Below are positions 1 to 64,000 of a stretch of DNA of 64,000 nucleotides, piece after piece (the stretch's first letter is position 1; each line of letters opens with the position of its first letter). The notes under the pieces are model-generated. The model was not told where the DNA came from, did no database searches, and worked only from the letters and a program-made list of their open reading frames with translations. A program made the translations under genes and the position numbers. The stretch comes from Planctomycetia bacterium (GTDB lineage: Bacteria; Planctomycetota; UBA8108; SXIK01), in contig SXIK01000010.1 in the NCBI GenBank assembly GCA_005772855.1, positions 2,886-66,885 on the forward strand, in the 5' to 3' direction.

Positions 1-1688
1 TCGGTTCTTGTCCTCCCGGCAAAGAGTTCCATAGCCGGCCGAACTCCGCGTCGCCCAGGTTGAAAAGGATTTGCACTCGTCGCCCCTGCCCGTCCCCAAG
101 CGCCAGGTCGAGGTCCGCGTCCCCATCCAAATCGACCGGCAAGAGCGCTGCGATCCAGCCAGAAGCCTGCAAACGTTCTGGCTTCGCGAAAGTGCCATTC
201 CCCAGATTCCGGACGAAGGAGACGGTGTTCCCTTCCCCCAGGCCCGCGTGAAACGCAAATACGTCGGCAAAGGAATCGCCATCTACGTCGGCGACCGCGA
301 GCCCGAAGGCCTCAACTCCCAGACCGACTCTGAGCAGGCGCTCGAATTGGGACTCTCCATCCTTGCGGATGGCGGTACATGTTTACCCCGTCGCCGCTCA
401 AGGCCGCCACGTCGAGATCTCCCTCACCATCGAGATCGCCCAGGGCGATTCCACGCACCCTGAACCCTGGGATGCTCTGCGCCGCGCGGATCACTCCCGG
501 CGCTTCTGACAGATAGATGCTCGTGTGCTGAGAAGTCCCGACTGCCAGGTCAACATTCCCATCAGCATCCCAATCGCCCGCCGCAATGCGGACCGGATCT
601 CCATCGGTTCGGAGCGACAGGATCTCAGTGAGCTGCTCGGCACGGTCATTCAAGCGGAGAACAACTACGGGAGCGTCTCCTTGTGCGACCGCCAGATCGA
701 GTAGCTCATCACCATCGAAGTCGGCGAGCTCGCCGGAGTGTGCTGTGTGCTTTCGGGCAAGCACCTGAGAGAGACGAAGATCCCCACCTGCTTGGTTCCA
801 GAGGACGGCGATCGCTGGCGGGTTGCCTCCGAGTACGCAGAGATCGGTGGCTTGGTCGCCGTCGAGATCAGCGGCATAGATATGACGGGGTGCTGCAGGG
901 GACGGAAGCAGGACCGGCTGCGCGAAGCTGAACGCTTCGTCCGCCACGTAGAGAGAGATGACCTCGTCGGCGGTTCCCCCCCCCGTCGCCAGGTCCGGTC
1001 GTCCATCGCCGTTGAGGTCGGCCACTGCAAGCGCAAAGAGCTCCGAGTGCCCCCCGAGCTTCCCAACGACCTTAAGCCGGCCGCTTCCCCGGTTCTCGAT
1101 CAAGGAAATCCCGTTCGAAGCGTAGAGGAGGACGGCAATATCGAGATCGCCGTCGCCGTCGAGATCCGCGGGGACGGCCCGCGTGGGGGGGTTCGCAAGA
1201 GCCAGCGTCGCGCCGGGCTTGAAGCTCCCGGACTGGTCCTGTAGGACAGGCGTGATCCCACCCTCAGCAGGTGTCCCCGGTGGCGGGCGTCCTGAGATGA
1301 TGAGATCCGGTTTCAAGTCTCCATCTAGATCGCCGACCGCCACAGCTTCCCCTCCAGCCACCTCCAGGGTCTTCTCCTCGAAGTGCATCCCGAGGTCACG
1401 CTGGAGAAAGACCTTGAAACTGCCCACCTGGTACGTCAAACCCACCAGGTCCGAGCGTCCATCCCCGTTGATGTCCGTGGAGAGGAATTCGGACAGGGGC
1501 GGGAGAGCCATCGGCCCCTTCATTCGAAAGCTGCGCGCCAGATCCTCGCTGTCGGGGATCCCGTTGCCGTTGCAATCTGCACCGTCCGCTCGTGTAGAGC
1601 TACCGCAGAGGATGATGAGAAGAATTGCCGAGATGCCGGGCAGCGCCGTGTATTCAACCAGCCCGGATAGCCCAACGAGTAAGTTCAT
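1..1688 (-). pseudogene. Secreted FG-GAP/VCBS repeat protein with an apparent +1 frameshift at ~340-385; runs off the window start
   Basis: ORF 312..1787 has many DxDGDGxxD repeats and a DCNGNGIPD motif after a hydrophobic leader. Repeats continue in another frame from ~380 to base 1 (LAVADVDGDSFADV, LPVDLDGDADLDLAL) with no stop. ATG at 1688 chosen as start; uncertain. May be a sequencing indel. Confidence 0.75.
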
Positions 1689-1747
1689 GATCCTCCCCAG
1701 ATGACTTGATAGATGGGATGAGAAGGCCAATCCCCACGCAGTGTCGA

Positions 1748-1925
1748 TATAGACCTGCAGAATCTTTACGGGCTCCGAAGGGCCCACAACTCAAGGAGAT
1801 TGGCCATGCGTCAGTCTACTCAGTCGGGGCTGGAAGGAACACAATCGCTTTGGATCTCGGTGACAAGTACTGCCACTTCTACACGCTGGACGCCAAGGGC
1901 GAGCGCGTGAGCGCGGGGCGGGTCC
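1748..1925 (+). mobile_element. Decayed 5' remnant of an IS110-family transposase
   Basis: Hairpin 1770-1785, SD AAGGAG 1793-1798, ATG 1806; after a frameshift, TIALDLGDKYCHFYTLDAKGERVSAGRVP from 1841 resembles the IS110 N-terminal motif (TIGLDLGD...LD..G). Truncated at a repeat. Left boundary approximate. Confidence 0.7.
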
Positions 1926-2021
1926 CCTCGGTGCCTGATGGGCGCCGGGCGCCTCTGGCGCGAGCAGCCGCAACCTTTCGCAGGCTTCAAAAGCGTCTCA
2001 TCACTGGCAGCGTGCGGTATA
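1926..2021 (+). repeat. Partial copy of MITE-like repeat A
   Basis: ~95 bp near-identical to the reverse complement of 19824-19918; ends GCGGTA-TA. Confidence 0.9.
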
Positions 2022-2059
2022 CACAGCTACCAGTGCCTCCCTGGAGCGAAGCACTACCG

Positions 2060-2932
2060 TCAGACGCCGATCGCTTTCATCCGCTGCTCGATCGCCTCGC
2101 GGATGTAGCCGTCCTTCGGATCCTTCGCGGTCGCAAGGAGCTGCAGGTAGAGGTGCTTCGCAAGCTCCTTCTTCCCAGCTGCTTCAAGATTCTCGCCAAG
2201 GAGGAACACCGCCTTGAGAGTGCGCGACCGCTCCCAGGGGTCCTCCGCGCCCATACCGCGGAGGATGACGCCAGCCGCTTCGGAGTCACCGATCGCCGCC
2301 AACGCCCACGTGGCAGCCATGCGTGCGTCCGCGTCGTTCTTGTCAACTGCGATCTCCTTGAGCATCGGGACGGCCGCGACGTCTCGGAGGTGGCCGAGTG
2401 CTTGGACAATCCCCGTGCGACGTCGCCCCTGCGCACGCGGCAGCGCGCTGCGAAGCTCCTCGGCCGCCGGGGCACCGATGGCCTCGAGCGCCATCGCTTG
2501 AGCGAGCGCCAGGTTCTCGTCGCCCAGGAGGCGAGCGAGGGCAGGCACGGATTCCTTCCCGCCAGCGATCTGCAGCTCACGGACAAGCATGAGTTGCACT
2601 TCGATGCTCAGCCCCTTGGCCAGGAGGGCCTCCCCCACCGCCTCGGCGAACAATCTGCGCATTGCGTCGTTGCCCGGCTTCCCCGCCATGAGGGCGAGGC
2701 CATGGAGCACGTACTGCGGGCGGAAGTCCTTGTAGGTCGGATCGCCAGCGTCCTTCACCAGCGACACAAGGGCGAGAATGGAATCTCGCCCTCCGGCCAG
2801 GATGGAGGCAAACACCTTGTCTGCCTCGGTGGATTCCGGTCCAGTAAACTTGCTTTCCTTGCCGGACTCGTCGGCATCCGGCATCCGTCCCACAAGCGCG
2901 GCAATGTCGTCTGCATTCTGCATGGCTTTCAT
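2060..2932 (-). CDS. HEAT repeat protein
   Basis: 290 aa with helical repeats (ALEAIG, ALGHLRD, ALAAIGD); 24 nt downstream of the oxidoreductase. Confidence 0.8.
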   Translation of the reverse strand: MKAMQNADDIAALVGRMPDADESGKESKFTGPESTEADKVFASILAGGRDSILALVSLVKDAGDPTYKDFRPQYVLHGLALMAGKPGNDAMRRLFAEAVGEALLAKGLSIEVQLMLVRELQIAGGKESVPALARLLGDENLALAQAMALEAIGAPAAEELRSALPRAQGRRRTGIVQALGHLRDVAAVPMLKEIAVDKNDADARMAATWALAAIGDSEAAGVILRGMGAEDPWERSRTLKAVFLLGENLEAAGKKELAKHLYLQLLATAKDPKDGYIREAIEQRMKAIGV

Positions 2933-2956
2933 CCCTTTCCAGGCGTCTCGTATCGA

Positions 2957-4189
2957 TCAGAGGTGCCACGGCGCCCGCATAGCCTGGTAGGCCAGGCGGT
3001 TTGCCTGCTCGTCACCAACAATCTGTTCCGTCTGCGGATCGAAACGGATCTTCCGGCCAACTCGAATGGCAATGTTGGCGAGGTGAAAGGCCGTCGCGGT
3101 CCGGTGGGTCACCTCGGCATTGCCACCCGAGGGCTTGCGCGACTTGACCGCGTGCGCGAAGCTAATAAGTGGAGCGGGATCGGGGATCGCCTGCAACTTC
3201 TTTCGGTCCTCATCCGACAAGTCGTCAGGAGAGATTTCCCTCGGCTCCTTGCGATCGTAGGGCTTCCCCCACTCGCCGGAGTCAAACACCAGAGTGAAGC
3301 CGTTCGCATACTTCAGCTCCACCCAACCCCACATCCCGCAGACGTCTGGGTGGGCGGGCGGCGCATTGACGTCCACCTCCACCGGCGCGGTGTCGTCGAG
3401 ACCCAATCTCCAGGTGAGTGGATCCAGGAAATGCTGGGCCATGTCGGAGAGCCCACCGCCCTCGTAATCCCAGTAGCCGCGGTGGGTGCCTCCACGGCGG
3501 TGCGGATGGTACGGCCGAAGCGGAGACGGCCCACAGTACAGGTCCCAGTCGAGGCTACCGGGAACGGGCTGGGGGCGTGCGTTAATGAGCCCACTCCATT
3601 CCTTCACCTTGAAGCCACCACGAATAATGAGCACCCCCTTGCAGCTCTTCAGGAGGCCACTCTTCATGATTTTCCGCGTCATCCGAGCCTTCGGGTCATT
3701 CGACTCCTCGAAGCGCCCGTAAGTCCCCACCTGCCAGATGCGGCCGAAGCGCCTGGAGGCGTCGGCAACCGCGCGACCCTCGGCAATGAAGCGCGTCATC
3801 GGCTTTTCGCACACAACGTCCTTTCCAGCTTCCATCGCGGCGATCGAGATCAACGCATGCCAGTGTGGCGGCGTGGCAATGGCCACCACGTCGATGTCCT
3901 TGCGATCGAGCACCCGCCGAAAGTCTGTATAGACCGTTCTGTTGTCCGCTCGGTCGAGCCACTTCACATCGCACGAAGCGAGCCGCACTGGATTGAGGCC
4001 CTTGAATCCGATCCCGTACGTGTACTCACCTCGACCTCCACACCCAATGAGCGCGGCGCCCACGCTCTCACTTGGCGGCACCTGTCCCTCGCCCCCCAGC
4101 ACGTGCCGGGGAACAATGCTGACCGTGGCGGCCCCGAGCAGGGAACCTTTCAAGAATCGCCGCCGGCTCATTCCGGTCTGTTGTCTCAT
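2957..4189 (-). CDS. Tat-exported Gfo/Idh/MocA-family oxidoreductase
   Basis: SRRRFLK Tat motif, IGCGGRG, IATPPHWH, CEKP. Confidence 0.92.
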   Translation of the reverse strand: MRQQTGMSRRRFLKGSLLGAATVSIVPRHVLGGEGQVPPSESVGAALIGCGGRGEYTYGIGFKGLNPVRLASCDVKWLDRADNRTVYTDFRRVLDRKDIDVVAIATPPHWHALISIAAMEAGKDVVCEKPMTRFIAEGRAVADASRRFGRIWQVGTYGRFEESNDPKARMTRKIMKSGLLKSCKGVLIIRGGFKVKEWSGLINARPQPVPGSLDWDLYCGPSPLRPYHPHRRGGTHRGYWDYEGGGLSDMAQHFLDPLTWRLGLDDTAPVEVDVNAPPAHPDVCGMWGWVELKYANGFTLVFDSGEWGKPYDRKEPREISPDDLSDEDRKKLQAIPDPAPLISFAHAVKSRKPSGGNAEVTHRTATAFHLANIAIRVGRKIRFDPQTEQIVGDEQANRLAYQAMRAPWHL

Positions 4190-4572
4190 GACATATTCTC
4201 CTGGCTCCTCTGCTTACCGTGCCTGCGGTTGAGTCCTTCAAATCGTTGGTCTCGCAACTGTTGGCCTGGAGCTCAACGAACGCTGACCCCAAAGACTAAC
4301 AAGAGGAATGTACTCGACGGTTGTCCCCAAGTCACGGAGCTAGGGGCGCAATCGAGAAGAATCCACAGCGCGCCGCGCTTTTCCGCGGAACACAGCAGCC
4401 TCGGCTGGTCCTGGGGTGCGGGAGGTGACCGTCAAGAATCTTCGGGTTGCAAGACCGGTGCCGGGGAATTCGATCAGGAACCCCCCTTTACCTCTCGAAG
4501 GGCCGCGTTTAGTGTCATTCTGGTTGCATTCTGACGACCTCAAGCACTGCCTCTGATCTCCACGGTGAAAAT

Positions 4573-7500
4573 ATGCAAAGCCTCGTCGTTCTGTTGCCCG
4601 GTATCGCCTGCCTCTTGACGCCAACGGCTCTGGCCACTGCCGAGGATCACCTCGTTCACTCGTGGAAGCGCCTCGCGCTGAGCGACGCCTTCCACGCTGA
4701 AGGCGCCAACCTTGGCGACTTGAACCGTGATGGCCAGAATGACGTCGTCGCGGGTCCGTTCTGGTACGAGGGCCCCGGGTTCTCAATACGCCACGAGCTC
4801 TATCCGCCGAAGGTCTTCCATCGGAACGGATACTCCGACAATTTCTTCGTCTGGGTGCGCGACTTCAACAAGGACGGGTGGAACGATGTACTTGTCCTCG
4901 GGTTTCCCGGAAAGGAAGCCTCGTGGCTCGAGAATCCCAGGGACGTGGCGAGCCACTGGAAAAGACACGTGATCTTCGCAAACGGACTCGACAACGAGTC
5001 ACCGAGCTACGTCGACATCAACGGCGACGGCCGCGAGGAGCTCGTCTTCAGCTTCCAGGGGCAGCTCGGGTGGGCAGCACCAGGTCCCGACGGAGTCGAG
5101 AAACCCTGGCCGTTTCATCCACTCACGCCAAGGGGTGATTACGGACCGTTCACGCACGGCCTGGGCGTCGGCGACGTGAACCAGGACCTCCGGCTCGACT
5201 TGATCGAACGCACAGGCTGGTGGGAGCAACCGCCCGAGGGATCCCGGGAGCTCTGGAGAAAGCACTCGTATGACTTCGCGCCGGGCGGCAATGGCGGCGC
5301 GCAACTCCACGTGTACGACTTCGACGGCGATGGTCTGAACGACGTCCTTGCCGGCCCTCAGGCGCACGGCTTTGGCCTCAACGTGTTCAAGGGCCGACGC
5401 GAGGACGGCCAGGTGACGTTTGAAATTCAGCGTATCCTCGGAGCGTCTGGCGAGGAAAACGATTATGGCGTCGTCTTCTCCGAGATCCACGCCGTCGACC
5501 TGGTCGATATGGACGCCGATGGCATCAAGGACATCGTCACTGGCAAACGCTTCTGGTCTCACGGGGCCGCCGAGCGAGATTCACGCGGTCCACGAGTGCT
5601 CTACTGGTTCAAGACCCTGCGCGCGCCCCACGGCCTCGATTTTGTACCGTTCCTCATCGACGGCAACTCGGGGGTGGGCGTGCAGGTCATTGCGGGAGAC
5701 TTGAACGGGGACAAACTGCCCGACGTGGTCGTCTCGAACAAGGCGGGCACGTTCGTGCACTTGCACAAGGCCCACAAGGTCGAACGAACCGAGTGGGAGG
5801 CATCTCTCCCGCGACCGTGGCCGGTCGTGGCCGAGACGCGAAGAGCTCGTCTCGCTCAACAAAACAGGGACCCGAAGCAGCCAGGCGATGGCGTTGACGT
5901 CTACCCCCACGCAAGTCTCCAGCCGGAGGATGCCGCCAGTGCAATGACGCTCCCACCAGGCTTCAAGGCGACTCTCTTCGCCGGAGAACCCGACGTCCTT
6001 CAACCGATTGCCATGGCACTTGATGATCGTGGCCGCCTCTGGATCGCGGAGGCCTATTCGTATCCGGAGCGGCAGAGCGAAGAGAACTGCCGCGACCGCG
6101 TTGTAATCCTTGATGACGTGAACAGCGACGGACGCTTCGACACGCGAAAGGTCTTCGCCGAGAAGCTGAACCTAGTGAGCGGACTCGAGGTTGGGTTCGG
6201 GGGCGTGTGGGTCGGCGCAGCGCCCCATCTACTGTTCATTCCTGATGCGGACTCGGACGATGTGCCCGACGGTCCGCCACAAGTCCTTCTCGACGGCTGG
6301 GGCTACCAGGACACGCACGAAACCCTGAACGCCTTCAACTGGGGCCCCGACGGCTGGCTCTACGGATGCCACGGCGTATTCACGCACTCGAAGGTCGGCA
6401 AACCAGGCGATTCCGACGAAAAGCGGCAGCGCATCAACGCAGGAATCTGGCGCTACCACCCAACGAGGCACGCGTTTGAGGTCTTCTGCCACGGAACAAG
6501 CAATCCGTGGGGTGTTGATTGGGACGATTGGGGCCAGGCGTTCCTCACGTCCTGCGTAATCCCCCACCTCTACCATGTGATCCAGGGAGCACGGTACGAG
6601 CGCCAGGCAGGGCAGCATTTCAACCCCTACACCTACGATGACTTGAAGACCGTTGCGAACCATCGCCACTGGATTGGGCAAACTCCGCACAGCGGTAACA
6701 ACCGCTCTGACTTGAACGGCGGAGGCCACGCGCATTGCGGCGCGATGATTTATCTCGGCGATTCGTGGCCACAAAACTATCGCAACCAAGTCTTCATGCA
6801 CAACGTGCACGGTCAACGCGTCAATGTCGACCGCCTCGTCCAGAAGGGTTCGGGCTACGTGGGCTATCACTCACCCGATCTGCTCCTGTCGAACGACCGT
6901 TGGTCGCAGATGCTCTCCTTTCGCTACGGTCCCGACGGAAACGTCTACCTGAATGACTGGTATGACAAGCAGGCGTGTCACACAAGGAACCCGGGCGACC
7001 ACGACCGCTCGAACGGCCGGATCTTCAAGATCACCCACGTTGATTCGAAGCCCGTCAGACTTGACCTGGCAAGACTCTCTGACAGGGAGCTGGCCGAGCT
7101 ACAGGTTCACCCCAACGATTACTTTGTCCGACACGCGCGTCGATTACTCCAGGAGCGCACTGGCAAGGGTCCGATATCGAGGGAAGCGGCGGCAACTCTC
7201 AGGAAAATCGCGCTCGAGAGTGTGGAGGAGACGCGCGGGCTACGAGGCCTCTGGGCACTCCACGCCACGGGCGAGCTGACCGAGGCCGACGTCCTCTCGT
7301 CGCTTCGAAACCAGAGCGCGTTCGTCCGCGCCTGGGCCATCCAGCTCTCCATGGAAAGCCGATCGCCCTCACCCGGCCTACTCACAGTCTTCGCGGAGCT
7401 GGCCCAAAAGGACCCTTCCTCCGTCGTACGGCTCTACCTCGCCTCGGCCTGTGACCGAATGGAGTGGAAAGACCGCTGGCCGATCCTCGCCGGGCTCATC

Positions 7501-9354
7501 AACCACCCCGAAGACGCACAGGACCAGAACCTGCCCCTCATGTACTGGTATGCCATGGAACCGCTTCAAGGCGACGATGCCGAGCGGGCGCTCGCACTGG
7601 CGGTCCGGTCGAAGTTGCCACCGCTTCCCGCCTTCATGGCGAGGCGAATCGCGGCGAAGGCAACGCCTGAAAGGCTGGCGCTGCTCGTCAAGACACTTGG
7701 CGAAATCCAGGACTCCTCCGTAAGGATCGCCTTCGCGAAGGCCTTGAATGTGGCGTTCAAGGGCCAGGGAGGGCTTGCAATGCCAGTCCACTGGGCGCAA
7801 GTTCGGGACGCACTCACCCCGGCGGCGGATGAGAGCCTCAAGGCGGAGCTGTCGGCACTGGCAGTGCGGTTCGGCGACCCGGTTGCGGTCGCAAGCCTGC
7901 GTGCGGTGCTTTCCGACCCGGAGGCCGACCTCGCGGGGCGTCGAGGTGCTCTCTCGAGCCTCGTGGAAGCCAAGGACAAGGGGCTTTCCGAAGGGCTGCT
8001 CGCCATCCTGCGGCGTGGCTCGGCGAAGGATGCGGGTTTTCGAAGCGATGCCATCCGCGCTCTGGCAGCCTGCGCGGACCCGAAGACTCCCCAGGCGCTG
8101 CTCGACATCTACGCATCGCTCAACGGAGCCGAACGTCGCGATGCGCTCGGTACTCTCACCTCGCGTGCTGATTTCGCGCTTCCTCTGCTCGCCGGAATCA
8201 CCTCAAGAAAGCTAACAGCCGCCGAGGTCCCGGCCGAGCTGATCCGCCAACTCAAGAACCTGAAGGACGCCGAGGTCGACAAGCAAGTCAGAGAGGTCTG
8301 GGGCGCCTCACGCGATACCACCGAGGACAAGAAGAAGCTCATCGATCAGTACAAGCGGCTCCTTCAATCCACGAAGGAGCCCGCCGATCCGACGCTGGGC
8401 CGAGCCGTCTTCGCGAAGACCTGCCAGCAATGCCACAGCCTCTTCGGCCTGGGCGGCAAGGTGGGTCCGGAGCTCACGGGCTCAAACCGTGCCGACCTCG
8501 ATTACATCCTCTCCAATGTGCTCGACCCGAGCGCGGTCATGGCCCGGGAGTACATGCCGAAGGTATTCGTGACAAAGCAGGGCCGCGTCATCACGGCGAT
8601 CGTGAAGACGGAGGAAAAGAACACCTACACCGTCCTCACCCAGAACGAAACGATCGTGATCCGTCGTGACGACCTCGAGGACGTCCAGGAAAGTGAGCAA
8701 TCGATGATGCCGGAGAACTTGATCCAGCCACTCAGCGAGGCCGAAGTTCGCGGCCTTGTGGCTTACCTCGCCAGCACAGCACAGACTCCAATCCTCGCCA
8801 CGCAGGAAAACGCAAAGGACCTCTTTGGCGGCCGCGACCTCACCGGTTGGCATGGAAACATGGATCTGTGGCGCGTTGAAAACGGCGAGCTCATCGGGAA
8901 GAGCCCGGGGTTAAAACGAAACGAGCTCCTCAAGAGTGAGATGCTCCTGAGCGACTTCCGTTTGAGCCTGAAGGTCAAACTGACGCCGAATGAAGCGGGC
9001 AGCGGGATCCAGATCCGCAGCGAGCCGCTCGAGGAGGGCGAGATACGAGGTTATCAGGCCAGATTCGGAGAGGGCGGGTGGGGAACCCTCCACGAGCCGG
9101 GAGGCCGTGGCCTCCTGTGGGACAAGTCATCCGAAGCGCACGTGAAAATTGGCGAATGGAATGACTGCGAGGTCGAAGCGGTGGGCGCCCACGTCCGCAC
9201 CTGGATCAATGGGCAACCCTGTGTTGACCTCAACGACCCCGCGGGCGCTCGCCAGGGCATCATCGCCGTCCAGATGCGCGCAGGAGGGCCGATGGAGATT
9301 CGACTCAAGGACCTGCGGCTCGAGGTGATCGGGCCAGCAACGGAGGGTCGGTAG
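4573..9354 (+). CDS. Fusion protein: FG-GAP repeats + PVC-type membrane-bound dehydrogenase domain + HEAT + CxxCH cytochrome c + DUF1080-like domain
   Basis: Signal peptide; DINGDGRE/DFDGDGLND repeats; LPPGFKATLFAGEP..PIAMALDDRGRLW; CQQCH, VGPELT, SMMPE; C-terminal LFGGRDLTGW..GEWND. Confidence 0.9.
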   Translation: MQSLVVLLPGIACLLTPTALATAEDHLVHSWKRLALSDAFHAEGANLGDLNRDGQNDVVAGPFWYEGPGFSIRHELYPPKVFHRNGYSDNFFVWVRDFNKDGWNDVLVLGFPGKEASWLENPRDVASHWKRHVIFANGLDNESPSYVDINGDGREELVFSFQGQLGWAAPGPDGVEKPWPFHPLTPRGDYGPFTHGLGVGDVNQDLRLDLIERTGWWEQPPEGSRELWRKHSYDFAPGGNGGAQLHVYDFDGDGLNDVLAGPQAHGFGLNVFKGRREDGQVTFEIQRILGASGEENDYGVVFSEIHAVDLVDMDADGIKDIVTGKRFWSHGAAERDSRGPRVLYWFKTLRAPHGLDFVPFLIDGNSGVGVQVIAGDLNGDKLPDVVVSNKAGTFVHLHKAHKVERTEWEASLPRPWPVVAETRRARLAQQNRDPKQPGDGVDVYPHASLQPEDAASAMTLPPGFKATLFAGEPDVLQPIAMALDDRGRLWIAEAYSYPERQSEENCRDRVVILDDVNSDGRFDTRKVFAEKLNLVSGLEVGFGGVWVGAAPHLLFIPDADSDDVPDGPPQVLLDGWGYQDTHETLNAFNWGPDGWLYGCHGVFTHSKVGKPGDSDEKRQRINAGIWRYHPTRHAFEVFCHGTSNPWGVDWDDWGQAFLTSCVIPHLYHVIQGARYERQAGQHFNPYTYDDLKTVANHRHWIGQTPHSGNNRSDLNGGGHAHCGAMIYLGDSWPQNYRNQVFMHNVHGQRVNVDRLVQKGSGYVGYHSPDLLLSNDRWSQMLSFRYGPDGNVYLNDWYDKQACHTRNPGDHDRSNGRIFKITHVDSKPVRLDLARLSDRELAELQVHPNDYFVRHARRLLQERTGKGPISREAAATLRKIALESVEETRGLRGLWALHATGELTEADVLSSLRNQSAFVRAWAIQLSMESRSPSPGLLTVFAELAQKDPSSVVRLYLASACDRMEWKDRWPILAGLINHPEDAQDQNLPLMYWYAMEPLQGDDAERALALAVRSKLPPLPAFMARRIAAKATPERLALLVKTLGEIQDSSVRIAFAKALNVAFKGQGGLAMPVHWAQVRDALTPAADESLKAELSALAVRFGDPVAVASLRAVLSDPEADLAGRRGALSSLVEAKDKGLSEGLLAILRRGSAKDAGFRSDAIRALAACADPKTPQALLDIYASLNGAERRDALGTLTSRADFALPLLAGITSRKLTAAEVPAELIRQLKNLKDAEVDKQVREVWGASRDTTEDKKKLIDQYKRLLQSTKEPADPTLGRAVFAKTCQQCHSLFGLGGKVGPELTGSNRADLDYILSNVLDPSAVMAREYMPKVFVTKQGRVITAIVKTEEKNTYTVLTQNETIVIRRDDLEDVQESEQSMMPENLIQPLSEAEVRGLVAYLASTAQTPILATQENAKDLFGGRDLTGWHGNMDLWRVENGELIGKSPGLKRNELLKSEMLLSDFRLSLKVKLTPNEAGSGIQIRSEPLEEGEIRGYQARFGEGGWGTLHEPGGRGLLWDKSSEAHVKIGEWNDCEVEAVGAHVRTWINGQPCVDLNDPAGARQGIIAVQMRAGGPMEIRLKDLRLEVIGPATEGR

Positions 9355-9436
9355 CATCCCCGGAAGCGCCGACATTCTCGAACTTCGCCACCCGGGGTGA
9401 GCGACAATCGCGGGCAAGGTGATCGCCCGGCAAACC

Positions 9437-11290
9437 TCAGGCGGGAAGCGATGCGACGAACTCGACTGCCGAGGCAAACCTCTGGGCCGGGTTGCGGGAG
9501 ATCGCCCTGGCGAAGTAATTGACCCATTCAACAGAAAGGTTCAGCGGAAACGTCGGCTGCGGCAGGGGACTATTCAACGCAGGATCTTCAGTGGCGAAAG
9601 ACTGCGAAGTCTTCGTTTCCGGCAGCTCCTGCACCGGGATCTCGCCACCCATCATCTCGAGCAGGATCAACCCGAGTGAGTAGAGGTCCGAGCGCGCATC
9701 GGGCTCGGCGCCGCCCATCTGCTCGGGTGAAATGTAATCACTCGATCGGTCCCGCTCGCCTGCAACTGCAAAGCGGTCGAAGAGGCTGGAAAGTTGCTTC
9801 AAGTTCGAGAGCCCAAATGGCGCCACAAGGAGCCTCTCTGGACCCCGAGCCCCCTCGGCGACGCGGATCGTCTCCGGGCTCAATCCACCAGAGACGATCC
9901 CACGCTCGTGCAGAACTTTCAAGGCGTCAGCCGCACCGTGGATCAACGCAACCGCCACGGTGCGGGATAGCCCACCTTTGCGCCCAAGAAGAGTGCGAAG
10001 CGAGACAGAATCCACAAGCTCGGTGACCACGTAAACGCACTCATCGTTGTAGCCGAGGTCAATCACGGCGATCAGGTTTGGGTGGCGAACGCCCATCGTC
10101 CTGGACTCCTTGCGGAAGGCATCGAGGAGGCAGTCCCGGACGACGCCGCGGCCAGTTCGCCACAGACGCAGCGCGACGCTGGCTCCAGTGCGGAGGTGCG
10201 TGGCGCGGTAAACATCACTGCCAAAGCGGCCCGGCGCGACCCATTCATGGATCTCGTAGGTCTCATCGAGAACGAGCCCGACCCAGTTGGAGGCATGGAC
10301 TCGAATCGTGCGCGTGCCTCCTCCCGGCGCTCCATCGACGCGGACCGTTGGCAGGCCAACGAGAGCCCTTGCGAGCTCTCCAGCATCGGCGTAACGGCCT
10401 TCGGGTTTCTTGTGAAGACAACGAGCCACCAGATCCTCGAGCTCCTCGGAGACCTCGGGTCGAAACGACGACAAGGCCGGTGCTGGCATACTCGAGTGGA
10501 CGCGGATGAGCTCCAGCGGATTTCGGCCCGTGAACGGCACCTTGCCCGCAAGCGCCTCGAACAGGATCACGCCGAGTGAATAGATATCGGCGCCCGTGGT
10601 CACGGCATGGCCCGCGGTCAGCTCCGGAGCCATGTAGAGCAACGTGCCCAGGAATTCGCCCGTGGAGGTTAGTCGCTCCCCCGGCCGATCCAGGATCTTC
10701 GCGATCCCGAAATCAAGCACCTTGACTTGTGAACGCTCCTTGTCGATTCGGTGAAGGTAGATGTTCGATGGCTTCAAATCGCGGTGCACTATGCCCTTCG
10801 CGTGGGCCAGTGCGAGGACCTCACACACCTCTCGAATGAGCTCAACGACCCGCTCGGGCTGGCCAAACTTGCCGGCCCGGCGAAGCTCGTCCAGGGTCGA
10901 GCCATACAACCGCTCCATGGCGATATAACTGAGCCCTTCCGGATCGCGTTGAAACTCCAGGACCTTCACCACGCCGGGGTGATCCAGCGATGCGGCCGCC
11001 TCGGCCTCCACCTCGAATCGCTTCTGCGCGGCGCTACTTACAAGACCATGACCGGAAAGCTCAGACTTCAGGAGCTTGATCGCCACGGGCTGAGCGTCTT
11101 CAATCCTTGAAGCTTCGAAGACCTTGCCCATCCCGCCTTCCCCAAGCAGGTTTCCGAGACAGTACCGTCCGCTCAGCACACGACCGGTTTCACTCACCGC
11201 TCGCCCCTCGTAGACGAGCACATCACTATCGGCGGGGCAAACAAGCCTCTGGTCCTCAAACCGGCTGCTGCAAGTGAAGCATCGGCGCAT
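9437..11290 (-). CDS. Hanks-type Ser/Thr kinase with N-terminal Cys ribbon and C-terminal pseudokinase domain
   Basis: GEGGMG, VAIK, HRDLKPSN, DFG, APE in domain 1; degenerate second domain. Start set at MRRCFTC (ORF track extends to 11362). Confidence 0.88.
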   Translation of the reverse strand: MRRCFTCSSRFEDQRLVCPADSDVLVYEGRAVSETGRVLSGRYCLGNLLGEGGMGKVFEASRIEDAQPVAIKLLKSELSGHGLVSSAAQKRFEVEAEAAASLDHPGVVKVLEFQRDPEGLSYIAMERLYGSTLDELRRAGKFGQPERVVELIREVCEVLALAHAKGIVHRDLKPSNIYLHRIDKERSQVKVLDFGIAKILDRPGERLTSTGEFLGTLLYMAPELTAGHAVTTGADIYSLGVILFEALAGKVPFTGRNPLELIRVHSSMPAPALSSFRPEVSEELEDLVARCLHKKPEGRYADAGELARALVGLPTVRVDGAPGGGTRTIRVHASNWVGLVLDETYEIHEWVAPGRFGSDVYRATHLRTGASVALRLWRTGRGVVRDCLLDAFRKESRTMGVRHPNLIAVIDLGYNDECVYVVTELVDSVSLRTLLGRKGGLSRTVAVALIHGAADALKVLHERGIVSGGLSPETIRVAEGARGPERLLVAPFGLSNLKQLSSLFDRFAVAGERDRSSDYISPEQMGGAEPDARSDLYSLGLILLEMMGGEIPVQELPETKTSQSFATEDPALNSPLPQPTFPLNLSVEWVNYFARAISRNPAQRFASAVEFVASLPA

Positions 11291-11481
11291 AAATTTCAGC
11301 ATAACACACAATGAGCCATGGATGGGCAGCGCCCCTTGGGATACCATGATTCTAACCGCCATGGGTTCGATAACGCCGCCACCAAGGAGCGAGGAGTCGA
11401 TTCGCTGGTTCTCTTCGTAGAATTGGGTCCTCTCCCTGGGGCCCGGAACCGTGCAACCGCAACTCTCTTTGGATACAGATC

Positions 11482-13668
11482 ATGCCCCTATCTGCAGTCA
11501 AGGACTCCCTCAAAGCACGCTGGGACCGCCTCCCCGAAGAGGCGCGCCACGAGATCAATACCTACGAAACTGAGCTGGACCGCTTTATCGCGGGGCAGGT
11601 CATTGACAAGGTGTTCATGGAATTCCGGCTGCGCTTTGGCACCTATGGCCAGCGTCAACCCGGGATTCAGATGCTCCGCATCAAGATCCCACTGGGGATG
11701 CTCAACAGCGAGCAGTGCGAGGTCCTTGCCGACTGCGCGGAAGAGTATTCGGACTCGATCTGCCACGTCACGACTCGGCAGGACATCCAGCTCCACTTCG
11801 TGGAACTACTCGACACACCCAATCTCTTCCGCAGGCTGGCGGAGGTGGGCATAACGACCCGGGAGGCCTGCGGCAACACGGTCCGGAACGTTACCGCTTG
11901 CCCCTACTCGGGCGTCTGCGCCGACGAACCCTTCGACGTCTCTCCCTACGCCAAGGCCATGGCCTATTTTCTCCTCCGCCACCCCGATGCGCAAAACTTT
12001 GGGAGGAAATTCAAGATCGCCTTTTCGGGCTGTGCGCAGCACCAGTGCGGCCTCGCCCGCATGCACGACATCGGGTGCGTGGCCCGGACACGTGTCGTTC
12101 ATGGGAAGACGGAGCGTGGCTTTGAGTTTTTCGTGGGCGGCGGCCTGGGCGCAGTACCCCACCAGGCCCGGATCCTCAGTGACTTTGTGCCCGTCGACGA
12201 GCTGCTGCCGCTCGCACAGGCCATAGCCCGGGTCTTCGCAGCCCGAGGTGAGAAGAAATCTCGAGCCCGCGCCCGAATGAAATTCCTCGTAGATGCCATG
12301 GGCATCGACGACTTCAAGAAGGCCGTCCTGGAGGAGCGTTCAAGGCTCCCGCACGATCCACGGTGGACAGGCTACGTGAGTGAAGCGGAAAGGTTTGCTG
12401 AGAAGCCGCTCAAACCAGGGAAGGAGATCGACTGGTCAAAGCAGCCGCCCATCGAAGGGAAGAAGTGGTCCGAGTTTCTCGCCTGGTATGCTGCAAGCGT
12501 GCGACCCCAGAGCCAGAAGGGCTACTCGGTCGTGACGGTTTTCCTTCCGCTTGGCGACATCACTTCCGACCAGTTTCGAGGCCTGGCACAGATTTCCCGA
12601 AAGTACGTCAACGGCACGATTCGGACCACCGTCCCGCAAAACTTGATCCTTCGCTGGGTCTCAAACTCGGATTTGCCGGAACTGCACGGCGACCTGAAAA
12701 AGCTCCAGCTGGCGCTGCCGTTCGCCGACACCATCGCCGACATGACAGCGTGCCCTGGAACCGACTCCTGCAAGCTTGGCATCGCCTCGTCGCGAGGTCT
12801 TGCGGGCATTCTCCATCGAGAGTTTCTGGACGACCTCACGAAGGGAAACAACAGCAGTGCTCCGGGCGCAACACCCCGAAATGATGTGATCATCAAGATG
12901 TCGGGTTGCTTCAACAGTTGCGGACAACACCACGTCGCCAACATCGGGTTCTTCGGATCCTCGAAACGGGTCGGCCAGCGCGTTGCACCCGTCTTTCAAG
13001 TCATATTGGGCGGCACGACGGAGAACAACGCAAACTCCTATGGCCTCATGGCGGCGAAAGTGGCCGCACAAAAGGCCCCGGACGTCGTCCGCAAGCTGAC
13101 GAAGCTCTATGACACCGAGAAGAAGGTCGACGAGAGCTTCAACGCCTGCATGGCTCGCCTTGGAAAGGCAAGGATTCACGAGGAGTTGGCTGAGTTTGGC
13201 GAGATCGGCAACGAAGAGCAGTTTTTCCACGACAACCGCCAACCCTGGGATTACGTAAAGCACGTGGAAGCTGGCGAGTGCGCCGGCGAGGTGGTAACCC
13301 AGGCAGAGTTCTTGCTCGACTCGGCCGAGCGCATGGTATTCGAGGCGACGCTTGCCCTCGAGGCCGGAAATGCGGCCGAGGCAGCCCAGCTCTCTTACAA
13401 GGCCATGACCTCGGCGGCGGATGGCCTCCTTTCAACCCAGGGCCTACTTCTCTCGGACAAGTACAATACTGTGGCGGAGTTCAAGACTCGGTTCCTTGAA
13501 GTTGGAAGGTTCTTCCTCGGAGTCGGAGAGTACTTCATCAAGGCCTCGCTCCATGATTTGCCTTCACTCCCCCTGGAGAAGTGTAGGCAACTCCTCGAGG
13601 AAGCCAACCTCTTTGTCGAGGAAGCCCACGTCGTCTACGGCCGCATGGCCGGATCTGCCACCAAGTAA
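11482..13668 (+). CDS. Siroheme nitrite/sulfite reductase with C-terminal HEPN-like domain
   Basis: TTRQDIQLH, CGNTVRNV, RKFKIAFSGC, CPGTDSCKLG, SGCFNSCGQH. Confidence 0.9.
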   Translation: MPLSAVKDSLKARWDRLPEEARHEINTYETELDRFIAGQVIDKVFMEFRLRFGTYGQRQPGIQMLRIKIPLGMLNSEQCEVLADCAEEYSDSICHVTTRQDIQLHFVELLDTPNLFRRLAEVGITTREACGNTVRNVTACPYSGVCADEPFDVSPYAKAMAYFLLRHPDAQNFGRKFKIAFSGCAQHQCGLARMHDIGCVARTRVVHGKTERGFEFFVGGGLGAVPHQARILSDFVPVDELLPLAQAIARVFAARGEKKSRARARMKFLVDAMGIDDFKKAVLEERSRLPHDPRWTGYVSEAERFAEKPLKPGKEIDWSKQPPIEGKKWSEFLAWYAASVRPQSQKGYSVVTVFLPLGDITSDQFRGLAQISRKYVNGTIRTTVPQNLILRWVSNSDLPELHGDLKKLQLALPFADTIADMTACPGTDSCKLGIASSRGLAGILHREFLDDLTKGNNSSAPGATPRNDVIIKMSGCFNSCGQHHVANIGFFGSSKRVGQRVAPVFQVILGGTTENNANSYGLMAAKVAAQKAPDVVRKLTKLYDTEKKVDESFNACMARLGKARIHEELAEFGEIGNEEQFFHDNRQPWDYVKHVEAGECAGEVVTQAEFLLDSAERMVFEATLALEAGNAAEAAQLSYKAMTSAADGLLSTQGLLLSDKYNTVAEFKTRFLEVGRFFLGVGEYFIKASLHDLPSLPLEKCRQLLEEANLFVEEAHVVYGRMAGSATK

Positions 13669-13726
13669 TCGCAAACTCAAGCCAAAGAAACGGTAGCGCC
13701 AGTTGACCGAGCCACTGACGAGCCCC

Positions 13727-14302
13727 ATGGGCCTTGAAAAAATCAACGTCAAGTTATTCGCGGATGCCCCAAGCGACTTCGACTACGACGTGCTCCTCGC
13801 CATTTTCGGGAGGTGGAGACTTGAGCCTGGCGAGGAAATCATGGACCTCGCCGACTACGCCCACGTCGACCATGGCCCCAATTGCCTGCTGGTTAGCCAT
13901 CGCTGGCACTTCGGGATAGATCTTGCGCAGGGCAAGCCGAGCTTCATGCTCTCGGTTCGCAAGGGTCTTTCCGGCTCTCCAGCCGAAAGGATCTCCCAGG
14001 CGTTGCGGCTCCTTGTGGAGAAGACAAGGCGCCTCTTGAGCGAGCCCGATTGCCCCGGGACACTCAAGCCCAGGTGCGGCGAGATCGAGATCGTGCTCAA
14101 CGATCGCCTGGCGGCCCCCAATACCCAGGAGACTGGACTGCAGTGGCGACCCGGCCTCGATCAAGTGCTCTCAAGGCTATACCGCTCAGGAGATCTGGAG
14201 GTTTTGGCCGAACAGGACCGCTCCCGGAGGCCAGGCTGGACCGTTCGATCCAGAGCTGGCGCCTCGTTGAGTCTTGAGGAGCTCTGGCAGCGACTCCAGT
14301 AG
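13727..14302 (+). CDS. Hypothetical protein downstream of the siroheme reductase
   Basis: Protein-like ORF (DLADYAHVDHGP); ATG 13727 is in frame with ORF 13703. Confidence 0.7.
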   Translation: MGLEKINVKLFADAPSDFDYDVLLAIFGRWRLEPGEEIMDLADYAHVDHGPNCLLVSHRWHFGIDLAQGKPSFMLSVRKGLSGSPAERISQALRLLVEKTRRLLSEPDCPGTLKPRCGEIEIVLNDRLAAPNTQETGLQWRPGLDQVLSRLYRSGDLEVLAEQDRSRRPGWTVRSRAGASLSLEELWQRLQ

Positions 14303-14307
14303 ACTCG

Positions 14308-14745
14308 CTACAGCAACGACAGATGATGTTCGAGGTGTTTGATGTAATCCTCGGTGAGGAAGCGGAGGGTGACAGCCTCCCGGCCTCCAATCCGACAGGG
14401 AGTCTTGAGTCGATCGGCCAGGAGTTGCTCGATCACGCACGCCATGTGGAGGCTGATGGAACGCCACAGGTCGATGAGAAGATCCCAGTCAGCGTTCAAA
14501 TAGTCCTGCACTCGTACCCAGGCATCCTGGTCATGGCCAGGAAACTCGAGACCACCAGTGCCGACTTGAGCCCTCACAAGACACTGGTGGGTGTTCAGGG
14601 CTGAATCGCACAAGTGGCCCAGGATCTGTTTCTTCGTCCACTTGCCCAAAGCTCCAGGCTGACTGACGTCGGGCTCGCGCCTGTCTCGTAACATGGCCCC
14701 GCGGATGCGAACCAACAGACGCAAATTTTCGGCAGCTGTTTTCAT
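14308..14745 (-). CDS. DinB-family protein
   Basis: KWTKKQILGHLCDSA, DQDAWV, DYIKHLEHH. Confidence 0.88.
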   Translation of the reverse strand: MKTAAENLRLLVRIRGAMLRDRREPDVSQPGALGKWTKKQILGHLCDSALNTHQCLVRAQVGTGGLEFPGHDQDAWVRVQDYLNADWDLLIDLWRSISLHMACVIEQLLADRLKTPCRIGGREAVTLRFLTEDYIKHLEHHLSLL

Positions 14746-15107
14746 CGATGTCAACTCAGAGAAAGCACGTGGGACCGTGCCCCCGATAACCATTGAGCGC
14801 CTCCCCCGGGGAATTGGAACTGGCCACCTGCAACACCCAAAGCCCCAGAAAGGTCACCCGCTCGAGAGGGCATCGGGCCAGAAGCCCGGCCTCTGTCCCA
14901 ACATGATGAATCACGCCTTAGGGCATACTGCATCAACTTCAACCGCACCATGCTGGCTGCTCCTGAAAAAAGAACACGGCTGGCCACATTCAAGAAGACC
15001 TCAGAGTAGGTGGTTTATTCGAGTTCTGACACGGGTCAAACCAGAATTCCCCCCCCACGGCATCTCGTTCGGGAACAGAAGAGGGCCAGATGCAGCTTGA
15101 ATCTTGG

Positions 15108-15139
15108 AAGGTCCCGTGTTAACGAAGAGGACCTTTTTT
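15108..15139 (+). terminator. Intrinsic terminator-like hairpin, possibly part of an attenuator
   Basis: AAGGTCC (15108-15114) / GGACCTT (15129-15135) stem with a T6 run at 15134-15139. Confidence 0.5.
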
Positions 15140-15174
15140 GATTACGAAAATCCACTGGAAGCAGGCTGAAGGTC

Positions 15175-15282
15175 ATGACCCGCAGAAGCAGAAACTACAA
15201 GTTCGCCTGGAAGAGCAAGAAGGCCAACCACGGACGCAAGGGCGCTCGTGGAAAGAGCAAGAAATGGGGCAAGAAGAACTGA
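15175..15282 (+). CDS. 35-aa basic protein, ribosomal protein bL37-like
   Basis: MTRRSRNYKFAWKSKKANHGRKGARGKSKKWGKKN; KANHG motif as in actinobacterial bL37 (KANHGKRP). Below the ORF-track cutoff. Confidence 0.7.
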   Translation: MTRRSRNYKFAWKSKKANHGRKGARGKSKKWGKKN

Positions 15283-15289
15283 GCCGGCA

Positions 15290-16480
15290 TTGCCGCCCCG
15301 CGGATTAATCCTGCCAGACGAGGCGGCACAGCAAGTTCGTGAAGGCTTCCCCATCGTGGAGCTGAGTCTGGTTCCCGGGGCTGGATCTGCGGCTGAGCCA
15401 GGTCGGCCGCTTCATCTCCTCGACAGCCACGGTGGCTTGCTCGCAAGCGGCATCGCAGACCCGGAGAACGAGGTCATCCGGGTCCTCTCCAGGGACGCGG
15501 TTGATTCGTTTGACCTTGCTTTTTTCCGCCGCCAAGTGATTCGGGCGATGGAGCTTCGTAAAGCCCTGGGGCTCGTGGATGGCCGATCGGCCTATAGACT
15601 GCTCAACGCCGAGGGCGATTACCTCTCCGGCTTCGTCGCCGATGTCTATGGGCAGTTCGTCGTCCTCTATGTTTACTCGAAGGGCCTGATCCAGCTGGGT
15701 CGAATCGTTGCGCAGGCCATCGCTGAGGTGGCGGCACCCAGGGGGATTATCCTCAAGGTCCGACCCAGGGGCGGGCCCGCACCCGGCAAACCCAGGCAAG
15801 AGATTCTTGGCGAAGAGCCTCCGGAGAAACTCGTCGTGGAGGAGAACGGCGTTCCGTTGGAAATCCACCTCCTCGGCGGACTCAACGTTGGCCTCTTCAC
15901 GGACATGCGGGAGCACCGACTCGGGCTCGGACGGTTCGTGAAAGATCGACGGGTGCTCAACACCTTCGCCTACACTGGCGCCATCTCGGTGGCAGCGGCG
16001 CGGGGCGGAGCGGCGCAGGTCACAAGCGTCGATTTGTCTTCGGGGGTTCTCAAGTGGGCAAGGGAGAACTTCCGGCTTTCAGGGCTCGATCCCGAGGATG
16101 CGCGCTATCGTTTTGAGACGAATGACGTGATCCGGTTTCTGAAGGACGAGCGCACCCGTGGTGTTACGTATGACACGATCGTGCTGGATCCCCCCACCTA
16201 CTCTGCCGCACGGGCCGCTGGATGGTCTATGAAGAACGACTATCCCGACCTCATCGCTCTGGCGGCTGCGCTCTTGCCTCGCGAAAAAACTGGCTTTCTC
16301 TGGGTCTCGGCCAACGTGCACCGCTCGAGAGCACTCTTGCGGCACATTGAGGAGGGCTTCGCCAGGTCCCAAAGGGAGGTGAGGCTCCTCCAACTCGGTG
16401 GCTTGCCACCCGACTACCCCACCCTCCTGGAATATCCGGAAGGCCGCTACCTGGAAGTGTGCTACCTGGAAGTACGGTAG
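15290..16480 (+). CDS. Class I SAM-dependent rRNA methyltransferase, RlmI/RlmK (YwbD-like) family
   Basis: YRLLNAEGD, GLFTDMRE, VLNTFAYTG, DPPTY, PPDYP..YL. In-frame TTG at 15290 avoids overlap with the small ORF. Confidence 0.88.
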   Translation: MPPRGLILPDEAAQQVREGFPIVELSLVPGAGSAAEPGRPLHLLDSHGGLLASGIADPENEVIRVLSRDAVDSFDLAFFRRQVIRAMELRKALGLVDGRSAYRLLNAEGDYLSGFVADVYGQFVVLYVYSKGLIQLGRIVAQAIAEVAAPRGIILKVRPRGGPAPGKPRQEILGEEPPEKLVVEENGVPLEIHLLGGLNVGLFTDMREHRLGLGRFVKDRRVLNTFAYTGAISVAAARGGAAQVTSVDLSSGVLKWARENFRLSGLDPEDARYRFETNDVIRFLKDERTRGVTYDTIVLDPPTYSAARAAGWSMKNDYPDLIALAAALLPREKTGFLWVSANVHRSRALLRHIEEGFARSQREVRLLQLGGLPPDYPTLLEYPEGRYLEVCYLEVR

Positions 16481-16572
16481 ACTGCTTGCTCAAGGATGAC
16501 CTACTCCCCCTTGATGTCCGTTGCTTTTCGTAGTGCAATTGCAGCCTGTTACTCAACCTGAAAGGATCTTCC

Positions 16573-16887
16573 ATGGCCATTGCCCTCTGCGCTTCGTGTA
16601 AATCCCGCGTGGAAGAAGGCGCCGTCCGCTGCGTCAACTGCAACGCCGACCTCGCCCTGCCCGGTACGTTTACCCAGGTGCTCGGGTGGGTTATCGTCGC
16701 GATCTCCACGATCCCCTTTGCCGTCAGTGAGGTCACCACTGCCGAGCGCGACTGGACACCCCTTGTTCTGGGCGGACTCATTGCCGCATTCGGTTTTGTC
16801 ATGGTGTTGTCGGGGCGAGCCAGGAACAAGGCGGCGACGAACCCTGTGATCATCGAAGCCAGCCCGACCACATCCCAGTCCCAGTGA
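16573..16887 (+). CDS. Small membrane protein with N-terminal zinc ribbon
   Basis: CASC..CVNC followed by two hydrophobic segments; AAGGA upstream. Confidence 0.72.
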   Translation: MAIALCASCKSRVEEGAVRCVNCNADLALPGTFTQVLGWVIVAISTIPFAVSEVTTAERDWTPLVLGGLIAAFGFVMVLSGRARNKAATNPVIIEASPTTSQSQ

Positions 16888-17041
16888 ACAAATCCCCGCG
16901 GTTGCGTTGCGAGCACCGATGGATCGGATAGAGGGAACAAAGGACAACAACGAGCTCGATGAGGTCGCGAAGTGGCCCCGAGGAACTGTGGCGTGGCCTC
17001 GCGTACTGCCGGAGCCAGGATGGGCCTACCCAAATAGGCTC

Positions 17042-17599
17042 TTATTCCGATTCCCCCCGGCGCAGCTCGTCAGCGAAGACTCTCTTGAGCCACAGGGGAA
17101 TCACTCGCAACTTCCATCGCGGACCGAGGATCCGATCGTTCAGCTCATCGCGCTCCGCGAACGCCGTCCAGCCCGCCGAAGTGAATTCGCGACCAGGGTT
17201 CCAGGCGGTGCAACCAATAGGCTTCGCCCTGTCATGCACGAGACACCGAGTGCCCTCCAGAAGAGGGCAGTCAAAATTCTGCCGACGAGTGCTTTCCTCA
17301 ACCTTTCCGAGCTCACGACGCAGCCTCTCCACCACGTCAGGCAGCTTCGCTCGCAGCGCGGGATCACTCCGGAACGCTCGGGCGATCGCCTCTGCTTCCA
17401 GCGGCGAAATGCGCATCTGATTGAGCCTCCGAGTACAACAGAGGTGGGCCGGCTGCCCCCTGTGGTACCTGGGGTCACTGACAAGGCAGGCCAGCTCCTC
17501 AAGGAGTGGACCGCGGATACCGTCAAGCTGCCGGATCGCGGAGTCCAACTCCTTTTTCGAGATAGCGCCCCTTCTTGGATAAAAAGGTCTGTTCGCCAT
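17042..17599 (-). CDS. YkgJ-like cysteine-cluster protein
   Basis: CC..ISPLEA..CPLL...CLVH..KPIGC pattern. Start uncertain. Confidence 0.75.
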   Translation of the reverse strand: MANRPFYPRRGAISKKELDSAIRQLDGIRGPLLEELACLVSDPRYHRGQPAHLCCTRRLNQMRISPLEAEAIARAFRSDPALRAKLPDVVERLRRELGKVEESTRRQNFDCPLLEGTRCLVHDRAKPIGCTAWNPGREFTSAGWTAFAERDELNDRILGPRWKLRVIPLWLKRVFADELRRGESE

Positions 17600-18587
17600 G
17601 GCTCCAGATTCTAATCGCAGCCGGCGGTGGAGCGACATCATCGAGCGAGCTGCCAGGCTCCGAGCTTGCCTCTTCGGATCCTTCGGGGCAGAGCCTGTGA
17701 CCAACGCCTACCGGCTCTTGAACGACTCGGGCGACGGCGCCGAGGGGTTCACAGTAGACGCCTACGCCGGTTTCCTCGTCGTGCAGGTACTCGACAGCAT
17801 GGCGCTCCAGTCCGCGCCAGCCCTCGTGGAGGCTCTCGAGAAAATCCTCCAGCCCCGCGGGATCGTGCAAAAACTCAGGTACCAACAAACGGAGAGAGGC
17901 CGGGTGCCCGGCCAGATTGTCCAGGGCGAGTCGCCTCCTTGCGCCCTCGGAGTGCTGGAAAACTCGGTGCCCCTTGAAGTCGAGCTTCTGGAGGGTCTTC
18001 ACACCGGCCTCTTCACCGACATGCGAGAAGAGCATGCTCGCATGCGACAGCTCGCGGTCGGCCGGAGGGTGCTCAACACATTTGCGTACACGGGGGCCTT
18101 CTCGGTGGCTGCTGCGCTCGGAGGCGCGACTTCGGTAACGAGCGTCGACGTCATCGCCCGACCCCTCGATCGAGCAAAGCGCAACTTCGAGCTCTCGGGC
18201 GTTGAGACAACGGCACATCACTTCGTTCGGATGGAGGTGATCGAGTACTTGCAGTTGGCCAAACGCCGCGGCTGGACCTTTCAAGCCATCGTTCTCGACC
18301 CTCCGACCTTCGCCACCTTCAAGTCGGGCCACTGGTCCGCAAAAACGGGGTACAAGCAATTGCTCCAGCTCGCACTCGGCGTGCTCGATCCTGAAGGTCT
18401 GTTGTGGGCCGCCGCCAACACCGAAAGCATGCCCCCGGAGCGCTTCGAGCAGCTCATCGGCCATGCGCTCCGGGAGGCGCGGCGCAACGCTCGGGTAATC
18501 GCCCTGGGCGGCCTCCCTCCCGACTACCCGACACCGATCGATAATCCCCAGGCACGTTACTTGAAGGTCCACCTGCTACAGGCCTGA
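17598..18587 (+). CDS. Class I SAM-dependent rRNA methyltransferase, RlmI/RlmK family, lacking the N-terminal PUA-like domain
   Basis: YRLLNDSGDG, TGLFTDMRE, VLNTFAYTG, DPPTF, PPDYP..YLK. Confidence 0.88.
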   Translation: MAPDSNRSRRWSDIIERAARLRACLFGSFGAEPVTNAYRLLNDSGDGAEGFTVDAYAGFLVVQVLDSMALQSAPALVEALEKILQPRGIVQKLRYQQTERGRVPGQIVQGESPPCALGVLENSVPLEVELLEGLHTGLFTDMREEHARMRQLAVGRRVLNTFAYTGAFSVAAALGGATSVTSVDVIARPLDRAKRNFELSGVETTAHHFVRMEVIEYLQLAKRRGWTFQAIVLDPPTFATFKSGHWSAKTGYKQLLQLALGVLDPEGLLWAAANTESMPPERFEQLIGHALREARRNARVIALGGLPPDYPTPIDNPQARYLKVHLLQA

Positions 18588-18776
18588 TTGCAGGAATATT
18601 CCTGCTGTTTGCCCCGTTTTCCGGCCTGGCCTATACTTTGTCGTGACTCAAGACAGAGTCGTGCCCGGCCAGGAAGCCTGGCCGGGCCCGGTCGAAGTGT
18701 GGTCAAGGACCACCGGTCGTTCTTGTTACTCCGCGAGCAGGCATTTCTTGAGCCCAGTAATTTTCCCTCCGTTCCC

Positions 18777-19256
18777 ATGCGCGTAACTCAGACAAGCCTG
18801 AAGGCGCTCAGCTCCGGGTGGGCGAGGTTTCTTCTTTGGTACGAAGGCCACAAGGTCCTCACGCTGAGCATGCTCAACGCGCTGACGCTCTTCGTCTTTG
18901 CCTCTCTCGTTTTCATTGTCTGGGCGACCCAGCCGCGCGAGTCTCAGGCGCTCGAGAATGCAAGATCCAGTAAGTCCCCGGTGGTCGAATCGCGCAGGGC
19001 GCCACCCACACTCGCCGAGAAGACTCGACCCGGGGTCGATCCCGTGGCCGCCACTGCCTCATCCGCCGCAGCAGAAGACCCACAAGCCTCACAACGAATC
19101 GGGGTAAGAGAATATCAGGTCGAGGTGCGTCGGGCCCGGAGATTCTTCGCGCAGGCGGAGGCCCCACCCGTGACCGGAACGAGGAACGTTACCGAGCCAG
19201 AAGATGAAGAGAGTGAGCGAGGGGACGAGCCCGAGTCGCTCGCCCCACGCGACTGA
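18777..19256 (+). CDS. Hypothetical single-pass membrane protein
   Basis: One TM segment then a low-complexity acidic tail; start uncertain. Confidence 0.55.
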   Translation: MRVTQTSLKALSSGWARFLLWYEGHKVLTLSMLNALTLFVFASLVFIVWATQPRESQALENARSSKSPVVESRRAPPTLAEKTRPGVDPVAATASSAAAEDPQASQRIGVREYQVEVRRARRFFAQAEAPPVTGTRNVTEPEDEESERGDEPESLAPRD

Positions 19257-19257
19257 G

Positions 19258-19415
19258 TATCGCCCACCGCAAGTTAGTGCCTGAAAGTACAGCCCTTGCG
19301 CGGTACTTACCACGGGTGTGAGGGGGGAACGTGGCCCCCTCAAATGTACCGGACGCCTCCAGCGCAGATAGTGACGTTTCGTTGATCAGGACGTCCTGAT
19401 CATGGCCGCGAGGTA
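19258..19415 (+). repeat. MITE-like repeat B, diverged copy
   Basis: 19253-19362 aligns with the reverse complement of 52018-52132. Begins after CTGAG, which contains the stop codon of the upstream gene. Confidence 0.8.
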
Positions 19416-19487
19416 TAGTTCGGCGCGAATTCCCTTCAAGTGCCGCAGGCAATCCTTGCACTTGGGTAAGAAGGCTGTCCTCCCTTG

Positions 19488-19775
19488 TCACGGCAGCGCA
19501 CCCACTGCCTTCAGATCCACAGGCTCGAAGTCGTCCAGCCATGCGATCGGAAAGCACATGAGCTCGAACCATTTCGACTTCGCTTTCCCGACGAACTCGA
19601 GCTGCCCAGCCAGAGAGTCGCCCGTCTCGGGATCGCGCAAGTTTCGGATCTTCTCCCAACGGGCATCCGTCGCGTTGAGCTTGCGGTGGTCTTCGAAGGA
19701 GTGATCGCGGCCGTCGAGGTAGGGGCGAAAGTCGGCAATGAGCCCGTTTTGCGTTCGGTAAATGTAGAGGTCCAT
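19488..19775 (-). CDS. 95-aa hypothetical protein between two MITE-like repeats
   Basis: MDLYIYRTQNGLIADFRPYLDG...; AGGA upstream of the ATG; protein-like composition. Confidence 0.65.
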   Translation of the reverse strand: MDLYIYRTQNGLIADFRPYLDGRDHSFEDHRKLNATDARWEKIRNLRDPETGDSLAGQLEFVGKAKSKWFELMCFPIAWLDDFEPVDLKAVGALP

Positions 19776-19825
19776 GCGTTGATTCCTGCTGCGTTTGTGG
19801 TTCGGCGGATGAGGCGAACAGTATA

Positions 19826-20047
19826 TACCGCACGCGGGCAGTGATGAGACCTTTTGCAGCCTGCGAAAGGTTGCGGCTGCTCGCGCCAGAGGCGCCCGGC
19901 GCCCATCAGGCGCCGAGGAGGGGGAGGACGCGTGTCGCGGCCGTCGTGGGGGAGGGTCCGCCTCCCCCACCAGCAGAAACGAGCAGCAGACTTGAGATGG
20001 TCTTCCTCTGCCCATTCGGAATGTCTCATGTGTGGGCGCGCGAGGTA
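19826..20047. repeat. MITE-like repeat A, apparently full length (~222 bp)
   Basis: Imperfect terminal inverted repeats (TACCGCACGC..ATGAGAC / GTCTCAT..GCGCGAGGTA), TA on both flanks, internal hairpins; second copy at 1926-2021. Confidence 0.78.
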
Positions 20048-20084
20048 TAGCAGCCGAGCCGATTCCTGGTAGAGTACGCGCCCC

Positions 20085-21368
20085 ATGGAGCACGACAGCA
20101 ACCCCGCATCCGAACAACGAACGGAACGGAGTATTCTCTTCTTCACGTGTGCTGCGCATGCGTTGACACACATCTACATGGTGATCTACTCCGCCGTGAT
20201 CGTCAGGATGAACCAGGACTTCGGCGAGAAGGTCTACTGGTACGCCACGATTTGCGTGATCGTCTTCGGCATGGGCTCGATTCCAGCAAGCTATTTGGGA
20301 GAGAAGCTCGGGGAGAAGAGGCTGCTGGTCGCATTCTTCCTCCTTACGGCGGCGGGTGGCGCGTCGGTTGGGCTGGCTCATAGCACATGGCAGCTTGCTT
20401 TCGGAATGACGCTCCTGGGGCTTGGAGCCAGCATTTTTCACCCGGTAGGCAACACGTTGATCGCAAAGGGCATCCGCCTACCAGGTCGAGCCATGGGTGT
20501 GAACGGCCTCTGGGGGAGTATTGGCGAGGCGATCGGCCCCATCCTGGCTGGCGGCCTGACGGCCTGGCTCGGATCGTGGCGTTATCCCTACCTGGTCTTG
20601 ACACTTCCGACTCTGGCAATCGGCTTGTGGCTTGCTGTCACCCGGATCGATTTGAAACATGCCACAGGAGGCACAACAGCCACCACTGGGGCTCCATCGC
20701 TCGCCAGGCCCCTCAGGAGAGCTCCTGTCGCCCTACTCACGTTCCTCCTCCTGGCAATGATGTGCGGCGGATTTCAGCTCTGGATTGTCAAGACCACGCT
20801 ACCGGAATTCGTCGGGAAAAGCACCTCGAGCGGGCTTCTTCCGGTCTCTCTTGGGAACCCGGAGTTCCTCGGCCCTGCGGTGACGTCCATCATGTATCTG
20901 GTGGGTGGCACCGGACAGCTAGTGGCAGGCCGTGTAGTTCACAGGCGAGAGGGTCGCGGTGTCTATGCGTTGGTCTTTCTCGTGTCCATCCCGTTGATCT
21001 TGCTGACAGCAAGGCTCACCAACCTCCCGCTGCTCGTCACCGGCAGCTTGATGGCGCTCCTCATGTTCTCGGCGCAGCCGATCGAGAACGTTCTGCTGGC
21101 AAGATTCGCTCCCGCTTCGTGGAAGAGCTTCTTTTTCGGCCTCAAGTTCACCCTCGCCTTCGGGGTGGGCGGATTGGGAGTGAGGCTGTGCGGGTGGGCA
21201 AGACAAGGCTACGGCCTCGACGCCACGTTCAACCTTGCGACGGCTTTCTGCGCTGCGGCGCTTTTCTTCGCGCTGCTGGCGCTCCTGGCAAAGTCGAATC
21301 GTCAACTCGAGCCCGAAGTCCTCCCCCCGATCGCATCACTGCCTGAGCCAAGATTGCTCAAGCAATGA
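20085..21368 (+). CDS. MFS transporter
   Basis: About 12 TM segments; LGEKLGEKR motif A-like; GASIFHPVG. Confidence 0.9.
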   Translation: MEHDSNPASEQRTERSILFFTCAAHALTHIYMVIYSAVIVRMNQDFGEKVYWYATICVIVFGMGSIPASYLGEKLGEKRLLVAFFLLTAAGGASVGLAHSTWQLAFGMTLLGLGASIFHPVGNTLIAKGIRLPGRAMGVNGLWGSIGEAIGPILAGGLTAWLGSWRYPYLVLTLPTLAIGLWLAVTRIDLKHATGGTTATTGAPSLARPLRRAPVALLTFLLLAMMCGGFQLWIVKTTLPEFVGKSTSSGLLPVSLGNPEFLGPAVTSIMYLVGGTGQLVAGRVVHRREGRGVYALVFLVSIPLILLTARLTNLPLLVTGSLMALLMFSAQPIENVLLARFAPASWKSFFFGLKFTLAFGVGGLGVRLCGWARQGYGLDATFNLATAFCAAALFFALLALLAKSNRQLEPEVLPPIASLPEPRLLKQ

Positions 21369-21469
21369 GCGACCTTGCTGGGGGACGACTGTGCGGTGGG
21401 CCAAGACGGCTCACGCTCTCAAGGAGAGAGACCTTCGGGCTCCTCAGGACCGCTTCAGTCACGCCCTCT

Positions 21470-21697
21470 TCACGCGTAGGCTTCTTCTTCAACGAGGGCC
21501 ACGATCAGCTTCTTTTGGGGTCCCTCCTTGAACGAAAGTTTGCCTTCTCGGGCAAGCCAGCCGATTCCGGCAAGCACCTCGTCCTGAGTAAACCCCGGGA
21601 TCTTTTTCACCTCCGTGAAGGGGACACCCACGGCTCCCTTTTCGTGAAGCTTCTTCCAGATTGTGCCAGCCGCCTGACCGATTTTCTCGAGGCTCAT
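21470..21697 (-). CDS. Small winged-helix protein (DUF2582-like)
   Basis: IGQAAGTIWKKL..AGIGWLAREGKL; strong SD GAGGAGG. Confidence 0.85.
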   Translation of the reverse strand: MSLEKIGQAAGTIWKKLHEKGAVGVPFTEVKKIPGFTQDEVLAGIGWLAREGKLSFKEGPQKKLIVALVEEEAYA

Positions 21698-21830
21698 GGT
21701 GCCTCCTCCTCTCTTCAAATCAATTCCAAGGAAACGCATTTGAGTCCACTACCTGATGACGCCCCTGGGGTTACGGGCCACGCAGGGAGTCTTGAAGACG
21801 TTATCGACCTCCGAAGGGAGGAACTTGAGC

Positions 21831-21859
21831 AACTGTTTCGCCACTGGGAACAGTTTTTT
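21831..21859 (+). terminator. Terminator-like hairpin in a divergent intergenic region
   Basis: AACTGTTT..GAACAGTT followed by a T run. Confidence 0.4.
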
Positions 21860-22028
21860 GGGGCCACCCCTTCCCAACATTCGGTGGGCAAGGCACTTTG
21901 GCCTTGATGAATGGATCAAGGTTGCGGATTCTGCTGCTCTTGAATACTTTCGCTTGGTGATAGACTGCCTCGATGAAGCGCAAGCTCAGCCTTCCCCGGG
22001 GCACCCTGCTCCACAGGAGTGCGTCACG

Positions 22029-22364
22029 ATGACAAGGAAAAAGATTCCGGGTCCCCCCAAGGCATTCATGGAGTTTTCGCGACGTTTTCCAAAGCTCGCG
22101 CAGGCATGGGACCTGCTGGGAGAAGGAGGTGGCTCGGGACCGCTCAACGCCAAGACTTGCCGACTGATCAAGCTCGGAATCAGCATCGCGAGCCGATCCG
22201 AGGGCGCCACTCATTCGGCGGCACGCAAGTGCGTTGCCACAGGAGCTACCGAAGCCGAGATTTACCAGGTAGTTGCGCTCGCGGCTAGCACGATCGGCAT
22301 GCCCGCGGCCGTGGCGGCATATACCTGGATACGGGACGAGCTACCGCCTTCCAAAAAAACGTAG
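22029..22364 (+). CDS. Carboxymuconolactone decarboxylase/AhpD-family protein
   Basis: GPLNAKTCRLIKLGISIA..EGATHS..GAT..EI..STIGMP; CAGGAG SD. Confidence 0.88.
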   Translation: MTRKKIPGPPKAFMEFSRRFPKLAQAWDLLGEGGGSGPLNAKTCRLIKLGISIASRSEGATHSAARKCVATGATEAEIYQVVALAASTIGMPAAVAAYTWIRDELPPSKKT

Positions 22365-22393
22365 TCACGCGGTCGAGCCCACTCGCCTCGAGC

Positions 22394-23431
22394 TCAAACG
22401 TCTCCCACCGAGAGAGCCCAGGCGCCGCCCCAGACTTCGCCGGGCTCCAACACCTTCACGCCAGTGTCCTTGCTACCACGAGCCACCAGGTTAAAGCCGT
22501 CATTGGCATGAGTCACCGGCTCCACGCAAACAAACTCTCTCGGGCGGCCCGTGGAGTCATTGGGTGCATAAACAACCGCATGGGTGAAGAGCGGATCCAG
22601 GTTGAATCGAACCTCAAGACGAGTGCCAGGATAAATCACGCGTATCTCGCCGTGGCGAAGCCCGGTGAAGCAGTGATCAAGGCCAGGCTTTCCCAAAACC
22701 TTCAAGTGCCTGAGGTCGGTCCTGCCGCCGACTGGCTCGGGCGGCCCCGTGGGGATGCAGGCCTCCAGCGGGTAGTACCGGTCGGCCGGAACAATCAAGA
22801 TCAAATCGGGGTCGGCTCGCGTGAGCCTTCGTCTGAGAAAAGGGTGGTAGCCGAAGCCAACCGGCGCCTTTCGTTTGTCCACATTTTCGATCGTCAGGGC
22901 GACTTGCAAGGTCTCCTCTGAAAGCTCAAGCACGTGGCGAAACCGGAGCGCAAAGGGGTAATTAAAATCGGGGAATTCGCGAGAATCGAAGGTTGCCTCG
23001 AATCGCCTTGGTGTCGAGGATGCTATCTTCCAGGGTCGATTGCGAACGTCGCCGTGGATCGCCGAGTGGTCAGGAAAATTCTCCTTGAGCTGATGGCGCT
23101 GGCCCTCAAACTCAAACGCAGCTCCGGCGATACGGTTCGACCAGGGCGCCAGGAGGTAAGAACCATATCCTGTTGGTCGTTTCACGAGCGCGTCGTGATC
23201 CGGTGCCGAAACGAGGAGGTCGAGCCAGTGCCCCTTCACCGAGACTCTGAGCCGCGACCAGTGGCAGCCAAACTCAGGCAGTAACGTGAGCTCCAGACGA
23301 TCGTTCTTCAACACGAGCTCTTGAAAAATCTTTTTCTCCTCAACTGACTGAGTTGCTAGCAAGCTTTTCATGGCTGTTCCTACTTTTTCCAAGTTGAAGC
23401 CCTCCATTGTACTCTCGAGTACATTACCCAA
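22394..23431 (-). CDS. Aldose 1-epimerase family protein
   Basis: PWSNRI, AIHG, GYHPF, FVCVEP. Start may be 23371. Confidence 0.9.
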   Translation of the reverse strand: MGNVLESTMEGFNLEKVGTAMKSLLATQSVEEKKIFQELVLKNDRLELTLLPEFGCHWSRLRVSVKGHWLDLLVSAPDHDALVKRPTGYGSYLLAPWSNRIAGAAFEFEGQRHQLKENFPDHSAIHGDVRNRPWKIASSTPRRFEATFDSREFPDFNYPFALRFRHVLELSEETLQVALTIENVDKRKAPVGFGYHPFLRRRLTRADPDLILIVPADRYYPLEACIPTGPPEPVGGRTDLRHLKVLGKPGLDHCFTGLRHGEIRVIYPGTRLEVRFNLDPLFTHAVVYAPNDSTGRPREFVCVEPVTHANDGFNLVARGSKDTGVKVLEPGEVWGGAWALSVGDV

Positions 23432-23483
23432 TGCAATAGGCGCTTTGATTCCTCGCCATTAAATTCTTCGCAACGGCTCCAGC

Positions 23484-24503
23484 ATGGACCCCCTCCCTCT
23501 CGTCGAGAAGATTCTTCAGTTCATCGAACCTTACGAGTTTCAAACATTCGTATTGGGGTTCGATCGACCCAAGGGCTATGACCGCGCCCAACACGAGGAC
23601 TCCTTTCGCAAGTTAAAACAGGCTCTCGGAGAAGAGATCTCGCGTCGAACACCCGGCGTGGACGCCGATTTCCTCCGCCCTGATCTCAGGATTGACATCG
23701 ATTCCAATCTCTCCCTGCGTCTTCAGGTAGCGCCGATATTCCTCGCGGGGCGGTATCGAAAGCTCTCCCGCAACATCCCATCGACCCGCTGGATTCACCA
23801 CGCATGCAATGGCCACGGCTGCCCAACTTGCTCTCATACGGGAAATTTGTGCGGCCCTAGCGTGCAAGAACTTCTCTCAACACCCGCTCTCAAGGCCTCG
23901 CTCGGCCAGCGGACCCTGTTCCACTCACTGGGCAGGGAAGACGTCGATGCTCGGATGCTCGGCTTGGGGCGGCCCTTCGTTCTCGAGATACATCACCCGG
24001 TCCGCCGCAAGCTCGACCTTGATCGGATACGGCAGGATTTTCACCAGCTCGCAGATGGTCTCGCCGAGATCTCAACGCTTTACCTCACGGGGCCGGAAGC
24101 CCGTTCGGAAGTGAAGGCAACGGAGGCAGAGAAGACCTATCGTGCATGGCTCGACTTCGGAGGCACTGTCCATTCACCCAAGCTCGAGCAGATCAGAGCG
24201 CTGTGCGGAATTACAGTGGAGCAGCTGACTCCGTCACGGGTGCAGCACCGCAGAGGCAGAAACACCCTGCGCAAGCGCAAGGTCCTGGAGTCGATTTGGC
24301 TCGGCAAAGTCGACGGGCGCAACGCCTGGGAAGTACGAGTAGAAGCCGGGATGTACGTCAAGGAGCTTGTGAGCGGTGATGAAGGGCGCACCCGACCTTC
24401 GCTCGCAGAGATCCTCGGCTGCCCGTGCCGGTGCGAGGCCCTGGATGTGCTCGAAGTACACTGGAATCCCCCGTGGGAGCAGGTAGAGCGGCCCGCACGG
24501 TAG
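23484..24503 (+). CDS. pus10: Pus10-family tRNA pseudouridine(54/55) synthase
   Basis: GRYRKLSRNIPSTRW, GREDVDARMLG.GRPFVLE, KTYRA, Q.TP.RV.HRR, GMYVKELVSGD.GRT.PS, LDV. Confidence 0.9.
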   Translation: MDPLPLVEKILQFIEPYEFQTFVLGFDRPKGYDRAQHEDSFRKLKQALGEEISRRTPGVDADFLRPDLRIDIDSNLSLRLQVAPIFLAGRYRKLSRNIPSTRWIHHACNGHGCPTCSHTGNLCGPSVQELLSTPALKASLGQRTLFHSLGREDVDARMLGLGRPFVLEIHHPVRRKLDLDRIRQDFHQLADGLAEISTLYLTGPEARSEVKATEAEKTYRAWLDFGGTVHSPKLEQIRALCGITVEQLTPSRVQHRRGRNTLRKRKVLESIWLGKVDGRNAWEVRVEAGMYVKELVSGDEGRTRPSLAEILGCPCRCEALDVLEVHWNPPWEQVERPAR

Positions 24504-24534
24504 GATTGCCGCACGCAGGGGACACTGAACACAA

Positions 24535-25470
24535 ATGGCTAAAATCGTCCAACTCTCGAGGTTCCCATCGCCCCCACCGGAGGCTCCCTGGTGGGTCGTG
24601 CGCAGGGAGATGGTCCCGGCGAGCCCGGAGCGAGTATGGAATGCCCTGACCAACCCCGGGGAGTTGGTCCACTGGTGGTGCGACTTCGCGGAGGTGCGCC
24701 TCGAGAAGGGAGGACGATACGCCTTCGGCGGCCGCCATGTTTACGGGGATTCGATGGAAGCGCAGACGATCGAGACATCGGTGAAACCAGGGGAAGACTT
24801 CGAGATTGTGGATTTCGAGCCAGCAGCACGACTCGTGTTTCGTTGGCCGCTCCTTGGCGTTGACACTTTGGTGCAATACGAGCTCGAAAACGAGCTTGAG
24901 TCGACCCGGTTCACTGTCACGCAAACTGCCAAGGTGCCCCCGGGCTTGAACCCCGGCTTGGGCCCGAACTGGTGGTGGGTGGCCCTCCCGTCGCTTCGAT
25001 CTTTCATCGAGAAAGGTGAGTCCGACTTGCGTATCGACTACCATGGGCTTCGATCGGCGGCGGCGATATCCCTTGAAGCGAGGTGTTCCACTTTTCCCTG
25101 GATCATCTGGCACAAGCTGACAAGCCCGACCGAAATTCGCCGCTGGTGGGCGCCCGTCATCCAGCTCGAGCCCAGGGCCGGCGGAACGTTTCGGCTCGAA
25201 TTGGACGCCATGGGCCCGAGTCGCGTGCTCGAGACTTCCGAGCTCTCCCGATTCGTGCACGACTGGGTCTGGCCAGGCGGCGCCGTCGGGCAGATCGAGT
25301 GGAGTCTCGAGGAGACCGAGACTTGCGTCCTCTTACGCGTGACGGATCTTGGCCCATGGGACCCCGCAGTATCGCGCGACGCCTGCGCGACTCTCTGGGG
25401 CGCAACCCTGCTTCAGCTGAAGCAGTTGAGCGAGCGAGGCGTAACTCCGCGGGAGTATCAAGACGGCTAA
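24535..25470 (+). CDS. Tandem SRPBCC/AHSA1 domain protein
   Basis: Two ERVWNALT..L..WW-type units. Confidence 0.82.
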   Translation: MAKIVQLSRFPSPPPEAPWWVVRREMVPASPERVWNALTNPGELVHWWCDFAEVRLEKGGRYAFGGRHVYGDSMEAQTIETSVKPGEDFEIVDFEPAARLVFRWPLLGVDTLVQYELENELESTRFTVTQTAKVPPGLNPGLGPNWWWVALPSLRSFIEKGESDLRIDYHGLRSAAAISLEARCSTFPWIIWHKLTSPTEIRRWWAPVIQLEPRAGGTFRLELDAMGPSRVLETSELSRFVHDWVWPGGAVGQIEWSLEETETCVLLRVTDLGPWDPAVSRDACATLWGATLLQLKQLSERGVTPREYQDG

Positions 25471-26408
25471 CGGATCCAGCGGGCATTCCAGCCGCGGGCA
25501 GGTGAAGTGCCAGGCCGAAATCTTGGGCGATGCTTTTGCACACTCTTGCACCGGGTTTCACGTTCCGGTATAAGCTGTAGGACCGATAACGTGTGGGACA
25601 CGTATCGTGCGTTCCCCTGGCGCTGACCTCTATAGATTTTTGGCTCAAGCGCCTGAGTGTTTATCCCAAGAATTCGTTCCGTCACCCAAGGTCGAGCGAA
25701 AAGCAGCCTGGAGGCGGAGCGGGATTTGGGGACAGGCAAGTTTCGAACTAGCTGGCTTTCTAAAGCGTGGTGGACCGACGGACTCTCTCGTCTTGGCCCT
25801 CAAGATGGATGGAGGTTGGTGGTTTGTATCGTTTGGCGGCTTCAATTCATCGTTGAAAGACATGTCGGCGGTACAGCTCATGGCGACAGCGGTGAGGCAA
25901 GACTGGAGGACCGAAGAGCGCAACTGCGCTCGATATTTGCGAACCGACCTGGACGCTATGGACTTTCTTGGCTTGCTACCTCGACAGCGTCTGACCTTCA
26001 ATTACAGGAGTAACGGAAAGTCACGGAGGTCGATTTCAGGAGGAGAAAGAATCCCGGTGAGAAGAGGTGGAGAGATTGGGGCGATTCTTGGGCCAACTGC
26101 GTGGACTGGAAGTGATACGAGGGGTCGATAACGACAGCGATTGCAAAGCAGAACCCGTCCGGATGCAACCAGCAGGTGCCACAGGGGCTCTTTACCTGGC
26201 AGGCCGGATAATCGAGAGATCGAGTCACCGATAGGTTCACGAAAGCAGTTTCACAGGAGTCAAGAACAGTCGAGCCTTCGCAGAAGAACTGTGGATTGAA
26301 GCCAGAGGGAAGCCGAGCCTTGCATTCGATTGTGCAGGGATTCGGCTTCTCTTTTTTTGCCCACTCTGCGCTCCATCTCGCGTCCTGCCAAGCCTTTGTG
26401 AACTGGAG

Positions 26409-27518
26409 TTGCCCCAGGTTCGACAAAATGGGAACTTCCGCGTACGCTTCTTCGTGATCTCGCAAAGGGTTTCATGCCTTCATCAGAGCAGTCGGTTAAC
26501 AGCGTGGGTGCTTGCGCTCACGGTGATACTTCCCCTGGCGGCTCGCTGCGAGCTTCCCGGCGAGCTGGAAGACGCACTCAAACAGGCCCGAGCATTCCAT
26601 CGACTCCTCGTCCTCGTCTTCCTCGATGAGTCCGGCTCGAAAGCAGAGTCGAGTCCAGGGGCATTGGAGTGCGCAGCGTGGCAAGAGCAGATCGCCCCGC
26701 ACCAGCAGAAGATCCTCCATCTGGCCAAAAATTACAGCCTCTTGAGACGCTTCTCGATTCGAGATCTTCCTTCCTTCATCGTCCTCGACGGCGAGGGAAG
26801 GGAGGTCGGCCGAGTGGAGAATCAGCGCGGTCTCGGCAGCGCTCAGCGCAGGCTCCGGGATTTGCTCGATGCGGCCGAGCGTTCATCCGAGTGCACCGAG
26901 AGACTCAAGAAGGACCCAGGGGATGCCGAGGCGCTCTACTGGGTTGGCGCCCACGAATGGAACCGGGGGGCGCGCGTTTCCGCGGCGGAGCGATTTGAGA
27001 AAGTCGTGACCCTGGGCACCCAGCTTCACCTCGGCCCAAAGGATCTCACTGCTGACGCTCTGCGATTACTTGGAGAGGCTCACCTTGAGCTGAGCCGTTT
27101 CACCGAGGCGGAGGACTCCTTTCGCCGTTCACTCACCCGTCAAGGCTCGCCCGAGCAGCGCTCGCAAGCCGCGCTCGGCCTGGGCAGGAGTCTGAGGCGT
27201 CAGGGCAAAGCGCGCGAAGCGATCTGCGCTCTGGAGGCACACTTCCTTCCCGCCACTTCGGAGCCCAGCCTCGATGAGGCACTTTTCATGCTGGGATATC
27301 TGTACACAGAGCTTGGCGAGAACGAAAAAGCCGCGCGGAGCTTCCACACAGTGATCGAGCAATTCCCGTCGACCGATTGTGCACATCGAGCCGAGCTTTA
27401 CAGGATCAAGGCACGGAGACCACCCATCACGGGTGTCGCAGAGGCTGTGAGCACTGCCTCCCTGAGTAGATCCAGAAGCGGGGACGAGCGATTGAAAGTC
27501 GAAAAGTATTCTGAATAG
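26409..27518 (+). CDS. Secreted thioredoxin-like + TPR protein
   Basis: Hydrophobic leader, LPSFIVLDGEGREVGR thioredoxin-like segment, TPR helices. Start uncertain. Confidence 0.75.
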   Translation: MPQVRQNGNFRVRFFVISQRVSCLHQSSRLTAWVLALTVILPLAARCELPGELEDALKQARAFHRLLVLVFLDESGSKAESSPGALECAAWQEQIAPHQQKILHLAKNYSLLRRFSIRDLPSFIVLDGEGREVGRVENQRGLGSAQRRLRDLLDAAERSSECTERLKKDPGDAEALYWVGAHEWNRGARVSAAERFEKVVTLGTQLHLGPKDLTADALRLLGEAHLELSRFTEAEDSFRRSLTRQGSPEQRSQAALGLGRSLRRQGKAREAICALEAHFLPATSEPSLDEALFMLGYLYTELGENEKAARSFHTVIEQFPSTDCAHRAELYRIKARRPPITGVAEAVSTASLSRSRSGDERLKVEKYSE

Positions 27519-27616
27519 GTTCGATCGTCCACGACGCCGGATTCTTGAATCACTGCACTTGCCTCTCCACGGACACCGGCCAGTCCGCCCCAATGTCATT
27601 TCCACCGCTGGCGCAT

Positions 27617-28069
27617 TCAGCCAAGCGCGCCCTTCACCTTCTTCCTTCCTGCAAATCCTCCTTGAAGCTCGTGCCAGAACTGGATCTCCTTCTCACCCCG
27701 CTTCCAGCACAGGAACACAACTCGATCATGCATTCGAGCCGGGTAATCCACTAACCCCACTCGAGGATCCTTGCAGACGCAGCCAATCGCATTCAGCTCC
27801 TCGGCAAGCTCGGTCAGTTGATCCGCCAGGTCCTCGAAGCGGCCGCGGACCTCCTCGGCACGCACGGAGCGGCCCTCTTCAGCAAGCCTCTCCGCCTCGG
27901 CGTGGAGCGACTGCATCTCGGAGCTGACGCGCACGATATCCCCGATGATCCGGGAAACCAGGGGAAGCGTCTTGTTGGCCTCCTCGAGGGTGAATAGTTT
28001 CTTGGGCTTGTAAGATTCTTCGGTCAAACCGTCTTGCTCCTGAGTAAAGAGAGTCACACCTGCCTCCAT
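27617..28069 (-). CDS. DUF2203-family protein
   Basis: FTLEEANKTLPLV, KD...GLVDYP, LCWK.GE..I.FWH...GFAGR. Confidence 0.88.
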   Translation of the reverse strand: MEAGVTLFTQEQDGLTEESYKPKKLFTLEEANKTLPLVSRIIGDIVRVSSEMQSLHAEAERLAEEGRSVRAEEVRGRFEDLADQLTELAEELNAIGCVCKDPRVGLVDYPARMHDRVVFLCWKRGEKEIQFWHELQGGFAGRKKVKGALG

Positions 28070-28284
28070 GAATGCGAGTATTATACTCCTCCCGGGGCGC
28101 CTCCGGCGCTGCGGCCTCCTGGGGCGGCGGTTCGGTGATTGCGCACGCAGAAAGAGAGAAAAAACGAGCGGACTTGCACCTGCCTTTTCGCCAGACTCGT
28201 AAAGCTTGGGGGTTTGGTTGCCGATAAACTCTGGCGCTGTCCGTACGACGTTCACCAACGAGGATTCCGACTGAAAGTGATTTC

Positions 28285-30447
28285 ATGAAAGTTGCCATTC
28301 TCTGGCACATGCATCAGCCTTCCTACTGGGAGGCGGACCTGGGCAAGTATCGGTATCCGTGGGCATTTCTACATGCTGCCCGCCATTACCACATGATGGG
28401 GCTCCTCGCCAAGGAGACCCCCGAGGCCGCCATGACCATCAACATCACCCCGGTGTTGATGGAGCAGCTGGATGACTACTCAAAACCCAGCTTCCGCGAT
28501 CAGCTGCTGGACGTCATTCGAAAGCCCGCTGACTCCCTTGACAACGAGGAGATCGCGCGGCTCCTAGATCACGTCTTCAAGCTCAACGCGCCGACGATGA
28601 TAACGCCTTTTGCGCGATACAAGGAACTCAAGAACCTTCTCGATGGGACTCATGCCCAGAAGGTGCGGCGGGACGAAATTCTCGACCTCCAGGTCTGGTA
28701 CCTCCTGACCTGGTCGGGACCCCATTTGCGTCGAATTCCGGAGGTTGCAGAGCTCTTCACCAAAGGGAAGCATTTTACTGAGGCAGACAAGGAGACCGTG
28801 TTCTCCGTCATGCACCAGGCGGTTCGAGAGGTCATTCCACTCTACCGAGAGCTCGGCTCCAGGGGCCGCGTGGAGATCTCAACGACACCTTACTATCATC
28901 CAATTCTGCCACTACTCATCGACTGCGACGTGGCCAGGGAATCGAAGCCGGGGGTTCATCTCGACGAGGTCTCTTTCCGTTTCCCCCAGGATGCGCGCTG
29001 GCATGTCGAGGAAGCCATTCGCGCTTACGAAAACCGCTTTGGGCATACCCCGAAGGGTATGTGGCCAGCGGAAGGTAGCGTGTCCGATGCCGCCCTGGAC
29101 TTGCTGTCCTCGTGTGCCGTGCGATGGGCTGGAACAGATGAGGCCGTCTTGTCGCGATCCCTGGGTCGATTTCCCTTATCGGAAGAGGAGCGGCATCGAC
29201 CCTACATGTTTGGCGAGAACGGAATATGGGTCTTCTTCAGAGACCGTGAACTGAGCGACCGAATCGGGTTCGTCTACTCCTCCTGGGATCCGGAACGTGC
29301 CGCCGATGACTTGCTCGGGCGACTGCTCGGAATTCGAGAACGGCTTGGACGAAAGGAGGACTCCGCCTGTGTCTCGATCATCCTCGACGGCGAAAATCCC
29401 TGGGAGTATTATCCTGACTCCGGGGTCGGGTTCCTGTCGCGCCTCTATCGTGGCCTTGCGAGCACTCCAGGTCTCGAGACCGTGCGAATGGGGGACCATG
29501 CAGCCTTCGACAGACGCCCGGAGCGGATCCACCACGTGGTCCCGGGTTCCTGGATCGATGCCAATTTCGATACGTGGATCGGCGTTTCGGAGAAGAATCG
29601 CGCCTGGAGTTGCCTCGGAAAGGCCCGACAAAAACTCGCGATGGAGGCCTCCCATGCCGCCACGCCTCGTGAGTTCTACCGTGCCGAGGGAAGCGACTGG
29701 TTCTGGTGGCTCGGCCCCGGCCACGACACGCCGTACGAGGCAAGCTACGAGAACCTCTTCCGGACAAATTTGATAGCCGGGCTCACCAAGGTTGGACTGG
29801 AGGCTCCGGCAATCCTTCGCGTGGAGAGGCGAATCGTCCACTCACCACTCTTCCAGCCCCCCCTCCACCTCTTCACGCCCAAGATCAGCGGTAAACAAGG
29901 AAACTACTACGACTGGATCGCAGCTGGATACTACAAGGCCACCGAGGGGTCAATCCACCGCAGTAACCGGGTCATCGACCAGCTAAAATTCGGCTTTGAC
30001 GAGCAGAGATTTTACTTCCGCGCAGAGGGAAATGTCGAGTCGTTACAGAGCAGTAACGGCGATTTCGCACTCGTCCTGGAAATCCACAACCCCCGCAGCT
30101 TGCGGGTCGTTTACCAGGCCGGCAGGCTCGACATCCTCCCGCTGAAAATCAGTGAAATCTCACGCGAAGGTGATACCCGAAACGAGGTCACCCTCCCCGA
30201 GCTTTCCCCTGCTGCTGAATCGAAGGGCCTTTACCTTGGTCAACCATCGCACGGCACCGCAGCCATCGGCAAGGTCGCCGAGGTCGGGATCCCACTCGAG
30301 GAACTGGGTGCACGGCCTGGCGATTTTCTGGACTTTGCGGTCACCTTCAGGTCAGGCAAGGAGCCCATCGACCGCCTCCCTCAATCAGGATTCATCACGG
30401 TAGCCATCCCGCCCCCGGACTTTGGTGGGGAGAACTGGACCGTCTAA
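28285..30447 (+). CDS. GH57 glycoside hydrolase (amylopullulanase-like)
   Basis: WHMHQP, TPYYHPILPL, GMWPAEG, ILDGENPWE, AEGSDWFWW. Confidence 0.93.
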   Translation: MKVAILWHMHQPSYWEADLGKYRYPWAFLHAARHYHMMGLLAKETPEAAMTINITPVLMEQLDDYSKPSFRDQLLDVIRKPADSLDNEEIARLLDHVFKLNAPTMITPFARYKELKNLLDGTHAQKVRRDEILDLQVWYLLTWSGPHLRRIPEVAELFTKGKHFTEADKETVFSVMHQAVREVIPLYRELGSRGRVEISTTPYYHPILPLLIDCDVARESKPGVHLDEVSFRFPQDARWHVEEAIRAYENRFGHTPKGMWPAEGSVSDAALDLLSSCAVRWAGTDEAVLSRSLGRFPLSEEERHRPYMFGENGIWVFFRDRELSDRIGFVYSSWDPERAADDLLGRLLGIRERLGRKEDSACVSIILDGENPWEYYPDSGVGFLSRLYRGLASTPGLETVRMGDHAAFDRRPERIHHVVPGSWIDANFDTWIGVSEKNRAWSCLGKARQKLAMEASHAATPREFYRAEGSDWFWWLGPGHDTPYEASYENLFRTNLIAGLTKVGLEAPAILRVERRIVHSPLFQPPLHLFTPKISGKQGNYYDWIAAGYYKATEGSIHRSNRVIDQLKFGFDEQRFYFRAEGNVESLQSSNGDFALVLEIHNPRSLRVVYQAGRLDILPLKISEISREGDTRNEVTLPELSPAAESKGLYLGQPSHGTAAIGKVAEVGIPLEELGARPGDFLDFAVTFRSGKEPIDRLPQSGFITVAIPPPDFGGENWTV

Positions 30448-30504
30448 GGCAATCAAGGCCACCCCCCTTACCCGCGACGAAAGTCCACAACCAACTGACA
30501 CCCC

Positions 30505-31545
30505 ATGGGCGAGAGAAATTCAGAATACAGGTACGACATACTACAGCAGCGGTGGGTCATTATTGCGAGCGAGCGCGGAAAGCGCCCCCAGGAATTCGCG
30601 GCCATCCGGGAAAATCCCGAGTCTCATTTTTGTCCATTCTGTCCCGGAAATGAAGACAAGACCCCGCCAGAGATAGCAGCAATCCGTGAACATGGCAGCC
30701 GTTTGAATGGGCCCGGTTGGCAAGTGCGAGTGGTTCCGAACAAGTTCCCCGCATTGAGGGTCGAGGGCATGCCCGAGCGGGATGCCGAGGGAATTTACGA
30801 CCACCTCAACGGGGTTGGTGCTCACGAGGTCGTGATTGAGACGCCCAACCACAAGGCACCGCTGTCCAGGCGCGATATCGATGACATCGCCCTGATGCTC
30901 CGGATCTACCGTGACCGTCTCAATGACCTCATGCGGGACATGCGGCTCAAGTACGTCTTGATCTTCAAGAACTGGGGCATGGCAGCCGGCGCCTCACTCA
31001 CACACCCTCATTCGCAGATCATAGCCACTGCTGTGACACCTCAAACGGTAGCCCTCGAGCTGGAGGCCTGCCGCCAGCACCACCAGGTGAAGGAGCGATG
31101 CCTGATCTGCGACATCATCAAGCAGGAAATAGCCTCCCGTGAACGGCTCGTCTCGATCGATGACCGCTTCGTGGCCTTCTGCCCGTACGCCTCTCGGTTT
31201 CCTTTCGAGGTCATGATCGCGCCCCGATTCCATCACCACGATTACTCCCGAACCACCGATCAGGACCTGCGAGGGCTCGCCAGTGTTCTGCGGGACGTAC
31301 TGGCTCGATATCGCGAGGCCCTCGACGATCCGCCCTTCAACTACATCCTGCGCACGTCGCCGAACGTAAATGTTCATCCCCGAAGAGCTCACTATTGGGA
31401 AAGCATCGAGTTCGACTTCCACTGGCATATTGAACTCTTTCCAAGGCTCACCAGGATTGCCGGTTTCGAGTGGGGATCGGGCTTTTACATCAACCCGACG
31501 CCGCCGGAGGATGCTGCAAAGTACCTTCGCAGCATCGCGACTTGA
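30505..31545 (+). CDS. galT: GalT-family hexose-1-phosphate nucleotidyltransferase
   Basis: RGKRP, CPFCPGNE, NKFPAL, AGASLTHPHSQ. Confidence 0.9.
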   Translation: MGERNSEYRYDILQQRWVIIASERGKRPQEFAAIRENPESHFCPFCPGNEDKTPPEIAAIREHGSRLNGPGWQVRVVPNKFPALRVEGMPERDAEGIYDHLNGVGAHEVVIETPNHKAPLSRRDIDDIALMLRIYRDRLNDLMRDMRLKYVLIFKNWGMAAGASLTHPHSQIIATAVTPQTVALELEACRQHHQVKERCLICDIIKQEIASRERLVSIDDRFVAFCPYASRFPFEVMIAPRFHHHDYSRTTDQDLRGLASVLRDVLARYREALDDPPFNYILRTSPNVNVHPRRAHYWESIEFDFHWHIELFPRLTRIAGFEWGSGFYINPTPPEDAAKYLRSIAT

Positions 31546-31811
31546 CCGGGAAGCGCCACCCGTCGGTGACGAATTTCATTCCCGGACACGCTGCCTCTCC
31601 TGGAGAGCAACGCCCCGGGAAATACTCTCGCCAGCTCCTGCCCATTCCGGTAACGAATGGGGTCTTGCTCTTCCTGCTTCGCTCCGTAGAATCCGGCCCA
31701 CCTGAACACCGCACACGATGCGAGGGTCCTTTTTTTTCGGAACAGCCCGAGTTCCTGCCGACGTGCAGTCAAGCTGCCAGGAGGGACTTACCCGTGGAGT
31801 AGAAGAGAAAC

Positions 31812-32690
31812 ATGAGGAACCCCTTGGCATACGCCACACGCCTTGTTGACTTGCTGAGAGGAAGGGGGCATTCGGCTCCTGACACAGCCCCATTGAAGCA
31901 CGAAATCGTCGAGGCGCTCCAGCGGATCGCCACGGCGCTCACCCAACAGATCGAACGAAGGTTCGAGGAAAAGCTTGGCGCTGTCCATGCTTCCATGAAG
32001 GAGAAGCTCGACGATCTGTACAGCGAAACCTGGCGTTTGAGAGATGCCCTTGACTCCAGGCTTGGCTCGGTCGAGCAGCGTCTGGGGGAGACCGTGGCTC
32101 GGGTCGAAGCCTCGGTGCTTGAGTTCCAAGACGCCTTCACCAACGTCAAGGAGACCTGCGGCTCGCTCTCCGAGGTATTCGACCGGCAATTTGTCTCGGC
32201 GGAGAAGTCACTCAGGTCGCTAAGGGACTCCTACGAGCGGCGTCTCCAGCAGCTCGAGTCCCGTCAAGACTCAAGGTTGTCGCTGCTTGAACGGGAGCAT
32301 CGCCAGGCTTTGGAGGCGAGCTCGGACGCTCAGCGGTACGTTCTCGACCGGGTCCGGGCTCTGGCAGGGCAGATGTTACAAGAGCTCGAACGGACAGAGC
32401 CGGCCGGGAGTCTCAAGGGCCTGCGTGGGTTTTTCCTGAGGACAAAATTTCAAGAGTGGCTGAAAAGCCTGAAGAGTGAAAGGGCAAAACAGCTCGAAAG
32501 CGCGCTCCGGATGTTTGCCCAGCGCCTTGGCGAATTGGGGCAGATGGAGCGGGGACCAGCGCTCGATTCTCACAGTTCGATCCCGGTCTCACCTGGCTGT
32601 GCCGAACCAGCACTCGCGAACTCAAAAGTCAACGGAAACGGGCATCATTCTCTCAAGCTCGACCTGGGCGGATTGACAGCTCGAGGCTGA
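31812..32690 (+). CDS. Coiled-coil hypothetical protein
   Basis: 292 aa rich in E/L/R/Q heptads. Confidence 0.7.
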   Translation: MRNPLAYATRLVDLLRGRGHSAPDTAPLKHEIVEALQRIATALTQQIERRFEEKLGAVHASMKEKLDDLYSETWRLRDALDSRLGSVEQRLGETVARVEASVLEFQDAFTNVKETCGSLSEVFDRQFVSAEKSLRSLRDSYERRLQQLESRQDSRLSLLEREHRQALEASSDAQRYVLDRVRALAGQMLQELERTEPAGSLKGLRGFFLRTKFQEWLKSLKSERAKQLESALRMFAQRLGELGQMERGPALDSHSSIPVSPGCAEPALANSKVNGNGHHSLKLDLGGLTARG

Positions 32691-32721
32691 CCCGCTCCAC
32701 GTCGCCCCGGCGGGTGCTCCT

Positions 32722-34083
32722 TCAAATGGAGTACCCGTCCGGGATGACCGCACCGCGGGGCACGACGACGATGCCTTCGCGAATCACGACGGTCCCGTCA
32801 TCGTAGGTTCGGTGCTCCTCGAGGTTGCGAATCGAGACATTGCGACCGACGCAAGCATTCTTGTCGATGATGGCGTTCTCGACATGGGCTCCCTCGCCAA
32901 TGCCGAGTTGGGGTAGCCCCTTTGCGGCCTGAACCCGGCAATCCGCTTCCGATGGGTAGTAGTCCAAGCCCATCACGTAACTGTTCCTGATCAAGCAGCC
33001 CCTTCCGATATGGGAACGGACGCCTATCAGAGAATTCTCGATCACAGCATCTTCAATCACACAACCGTCGCCAATCAGGGATGCGACGACTGTGGCACGA
33101 TGCATCTTCGTCGCCGGCAAGAGCCTTGCTCGGGTATAGATCGGCATCTCGGGCTGATAGAAATCGAACCGGGGAGCCGGGCAGGCAAGCTCGATATTGG
33201 CCTGGTGAAAAGCTCGAATCGTCCCGATATCCTCCCAGTACCCGTCAAAAAGATGGGCCCGCACCTTGTACTTGGTGAGCAGGTCCGGAAGGATCTCCTT
33301 GCCGAAGTCGCAGTGCCTGTTGTCGAGCGCTTTCTCGAGCTGCTCCAGGCCAAAGACATAAATCCCCATATTGGCGAGATACATGGGCTCGGTGGAGCTG
33401 GGCAAATGAAAGCGCTCGAGCAACTCTGGAGGAGCCTCCAGACCCGCGAAAAGAGAATCGTTATTGCCAGGCTTTTCCAGAAACTCGAGGACTTCGCCCT
33501 GGGAGCTAATCTTCATTACGCCCAAACTCCGGGCGCGCTCCTTCGAGACCAGCAACCCTGCAATCGTGAGATCAGCAGTACCCTCGTCAGTAACGCTCCT
33601 GTGAGTGTGGATGATGTCGGTGTAGTCCATGCGATAGATCTGGTCCCCGGAGAGGATCAACACCTCCGCGCCGCCGGAGTCCTTGAATCGGAGCAGGTTT
33701 TTCCGCACGGCGTCCGCTGTCCCCTCGTACCATGAATGCTCCAGGTGATACTGTGGAGACTGCTGAGCCGCCAGGATCTCCACAAATCCTTTCGAGAATT
33801 GGTCGAAGTGATAGCTCATCGAAATATGCCGATGGAGGGACGTGGAGTTGAACTGGGTAAGGACATAAATCCGGTTAAGGCCGGAGTTGAGGCAGTTGGA
33901 AATCGGGATGTCGATGAGCCTGAACTTCGCCCCCAGCGGCACGGCAGGCTTCGCCCGCGTGAGTGTCAAGGGGTACAGGCGCGTTCCGGCTCCTCCACCC
34001 ATGATCACGCAGGTTACGTTGTAGTCGAAAGTCTTCTTGTGAAGCACCCCGGCATGATACGTCGTTTGCCTTGACATCTCCAA
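32722..34083 (-). CDS. glgC: Glucose-1-phosphate adenylyltransferase
   Basis: GGGAGTRLYPLT..RAKPAVP, GTADAVR, ILSGD, YWEDIGT. Confidence 0.96.
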   Translation of the reverse strand: MEMSRQTTYHAGVLHKKTFDYNVTCVIMGGGAGTRLYPLTLTRAKPAVPLGAKFRLIDIPISNCLNSGLNRIYVLTQFNSTSLHRHISMSYHFDQFSKGFVEILAAQQSPQYHLEHSWYEGTADAVRKNLLRFKDSGGAEVLILSGDQIYRMDYTDIIHTHRSVTDEGTADLTIAGLLVSKERARSLGVMKISSQGEVLEFLEKPGNNDSLFAGLEAPPELLERFHLPSSTEPMYLANMGIYVFGLEQLEKALDNRHCDFGKEILPDLLTKYKVRAHLFDGYWEDIGTIRAFHQANIELACPAPRFDFYQPEMPIYTRARLLPATKMHRATVVASLIGDGCVIEDAVIENSLIGVRSHIGRGCLIRNSYVMGLDYYPSEADCRVQAAKGLPQLGIGEGAHVENAIIDKNACVGRNVSIRNLEEHRTYDDGTVVIREGIVVVPRGAVIPDGYSI

Positions 34084-34114
34084 TCGCGTCTTCTGAAGCC
34101 ACTTCCCTGCGGGC

Positions 34115-34981
34115 TCAAAAGAGGTCCAGGAACACCCTCGCAGCCGCGGTAAGCGAAGCCTCGTCCCTGTAGATCAAGTGAATGTGCTCCCGGCCATAGT
34201 AACGCTTCAGGGGGCGGACATGGAGATCGACCCGGTTAGCCTCGTCAATGTTGAGGTTGTGGATGATCGAGATGCCGTACCCCAGGCTGACGTAGAGAAT
34301 GATCAAATCAGTGCTACCGAGGGCCATGCGGATCGAGATTTTCTGCCGCACTCTCTCAAAGGGCTGGTCGATGAGACGTCGAGTCTCCGTGTCCTTCGTG
34401 TAAGAGATAAATGGATACTTCGCGATGTCGGCGAGAGTGATCCGGCCACGGCGACTCAGGGGATGGCCCTTCGGCGTCACGAGCACCATCTCGTACGGCA
34501 GCACCCTGCGGGACTTGAGCCAGGGCACTCCGGGCTCGATGAGCACGATGCCCACGTCCGTCGAGCCGTCACGCACCGAGGCAAGGATGTCGGCCGTTCG
34601 AAGATTGTGAATGTTGATTTCGACCTTCGGGAAACGATCCGTAAACACGTCAAGCCTTGGAGGGAGAATATGAGCCGCGATGGACTGATTCGTTGCCACC
34701 GTGAGACGCGCGGGCTCGAGCAGGGAGCGGTCCTTGAAGAGGTCGTCAACCTCGGCCTCGGTTTCAAAGAGCCTCGCTGCAAGCTCAAAAAGGACCTCGC
34801 CCTCTCGGGTCAAGGAAACCCTCTTCGTGTCGCGTTTGAGCAGCTGAAAACCCAGCGTTTTTTCGAGGGCCTTGACTTGGAGGCTCACGCTCGGCTGCGT
34901 GAGACCTAGCCGCTTGGCGCCAGCGGTGAAGCCGCCCTGTTGAACAACCGCATGAAATCCCCGAAGCTTGTGCAAGTCCAT
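34115..34981 (-). CDS. LysR-family transcriptional regulator
   Basis: FT..A..L.LTQPSVS.QVK.LE HTH and substrate-binding domain. Confidence 0.93.
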   Translation of the reverse strand: MDLHKLRGFHAVVQQGGFTAGAKRLGLTQPSVSLQVKALEKTLGFQLLKRDTKRVSLTREGEVLFELAARLFETEAEVDDLFKDRSLLEPARLTVATNQSIAAHILPPRLDVFTDRFPKVEINIHNLRTADILASVRDGSTDVGIVLIEPGVPWLKSRRVLPYEMVLVTPKGHPLSRRGRITLADIAKYPFISYTKDTETRRLIDQPFERVRQKISIRMALGSTDLIILYVSLGYGISIIHNLNIDEANRVDLHVRPLKRYYGREHIHLIYRDEASLTAAARVFLDLF

Positions 34982-35010
34982 ACCATCATTGTCTAACGCA
35001 ATATATTGTC

Positions 35011-35025
35011 ATATCAACTATTTAT
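35011..35025. promoter_or_regulatory. Putative LysR box (ATA-N9-TAT)
   Basis: ATATCAACTATTTAT in the AT-rich divergent lysR/panD spacer; fits T-N11-A. Confidence 0.45.
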
Positions 35026-35096
35026 TGGCCATATACTAACGGATGTCCTAATCTTCTGTGCGTTCCACCCCTGGGATAAGTCCGAAAGGTCGAGAC

Positions 35097-35489
35097 ATGC
35101 AGCGCACGCTACTGAAATCCAAGATCCACCGAGCCACAGTCACCGGGGCGGAATTGCATTACGAGGGAAGCATAACGGTGGACCCCCTGCTTCTCGAAGC
35201 CGCCGACATCCGGGAACATGAGCAGGTGCAGATCTACGATGTAACGAACGGCTCCCGGCTGACAACCTACGCCATCCCCGGCGAGCCCGGCGCGGGCGAG
35301 ATCCGAATCAACGGTGCCGCGGCGCACCTCGTGCAGCCCGGGGACGTCGTTATCATCGCCAGCTATGCGCAATACACCGAGGCCGAGGCTTCTCACCATG
35401 TGCCATGGCTGGTCCGCGTGGACACGAGGAACCGTCAAGTGAAGGAGGAGTGGTTAATCACGGCGCTGTCGAGAAAGGACCTCGAATGA
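35097..35489 (+). CDS. panD: Aspartate 1-decarboxylase
   Basis: [26 protein letters not shown]. Confidence 0.96.
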
Positions 35490-36322
35490 GCGTGAGTTCG
35501 GACAGGGTCACAGTTCCGGGCTTGCGTGCAAGGAAGCTTGCCGGAGAGAAGATCTCCGCCCTCACCGCACATGACTACCCCTCGGGCCTCCTTGCCGATG
35601 AGGCTGGAATCGAGGTCGTACTTCTGGGAGACAGCCTCGCGAACACCATCCTCGGCTACGAGAGCACCCTGCCCGTCACGCTCGAAGAGATGCTCACGGC
35701 GCTCCGGGCGGTGCGGCGGGCCGTCCGGCGGGCAATGCTTGTCGCCGACATGCCCTTCGGCTCTTACCACTGTGGGGAGGATAGAGCCGTCGAGGCCGCC
35801 GTTGCCTTCGTGAAGTCAGGGGCTGAAGCTGTCAAACTGGAAGGCGGCGAACGACGCATCGGCGTGGTCCGTCGACTGGTGGACAGCGAGATCCCCGTCA
35901 TGGGGCATATCGGCCTCACCCCGCAATCCGTTCATGTCATGGGCGGCTACAAGGTGCAAGGCAAGAGCCTTGACAGTGCTCAGCGACTCCTCGACGACGC
36001 CCTCGCTCTCGAACGGGCTGGAGCTTTTGCAATTGTCATTGAGGGCGTTCCAGCCACTCTGGCCAAGGAGATCACCCGTCGCCTGGAGATTCCAACCATC
36101 GGGATTGGAGCTGGTCCTCACTGTGACGGCCAAATCCTCGTGTTCGCGGACCTTCTGGGTCTCCATCGCGGGAAAAAGCCCAAGTTCGCTCGGCAATACC
36201 TCGACTTCCACGCGTTGGCACTCGAGGCAATTCAAGCCTACCGAAAAGACCTCGCCACGGGTAGCTTTCCCTCGGCCTCCGAAAGCTACGAGGACACGAC
36301 AGCAAGCAGCCTCAAAGGCTAA
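35486..36322 (+). CDS. panB: 3-methyl-2-oxobutanoate hydroxymethyltransferase
   Basis: [28 protein letters not shown]; ATGA overlap with panD. Confidence 0.96.
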
Positions 36323-37388
36323 CGGCACGTTCGAGCGACTCTCTCAGCACAGCCTGGTGCGTTGTCCGCTCGAGCGCCCCGCCCAGCAACTCGGCAGAGC
36401 TCTCCGTGCGAAGTGGCATCGTGCGTGGAATGACGCAGAACTCCTCGGTGTGATATTCGATGTGGAGCATCTTCGCGCTGTCCACTCGCCGGACGGCCAC
36501 GTAGGCTCCACCCCCCTGCTTGCCCGCGTCGATTCGAAGCGAAAGAATCTGGCCGGGATCCGCCGAAGGCCCCTCTGCCTTGACAAGAACTGTCAGGATA
36601 TCTCGGTTGAGTCGAGCGCCAAACCAGCCGCCAAGGAGAGCAGCGCGGACGCCGCTCCCTTCAGCGTGGTGAAACTCGATCGAGCGAACCGTCGAGAGCA
36701 TGTCACGGGCCACAGGCTCGTCGAAGATCTCGCTCACGGCCATACGCCACCCAATGGTGTCGCGCCAGGCCAGGTCGTCCACGGCCGGACCGGAGCACCG
36801 CTTCACCACTGAAAGTGGTCTCGTCAGGGCACTGGCCTCAAGCTCTCGAGAATCGAAAATTACCCGGTCCAACACGTCCGAGAGCAGATCCACCAATTGC
36901 AACCCGTTGGACGACAGGAGCACCAGATTCACGGGCAAGTCGGGCACGAGAAGCGAGATCGCGGCCATGGGGCCGACCTCGACGGAACGATCGGTCGCCG
37001 CAAGAGTAATTTGTTCACAGCAGATCGGCGGCCCTCCCCTTGTACTCGGGTGACAGACGGCGGTGATCGCCGCAGAGAGAGGGGAGCCGTTCGCGGAGAT
37101 CATCCCGCAAGCTTGCCTCAGCAGAATCATTCGACTGGGAAATCTACGCCCTACCGCCTGGACAAGCTCATTCGCCCTCGCGCAGCACTCCACATCAAGC
37201 GCATGAAATATGATATTCGAGAGACAAGCTCTGGTGAAGGACGGGCCCCTTTCATCCTCCAGATTCACTGGTTTCCACAGGCGCGACAGCTCGCGATCCA
37301 TCGCTTCTGGGTTCACGGGGACAGGAACGCCCGCGAGAAAGTCGGCGCTGCCGATCGGACGTTGGGCCATGCTCACAATCTCCTCCAT
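36312..37388 (-). CDS. opcA: Glucose-6-phosphate dehydrogenase assembly protein OpcA-like
   Basis: Follows zwf; RACLSN, PSRMI, CCEQITL, LLVPDLPV, DLAW. Start could be 37370. Confidence 0.85.
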   Translation of the reverse strand: MEEIVSMAQRPIGSADFLAGVPVPVNPEAMDRELSRLWKPVNLEDERGPSFTRACLSNIIFHALDVECCARANELVQAVGRRFPSRMILLRQACGMISANGSPLSAAITAVCHPSTRGGPPICCEQITLAATDRSVEVGPMAAISLLVPDLPVNLVLLSSNGLQLVDLLSDVLDRVIFDSRELEASALTRPLSVVKRCSGPAVDDLAWRDTIGWRMAVSEIFDEPVARDMLSTVRSIEFHHAEGSGVRAALLGGWFGARLNRDILTVLVKAEGPSADPGQILSLRIDAGKQGGGAYVAVRRVDSAKMLHIEYHTEEFCVIPRTMPLRTESSAELLGGALERTTHQAVLRESLERAVSL

Positions 37389-38911
37389 CTGCCCTCGTGA
37401 CCGGAAAACAGCTTCTCTGCCTCCTCGGGTCCCCACGATCCCGCGGCGTAGGTCAGCGGGGGCGTCGTCGATCGCCCCCACCCCTCAAGGATATCGGTCA
37501 TGATGGTCCATGCGGCCTCGACCTCGTCTCGACGGGTGAAGAGGGTCGAGTCGCCACTCATCGCATCGAGGAGGAGACGTTCATAAGCCTCGGGCGACGG
37601 CACGCCGAAGGAGTCTCCGTAGCGGAAGTCCATCTTTACCTGTCGCACCTCGATCTCGGGGCCAGGCACCTTGGCGCCAAAACGAAGCGAGATGCCCTCA
37701 TCTGGTTGAACGTTCACGATGAGCGCGTTGGGCGACACCGTGCAGGCCGCCTGCTCACCGAAAAGCGAAAGCGGCGGCTTCTTGAACTGGATGCAGATTT
37801 CGGTCGTTCGCTTGGGGAGCCGCTTGCCAGAACGTAGAAGGAATGGCACGCCAGCCCACCGCCAGTTGTCGACCGATAGCCTGAGCGCTACGTAGGTTTC
37901 CGTGCGGGAGTCCTGTGAAACGCCCTCCTCCTCGCGATAGCCGGGGACCAGGCGGCCCAGGATCGTTCCCGCCCCATATTGCGCACGGACGACGTGGAGG
38001 TCCACATCCGCCGGCGGAATACGCCGCAGCGCCCGGAGCACCTTCACCTTCTCGTCTCGAATCGCGTCGGCCTCAAGCGCTGCGGGCGGCTCCATGGCAA
38101 CGAGCGACAACACCTGCAGCATGTGGTTCTGAATCATGTCGCGGAGCACGCCGGCCTGATCGTAGTACCCCCCCCTCCCCTCGACACCGATGCTCTCTGC
38201 CACGGTAATTTGCACGTGATCGACATACTTCTGGTTCCAGAGCGGCTCGAAGATCCCGTTGGCAAAGCGCAAGGCCATGAGGTTTTGAACCGTCTCCTTG
38301 CCAAGGTAGTGATCGATGCGAAAGACCTGCTTTTCCTCGAGCACCCTCAACAGCTCTCGATTCAGCGACCGGGCCGACTCGAGGTCTCGACCGAAGGGTT
38401 TCTCCACCACAATCCGGGCCCAACCTGCTCGGTCGGGGTCCGACCGGGGTCTCGCAAGCCGGGCTGCGTCAAGCCCACGCACGATCGTGCCAAAGTGTTC
38501 GGGCGCAGTCGCGAGGTAATAGAGCCGGTTCGGAGGCAACCCCAGGGCGCGCTCGATGTCATCGAGCCTGACCGCGAGAGCCTGATACTCCTCTGCCGAA
38601 TCAAAGGCTCCCGTCTGGTAAAAAATCGTCTTAGAGAACTCAGCCCAAAAAAGGTCTTTCTCGTCAAAGCCAGGCACATTCTTTCGAACGCTCTCGAGCA
38701 TCTCGTGGCGGAACTGATCGTTGGTCTTTTTTCGCCTGGCAAACCCCACGATGGCCAGCTTGGGCGACAGGAGTCCTTCCCGGGTGAGGTTATAGAGTGC
38801 CGGCACAAGCTTTCGTTGTGTCAGATCGCCACTCGCTCCGAAGAGCACGATGGTGCAGGGCTCGGGCGTCTTGCGACGGGAAAGGCCTTCCCGGAAGGGG
38901 TTCTCGCTCAT
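37373..38911 (-). CDS. zwf: Glucose-6-phosphate 1-dehydrogenase
   Basis: GASGDL, EKPFG, RIDHYLGKETVQN. Confidence 0.97.
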   Translation of the reverse strand: MSENPFREGLSRRKTPEPCTIVLFGASGDLTQRKLVPALYNLTREGLLSPKLAIVGFARRKKTNDQFRHEMLESVRKNVPGFDEKDLFWAEFSKTIFYQTGAFDSAEEYQALAVRLDDIERALGLPPNRLYYLATAPEHFGTIVRGLDAARLARPRSDPDRAGWARIVVEKPFGRDLESARSLNRELLRVLEEKQVFRIDHYLGKETVQNLMALRFANGIFEPLWNQKYVDHVQITVAESIGVEGRGGYYDQAGVLRDMIQNHMLQVLSLVAMEPPAALEADAIRDEKVKVLRALRRIPPADVDLHVVRAQYGAGTILGRLVPGYREEEGVSQDSRTETYVALRLSVDNWRWAGVPFLLRSGKRLPKRTTEICIQFKKPPLSLFGEQAACTVSPNALIVNVQPDEGISLRFGAKVPGPEIEVRQVKMDFRYGDSFGVPSPEAYERLLLDAMSGDSTLFTRRDEVEAAWTIMTDILEGWGRSTTPPLTYAAGSWGPEEAEKLFSGHEGRWRRL

Positions 38912-39003
38912 TGCTCAGCCATCGGCCCCGTTGCAAATGATTCTCTTGACCACTAAATTGGGTCCGATCTTAGCACGTTCCCCACCCATCCAAGGAGAGT
39001 TTC

Positions 39004-39864
39004 ATGCGCGGCAACCTGTCGGTTTTCTTGGCCATTGGACTTCTCTTCGCCGACGATGGGAGCCTTCCCGGAGAAGAGTTGAAGCAAGAGACGATCCAGA
39101 AAATTACGGCATACCTTCAAGAAGCTCGGTCGCACAGCCTCCAAAAGGAGTACGCGAAGTCCAACGCGTTGTATGAAAAAGCCATGGAGCTCTTGCCACC
39201 GGTGAAGGAAGGCTCACTGGAGGCATCCCGGGCGAAGCTTCACTTTGACATCGGCTGCAACTGGGCCCTTCAAGGAAGGAAGCCCGAGGCCATCGCAGCC
39301 CTCGGCCGCGCGGTAAGCCATGGGTATTGGCACGCTGACTACCTCCTCCGGGATCCAACCCTGAAGGAGCTTCACACCGACAAGAAGTTTCACGCCGTGA
39401 TGCAGGAGGCCAAGCTGGGCTTTTCCAGAATGGTTGTCGGGCTCACGGATGTGCTCACAAACAAGAAAGTCGAGGCCCGCGACCTCGAGAACAAGGTGCT
39501 GATTATCGACATTTGGGGAACTTGGTGCCCGCCATGTCGTCGTGAGATCCCATATTTCGTCAAACTGAAGCAGAAGTACGCCGCACAGGGCCTGGAGATC
39601 GTGGGGCTGACGTACGAGAGGGAGGGGCCGAGTGACGAAGCTCGCAAGCGCGTGGAAGACTTCGGCAAGGAGCAGTCGGTAAATTACCCCCTCGTCATGC
39701 TTGCGGAGGACTTGCGTGCGCTCCTCTCAGGTCTCCACGGCGTTCGCAAGTTTCCCACCACCTATTTCTTCGGTCGGGATGGAAGCCTCAAACACCGCCT
39801 TGAGGGCCTCCAGGACCTTGAGGTTCTGGAGGCGAAGGTGATCGAGCTCCTGTCCAAGAAATGA
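39004..39864 (+). CDS. Exported TPR + TlpA-like thiol-disulfide oxidoreductase
   Basis: Signal peptide, TPR helices, WGTWCPPC, FPTT. Confidence 0.87.
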   Translation: MRGNLSVFLAIGLLFADDGSLPGEELKQETIQKITAYLQEARSHSLQKEYAKSNALYEKAMELLPPVKEGSLEASRAKLHFDIGCNWALQGRKPEAIAALGRAVSHGYWHADYLLRDPTLKELHTDKKFHAVMQEAKLGFSRMVVGLTDVLTNKKVEARDLENKVLIIDIWGTWCPPCRREIPYFVKLKQKYAAQGLEIVGLTYEREGPSDEARKRVEDFGKEQSVNYPLVMLAEDLRALLSGLHGVRKFPTTYFFGRDGSLKHRLEGLQDLEVLEAKVIELLSKK

Positions 39865-39974
39865 GAAATGGTTGACGGGATGGCAGCCCAGGTGGTTGTG
39901 GGCCGCAGCCCGAGAGATTACAATCCACACCCTCTTTTGAAGTATTCCCCTCCACCAGCCACGAGGATCTCGCC

Positions 39975-40091
39975 ATGGGCGCAAACATTACGCAGCAAAA
40001 AAAGAAAAAACGTCAAAGCCGGCGTCTGAAGCGAGTGAAGCTTCGAGAAAAAGTGACTCGTCTCGAGCGCCAAGGTCAAAAAAAGAAGTGA
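39975..40091 (+). CDS. 38-aa highly basic micro-protein
   Basis: MGANITQQKKKKRQSRRLKRVKLREKVTRLERQGQKKK; GAGGA SD at 39963-39967. Below the ORF-track cutoff. Confidence 0.65.
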   Translation: MGANITQQKKKKRQSRRLKRVKLREKVTRLERQGQKKK

Positions 40092-40104
40092 TCGCCCCCG
40101 GGGC

Positions 40105-41301
40105 TCAGCCAGTCCGAGTCAGCGTCAAGACCTTCAAGTAACGTCCCTCCGGGAACTCGGGCTTGAGAACGTGATCGGGCGGCTCACCATCTGAGCTTGC
40201 CAGGTGCAACTGCACCCCAACACGCCGTCCCCCCTGCAGCACCGCCTCACGAAAGCGAGTCTCCGAAACCGCTCCCGAGCAGGAGCACGTGACGAGCGTC
40301 CCGCCCTTCACGAGCGCACGAGCGGCAAGTGAGTTCAGATCTTCGTAACGCTTGAGGCCAGAGTGCACCTCATCTCGACCCGAGGCAAACTTGGGCGGGT
40401 CGAGAATGATCAAGTCAAAGTTCTGCCCTCTGGAATTGGCTGCTCGCAGGAAGTCGAAGAGATCTGCGTGGATGAAATTGGCGGAGAGCTGGTTCAGTTG
40501 GGCATTCTCCTTCGCCACGACGACCGCTTTCTCGTCCAGATCAACGGCCGTCACTTCCGCCGCTCCACCCAGGGCCGCATTCAGCGCAAACCCACCGGTG
40601 TAGGTGCAGCCGTCCAGAACCCGCTTCCCCTCGGCGAGCCCCCGAACCCTCTTGCGGTGCTCCCTCTGGTCGCAAAAGAAACCCGTCTTGTGTCCATGAC
40701 GCAGATCGACTTGAAAGCGCAGTCCATTCTCGTGAACGATCGTCCTCAACTTCGCGTCCCCGAGCTTCTCGGCCACGAAGTCCCGAACGTGAAATCCCTC
40801 ATGCGCTTCGGCAGCTCGGTCGGCCTTGACGAGCACGGTGGCACCTCCAAATCGGCGAGAGAGCGCTGGAAGTAGCCACTTGAGCATTCGATACCAACCC
40901 GCGCTGTGGAGCTGGACCACGAGAAAACCAGCGAACCGATCGACAATGAGCCCCGAGAGGCCATCACCTTCAGAGTTCACAACTCTGTAGGCGTCGGTGA
41001 CCCGATCGAGCACGAGCTCTTCTCGCCGAAATCGCACGGCACGCTCGAGTGCCGCGTCGAAGAAGTGGTCGTCCAGAGGCTGCCCGGGGTCCTCGGTGAG
41101 GAGCCGCACAGCAATCTGGGACTTCCTGTTGTAGATCCCCCGGCCCGCAAAGCGCCCTTCACGGTCAAACACCTCCACCAAGCTACCGGGGGCGTGGTCC
41201 GCCGGGCGGCACATCTTACGGTAAATCCAGGGGTGCTTCGAATTCCGGCGCACGGAAAGGTCCACGCGTGGGAGTTGAAGAATGGAAGGCCCGAACGGCA
41301 T
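40105..41301 (-). CDS. rlmI: 23S rRNA m5C1962-type methyltransferase
   Basis: HPWIY PUA-like start, GHKTGFFCDQR, DPPKF, TCSCS catalytic motif, PEGRYLK. Confidence 0.88.
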   Translation of the reverse strand: MPFGPSILQLPRVDLSVRRNSKHPWIYRKMCRPADHAPGSLVEVFDREGRFAGRGIYNRKSQIAVRLLTEDPGQPLDDHFFDAALERAVRFRREELVLDRVTDAYRVVNSEGDGLSGLIVDRFAGFLVVQLHSAGWYRMLKWLLPALSRRFGGATVLVKADRAAEAHEGFHVRDFVAEKLGDAKLRTIVHENGLRFQVDLRHGHKTGFFCDQREHRKRVRGLAEGKRVLDGCTYTGGFALNAALGGAAEVTAVDLDEKAVVVAKENAQLNQLSANFIHADLFDFLRAANSRGQNFDLIILDPPKFASGRDEVHSGLKRYEDLNSLAARALVKGGTLVTCSCSGAVSETRFREAVLQGGRRVGVQLHLASSDGEPPDHVLKPEFPEGRYLKVLTLTRTG

Positions 41302-41434
41302 TTGGCGGATTATACGCGGCCGCGCCCCCTGGACCTCCCGTACACCGCAAAGACGTTCCGAAAATCTCCGGGATCACTCTCAAGGACCCCAACTGATCGA
41401 CCGATAACAGAAGTGGAGGAGCTCTGAAAAAGCC

Positions 41435-42427
41435 ATGACTCGATCACGGATCACCCGAAGGGCGAGGTCAGGCCCGATGACCTGGGCTGTCAGTTTATTT
41501 CTAGCAGCCCTTGAGGCTGAAGATCGCCCCGCGGGCCCTGGCCTCCAGGAGGTAGATCGGCTAGAGGTGCTCGCAGCCCAAGTCGCGCTCGAGGGCGCGG
41601 GATTCTCGGCAGGACTCCTTGACGGAATCCTTGGCCAGAAGACAGAAACGGCACTCCGGGGGTTTCAACAGGCCGCTCACCTGAACGTGACGGGAACAAT
41701 GGACGACGTCACGATGGCGGCTCTGAAGGTCTCCCCGGAATCTTGCACAACCACCTACACGGTCACAAGGGCTGACGAGCTTCAAGTCAGCTATTGCCCG
41801 CCCGATTGGATCGAGAAAAGCCAACGCGAACGGCTTCTCTACCCATCGTTTGTCAACATGCTGGCGGAAAAGTTCCACACGTCGGAGCGCTGCCTCACCT
41901 GGCTCAATTCTGCGAAGGACTTGAGTCTCCTCAAGGCGGGCGATTCCCTGGTGGTGCCGGTGCCCCGCGACCGAGGGCCCGTGAAATCGCCTGCGGCTCT
42001 CGAGATCGACCTCGAGCGGAAAATAGTCTTCTTGCTCGACAAGGACTCGCGCGTTCAAGGACTCCTGCACTGCAGCGTCGCACGAGACATCTCCATTGTC
42101 CAGCGAGGCGAAGCCAGGGTCGTCACCATTGTTGAAGAACCAGGCTACACCTTCGATCCGCAGAAATGGCCCGAGGTGAAGACCGTGGACCGCAAGCTCA
42201 GTATCCCCGCAGGCCCGCGTTCACCCGTGGGACTGCGCTGGATTGGGCTCGACACCCCTGGCGTGGGCATCCATGGAACGCCGGAACCAGAAAACATCGG
42301 CAAGACTGGATCGCACGGCTGCTTCCGCCTGACGAACTGGGACGCCGTCTATCTTGCCTCGGCCGTCAAGGTCGGGACCATGGTCCGCATCATCGACACC
42401 TCAAAGTTGGGACAGCCACCCTATTGA
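41435..42427 (+). CDS. L,D-transpeptidase with peptidoglycan-binding and LysM-like domains
   Basis: DGILGQKTETALRGFQ; GIHGT..SHGCFRL. Confidence 0.9.
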   Translation: MTRSRITRRARSGPMTWAVSLFLAALEAEDRPAGPGLQEVDRLEVLAAQVALEGAGFSAGLLDGILGQKTETALRGFQQAAHLNVTGTMDDVTMAALKVSPESCTTTYTVTRADELQVSYCPPDWIEKSQRERLLYPSFVNMLAEKFHTSERCLTWLNSAKDLSLLKAGDSLVVPVPRDRGPVKSPAALEIDLERKIVFLLDKDSRVQGLLHCSVARDISIVQRGEARVVTIVEEPGYTFDPQKWPEVKTVDRKLSIPAGPRSPVGLRWIGLDTPGVGIHGTPEPENIGKTGSHGCFRLTNWDAVYLASAVKVGTMVRIIDTSKLGQPPY

Positions 42428-42485
42428 CTTGGCCACCCTTCTGATACGCGAAGCCGGAGACTGCTCCCTCACGGGTAGTTGCGCC

Positions 42486-45400
42486 TCAGACGTTGAAATA
42501 CTTCGCCTGGGGATGATGGACGATCAGGGCGCTCGTCGACTGCTCGGGCTCCAGCATGAACTCCTCGGAAAGCTGCACGCCAATGCGACCCGCTTCGAGG
42601 ATCTCGAGAAGCGGCGCCTGATCCTCCAGCCGGGGACATGCGGGGTAACCGAAGGAGTACCTGGAACCACGATATCCCTGGCGAAATAGCCCCTGGATTT
42701 CGCGGGAGTCTTGGTCGCTGATTCCCAGCTCGCCCCGAATCTGCTTGTGGAGCATTTCGGCCATGGCCTCGGTACATTCAACGGAGAGGCCGTGAAGGTA
42801 GAGATAGTCGCGGTAACGGTTGGCCTTGAACCACTCCCGCTCGGTCTCCGAAGCCTTCTGCCCCACCGTCACGACCGTGAATACGATCACGTCGCGCACC
42901 CCCGAGCTGACGGGGCGAAAGAAATCGGCAATGCAAAGCCGCTTCAGCTTTCGCTGCCGCGGAAAGGAAAAGCGGTGGAGGACAGCGCTGGTTCCCGGCT
43001 GATAGACGATCACATCGTCCCCATCGCTCTGGCACTCGTAGTAACCGTAGACAGCCTTGGGCTGAATCAGTTGCTCCTCCCGACTCTTCCGGACCATATC
43101 GAGATAGAGAGGCCGGACCTCTCTCTCGAGAAACTTGTCGTGCTCATCCTTCGTCATACCCCTGGGCCGAAACTGCCACTGGAACTTGAAGAGCACTGTT
43201 TCGTTGATGTAAGGCAGGAGCGCCTCGAGCTTCACCTGCTCAACAACTCTCGAGCCCAGGAACGGAGCCTTCGGCACCGGCGCATCGTGGCGAATTTGGG
43301 AGCGATCGGGTGGCTCCGGGCCATCCTGCATCACCTCGAGCGATCGATCGAACCTGGCCGGCGGAGCGGTCTGGGCGGTCGCATCCCGCGGCGCGTCGTC
43401 TTCGGAAGCCTCCTCCACGCTGCCGTCGCCCCTCTTCTTGAACTTCGTCGGCCGGGCTGGCTCACCCCGGAGAATGGACTCCATGACGTTGAGTCCTTCA
43501 AAGGCGTCCTTCGCGTACTCGACCCGGTTGGCGGCAACGGCACGGCAATCGAGCTCAACATAACGCCTCGACAGCGCAGCGCCACCCAGGAGCACCGGCG
43601 TGCGCAGCCCCTGTCTGACCATCTCTTCCAGGTTTTCGCGCATGACGACCGTCGACTTGACGAGGAGCCCAGACATACCGATCGCGTGCGCATCGCGCTT
43701 TCGTGCCTCCTCGATGATCAACGTGATGGGTACCTTGATCCCGAGGTTGTAGACCGTATAGCCGTTGTTCGTGAAGAGGATGTCGACCAAGTTCTTGCCA
43801 ATGTCATGCACGTCACCCTTGACGGTGGCCAGCACGATCTTGCCTTTCGAGTCGCCATCGACTTTCTCCATGAAGGGCTGCAAGTAGGCCACGGCGGCCT
43901 TCATGGTCTCCGCAGACTGAAGCACGAATGGAAGCTGCATCTGGCCGGAGCCAAAGAGGTCACCGACGACCCTCATGCCTTCGAGGAGAACCTCGTTGAT
44001 GATGGAGAGCGCGCTCCTCGTTTTGAGCGCGTCCGCCAGATCCGTCTCGAGGCCGACCTTGTCGCCATCGATGATCCTTTCCTTGAGCTTCTCCTCGATG
44101 TTTGCGGCCGGCGGCTTCTTCACCGCGCCGACCTCTTTCTTGTCGACAAAAAGCTTCACCAGCTCGATCAAGGGATCATAGCCCTCTCGTCGGCGGTCAA
44201 AGATCAAATCCTCGGCGACCTCACGCTCCCTGGGATCGAGCTTGAAGAGCGGCACGATCTTCGAGGCGTGGACGATGGCGGCGTCGAGCCCAGCTTCCCG
44301 GCAGTGGTGCAGAAAGACGCTGTTGAGGACAGTGCGGGCTGCCGGCTTGAGGCCAAAGCTCACATTGGAAAGCCCGACGGCAGTGAAAACGCCCGCAAGC
44401 TCCCGCTTGATGAGACGAATACCCTCGATGGTCTCGAGAGCGTTGCGACGGTCCTCCTCCTGCCCCGTGCTGATGGGAAGCACGAGCGGATCGTAAAAAA
44501 TATCATGCGGCCGCATGCCGCAACGCCGCGTCGCAATGTCGAGCATGCGCTGGGCGATCGACAGCTTGCGCGCCGCCGTCTTCGCCATGCCGGCTTGCTT
44601 GTCCTCGTCGATCGTGCCGAGAATGACGGCGGCGCCAAACGACTTGATGAGCTTCAAGTACTCGACAAACTCCTCCTCGCCGTTTTCGAGGTTGATCGAA
44701 TTGACGAGGGCTCGCCCGCCGATGAGCTTCAGGGTTGGCTCGAAGGTGCTCCACGAGTTGGAGTCTATACAAAGAGGCGCTGCGACCTGCGTGACCATCG
44801 CCTTGACAATCGGCGGCAGATCGACCCTGGAGTCCCGGCCGACCTGGTCAGCGCAGATGTCGACCAAGTGGCTCCCATCACGCGCCTGTTCCTTGCCCAT
44901 GGCCACCATGGCGTCCATGTCGCCGGCAGCGAAGGCATCCTTGAACTTCTTCGAGCCCAACACGTTGGTCCGCTCCCCGATAATCAAGTAGGAAGCATCC
45001 TGGACGATGGGAACCGATGAATAGAGGCTCGAGAGGGACGGTGTAAACTGCGGCGAGCGGGACTTCGGCGCCCGCTTCCCGACAGCCTTCACAAGCTCGC
45101 GGATGTGATCCGGCGTCGTGCCGCAGCAGCCGCCGACTAGGCTCACGCCATCTTCCTCGATGAACCGAACGAGCCAGGAAGCAAGCTCCCGGGGCGTCAA
45201 CGGGAAATGAGCTTTGCCGTCGACGAGCTGCGGCAGGCCTGCGTTCGGAACGACGCTCACACGTTTTGGCGAATTGCGCCCGAGGTAGGCGATGTGCTCG
45301 CTCATCTCCAGCGGCCCGCTCGCGCAGTTGAGCCCGAGCACCTGCACCCCGTCAAACGGCTCGATGGCTGTCACCACGGCACCGATATCGGTGCCGAGGA

Positions 45401-45998
45401 GCATCGTGCCCGTCGTCTCCATCGTCACCTGGCAAAAGATCGGCAAGCGGCGGCCTGCTTCGGCGAAGGCAAGATTCGCAGCATTGATCGCGCACTTCGT
45501 CTGAAGGATGTCCTGGCAGGTCTCGACAAGAATCACATCCACGCCGCCGTCGAGAAGGCCCCGCACCTGTTCTGCGTACGAGGCGAGAAGGGAGTCGTAG
45601 TCCGTGTGCCCCAGCGTGACAAGCTTCGTGCCAGGGCCGACAGATCCAAGCACGTACCGCGGTTCGCCCGTGCGGCGGGAATGTCGCTCGCAGGCCTCGC
45701 GTGCGATTTGTCCAGCCCGGGCGTTCAGCTCCCGGGCGCGAGCCTCTAGACCAAACTCGGCGAGGACAATATTGTTTCCGCCAAAGGTGTTCGTCTCCAC
45801 CGCATGGCAGCCGGCTTCAAGGTAGGCCTCGTGAACCCCCCGGACGAAGTCGGGGCGAGTGGCATTGAGGATCTCCGAGCAGTTTTCTTGCCCGCCAAAG
45901 TCCTCCAGCGTCAGATCGGCGCTCTGAATCTGGGTGCCCATGGCGCCATCAATAACGACGACACGTTCGGACATGAAATCGAGGATATGAGTTGGCAT
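42486..45998 (-). CDS. metH: Cobalamin-dependent methionine synthase
   Basis: DGAMGT, GLNC, GGCCGT, GDVHDIGKN, GYPACP. Confidence 0.97.
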   Translation of the reverse strand: MPTHILDFMSERVVVIDGAMGTQIQSADLTLEDFGGQENCSEILNATRPDFVRGVHEAYLEAGCHAVETNTFGGNNIVLAEFGLEARARELNARAGQIAREACERHSRRTGEPRYVLGSVGPGTKLVTLGHTDYDSLLASYAEQVRGLLDGGVDVILVETCQDILQTKCAINAANLAFAEAGRRLPIFCQVTMETTGTMLLGTDIGAVVTAIEPFDGVQVLGLNCASGPLEMSEHIAYLGRNSPKRVSVVPNAGLPQLVDGKAHFPLTPRELASWLVRFIEEDGVSLVGGCCGTTPDHIRELVKAVGKRAPKSRSPQFTPSLSSLYSSVPIVQDASYLIIGERTNVLGSKKFKDAFAAGDMDAMVAMGKEQARDGSHLVDICADQVGRDSRVDLPPIVKAMVTQVAAPLCIDSNSWSTFEPTLKLIGGRALVNSINLENGEEEFVEYLKLIKSFGAAVILGTIDEDKQAGMAKTAARKLSIAQRMLDIATRRCGMRPHDIFYDPLVLPISTGQEEDRRNALETIEGIRLIKRELAGVFTAVGLSNVSFGLKPAARTVLNSVFLHHCREAGLDAAIVHASKIVPLFKLDPREREVAEDLIFDRRREGYDPLIELVKLFVDKKEVGAVKKPPAANIEEKLKERIIDGDKVGLETDLADALKTRSALSIINEVLLEGMRVVGDLFGSGQMQLPFVLQSAETMKAAVAYLQPFMEKVDGDSKGKIVLATVKGDVHDIGKNLVDILFTNNGYTVYNLGIKVPITLIIEEARKRDAHAIGMSGLLVKSTVVMRENLEEMVRQGLRTPVLLGGAALSRRYVELDCRAVAANRVEYAKDAFEGLNVMESILRGEPARPTKFKKRGDGSVEEASEDDAPRDATAQTAPPARFDRSLEVMQDGPEPPDRSQIRHDAPVPKAPFLGSRVVEQVKLEALLPYINETVLFKFQWQFRPRGMTKDEHDKFLEREVRPLYLDMVRKSREEQLIQPKAVYGYYECQSDGDDVIVYQPGTSAVLHRFSFPRQRKLKRLCIADFFRPVSSGVRDVIVFTVVTVGQKASETEREWFKANRYRDYLYLHGLSVECTEAMAEMLHKQIRGELGISDQDSREIQGLFRQGYRGSRYSFGYPACPRLEDQAPLLEILEAGRIGVQLSEEFMLEPEQSTSALIVHHPQAKYFNV

Positions 45999-46090
45999 GA
46001 ACTTTGTTGAGCGACCAGGGACCAGAAAAAGATCCAAAAGTATAGCATGGGAGCTGACGCGAACCTATGCCTGGCCCTGCCTCAACAAGC

Positions 46091-48640
46091 TCAGAGAGCC
46101 ACTTCCGTCACCAGGGCAAGCTCGTGTGGGTGGACGAGCTTCGAGTGCGTCGGGTAAAGGCGCAGGATCGTCACGTCGGATCCAGCGACTCCCTTCGCAG
46201 GACCGCCCTGGAGTTGGAAGCGGAGCCGATAAAGGCCAGCACCAAGATCCTTGATGTGGCTCGCGGGGTGGTCGGCACCACTGGATTCTCGGCAAAGCAA
46301 GTCTCGAGGTGCGATACCGCCAAGGAAAACCTCGATCTCGACGCCGCGTTGACCGGTACGCGCAGCTCTTCGCACGTGGACGAGCGGCCAGCTGCTGCGC
46401 ACGTTGTCCTTCCACGCCGCGAGCTCGCGCGCCTGTCGAGCTTGCGATGCTCCGACGCGATTGCCGTTTTCGAAAGCTGGACGATAGAGCTGCCGGGCAT
46501 ACTCGAGCACCATGTGCGACGTGCTGAACCGCGGGACAAGATCCGCCATCGAGGTCTTCACCTTCCGGATCCACTCCAGTGGCATGCCACGCTGATCCCG
46601 GCGGTAGTAAAGAGGCAAGATCTCCTTTTCGAGCACACGGTAGAGCGCCTCGGAGTCCTCCCGGTCTTGCAGAGACTCGTCCGGGTAGTCGATTGGCTTC
46701 CCGAAGGCCCAGCCCGTGGCTGGGGCGTAGCCCTCACACCACCAGCCATCAAGGATGCTGCAATTCAAACCGCAATTCACCGGCACTTTCTGCCCACTCG
46801 TGCCGCTCGCTTCGAGAGGTCTGCGAGGATTGTTGAGCCACAGGTCGACGCCCTGAACCAGGTGTTGAGCCACGTGGATGTCGTAGTTCTCGACAAGCGC
46901 GATGCGACCTCGAAACGCCTTCTGTCTCGAGATCGCAGCGACCTCCTCGAAGAGCTTCTTCCCCTGAGCGTCCTCCGGGTGCGGCTTCCCGCTGAAAATG
47001 ATCTGGAGGGGCCTTGAGCTCGACTCGAAGAGCTTTCGAGCCCGCTGAAGGTCACGGAAGAGCAGGTTCGCCCGCTTGTAGAGCGCGAATCGTCGAGCGA
47101 AGCCAATCGTGAAAATCTCTGGATCGAGAAGGTCTTTCACCACGGACGCGGCCTTGCCCGGGCTGAGGCCCGTGCGTTCAAGCCGAACGCGCTCCCGCTC
47201 TCGTACAAACTCCACCATGCGGCGTTTCAAGCCCTGCTTGACCGACCAGAGATCTTTCTCCGGGAGCCTGGAGGCTCCCTTCCAGAACTTCGCGTCGTCG
47301 AGTCGGCGTTCCCAGTCGCTGCCGACGTGTTTCGCGAGAAGCTCGTGCATCTCGGGCGCTACCCACGTGCTGGTGTGAATGCCGTTCGTCACCGACGTGA
47401 TGGGCGTCTCCTCGGCGCTGAAGCCCGGCCAGAGCTTCGACCACATCCTGCGCGAGACTTGCCCGTGCAGCGCGCTCACGCCGTTGCGAAATCTCGACAG
47501 TCGTAAAGCGAGCACAGTCATGCTCAAGAAGGGCCGTCCGTCCTTGCCGTGGTCAAGCCCAAGCGCCAGGTACTCATCGACAGGAATTCCAGCCGCCTCC
47601 GCGTGCCGGGCCAGGTAACGGCGCGCAAGGGGAAGGTCGAAGACCTCATTTCCCTCTGGCACAGGTGTGTGTGTTGTGAAGACCGTGTCGGCGGCGATGA
47701 GCTCGAGCCCTTCTGCCACGCTGAGCTTGTGTTCTTTGCGAACCTCGCGGAGCCGCTCAAGCGTCAGGAACGCGACGTGGCCCTCGTTGAGGTGCCAGAC
47801 CCCCGGACTACGGCCCGCGGCGCGGAGAGCTCGAACCCCGCCAATGCCCGCCACAATCTCTTGCCGCATGCGATCCTCACGGCTGCCGCCGTAAAGGCGG
47901 TACGTGATCTTCCGGTCCTCCGGACGATTCTCGCGAATGTCGGAGTCGAGCATGAGAATACGCGCACGCCCCACCTGGAGCTTCCAGAGTTTGAGGCTTA
48001 CAACTCGATCGGGAAACTCGACAGGGATGCGAATCTCCTTGCCAGGTCGGTCACAGAGGGCTTCGATCGGCAACCTGGAGAGATCGGCCCTTGGATAGAC
48101 AACCCGCTGGTGGTCTTTCCCATCCAGCTCCTGGCGAAAATATCCGTTGTGGTAGAAGAGCCCAACCCCCACCAGCGGCACAGCCTCGTCGCTGGCCGAC
48201 TTGGCATGGTCTCCCGCCAGAATCCCGAGCCCGCCCGCATAGACCGCGAGCGACTCGTGAACGCCGAATTCCATGGAAAAGTAGGCGACCGGACGATCGG
48301 CGGAGAGACCGGCCGGCGGACGGTGAGGCTCGGCGAGGCCAATCCATTCAAGGAAGACGGACTTCAGGAGCTTTCTGTATTCAGCATCGGCCTCGAGGGC
48401 ACTCAGAACTTTGCCATCCAGTGCAGCCACGAGGGTCCAGGGATTGCGGGGGCTGACGTTACTCCGGGTGCCAATGGCGCAGGCAGTGCGTCGCCAGAGT
48501 TCCACCGCGCCGTGGTTCCAGGTGGACCAGAGATTGGGAGCCATGGCCTTGAGCATGCCTTCAAGGTTGAGGGTAGCCTCGAGCATCATCTTCGATTTCT
48601 TGGACGGCTTTGCCGTCGTGGGTTTTCTTTTCAGTGTCAT
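46091..48640 (-). CDS. glgP: Alpha-glucan phosphorylase
   Basis: YFSMEFG, GGLGILAGD, HLNEGH, EASGTSG.K. Confidence 0.95.
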   Translation of the reverse strand: MTLKRKPTTAKPSKKSKMMLEATLNLEGMLKAMAPNLWSTWNHGAVELWRRTACAIGTRSNVSPRNPWTLVAALDGKVLSALEADAEYRKLLKSVFLEWIGLAEPHRPPAGLSADRPVAYFSMEFGVHESLAVYAGGLGILAGDHAKSASDEAVPLVGVGLFYHNGYFRQELDGKDHQRVVYPRADLSRLPIEALCDRPGKEIRIPVEFPDRVVSLKLWKLQVGRARILMLDSDIRENRPEDRKITYRLYGGSREDRMRQEIVAGIGGVRALRAAGRSPGVWHLNEGHVAFLTLERLREVRKEHKLSVAEGLELIAADTVFTTHTPVPEGNEVFDLPLARRYLARHAEAAGIPVDEYLALGLDHGKDGRPFLSMTVLALRLSRFRNGVSALHGQVSRRMWSKLWPGFSAEETPITSVTNGIHTSTWVAPEMHELLAKHVGSDWERRLDDAKFWKGASRLPEKDLWSVKQGLKRRMVEFVRERERVRLERTGLSPGKAASVVKDLLDPEIFTIGFARRFALYKRANLLFRDLQRARKLFESSSRPLQIIFSGKPHPEDAQGKKLFEEVAAISRQKAFRGRIALVENYDIHVAQHLVQGVDLWLNNPRRPLEASGTSGQKVPVNCGLNCSILDGWWCEGYAPATGWAFGKPIDYPDESLQDREDSEALYRVLEKEILPLYYRRDQRGMPLEWIRKVKTSMADLVPRFSTSHMVLEYARQLYRPAFENGNRVGASQARQARELAAWKDNVRSSWPLVHVRRAARTGQRGVEIEVFLGGIAPRDLLCRESSGADHPASHIKDLGAGLYRLRFQLQGGPAKGVAGSDVTILRLYPTHSKLVHPHELALVTEVAL

Positions 48641-48691
48641 GGGTAGCGGATGATATCGGCAAGTTCCCGGATTCCCTTTGGATCCAGGAAC

Positions 48692-48733
48692 AAAAAAACG
48701 TCGGGGACCAGCCTCGTTGCTGATCCCCGACGT
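48692..48733 (-). terminator. Rho-independent terminator of the Cys-rich repeat gene
   Basis: ACGTCGGGGATCAGC..GCTGGTCCCCGACGT followed by a T run on the minus strand. Confidence 0.85.
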
Positions 48734-48762
48734 CTCATCGAGACAGACGTGCGAGTAAGTGC

Positions 48763-51519
48763 TTACTCGCAGATCATGTCATCCGCCGTCGGGTCCTGAC
48801 CCGACGAGCTCGGCTCGGGCAGCGGGGCGCCGCCCAGGAAGAGCCTGATCAGGGTCGTGACCGCGTCGGAGACATCGACCTGAGCATCGTCGTTCGCGTC
48901 TGCCGCATCCAGGCAAGAGAGGAAACCCTCCCCCTGGAAAAGGAATCGGAGCGTGCTGAGCGCATCAGAGATGTCCACCACGTGGTCGCTGTTCGAGTCG
49001 CCGCGGATAAAGTCCGGCAATCCACGCGTCAAGGCCAAAGTCTCCTGCTTGCAGTGTTCGGACAGACGATCCTGGCAGTGGGCCAGGAATTCCCTCGCCT
49101 TCTCAGCGCAGTCTTCAGGCTTGCCGCCTTCCTCGACGCAGCGCGCCTCGAACCGCTTCGCGGCGGCTTCGCAATCGAAGTCGCACGGCTTCGGATCGGG
49201 AGTCGCGCAACGCTTGCGGCACGCGGCGAGGAACTCCTCGACGCGCGCGGCACACTCGACGTCGCTTCCGCCAGCGGCAACGCACTCCTCCTTGACCTTG
49301 GCGGCGGCGTTGCCGCAACGCTCGGCGCAGGTCGGGGGCTCCGGCGGCTCGTGGCCATCACCACACTTCTTCAGGCAGCCTTCGAGGAACTCGTTGACTG
49401 CGCGACGGCACTTGCGGGCAGCCTCAGCCTTGCACTTCTCGGGGTCGTTGCCGGCCTCGACGCAGGCCTTGATCTCCTCCTCGAGGCGATCCAGGCAGCG
49501 CGCGAACCTTTCACGAGCCGCATGAACACAACGCTCCTTGCACGGCTCGGGCCGCGGTGGACAATTCTCGAGGCACTCCTTCAAGACCTCGATGGCCTTG
49601 TGACGGCACTCCCGCGGAGTGCCGCCTGCCTCGGTGCATTCGGCAAAGACGCGGTGAGCGACTCGCACGCAACGAACCGCGCACGGCGGACGGCCGTCGT
49701 CACAACGGTCGGTGCACTCGTTGTAAAGGACACGGGCCTTGTGGGCACACTCCTGTGGATCGTTGCCAGCCTCGAGGCACTCCTCGCGGAAGGCGCGGGC
49801 CTTCACGGTGCAGATGACCACGCACGGGTAGGGCGGTGGGGCCGGCTCGGCGCAGCCCTCGGCGCAGGCCTTCAAGGCCTCCTGACCCTTCGCGGCGCAT
49901 TCCCTTTCCGTCCCGCCAGCCTCGCGACACTCGGCAACGACCTTGCGGGCGAAGTGAGTGCAGCGCTCCTTGCAATTCGGCGGATCGGGAATCTCACAGT
50001 GCTGACGGCAGTCGCGCAGGAAGTGGCGGGCGCGCTCGTGGCAGGCAGCCGGATCCGCGTTCGGATGATCCTGGAGGCACTTCTCGAGCAGCTCCTTGGC
50101 AGCCCTCTCGCAGCGCTCCGCGCAGTTCGGCGGGGGCGGGCTGTCGCAACGATCGAGGCATTCCTCCAGGACTTCCTCGGCTTTCGCACGACACCTCACG
50201 GGATCACCGCCGTTCGCCACGCACTCCTCGGCAAATCTCCGGGCGTGCTCCTTGCAGCGCTGTTCACAGCTCGGCGGGGGAGGCGGCGGGTCGTTGCACT
50301 GGTTCAAACACTCTTCCAGGAAAGCCTGCGCCTTCGCGGTGCATTCCGCGTCGGTAGCGCCAGCGGCGCTGCACTTCGCATGGAGCTCACGCGCCGCGCG
50401 CTTGCAGCGCTCGGCGCAGGTGGGCTCTTCGGGGGGCTGATCGCAGCGGTGGAGGCATTCCTCGGCAAACGCATCGGCCTTGCCCTGACACTCGGCCGGA
50501 TCGCCGTTATTGGCGAGGCACTTCTCGAGCAGATCCATGGAGGCGTGCTTGCAACGATCCGCACAGCTCGGCGGGGGCGTCGGCTCGCAGCCGGCCAGGC
50601 AGCGCTTGAGGAGCTCTCCCGCCCTGGCTTCGCAGTTCTCGCCGCCTGCGGCCGTACACTCATTGAAGAAACTCCGTGCTCTCTGACCACAGGCCACCTC
50701 GCAGCTGGGGGGCGGCGGAGCCGGCTCGCACCTGGGCAAGCATTCCCTGAGCGTCGTCTCAAAGACGGCCTGGCAGCGCTCGGGGCCGCCTCCACCTGCC
50801 GCGCACTTGTGGCGCGCTTCTTCGGCGATCCGGAGACACAGCGTCTTGCAGTCGCCCGGAGGAGGCGGTTCGCAGCCCCTGAGGCAGGCCACCAGCGCTT
50901 CCTTGGCCTTGATTTTACACCTTCCGGGGTCTCCACCCTCTGCAAGGCAACGGCGCTTGAGCTCCTCTGCCTTGCGGGCGCAGGCCTCTTCGCAGCTCAC
51001 TGGAGGCGGAGGAGGGGGCTGACAGCCGGGCAGACAGACCTGAAGGGCCTCCCTGGCGATGAGCGCGCAGCGCTCCGGGGAACCACCTTCTCGGGTGCAA
51101 GCAGCCGAGATCTCCAACGCCTTGGCCTTGCACCGCTCCTCGCAGGTAGGCTCCGGAGGTGGGGGGGGCGGGCACTTCTCCTTGCAGGCCATGATAGCAA
51201 CCTCGAAGGCGTGCTGGCACTCCTCGGTGCTCCCATGAGCCTCTGCACAGGCGTGCAGAGCCTCTTTGGCCTCGCGGAAGCAAGCATCCAGGCACGGAAG
51301 CGGCGGGGGCACGGGATCAACCTGCAAGCATCGCTTGAGAAACGCCTCGCGCATCGCTGCGCAATCAGCGTCACTCCCACCGAGCAACTTGCACTTGTCA
51401 AAAACCTCCTGGGCAATTTGCCGGCATCGATCGGCATCGAGGCGGACCTCGTCGGCTTGGAGCTTGATACACAAGCCCATCGAAAAGAAGAAAAACAAAC
51501 ACAATAGTCGGAATCGCAT
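48763..51519 (-). CDS. Secreted Cys-rich tandem-repeat protein with C-terminal dockerin-like domain
   Basis: SD AGGAGG then MRFRLLCLFFFF signal peptide; 16 repeats of about 48 aa; FIRGDSNSD..DISD..CLDAADANDD C-terminus. Confidence 0.9.
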   Translation of the reverse strand: MRFRLLCLFFFFSMGLCIKLQADEVRLDADRCRQIAQEVFDKCKLLGGSDADCAAMREAFLKRCLQVDPVPPPLPCLDACFREAKEALHACAEAHGSTEECQHAFEVAIMACKEKCPPPPPPEPTCEERCKAKALEISAACTREGGSPERCALIAREALQVCLPGCQPPPPPPVSCEEACARKAEELKRRCLAEGGDPGRCKIKAKEALVACLRGCEPPPPGDCKTLCLRIAEEARHKCAAGGGGPERCQAVFETTLRECLPRCEPAPPPPSCEVACGQRARSFFNECTAAGGENCEARAGELLKRCLAGCEPTPPPSCADRCKHASMDLLEKCLANNGDPAECQGKADAFAEECLHRCDQPPEEPTCAERCKRAARELHAKCSAAGATDAECTAKAQAFLEECLNQCNDPPPPPPSCEQRCKEHARRFAEECVANGGDPVRCRAKAEEVLEECLDRCDSPPPPNCAERCERAAKELLEKCLQDHPNADPAACHERARHFLRDCRQHCEIPDPPNCKERCTHFARKVVAECREAGGTERECAAKGQEALKACAEGCAEPAPPPYPCVVICTVKARAFREECLEAGNDPQECAHKARVLYNECTDRCDDGRPPCAVRCVRVAHRVFAECTEAGGTPRECRHKAIEVLKECLENCPPRPEPCKERCVHAARERFARCLDRLEEEIKACVEAGNDPEKCKAEAARKCRRAVNEFLEGCLKKCGDGHEPPEPPTCAERCGNAAAKVKEECVAAGGSDVECAARVEEFLAACRKRCATPDPKPCDFDCEAAAKRFEARCVEEGGKPEDCAEKAREFLAHCQDRLSEHCKQETLALTRGLPDFIRGDSNSDHVVDISDALSTLRFLFQGEGFLSCLDAADANDDAQVDVSDAVTTLIRLFLGGAPLPEPSSSGQDPTADDMICE

Positions 51520-51984
51520 CGAAATTACCTCCTGCCTGCGTGAAAAGCCCCGAACTTCGTTGTCTTCCGTCCGGAACAACGGTGAAACGCGAAAGCTCGC
51601 AAGCGCCTCGCAGGCTTGCCTGAGATTACAGGTACTTTGGACTTCAGACCCGACCGGCGCCGCAGCGTCATGCGTCGCCAATTCAATTCCATTGGATGGG
51701 AACCCGAAGAAGGCGCAAGGTTGGGACAGACTAGAGCAGCCGAACTTGGCGCCCATTTCGGTAAGCCCTGAGTTGAGCAGAGCCTCAGTGCGATTCCCTC
51801 CGATCGGCTCCCGTCGAACCCCCTCGAGCCCCAGACTTGGCTCAGGAAGGTCTTCAAGGGCGCGAATGCCTGTCGAAGGGCTCGCGATCCAGACGTTATC
51901 TATGGTCCCGTGTGGGACACCCCCGGTTCAAGCGAAATCTTGGGGAATATTCATGACGGGGGGATTCTCGGCGGGGTGGCTCAG

Positions 51985-52127
51985 TGCCGCGCGCCATGAA
52001 TAGGTGCCTGAAATCTCCTGGAGGCGCGCGGTACTCTTGAGGGGGGCCACGCTACCCCCCTCCCACTCCCCTTGGCGAGTACCGCCCAGGAGCTGTATTT
52101 TCAGGCACTAACTTACGGTGAGCGGTA
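51985..52127. repeat. MITE-like repeat B, full copy (143 bp)
   Basis: Imperfect ~29-bp terminal inverted repeats, nested internal stems, CTCAG on both flanks; second copy at 19258. Confidence 0.82.
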
Positions 52128-52132
52128 CTCAG

Positions 52133-52168
52133 TACCGCCCCCTCCTCGGCGCCTCATGGCGTCGGGCA
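52133..52168 (+). repeat. Degenerate fragment related to repeat A, abutting repeat B
   Basis: CCCCCTCCTCGGCGCCTCATGG matches the reverse complement of ~19903-19924; starts with TACCGC. Confidence 0.6.
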
Positions 52169-52213
52169 ATTCCGGCAGACGCCTGTGCTGGAGGCCGGTG
52201 ATCGCTCACACCC

Positions 52214-53416
52214 TCAGCCCTGCGACCCGGCCTCGTGGAGGGTGGAGTAGAACTCCCGTTTATCGGGAACACGGAAAATCATGTCCTTCACGGTGCCACC
52301 CGTCTGGTAGTTGCGTATCGCCTGGGCGATGTAGCGGGAGATGTCCAGGATGGTCATCCTGGAGCGGAGGGTGGCGCTTTGAAGCACCCGCGCCGTGACG
52401 TCGGGCCTTGTGTTTGCAGTGATCAACTCATCAAGAGCGGAGTCCTCGATGCGCGCCTCGAAAGTACCCTTCGTTGCGCTGTCAAACCCGTAGAAGTGAG
52501 CCACCACACCGATGACTTTTCTTGCACCGCCCTTCTTGGCGGCCTCGGCGGCCTGAAACATGGTGGTACCCGAGCGCATCATGTCGTCGTAAATGATCGC
52601 GATCTTCCCCTCGACCTCACCGAAAAAGTCTAGGATCTCCTTCTCATCAACAGAGCCTCGCTTCCTGAGTTGATGGACGGAAGCCTGCCCGGCCAGAAGC
52701 TCCGGCCTCATGTTCTTGAAGAGTTCTTCGCGGGTGCGGACACCGCCATCATCTGGAGCAATCAGGACCACAGTATTCAGCTCGTCGTTTAGCCGCCGGG
52801 ACAGGTAGTCGGCGAAGAGAGGCGCCATCTTGAGGTGGTCAAAGCTGTCAAACGCGATCTCGATTTGCTCCGCGTGAAGCTCGACGACGATAATGTGATT
52901 CATCCCACGGCGAATGAGATCGTCGGCGACGTCGCGAACGCTGATGGGCTCCCTTCGAGCATGTGTCTTGTCCTGTGCCTGGTACCAGAGACAAGGAGCG
53001 ACCACGTTGATCTGGTTGACCTTGCAGGTTCGGCGAAGGGCCGACACCATCCTGCAGGTGTTGGCAAGCGAGACATCCGGGTCTTCCCCATCTCCGACGG
53101 TCGCGATGACATAGACGTTCTTGCCGCGCAGGTTCTCGTGAATCACCGCCTTCTTTTCCCCGTCACCGAACACAATGATGTCCTGCTTCACCAGAGCCTT
53201 CCCCAGGTGGCCTGCGATGGCGTCCGAAAGTCGGCAATGAGGCCGCACAGGCACTATGGCGAAGGACTCGCGGAAGACACGGTCGCGCTCGCGAGTCAGC
53301 TCCTCATGCACCTTGTCTTCAATGATCCGCTCAAGCCACGAGCGGAACTGCGGATCGCCTTGGTAGTCGGTCATCATTCTAGTATCCTTCGCTTCCAGCC
53401 TCGACATGAAGGTCAC
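52214..53416 (-). CDS. prs: Ribose-phosphate pyrophosphokinase family protein
   Basis: FGDGE, ENLRGKNVY, QDK..REPI, ELHAEQI, APDDGG, YDDMMRSGTT. Start may be 53377. Confidence 0.8.
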   Translation of the reverse strand: MTFMSRLEAKDTRMMTDYQGDPQFRSWLERIIEDKVHEELTRERDRVFRESFAIVPVRPHCRLSDAIAGHLGKALVKQDIIVFGDGEKKAVIHENLRGKNVYVIATVGDGEDPDVSLANTCRMVSALRRTCKVNQINVVAPCLWYQAQDKTHARREPISVRDVADDLIRRGMNHIIVVELHAEQIEIAFDSFDHLKMAPLFADYLSRRLNDELNTVVLIAPDDGGVRTREELFKNMRPELLAGQASVHQLRKRGSVDEKEILDFFGEVEGKIAIIYDDMMRSGTTMFQAAEAAKKGGARKVIGVVAHFYGFDSATKGTFEARIEDSALDELITANTRPDVTARVLQSATLRSRMTILDISRYIAQAIRNYQTGGTVKDMIFRVPDKREFYSTLHEAGSQG

Positions 53417-53603
53417 GGGAACTTAACCCCAAAGACAACTCTTGTCGACGCCAGAATCTCTTTCAAAGCCAGGGCCGCTTCGATATAGTGACCGGTTCGT
53501 GTGCAAGGAGTCTTGACCGGCTCGAAAGAAGCCTGACGCGGCAGACTCCGTGTAGAAGGTGGGTCTATCGCTTTTGAGGTTCGCTTCGCCCGAGGAGACT
53601 TCC

Positions 53604-54548
53604 ATGGAGGTCACGTACTACGAAGATCCAGCCTGCATCTGGTGCTGGGCTTTTGAACCCGTGGCGACGAGGCTTGCTTTCGAATTCCGACAAACCATCA
53701 AACTCCGCCATGTGATGGGTGGCCTTCGCGATCAGCCGCCAGTCGACGTCGATTTCACCGTGCGGCAGTGGCAGAAGGCGTCCGAAATTTCCGGGATGCC
53801 TTTCGACACAAGGACCTGGCAGAGCCATGTGAATCAGACAACTTTCCCCGCATGCCGCGCCGTAAAGGGAGCCGCGCTGGTCAGCCCCGCCAGGGCCGCG
53901 AGACTCGCCCGTAGGCTCAGCGAAGCCTACTTCACCGAGCGAATCCCCATCGACAACCTCGATGCGATCCTTCAACTCGCTTCCGAGGTGGGGTTCAACC
54001 CCGACGTCCTGAAAGAAAACATCGCCAGCGGAAGAGCTGAGGAGTTCTTCACCCGGGACCGGCTCGAGGCAAGCCGGCATGGGTTCGGGTTCCCGACGAC
54101 CATCTTCTCCACGATCAAGACAGAATCAGCCGTCCTGCTGCAGGGTACAGTCGACTATGCAGTCATCTTGGCTGCTCTCAAGTCCCTGAACACCCCCAAG
54201 GCAAAGCGCCAACGGTTTCAAGACGTCCCCGAAGACTGGAAGGACCTCTTCAAGATTCACCCACGCCTCACCTCTACCGAGATTCAGCACGTTACTGGAC
54301 TGAGCGCCGACCGCGTCGCCGCGCGAGCTTCCCAGCTTGGACTGCACTGGACTGGCATCTTCTACCAGCGCGAGAAAACGGATCACGACACTGCGAGGGC
54401 CGGCCTGGAGGCTCCACCCAAACTTCCCGGCGAGCACGAGCCTTACGGCGACGAGCCCGCCAGCATCGGCCGGAAGTTGGAGGAGACGGACACGCTCTCG
54501 GGAGACCTCGACACGGAGGGCATCCGCGAGACCAGCGCCGCAGACTGA
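53604..54548 (+). CDS. DsbA-family (YjbH-like) protein
   Basis: DPACIWCWAFEP, VMGGL, PACRAVK, GFPT; GGAG SD. Confidence 0.85.
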   Translation: MEVTYYEDPACIWCWAFEPVATRLAFEFRQTIKLRHVMGGLRDQPPVDVDFTVRQWQKASEISGMPFDTRTWQSHVNQTTFPACRAVKGAALVSPARAARLARRLSEAYFTERIPIDNLDAILQLASEVGFNPDVLKENIASGRAEEFFTRDRLEASRHGFGFPTTIFSTIKTESAVLLQGTVDYAVILAALKSLNTPKAKRQRFQDVPEDWKDLFKIHPRLTSTEIQHVTGLSADRVAARASQLGLHWTGIFYQREKTDHDTARAGLEAPPKLPGEHEPYGDEPASIGRKLEETDTLSGDLDTEGIRETSAAD

Positions 54549-54762
54549 AGGGCATGGATCTCGAACGGGGCGGTCAACTCACCAGCTGATCTCGCTACCG
54601 CGGCGTGCGCCGGGGAGGTCGGCCTGGCAATCGGCACGCCACAGGGCGTGGGGACATGGCCGAACCGTATCACGGATGCACGTCATCATCGTTATCATCT
54701 TCTCCTTGCCGTCCGATTCGTGTTATGGTTTTTAGGGTCGGCGAGCCTCAAGGAGACTTTGC

Positions 54763-55872
54763 ATGAACCCCCGGGTTCCCATTCCAGGGCGAGGTGCCGC
54801 TCAAAATCCTGCCAATCGCTTCGACCGGCTCCACTACGAGCCAGAGCCGGAAATCGAAGATGGCCGAGACCCTCTGGACAACGAGTCGCCACTCCCCCGG
54901 ACGCAGTTCTTTCGCGACACGTCGCGCTCGCTCATCACGCAGAACGATAGCCCCGACGTCGGCTTCGCGGCCAGTATCAACATTTACCGTGGGTGCGAGC
55001 ACGGCTGCGTCTATTGCTACGCTCGAGCAACGCACGAGTACCTGGGCTTCTCCGCTGGCCTCGACTTCGAGACGAAGATCCTGGTGAAAGAGAACGCGCC
55101 CGAGCTGCTCTACTCGGAGCTGCTCTCACCCCGCTGGAAGCCACAGGTGCTGGCGATGAGCGGCGTGACGGACCCTTATCAGCCCATCGAGCGGCGGTTG
55201 AAGCTTACACGAAGCTGCCTGGAGGTTCTCGCTGAGTTTCGCAACCCTGTCGCAATCATCACCAAGAACCGCCTCGTGGCGAGGGATACGGATGTGCTCC
55301 TGCGGCTCACCGAGCACAGGGCCGCGGCAGTCTACGTTTCAGTCACGAGCCTGCGTCCGGAAATCCACCGGGTGCTCGAGCCGCGCACATCGGCACCCGA
55401 GCGCCGGCTCGCCACTATCAATGCCCTTGCGACGGCAGGAGTGCCAGTCGGCGTGATGGTCGCCCCGGTAATCCCGGGCCTTACCGATCACGAGCTGCCG
55501 CAGATCCTGGCAGCGGCGGCGCAGGCTGGCGCGAAGGATGCCGGGTACATTCTGCTGCGGCTACCCCATGCCGTGGCGCCCCTCTTCGAGGATTGGCTCG
55601 GGCACCACTTCCCCAACCGCAAGGAAAAGATACTCGCGAGAATCCGCGAGGTCCGTGGCGGGCGACTCAACGACCCCCGCTTCGGCACCCGCATGAAGGG
55701 CGAAGGTATCTTCGCGGAGCAAATCGCTGCGATGTTCCGCGTCGCCGCGGCACAGCATGGCCTGGCAAGGCAAAGCCTGGTGCTCTCCACGGCAAGTTTC
55801 CAGCGCCCCGGGCCGAGGCAGATGACGCTCTTCGACTATTTGAACCCGCCCGGAAGCGGCTCCGGGGGATAA
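54763..55872 (+). CDS. PA0069-family radical SAM protein (spore photoproduct lyase-like)
   Basis: GRGAAQNP.NRF, YRGCEHGCVYCYAR, TDPYQP.E; AAGGAG SD. Confidence 0.92.
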   Translation: MNPRVPIPGRGAAQNPANRFDRLHYEPEPEIEDGRDPLDNESPLPRTQFFRDTSRSLITQNDSPDVGFAASINIYRGCEHGCVYCYARATHEYLGFSAGLDFETKILVKENAPELLYSELLSPRWKPQVLAMSGVTDPYQPIERRLKLTRSCLEVLAEFRNPVAIITKNRLVARDTDVLLRLTEHRAAAVYVSVTSLRPEIHRVLEPRTSAPERRLATINALATAGVPVGVMVAPVIPGLTDHELPQILAAAAQAGAKDAGYILLRLPHAVAPLFEDWLGHHFPNRKEKILARIREVRGGRLNDPRFGTRMKGEGIFAEQIAAMFRVAAAQHGLARQSLVLSTASFQRPGPRQMTLFDYLNPPGSGSGG

Positions 55873-55985
55873 CAACCCCGTGCTCTCGAGCTCTTTCTCT
55901 TAAATTCTTGGGTCACAAGAAGCTCCCAACTTCGCTGGATGATCTTGTGGACACCCCGGAAACCGCCCCCCTGAAGGAGCTTGCC

Positions 55986-57749
55986 ATGAGACCCATCGCC
56001 GTCACCCTGGTCCTCGTCGTTTTCACTCTTCTCTCCCCCCCGGTCGCATACGCCGTCAAGATCCCTGTGGGCGATATCGCGATCGACCCCAACCCCGTCC
56101 TCGATCCGGGAAGGGAACCGCTCCAGTTCCGCCGGGGAGACGTTCGTGCCGACGGAAACATTGCTCTGAGCGACGCCATCACACTCCTGCGGCACCTCTT
56201 CTTCGGGGACCCGGCCACCCTCCCCTGCGCGGATGCGGCCGACACCGACGACGACGGTATCTTGACCATCGGCGACGCGGTCGCGATCTTGAGCCACCTC
56301 TACTCGGGTAGTAAACAGATCCGTGGACCCGTCGTGGCGTGTGGAGCGGACCCCACGAACGATTTCCTGGGCTGCGACTCCTTCCCTGCCTGCATCGCAG
56401 ATCCGGCCCCCTCCGACGCCGAAAAAAGGCTCGACATGGCCTACCACTACGCTCCGGTCCACCACCAGGATGCCTCGGATTCGGGTTACCGCTACGACAT
56501 GCTGGCCCGCATCGACTTCAACGGGAACTGGGACATGGCGAGCAAGTGGGAAGCAGCCGCGACCATGGGGGTTCCGGCAGCGCACGTCTACTACAGCGTG
56601 GTCTCCACGGCGACCCACTGGTACCTCGTGTACGCCTTCTACCACCCTCGTGACTGGACCAATGAGAGCTTTGACCAGGAGCACGAGAACGACATGGAGG
56701 GGCTGCTCCTGGTGGTTTTCCGCGATGGAAGCAGGTACGGCAAGCTCGAGGCGGCCGTCACGGTGGCCCACCTTGATTTCTACAGCTATACGCCGGGGCC
56801 GACCCACCTGAGCGCTGGCGCGGAAGACCTCGACGGGAACCTGGGGCTCATCGACGGAAGCCATCCCCTCACCTACCAGGAAGCGAAGGGTCACGGGGTC
56901 TACGCCTACGGGGGATCTCACACCGAAGACGGTGATGGGATTTGGTACTACCCTTCGCTGCCTTACCTCGGGCACGAGGAGGCGACACGGCCAGCCCTTC
57001 CGACACCTCAGAGCGGTGACACCAACCCGAAGGCCCACTACAAGCTCCTCGACATCTTCGAGGCAGGTGGTTTGTGGGATCGACGAGAAAACGCGGAGAC
57101 CTTCCACAGCTTTGGCTCGTTCCGCGGAGACGACGGTGGAGAATGCGGGGATGGCGTGACGGTCACCTGCTCGGAGAACTCCCCACACCCGCCGTGGGGC
57201 TGGGACGACGTGAATGACGGCCCGGTCTTCGCCGGCGAGCTTGCTTTCGACCCCGCCCACCTGGTCGGCCGGTACTTCCACGTAACGACGGCGTTTGCCA
57301 GGGACTACGAGCGCAATCCCTATGCAGTCGAGATTGTCCTGGAGGAGCTCACGGTGCTCTCGAATCAGGACCCCAGCGGGGATCGATCCGACCCCTACTT
57401 CAACCTGTACTTCGGGGACGGCGTGGGCGAAGAGACCCATGGGGGCTACGGTGACGGGATCGTGGACGGCGACAGCGGCGCACAAGTCTCCTGGGTCTTG
57501 TGGGATCCTCCCATGAGCACCCGAATCAACCTCGCGACCGCCATGCCGCGCAATCGCTTCTACACGATCAAGTCAACGGTCCCCACCTTCCGGATCCGCG
57601 TCATGGACTGGGACAACGGGAGCGGCGACGAGTGGCTCATGAGCCCGGCGCAACCGTACGCGGAAGAGCGCACGAGCGGTAGCTTCACCTACGAGTTCGG
57701 GCGCAGCCGCCTCAAGGTCCGCCTGACCGACGCGCCAGGCGGGCGTTGA
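55986..57749 (+). CDS. Secreted protein: dockerin-like + NPP1/Vps62-like + C2-like domains
   Basis: AAGGAG SD, signal peptide, FRRGDV..SDA..CADAADTDDDG, YAFYHPRDW..HENDME, SDPYF..VMDWD..GDE. Confidence 0.75.
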   Translation: MRPIAVTLVLVVFTLLSPPVAYAVKIPVGDIAIDPNPVLDPGREPLQFRRGDVRADGNIALSDAITLLRHLFFGDPATLPCADAADTDDDGILTIGDAVAILSHLYSGSKQIRGPVVACGADPTNDFLGCDSFPACIADPAPSDAEKRLDMAYHYAPVHHQDASDSGYRYDMLARIDFNGNWDMASKWEAAATMGVPAAHVYYSVVSTATHWYLVYAFYHPRDWTNESFDQEHENDMEGLLLVVFRDGSRYGKLEAAVTVAHLDFYSYTPGPTHLSAGAEDLDGNLGLIDGSHPLTYQEAKGHGVYAYGGSHTEDGDGIWYYPSLPYLGHEEATRPALPTPQSGDTNPKAHYKLLDIFEAGGLWDRRENAETFHSFGSFRGDDGGECGDGVTVTCSENSPHPPWGWDDVNDGPVFAGELAFDPAHLVGRYFHVTTAFARDYERNPYAVEIVLEELTVLSNQDPSGDRSDPYFNLYFGDGVGEETHGGYGDGIVDGDSGAQVSWVLWDPPMSTRINLATAMPRNRFYTIKSTVPTFRIRVMDWDNGSGDEWLMSPAQPYAEERTSGSFTYEFGRSRLKVRLTDAPGGR

Positions 57750-57788
57750 AGGTCAAATCAGGGACGCGGAGCAGCACCGACGACCAAC

Positions 57789-58409
57789 TCAGCGTGCCGC
57801 TCCGCGCTCCCGTTTCGGAGCAGGTACAAGGATCGGAATCGCGATCTCTGGCGTTTCAAGATCGCTTCGGAGCGTGATATTCTCCGCATCTTGCGGCAAG
57901 AGGAATCTCAGCCAGCCCTGCGCTTCCTCGCCGGGCTTCAAGTACTGGGTCGGTAACGGAGGCTGCTTGATTGCGGACAGGACTGGATCAAGCTTCCTGG
58001 AGTCCCGGGAGCCCTTTCGAGAGAAGCGAAGGCAGAAACGCTTGGGGGACACCAGCGGGAACGGGTCCTTTTGTACGCTCGCGACCACAACCTTGAGGTC
58101 AACAAGCTGGTGATCGGGCAGAACGATTAGCCCGCCAGGCAGCGCTGTCCCGTCCTCAACGCTCTCGACTCTGACGCGGACGGCCTCGCCCCGCGGCTCC
58201 TTCAACGCCTCAATACGCGCCAGCACGGCTGAATCCTCGATGGGCACTGAGCCTGCTCCACCTCCAGGAACAAAATTTGCTGTGGAAGACTGTTGAGCTG
58301 GATCGGATGTCGAGGAAGGTAGCTGCTTCTTTTGAGCAGCGGTCTCTTGTGAGCAAGCAGCCAGCCCAAACGAAGAAAGCAAGGAAACAATCCAAATGGG
58401 CCGTAGCAT
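57789..58409 (-). CDS. Lipoprotein with DUF4352-like beta-sandwich
   Basis: Lipobox GLAAC; LKPGEEAQGWLRF. Confidence 0.7.
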   Translation of the reverse strand: MLRPIWIVSLLSSFGLAACSQETAAQKKQLPSSTSDPAQQSSTANFVPGGGAGSVPIEDSAVLARIEALKEPRGEAVRVRVESVEDGTALPGGLIVLPDHQLVDLKVVVASVQKDPFPLVSPKRFCLRFSRKGSRDSRKLDPVLSAIKQPPLPTQYLKPGEEAQGWLRFLLPQDAENITLRSDLETPEIAIPILVPAPKRERGAAR

Positions 58410-59139
58410 TAGCCTTACCAATTCTCTAGAAAGTTGTGTAGAGACAGAGGAATCGACACCTTTTCTCTTTCGGTCGCCCGGCCCTGTCTTCGTTAGAAGA
58501 AGGCAGAAAGACGAGATTCACCGCCCGCTTCTTACCAACCAGGGAGGTTTTCCCTGGTATCCATCGGGTTGCGGCGCTCGCAAGGGCCGAGAACGTGCCT
58601 TCACAATCCTTGAAGTCGCGATTTATTCCTCTCTCCTCATCTTGCTGGGGAGCCCCTTCGTGACGCTGGTGCTCACCTCCACTCGCGCGACCGCGGAGAA
58701 CGATACCGTCAACAAAGTCGAGACCGAAAATCGTAAGGGCCTCTTTCGCATGGAGCGGGAACTCAAGAGGGCTTTATTGACCTCGGTCTCCGTCGGCAAC
58801 TCCGGCCTGTCGCTAACATTCACTCCACCAAATGGATTCGATGGCACGGCGGCAATTGCCGGACAACAGGTTCAATTCCAGTTTCGTCCGAGATCCGGCG
58901 AGACGATGAATGGCGCTGACGACAATCAAAACGGCATCGTCGACGAGGGCGAGCTCGTCCGGCGAGACATGGTGACTGGAACGGAAGTCGTCGTGGCCAC
59001 AGGCTTCAACCTGGCCACGTCGGGATTCGCGATGTCTGGTAGCACCATCACGATCACGATCGAGTCACTGGCTTCAGTGGATCGACGGTACGGAACCGTC
59101 ACGGTCTCCAACTCCCTCAGCATTTCTCCCCGCAACTGA
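58396..59139 (+). CDS. Minor (pseudo)pilin, PilW/PulJ-like
   Basis: RA|FTILEVAI type III signal-like motif. True start unclear. Confidence 0.72.
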   Translation: MGRSISLTNSLESCVETEESTPFLFRSPGPVFVRRRQKDEIHRPLLTNQGGFPWYPSGCGARKGRERAFTILEVAIYSSLLILLGSPFVTLVLTSTRATAENDTVNKVETENRKGLFRMERELKRALLTSVSVGNSGLSLTFTPPNGFDGTAAIAGQQVQFQFRPRSGETMNGADDNQNGIVDEGELVRRDMVTGTEVVVATGFNLATSGFAMSGSTITITIESLASVDRRYGTVTVSNSLSISPRN

Positions 59140-59151
59140 GTCCCACCGTCA

Positions 59152-60351
59152 ATGAAAGGAAGCAAGCCCATGAGGAATACAACCGGTACAAACGACGGAC
59201 ACGCGATCCTGATCGTGCTGATCCTCATGACATTCCTGGCGGCTCTGGCCACGGCGCAGTTCGCGGTGGCGCAGAAGAACTCCCAGTCCGCCGCCTACTT
59301 GAGAGACTACTGCGCCCTCAAGCAGTACGCGGACTCGGGCATTGGCCTCGCCATGCACGACCTGCAGCATGATCTCTCCGGCAACAAAGGCAAGATAGGC
59401 ACCGTGAGCTGGACCGTGGCTTCGGACTACGGGAGGGACGGCTATGCCGGGACGCTTGACGAGGGCGAGGGTGACGGCGTCCCCACCCCCGGGGAACCCA
59501 ACGTCGCCCCGGTCTCCGTGGGGCCGTCGAGCCTCGCGGCGGGGCTCATCGTGCACGTCGCTGACAGCGGATTTGCCAATACGAAACGGATCGTCGCGGT
59601 CGCAGCCAACGCCAATGCGACCGCGACCGTGTCAACCTTCGTACGCAGCACCCCGGCCTCGCTCCCGAAAGTGGCGGCCATGTACGTCGACCCAAACTTG
59701 GCGCTGGATCTAAAGGGCAACGCTTTCCTCATCGATGGCAATGACCACAAACTCGACGGCACCCCTCTTTCAGGCGGCGCCGTGCCCGGCATCGCGACGG
59801 CCATTGGCAGCCCGGCAGGAACCAACAAGACTCTGCTGCTTTCTCAAATTCCAAGCAAGAGTTACGACCAGATCATCGGCAAGGACACCAGCCCCTCGAT
59901 CGGAGAGCAGGCCGGCGTGGACCTTGCGACGATCTTCAATTCCCTGAAGGCCGCGAAGACCGTTACTCTAACCCCCGGAACGTACTCGAACTCAACCATG
60001 GGCACGCTGGCCAATCCCGAATTCACCTATGTCAGCGGCGACCTCCAGCTCTCTGGAAATGGAACTGGCGCCGGCGCACTTGTGGTGGAGGGGTCCGTCA
60101 CGTTCACCGGGCAGTTTGATTTCAAGGGCATCGTCGTGGTGCTCGGCGACATACGACTCACAGGGGGAGGTGCGGGAGTCCACGTGTACGGAAGCGTCCT
60201 GGCAGGCGAGTCGTTCACGGCCGTGGACACCACATCATCCGACGTCACACTTTCCGGAAACGCCGACATCTATTACAGCTCCGAGGCCATCAGCATGGTC
60301 GAAGGCAATATGAGAACTTCGTACGCCATTGTGTACTGGGACGATCAATGA
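59152..60351 (+). CDS. PilX-like protein with Gly-rich beta-helix C-terminus
   Basis: DG|HAILIVLILM (no E5), ADSGIGLA, GALVVEG..F.GIVVV.G. Confidence 0.75.
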   Translation: MKGSKPMRNTTGTNDGHAILIVLILMTFLAALATAQFAVAQKNSQSAAYLRDYCALKQYADSGIGLAMHDLQHDLSGNKGKIGTVSWTVASDYGRDGYAGTLDEGEGDGVPTPGEPNVAPVSVGPSSLAAGLIVHVADSGFANTKRIVAVAANANATATVSTFVRSTPASLPKVAAMYVDPNLALDLKGNAFLIDGNDHKLDGTPLSGGAVPGIATAIGSPAGTNKTLLLSQIPSKSYDQIIGKDTSPSIGEQAGVDLATIFNSLKAAKTVTLTPGTYSNSTMGTLANPEFTYVSGDLQLSGNGTGAGALVVEGSVTFTGQFDFKGIVVVLGDIRLTGGGAGVHVYGSVLAGESFTAVDTTSSDVTLSGNADIYYSSEAISMVEGNMRTSYAIVYWDDQ

Positions 60352-60366
60352 GAAGCGAGGGTCAGA

Positions 60367-61101
60367 ATGAACATGAAAAATAGCGAAAGAATGGCTTTTC
60401 TTGCACCGGTTCCAGCGCGTTGGCTCCTCGTCCTGATTTGCACTCTCTTGCCCCGGGCCTCCTCGGCCGAAGACCCACAACCTACCCAGACTGAAAACAC
60501 GGGCAAGGAGCTGGACCGGTTTCGAGCGGCCATTGCAACGCTGGATTCGTCCGGGGAGACCCAGCCGATTCTTCGCGCAATGGAAACCCTGAGAACGGGT
60601 TACCCACAATGCCGTCCTGTACTACTTGACTGCTTCAATACTGAATCCGTGCAGTTGAAGTGCTTTGCCCTCCAGGTCCTGGGCGAGCAGGGGGCGGGAG
60701 CTGACGACATCGAGGTCGTCTCGCGATCGCTAAGGGATCAAAAGCCCCGGATCCGGCTTGCCGCCATAATGGCCCTGCGACGCCTGGGCAAGGGAGGCTA
60801 CGAGGCTCTGGCCGCATACTTCCCCGGTGAGACGGACAATAATAACAAAAAGATGGCGGCAAAGACTTTTCAGGTCTGGAACACCGAGGAAGCACTTCCC
60901 TTGCTAGTGAAGTCCCTGGAGAGGGAAAAAGAGAAGACCGTGCGCAACTTCTTCGTGACCGCGCTTGAATCCTTGACTCATTGCAAGCTAGGCGACGACC
61001 CGTCTGCCTGGAAGACCTACCTCGAAAGCCTCCGTTTGAAGGAACAGGCCAGGGAACTCAAGAATATTCAGGGCAACAACGCCAAGGAGGAGAATCCATG
61101 A
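60367..61101 (+). CDS. Exported HEAT repeat protein
   Basis: Signal peptide; LRDQKPRIRLAAIMALRRLG; ALESLT..GDD..AW. Confidence 0.78.
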   Translation: MNMKNSERMAFLAPVPARWLLVLICTLLPRASSAEDPQPTQTENTGKELDRFRAAIATLDSSGETQPILRAMETLRTGYPQCRPVLLDCFNTESVQLKCFALQVLGEQGAGADDIEVVSRSLRDQKPRIRLAAIMALRRLGKGGYEALAAYFPGETDNNNKKMAAKTFQVWNTEEALPLLVKSLEREKEKTVRNFFVTALESLTHCKLGDDPSAWKTYLESLRLKEQARELKNIQGNNAKEENP

Positions 61102-61571
61102 AGCGTGAATCAGGATCCTTACTGATCGAGGTGGTCATCGCCATGACTCTGCTCACAGTGGGCCTTCTCGGCTACCTGCGTGCGTTTGCGTCATGTTCCA
61201 CCCTCACGGATGACGTCTCGGAGTACGAGAAGGCAAGGTTGACTCTGGAAAACACCGCGGAGACGCTGCGCAATGCCGACTTCAACACCGCGTATGCGAA
61301 TTACAACTGGGCCTTCCTCGAGACACCTGGTTTGAACTCCGGCTACTATCCGGGCTACAACATCAACGCGTTTGTCATTGTGAACTGCTTCGTTGACGAG
61401 AATAATCTGCCGGCCGAGTTTGGCCCGATTCTTGACCTGGATGGCTCCGGAGGGCTTGAGAACTCGAACTGCAGCGCGACGTACAGCCTGCTCCCCGTGA
61501 AGCTTTCCTTGAACTTCGCGGTGGGAAAAACCTCACGGACGATGGACCACTATCTGGTGCTTCGGCCGTAG
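61098..61571 (+). CDS. Minor (pseudo)pilin, PilV-like
   Basis: SG|SLLIEVVIAMTLL with E5; AGGAGG SD; ATGA overlap with the previous gene. Confidence 0.78.
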   Translation: MKRESGSLLIEVVIAMTLLTVGLLGYLRAFASCSTLTDDVSEYEKARLTLENTAETLRNADFNTAYANYNWAFLETPGLNSGYYPGYNINAFVIVNCFVDENNLPAEFGPILDLDGSGGLENSNCSATYSLLPVKLSLNFAVGKTSRTMDHYLVLRP

Positions 61572-61657
61572 TGGATCCCCGGAGAAGCCGGCGCGCGAAG
61601 CGCTTGCGGTATTCCCATTGTCTGCCTGGGGAAGGGTTATTTTCTGACCGGCTCAGA

Positions 61658-64000
61658 TCACCCCGGGACAGAAGAGCCCGCGTCCCGTAACTCCTGCAAA
61701 CGAATTCCAGCTTGCAGGTAACGCAAGTAGACGTTTCGCTTTGTGAGGCCCAGTTCCTTCGAAATGCGCGCCACGTCCCCGCCACAGACCTCAAAGAGGT
61801 GGAGGAGAAACTCCCGCTTCACGTCCGCAAGCACTTGCTCGTAAGTGCGGCCGGTGAAGGCCCAACGCGGAAACGAAATGCGTGATTTCTCGAGCCCGAG
61901 CACGTGCGCAACCTGCTTCTCGTCGACGGTCGCTCCGGCGGTTAACGAAAGGCGACGGATCACCGATTCGAGCTCGCGCACGTTGCCTGGCCAGGAGTGA
62001 CACTTGAGCAGTTCCAGAGCACGCGGCGCCAGGTCGGGAGCATGTCCGCGCATTTGCCCGCGGAAATGATCCATCAGTAGCGGCACGTCTTCGGCTCGCT
62101 CCCTCAGAGGTGGGACCTCAATGGAGATCCCACGGAGGCGATAAAAAAGGTCTTTCCTGAACTCCCCGGCAGCCATCAAGCTACCCAGGTCTCGCTGGCT
62201 GCTCGAGATTAGCCGAACATCCATCTCTATCTCCACCAGGGAGCCCAGCGGACGAACAGCGCTCGTCTCAAGCATACGCACAAGCTTCGCTTGCACCTCG
62301 GGAGTCAGGGAGTCGACGTTATCGAGGTAAAACGTGCCTCCCTGGGCCTGGGCCATGCAACCCACTCGAGCGCGCTCCGCGCCCGTAAAAGCCCCCACCT
62401 CGTAGCCGAAAATCTCCGCCTCAAGAAGCGCCGCTGGAATCGCCGAACAGTCCTGCGCCACAAAGGGTCCTTCACGGCACGGACTTACAGAATGGATCCA
62501 GTGGGCCAGGTGATCCTTTCCTGTGCCCGACTCGCCCGTGAGGAGGACCGGCAGCTTCGAGTCGCGCGTACGCTCGATCAAGCTCACGACCTCACACATC
62601 CTTGGCGACTTGCTCGCGAGCAGGATCGGACTCAGCGTGCGAGTTTGCGTGGACATTTCCGAGGGGGAGGCGGTGGGGGGCAACGGTTGCGCCAGATCCG
62701 GGCGCTGGCGCGCCAGCGCTTCACCCACGAGCACGCCCGCGGCTTCGAGGAAGTCGGGGAGGTCCGCAGCGAGGGGATCTGTCCCGGCGAGGAGGAAAAT
62801 CACCCCCCAGCGCCGTGTGCCCGGCCCGCGCACCTCGGCACACCACCCATGCGGCACAGCTCCACTGCCTGTCCCGAGACAGGCCCTTCGCAAGACGTCG
62901 AGGTCCTGGCGGAATTCGACGACGCGGCCCCGAACAACGCTTCGGCCCATGCCCTCCTCGAGAAAAATTGCACCACCCGCCGCCTCTGCCCCCTCCATGA
63001 TCCAATCGAGCGCTTGAGACAGCTCCACAGTGCGCCGGAGCAAAAGGAGCGTCTCGTACCGCCGGCTCGCGGCTCGCGCCTCCTCCGCCGGGCCTGCTTT
63101 GCCGCTGGCATCCTTCCCGAGCCCAAGACGAATTTGGTGCTCTCGCGCGAGGTAGCTTCTGCGGTCCTCCGGCTTGAGCCCACGGACAAACGCTGCCCTG
63201 GAAAAGCGCAGCCTGCGGCGAGCGCCGGGAACCTCGTGCTCGGAGGCGACCAGATCGAACAGCCACCGCACTTCTCCCTGCAGGGCCGAGCTGAGTTGCG
63301 TGGCGGCATCTCGCAGCCTCTTGCGCACCGCTTGGCCTCCCGGGCGGCCAACGAGCAGATCTAGACGCGCCTCGAGCCACGGGAGCAGTCGCGCGGCGCC
63401 TCGCGAGCCGCTTCCAGCTTCGTGAATGCCGATCGCGGCTCGGGCCTCCTTGATCCGCGTCCTTGCGTTGGCGGCATCGCGACGACGCAAGGCAACCTCG
63501 ACCATCGCGATGGAGCACTGAAACGAGCCGGGGGCTTGCTTCGTGCCATTGAAGATCTTCCTCGTCCGATGGAAGATCCGCTCGGCAAGCTCAAGATCGC
63601 CCAGCTCCAGGCGAGTCAGCCCGTGATACAGGCGATCCCACAATCCGGCGTGGTCGATGGCGCGCCAGTCGGTGGGTAAGGCGCCGAGAAGCGCGCGGGC
63701 TTCCTTGCATCGGCCACAAAGGGCCTCGAGGTAGGCACCGCGTGCCGCCGCGGAGCGCTCCAGCCGCGGATCAAGCTTGGAGCGCAAGAGCGCATCGAGG
63801 ATCTCACGCGCATGGCACCACCTTCCCTCAAGGATCTCGTTTTCGAGGAGGAAGATCCGCGCCGAGGAGGCGACGAGCGGATCGGGCACCTCCTCGGCAA
63901 TACGGATCGATTCCAGCCAGGCCTCGCGGGAGTCCTCGAGCGCCAGCCTTGCCACGAGCCCCTTCGTATAAAGGAGGAAGAGGTGTGCTCGGCGAGATCG
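61658..64000 (-). CDS. Sigma54-dependent Fis-family activator with TPR-like N-terminal region (5' end outside the window)
   Basis: GESGTGKD, GAFTGA, WPGNVREL, C-terminal HTH; frame is open to base 64000. Confidence 0.9.
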   Translation of the reverse strand, partial: RSRRAHLFLLYTKGLVARLALEDSREAWLESIRIAEEVPDPLVASSARIFLLENEILEGRWCHAREILDALLRSKLDPRLERSAAARGAYLEALCGRCKEARALLGALPTDWRAIDHAGLWDRLYHGLTRLELGDLELAERIFHRTRKIFNGTKQAPGSFQCSIAMVEVALRRRDAANARTRIKEARAAIGIHEAGSGSRGAARLLPWLEARLDLLVGRPGGQAVRKRLRDAATQLSSALQGEVRWLFDLVASEHEVPGARRRLRFSRAAFVRGLKPEDRRSYLAREHQIRLGLGKDASGKAGPAEEARAASRRYETLLLLRRTVELSQALDWIMEGAEAAGGAIFLEEGMGRSVVRGRVVEFRQDLDVLRRACLGTGSGAVPHGWCAEVRGPGTRRWGVIFLLAGTDPLAADLPDFLEAAGVLVGEALARQRPDLAQPLPPTASPSEMSTQTRTLSPILLASKSPRMCEVVSLIERTRDSKLPVLLTGESGTGKDHLAHWIHSVSPCREGPFVAQDCSAIPAALLEAEIFGYEVGAFTGAERARVGCMAQAQGGTFYLDNVDSLTPEVQAKLVRMLETSAVRPLGSLVEIEMDVRLISSSQRDLGSLMAAGEFRKDLFYRLRGISIEVPPLRERAEDVPLLMDHFRGQMRGHAPDLAPRALELLKCHSWPGNVRELESVIRRLSLTAGATVDEKQVAHVLGLEKSRISFPRWAFTGRTYEQVLADVKREFLLHLFEVCGGDVARISKELGLTKRNVYLRYLQAGIRLQELRDAGSSVPG

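Follow-up and report, generated by a model that had tools for sequence, protein, structure and literature searches.

What kind of protein repeats one cysteine pattern sixteen times, and what would a bacterium use it for? The question is raised by a gene in the window, that is, the whole stretch of 64,000 nucleotides of planctomycete DNA analyzed here. The encoded protein (P0001; Table 1) is laid out as a signal peptide, 16 Cys-patterned repeats connected by Pro-rich linkers, and a C-terminal domain (CTD) resembling type I dockerins. Its 100 cysteines (10.9% of the residues) are distributed between the signal peptide (two), the repeats (96) and the CTD (two). The signal peptide, 16 repeats and polyproline linkers described in an earlier note made from the letters of the DNA are borne out. 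That this is a real gene is confirmed. As the same note had it, the gene possesses its own Shine-Dalgarno sequence (AGGAGG, 8 nt before the ATG) and terminator, whose predicted folding energy of -36.3 kcal/mol (z = -5.4) was equaled by none of 200 shuffles, and orthologs are found that are 62% (L006) and 57% (P0002) identical. Chance is excluded, since 18 of the 48 proteins hit in the database show the spacing CX3CX10CX9CX10CX3C again, as does a hairpin paralog encoded in the source genome. A long antisense ORF (48982..51507, plus strand) has none of the supports of P0001 and was taken to be a shadow frame, the gene on the opposite strand being GC-rich. No Rfam family matched positions 48500-52400 at E ≤ 0.1, and a promoter scan returned a single weak site, within the coding region, such that no promoter was assigned. 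Metatranscriptome contigs from three libraries of one study, ∼95% identical, cover parts of the gene, and may be taken as a hint of expression in a related strain, such contigs being of a kind that can include DNA.

Table 1. Coordinates (in the window) of the features of the P0001 gene and its product.
Feature	Position	Strand	Residues	Description
Coding sequence P0001	48763..51519	(-)	918 aa	TAA stop; uninterrupted translation
Shine-Dalgarno AGGAGG	51528..51533	(-)		ends 8 nt upstream of ATG at 51519; read directly
Intrinsic terminator	48689..48736	(-)		18-bp stem (48736-48695), 6-nt loop, T-run, after TAA
Signal peptide	51454..51519	(-)	1-22	MRFR / LLCLFFFFSMGLCI / KLQA, then DEV; cleavage site inferred
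Repeat 1	51328..51426	(-)	32-64	4 Cys (CX10CX9CX10C), without outer pair C1/C6
Repeats 2-13	49561..51294	(-)	76-653	twelve 6-Cys hairpins, Pro-rich linkers of 6-9 residues
Repeat 14	49363..49542	(-)	660-719	long 8-Cys hairpin, C3C10C10C9C7C10C3C, both arms longer
Repeat 15	49207..49329	(-)	731-771	6-Cys hairpin
Repeat 16	49051..49185	(-)	779-823	ends CX7C; second helix runs on towards CTD
CTD	48766..49017	(-)	835-918	two D-x-N-x-D...D loop-helix segments, Cys 869/917

The mirror-symmetric spacing that the earlier note ascribed to most repeats is exact in 11 of the 16 (R2-5, R7-9, R11-13 and R15), and the outer C1X3C2...C5X3C6 pattern is present in 14. The loop in the middle mostly reads A-G-G-[DS]-[PE], R6 (7 residues) and R10 (11 residues) having loops off the standard length, and the linkers measure 6-11 residues overall (e.g., PPPPPPEPT, QPPPPPPVS, EPPPPGD). 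The first repeat indeed has four cysteines, and repeat 14 is indeed lengthened on both arms with eight. Neither is peculiar to this protein: a 4-Cys first repeat is also present in orthologs, and the long repeat has a counterpart at an equal relative place in P0002-P0004, L006 and L007. The terminal CX7C of repeat 16 is retained in 14 of 19 listed family proteins. In the ortholog P0002, the putative signal peptide cleavage region reads ...ARA, with the cut before DEV, and, of the 135 family proteins that could be evaluated by a crude hydropathy rule, 114 have a signal-like N-terminus (lipobox-like in 20), suggesting that these proteins are exported.

The statement of the earlier note that no bacterial family could be recognized holds for curated libraries, the hairpin repeat having no match in Pfam, NCBIfam (0 families) or the PDB, but not for metagenomes, where the repeat is widespread, being carried by 575 clusters formed at 50% identity. 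For P0001, a Pfam search at E ≤ 1 brought up just three families. Its Terpene_syn_C_2 (29.3 bits) and Ferritin matches, like a Thionin match in the family protein P0052, were discarded as composition artifacts without a passing stretch. In the ESM Atlas, the hairpin part (residues 70-655) had no usable match, the whole protein retrieving dockerin clusters as its sole matches, and a literature search, which covered a minority of subscription journals, found no paper on such a bacterial repeat. Judged by its sequence, the repeat is thus a new and sizeable bacterial domain family that is absent from curated libraries. The array is joined in relatives to an unnamed N-terminal beta-type domain, or fused in frame to PKD, Kazal (five copies), trypsin and CarboxypepD_reg domains; in lipoprotein relatives, it occupies the end distal to the anchor; and a Bradymonadia protein of 2649 aa carries at least 42 hairpins. 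The closest records and runs come from groundwater, freshwater and sediment metagenomes.

Which fold would such a repeat adopt? AlphaFold2 (AF2) predicts a helix-loop-helix in 16 of 16 units of the full-length protein (23 rows, pLDDT 83.3, pTM 0.24), the linkers scoring below 50-70. Within R2-13, pLDDT is mostly above 90 in the arms of the helix pairs and below 70 in the linkers; helices are placed at residues 29-45 and 50-65 in repeat 1, at 660-678 plus 680-688 and 693-720 in repeat 14, and at 801-831 in repeat 16. In agreement with the antiparallel hairpin proposed in the earlier note, repeats 3-5 (49 aligned triplets) are also modeled as helix-loop-helix units (pLDDT 89.6, pTM 0.39), with helices at 5-22/27-45, 55-72/77-93 and 103-120/125-142. 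In the first of these, the cysteines 5/45, 9/41 and 20/30 are equidistant from the turn at 23-26, the positions of each pair summing to 50. AF2 gives isolated two-helix hairpins rather than four-helix bundles, with a low pTM that would be compatible with packing of the hairpins on each other and cannot prove otherwise. Foldseek searches of the PDB yielded designed or generic alpha-repeats alone: for the triplet model 0 of 423 matches passed E ≤ 0.001 (best TM 0.26), and for the full-length model none of at least 500 (TM ≤ 0.08). A helix-hairpin fold is likely, as far as the models go.

The distribution of the cysteines suggests how the two helices are held together. Among 957 repeats from 161 family proteins, 914 are complete, 24 are devoid of C1 and C6, two of C3 and C4, eight miss a single Cys and nine have arm indels; a non-nested double loss occurs zero times. 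The independent C1 and C6 losses are fewer than 24, since many concern orthologous first repeats. The top covarying pairs among 396 non-redundant 41-mers, 12-33 (MI-APC 0.18), 13-30 (0.13) and 9-34 (0.11), against a maximum of 0.076 over 20 column shuffles, are all cross-arm and in the nested register, and 7 of the 10 top pairs lie within 3 positions of the mirror register versus a background of 18%, although both the paired losses and the covariation derive from related sequences. Repeat 14 adds exactly one Cys per arm. Together with the predicted helix-loop-helix, the paired losses and the cross-arm covariation provide three indirect supports for nested disulfides (C1-C6, C2-C5 and C3-C4), which probably close each hairpin, as the earlier note had proposed from the symmetry and from the two-armed insertion.

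These cysteines might instead stay reduced, at least in low oxygen, and the array, in which a hairpin could offer as many as three thiol pairs and the whole chain 96 thiols, would then be a metal binder or store at the surface, or a redox buffer. The high Cys content and the origin of the nearest records in groundwater, freshwater and sediment would suit such a role, and there is a precedent in Csp proteins, which store Cu(I) by means of the Cys that line their helical bundles. Yet no metal-binding family, Csp/DUF326 included, is matched in Pfam at E ≤ 1, the predicted hairpins differ from a four-helix bundle, and His makes up 2.3% of the protein without being conserved beside Cys. Furthermore, the cysteines vanish in nested pairs rather than as 4-Cys sites, and small alanines at positions 9 and 30 of the interface would bring the helices to disulfide closeness. 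The disulfide-forming machinery speaks to both sides. The source genome has DsbA-like ORFs that start with a signal sequence and contain the motifs CPYC and CHFC, which argues for oxidation; neither DsbB nor VKOR, as the usual re-oxidant of DsbA, was found in its assembly (96% complete, 244 contigs), a point in favor of the reduced state. A VKOR-DsbA fusion does exceed the Pfam cut-off in two of three related hairpin-bearing genomes, and Erv1/ALR (PF04777) matched in 0 of 4 genomes, in a search whose control likewise matched nowhere. Overall, we regard a metal-binding or redox role as quite unlikely. A DsbA-like gene (Thioredoxin_5/DSBA) at 53559-54548, near P0001 and kept in synteny, was considered as the oxidase of P0001 and rejected, as its conservation starts from around residue 16 and it has no signal peptide.

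The hairpins could also serve as more than inert bodies. Each might be specialized for binding proteins, polymers, or prey or host surfaces, with the tail fixing the array to the cell as an interaction scaffold or adhesin. One argument is the collinearity of orthologous repeats: their arms share 42-69% non-Cys identity in 12 of 13 comparisons (one reaches only 34%) versus a mean of 25% among repeats of the same protein, as if each position kept its own surface. Lipoproteins that bear the array at their distal end, proteins in which it adjoins Kazal and trypsin domains, and the at least 42 hairpins of the Bradymonadia protein would also fit. On the other hand, individual identities may reflect an old duplication without homogenization, and no surface patch conserved in common was seen across 95 repeats. 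The conserved non-Cys positions of these repeats (A9, A30, V/L12-13, V/L33-34, L38 and G20-G21) can all be explained by the fold or helix capping, 294 of 570 family linkers ending with T, S or D before C1. Moreover, the genes around P0001 are housekeeping ones (prs, alpha-glucan phosphorylase, metH). We therefore hold an adhesin-like function to be unlikely, while noting that the individual identities of orthologous repeats also strain the notion of a generic spacer, and that a role as a stalk fits ill with arrays that lie distal to the anchor.

The linkers bear on another possibility, namely that they are cut to free 16 hairpin peptides, e.g., antimicrobial ones, as in plant alpha-hairpinins. 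The succession of a signal peptide, a Cys-hairpin cassette and a C-terminal domain mirrors the plant modular precursors, as far as these are described in the excerpted text of PMC11591084, and the outer CX3C...CX3C is the hairpinin motif. However, the 570 family linkers consist of Pro at 33%, show a dibasic site in 10 cases and display no conserved cleavage motif, the 13 repeats scored are near neutral or acidic (net charge -4 to +3), and no protease, transporter or immunity gene was seen among the genes adjoining P0001. The in-frame fusion of the array with enzyme and binding domains in relatives, and an anchoring-type tail common to 170 other ORFs, would be hard to reconcile with release, which makes a peptide precursor very improbable. 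In 19 family proteins, it is the linkers (5-16 residues) and the loops (5-19 residues) that vary in length, the X3 and X10 arm spacings being fixed.

The dockerin-like nature of the tail, another claim of the earlier note, is upheld by profile comparisons. Pfam Dockerin_1 (PF00404) scores 16.8 bits on whole P0001 and 19.8 on the tail alone, below its cut-off of 22.9, which is exceeded by the homolog P0017 (23.2 bits), and 20 of 30 sister tails match it at E ≤ 0.01. A profile of these 30 tails finds solved type I dockerins with E-values of 1e-5 to 1e-4 (best 1.1e-5), and aligns to the CelS dockerin 2mte. The duplicated D-x-N-x-D-x-x-x-D-x-x-D loop and helix forms two segments with invariant D/N columns in the 30 tails, AF2 placing the helices at 850-862 and 883-895, and the conserved cysteines 869 and 917 accompany a tail motif G-x-DPT-x-D-x-L-x-C. 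The same kind of domain is found on ∼170 very diverse ORFs of the source genome and, judged by this distribution, is a lineage-wide tag. Five cohesin-like matches were obtained in this genome, all weak, with one over the cut-off. One cohesin-like ORF adjoins the hairpin paralog. A predicted complex of its domain (5 rows) with the CTD (30 rows) scored 0.02, in a run that was uncontrolled and is counted neither for nor against binding.

Altogether, we lean toward a disulfide-hardened, comb-like structural or spacer module of the cell exterior that is tethered by the CTD, a reading we find rather probable. The protein would be exported and probably retained on the cell surface, and its body would be a string of 16 small alpha-hairpins. 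Each unit of ∼41 residues would consist of two ∼18-residue helices with a G-G-[DS]-[PE] turn between them, zipped by three nested disulfides (two Cys rungs in repeat 1, four in repeat 14) with Ala and Val/Leu rungs in between. As both ends of a hairpin would be at its base, Pro-rich linkers would join the units base to base, and the chain would be comb-like and non-globular rather than a compact solenoid. The CTD, the tag common to ∼170 presumably secreted proteins of the source genome, is predicted to bind Ca; through it the chain would presumably be attached to some partner in the envelope, cohesin-like or other. The array, which would be the whole passenger in P0001 while relatives combine it with lectin-like, PKD, Kazal or trypsin domains, could thus provide structure, spacing or a coat that resists proteases and denaturation. 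Metal or redox binding and a peptide precursor appear less likely than this structural role; among the three functions that the earlier note had envisaged, the filament or spacer fits best and the precursor worst. What emerges is a domain family missing from curated libraries, with dozens of copies in some proteins, and attention is drawn to the very large dockerin-like tagging system of these genomes.

How does the protein compare with known systems? The sole PDB entries raised by profile or Foldseek are designed helical repeats and bundles (4uos, 7udk, 5cwb), among them the two chains found at E ≤ 1 by sequence profile. This likeness, which is non-significant (E 0.007 by sequence, TM ≤ 0.26 by fold), can be attributed to the idealized helix-loop-helix composition, and the designed proteins, which form compact solenoids, have no cystine ladders. 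The CHCH or twin-CX9C proteins (Cox17, Mia40 substrates) are single domains of the mitochondrial intermembrane space in which an antiparallel alpha-hairpin is clamped by parallel disulfide rungs, as it putatively is in the P0001 repeat, but they have two rungs, the spacings here are X3 and X10 instead of CX9C, and no Pfam CHCH match appears at E ≤ 1. The CTD shares the duplicated Ca-loop and helix segment with type I dockerins (PDB 2mte, 1daq, 2y3n, 3ul4), from which it differs by a further conserved Cys that lies between the loops and by an extension P-x-P...G-x-DPT-x-D-x-L-x-C that ends in the second Cys. Unlike cellulosomal dockerins, it occurs on ∼170 diverse ORFs of a planctomycete that does not look cellulolytic, with few and weak cohesin-like candidate partners.

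Within planctomycetes, the closest parallel in kind are the YTV proteins, Cys-rich proteins present in cell-wall preparations of Planctomycetia according to excerpts of PMC8567305 and PMC12673574. Both groups are Cys-rich extracytoplasmic repeat proteins, in the case of P0001 by its presumed location, yet the hairpin protein has no YTV motif and a different predicted fold. Of 401 Planctomycetota genomes sampled, 25 carry the YTV family PF07639, none of them from the source's class, and the 4 genomes that encode hairpins (source and three relatives) gave no match to it. P0001 is a candidate for the Cys- and Pro-rich extracytoplasmic proteins of planctomycete lineages without YTV proteins. In a wider and quite doubtful reading, cystine-ladder hairpins on polyproline would be an unrecognized bacterial surface material: a major disulfide-cross-linked component of the envelope or coat in this YTV-less planctomycete lineage outside Planctomycetia, hooked to the dockerin-like display of ∼170 proteins, and independently put to use in other phyla, including Bradymonadia, as a tough spacer outside the cell.

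The comparison made by the earlier note, with hairpinins and twin-CX9C folds, stands for the CX3C motif and the predicted helix-loop-helix, but not for twin CX9C motifs. Plant alpha-hairpinins have a 4C motif, CX3C-Xn-CX3C, and modular precursors (e.g., of MBP-1, Sm-AMP-X and Tk-AMP-X), and share with P0001 the predicted helix-loop-helix with an outer CX3C...CX3C, the nested disulfides being putative here. According to the excerpted text of PMC11591084, a signal peptide can be followed by a cassette of as many as 12 of their modules, the commonest 6C motif is C-X3-C-X3-C-X10-C-X3-C-X3-C, and the same text, devoted to plant transcriptomes alone, contains 'prokaryot' zero times. The arms of the bacterial repeat are around twice as long (X3 plus X10), its third putative disulfide adjoins the turn, its polyproline linkers show no processing sites, and its host is a bacterium and its chain carries a dockerin-like tail. 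No similarity of the repeat to plant alpha-hairpinins emerged in Pfam, the PDB or the database searches, and the resemblance is, as far as sequences tell, one of convergence. The simple and confidently predicted two-helix, three-disulfide design could make the repeat an attractive hyperstable scaffold and a bacterial counterpart of the hairpinins.

The hairpin gene encodes P0001, a protein of 918 aa when translated from the ATG at 51519, with a signal-like N-terminus composed of MRFR, a 14-residue hydrophobic stretch and KLQA/DEV. The SD and terminator that an earlier note had assigned to this gene are both present, the hairpin 3' of the stop reaching -36.3 kcal/mol, with none of 200 shuffles equally stable. 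The 16 repeats with mirror-symmetric spacing described there were also recovered: CX3CX10CX9CX10CX3C is exact in 11 of the 16 units, two deviate in loop length alone (X7, X11), unit 1 lacks the outer Cys pair, each arm of unit 14 holds an additional Cys, and unit 16 shows a terminal spacing of CX7C. Altogether, P0001 contains 100 Cys (10.9%), along with 14.1% Ala, 12.1% Glu and 9.0% Pro. The window is GC-rich along its whole length (58-65% throughout), which accounts for a long frame antisense to the gene.

Table. Positions of the hairpin gene, its paralog and surrounding features (window coordinates unless stated)
Feature	Position	Strand	Remark
Longest frame	48763..51756	-	
Hairpin gene (P0001)	48763..51519	-	
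SD sequence	51533-51528	-	AGGAGG, 8 nt upstream of ATG
Terminator-like hairpin	48736-48689	-	18-bp GC-rich stem and T-run beyond stop
Long antisense frame	48982..51507		
Metatranscriptome contigs	parts of 48719-50900 and 51076-51319		
Alpha-glucan phosphorylase-like gene and metH	downstream of hairpin gene		housekeeping
prs (ribose-phosphate pyrophosphokinase)	upstream of hairpin gene	same as hairpin gene	housekeeping
Dispersed repeat, ~150 nt	about 51980-52135		intergenic, upstream of hairpin gene
Segment absent from related strain	51990-52158		167 nt replaced by 20 nt
Conserved DsbA-like/prs/hairpin gene order	52214-54548		
ORF with internal tail copy	about 55236-57746	+	no Pfam family
3' part of 1722-aa ORF	61658-64000		
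Paralog	G000:C40:70827-72722 (L086:3942-5837)	-	~4 kb past window end

The nested-disulfide alpha-hairpin proposed in the earlier note gains support from models, Cys losses and covariation alike, all of which favour antiparallel arms bridged by the rungs C1-C6, C2-C5 and C3-C4. AF2 predicted six helices forming three hairpins for repeats 3-5 (49 aligned triplets; pLDDT 89.6, pTM 0.39), with paired Cys at equal distance from each turn, and for full-length P0001 (23 rows; pLDDT 83.3, pTM 0.24) a helix-loop-helix in all units, a longer hairpin in unit 14, and linkers of low confidence. When 957 units from 161 proteins were aligned to the unit HMM, 914 had kept all six Cys, C1 and C6 were jointly lost in 24, C3 and C4 jointly in two, one Cys was lost in eight, and nine had arm indels; double loss across different nested pairs occurred in none of the 957. 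The C1/C6 losses were seen in first, last and internal units, and independent events number fewer than 24 because many of these units are orthologous. Among the non-Cys columns of 396 non-redundant 41-mers, the strongest couplings (12-33, 13-30, 9-34) are cross-arm pairs located between Cys rungs, each above the maximum of 20 column shuffles used as null, and seven of the ten strongest covarying pairs deviate by at most 3 from the mirror register (versus 18% background). Ala predominates at interface positions 9 and 30, hydrophobic residues occupy 12-13, 33-34 and 38, and 20-21 are Gly-Gly. T, S or D directly precedes C1 in 294 of 570 linkers and, combined with a Glu in the third position, probably caps the helix. 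We regard the predicted fold of the unit as well supported.

A word-indexed search yielded 48 proteins; apart from P0026 and P0037, with which P0001 has the tail alone in common, none carries a name beyond "hypothetical". The same hairpin chain is found in 18 of them, similarity in the other 30 being limited to the last ~80 residues. In the 19 proteins with the chain, spacing within the arms is constant at X3 (at the end sometimes X4) and X10 while loops span 5-19 and linkers 5-16 residues, a pattern expected if the arms are rigid and the turns and linkers are free to vary. Both the long 8-Cys unit and the CX7C unit at the end keep the same relative positions in family proteins, and five chain proteins have an additional, Cys-poor N-terminal domain of ~240 residues that matched no Pfam family. 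P0001 matched no repeat family in Pfam (E<=1) and nothing in NCBIfam, so the earlier failure to recognise a bacterial family stands for these databases, but not for sequence space at large: an exhaustive search using a profile of three aligned repeats retrieved 575 clusters with E<=1e-3, of which 320 reach E<=1e-10 and 106 reach E<=1e-30. Among the 150 matches listed, 144 proteins were new, and 23 of these carry the tail. Other architectures include lipoproteins that combine PKD domains with a C-terminal array, an array with five Kazal domains after it, a trypsin domain placed N-terminal to an array, and an array-bearing CarboxypepD_reg protein. The largest array-bearing protein seen, P0050 (2649 aa, 373 Cys, at least 42 units), is lipoprotein-like, labelled hypothetical at NCBI, and comes from a Bradymonadia MAG, outside Planctomycetota.

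Within Planctomycetota the distribution is narrow (4 of 401 sampled genomes): the chain is present in the window's own genome, in 2/2 genomes of its family and 1/1 of another family in the same order, versus 0/5 in a third, and in none of the 401 outside those families. Bearing genomes have two or three such loci. The paralog in the window's genome (632 aa) lies on the same contig, ~16 kb from the hairpin gene, and opens with a 4-Cys unit, continues with eight units of 6 Cys and closes with another 4-Cys unit, to which the same tail is attached. Directly 3' of it, on the same strand, a 344-aa ORF combines a cohesin-like domain with the tail, followed by a 1722-aa ORF whose sequence resembled a fusion of a Ser/Thr kinase with a sigma-54-type activator.

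The tail of P0001 (residues 835-918) contains two D-x-N-x-D...D loop-helix segments with a conserved Cys between them, and ends in G-x-DPT-x-D-x-L-x-C; the motif in the window's genome reads F-x-R-G-D...C-x-D-A-x-D-x-N-D-D...G-x-DPT-x-D-x-L-x-C. Its description as dockerin-like was apt, a profile of 30 tails matching type I dockerins of solved structure with E between 1.1e-5 and 1e-4; Pfam Dockerin_1 is matched by 20 of these tails, P0001's own score falling under the threshold. The tail HMM found 170 ORFs in the window's genome (5.0 Mb), 132 with the tail at the very C-terminus and 38 elsewhere, four ORFs having two copies. One window ORF carries an internal copy (Table). Species-representative genomes hold at least 540 tail stretches, mostly in Planctomycetota MAGs and a few in MAGs labelled Woesearchaeota, Omnitrophota, Nanoarchaeota and others. 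Cohesin-like domains are few in the window's genome (five matches, one above cut-off), and one of them belongs to the 344-aa ORF beside the paralog. P0024, a metagenome protein of 844 aa, combines the same tail with Pfam Cohesin (two passing stretches, E 3.3e-15), which suggests that self-linking cohesin-dockerin networks may exist in the lineage.

We consider the array probably a structural or spacer module, since the fold accounts for every conserved residue, Pro is abundant in the linkers, the AF2 models are non-globular, and the module is joined to many extracellular domains. A purely generic spacer fits less well, as orthologous units retain individuality and the array sits at the distal end in some relatives. 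The suggestion of a polyprotein precursor releasing hairpin peptides is disfavoured by the rarity of dibasic sites (10 of 570 linkers), the in-frame fusions of the array and the dockerin-like tail. By a crude N-terminal rule the family appears overwhelmingly extracytoplasmic (114 of 135 proteins scored, 20 lipobox-like). The window's genome encodes signal-bearing DsbA-like proteins (motifs CPYC and CHFC), yet DsbB and VKOR were not found in its 96%-complete, 244-contig assembly, despite hundreds of conserved extracytoplasmic Cys pairs; oxidative folding of the array in this organism is therefore plausible, not secured. Metal binding by the array is disfavoured by the pairwise loss of Cys and the scarcity of His, but this gap keeps it in play as a less likely alternative. 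Of three hairpin-bearing relatives (G200, G128, G338), none has DsbB, and two have a VKOR-DsbA fusion above cut-off, the third giving a weak match; in G200 and G128 the fusion measures about 465 aa.

The gene neighbourhood indicates no pathway. The order of DsbA-like gene (Thioredoxin_5, divergent from prs), prs and hairpin gene is conserved in two related MAGs, in one of which (L006) a hybrid histidine kinase separates prs from the hairpin gene; the DsbA-like protein encoded there looks cytoplasmic. The dispersed repeat, with inverted ends, 20 more blastn matches elsewhere in the genome (80-94% identity) and no Rfam match, resembles a small mobile element or one of the REP/MITE kind. A single freshwater-sediment study supplied three metatranscriptome libraries with contigs ~95% identical to the hairpin gene, a hint that a close relative transcribes it. 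A DNA run from that study contains this variant across the entire gene; a strain of ~95% identity in a DNA run lacks a segment overlapping the dispersed repeat (Table), where contig depth rises from about 7 to >100. The 34 changed codons listed for the variant comprise 15 synonymous and 19 nonsynonymous ones, the single Cys codon among them changing synonymously.

P0001 is not a YTV protein, and in the sample no genome has both YTV proteins and hairpin chains. The likeness to CX3C hairpinins and twin-CX9C folds drawn in the earlier note stands as a shared working principle but not as membership: the unit works like the plant alpha-hairpinin and the CHCH hairpin, and differs from both in spacing, arm length, rung number and descent, which excludes P0001 from either group. 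Since, in addition, we found no description of a bacterial repeat of this type in the searchable literature, we rate the hairpin repeat as an undescribed domain family, a variation on the theme of the cystine-stabilised alpha-hairpin.
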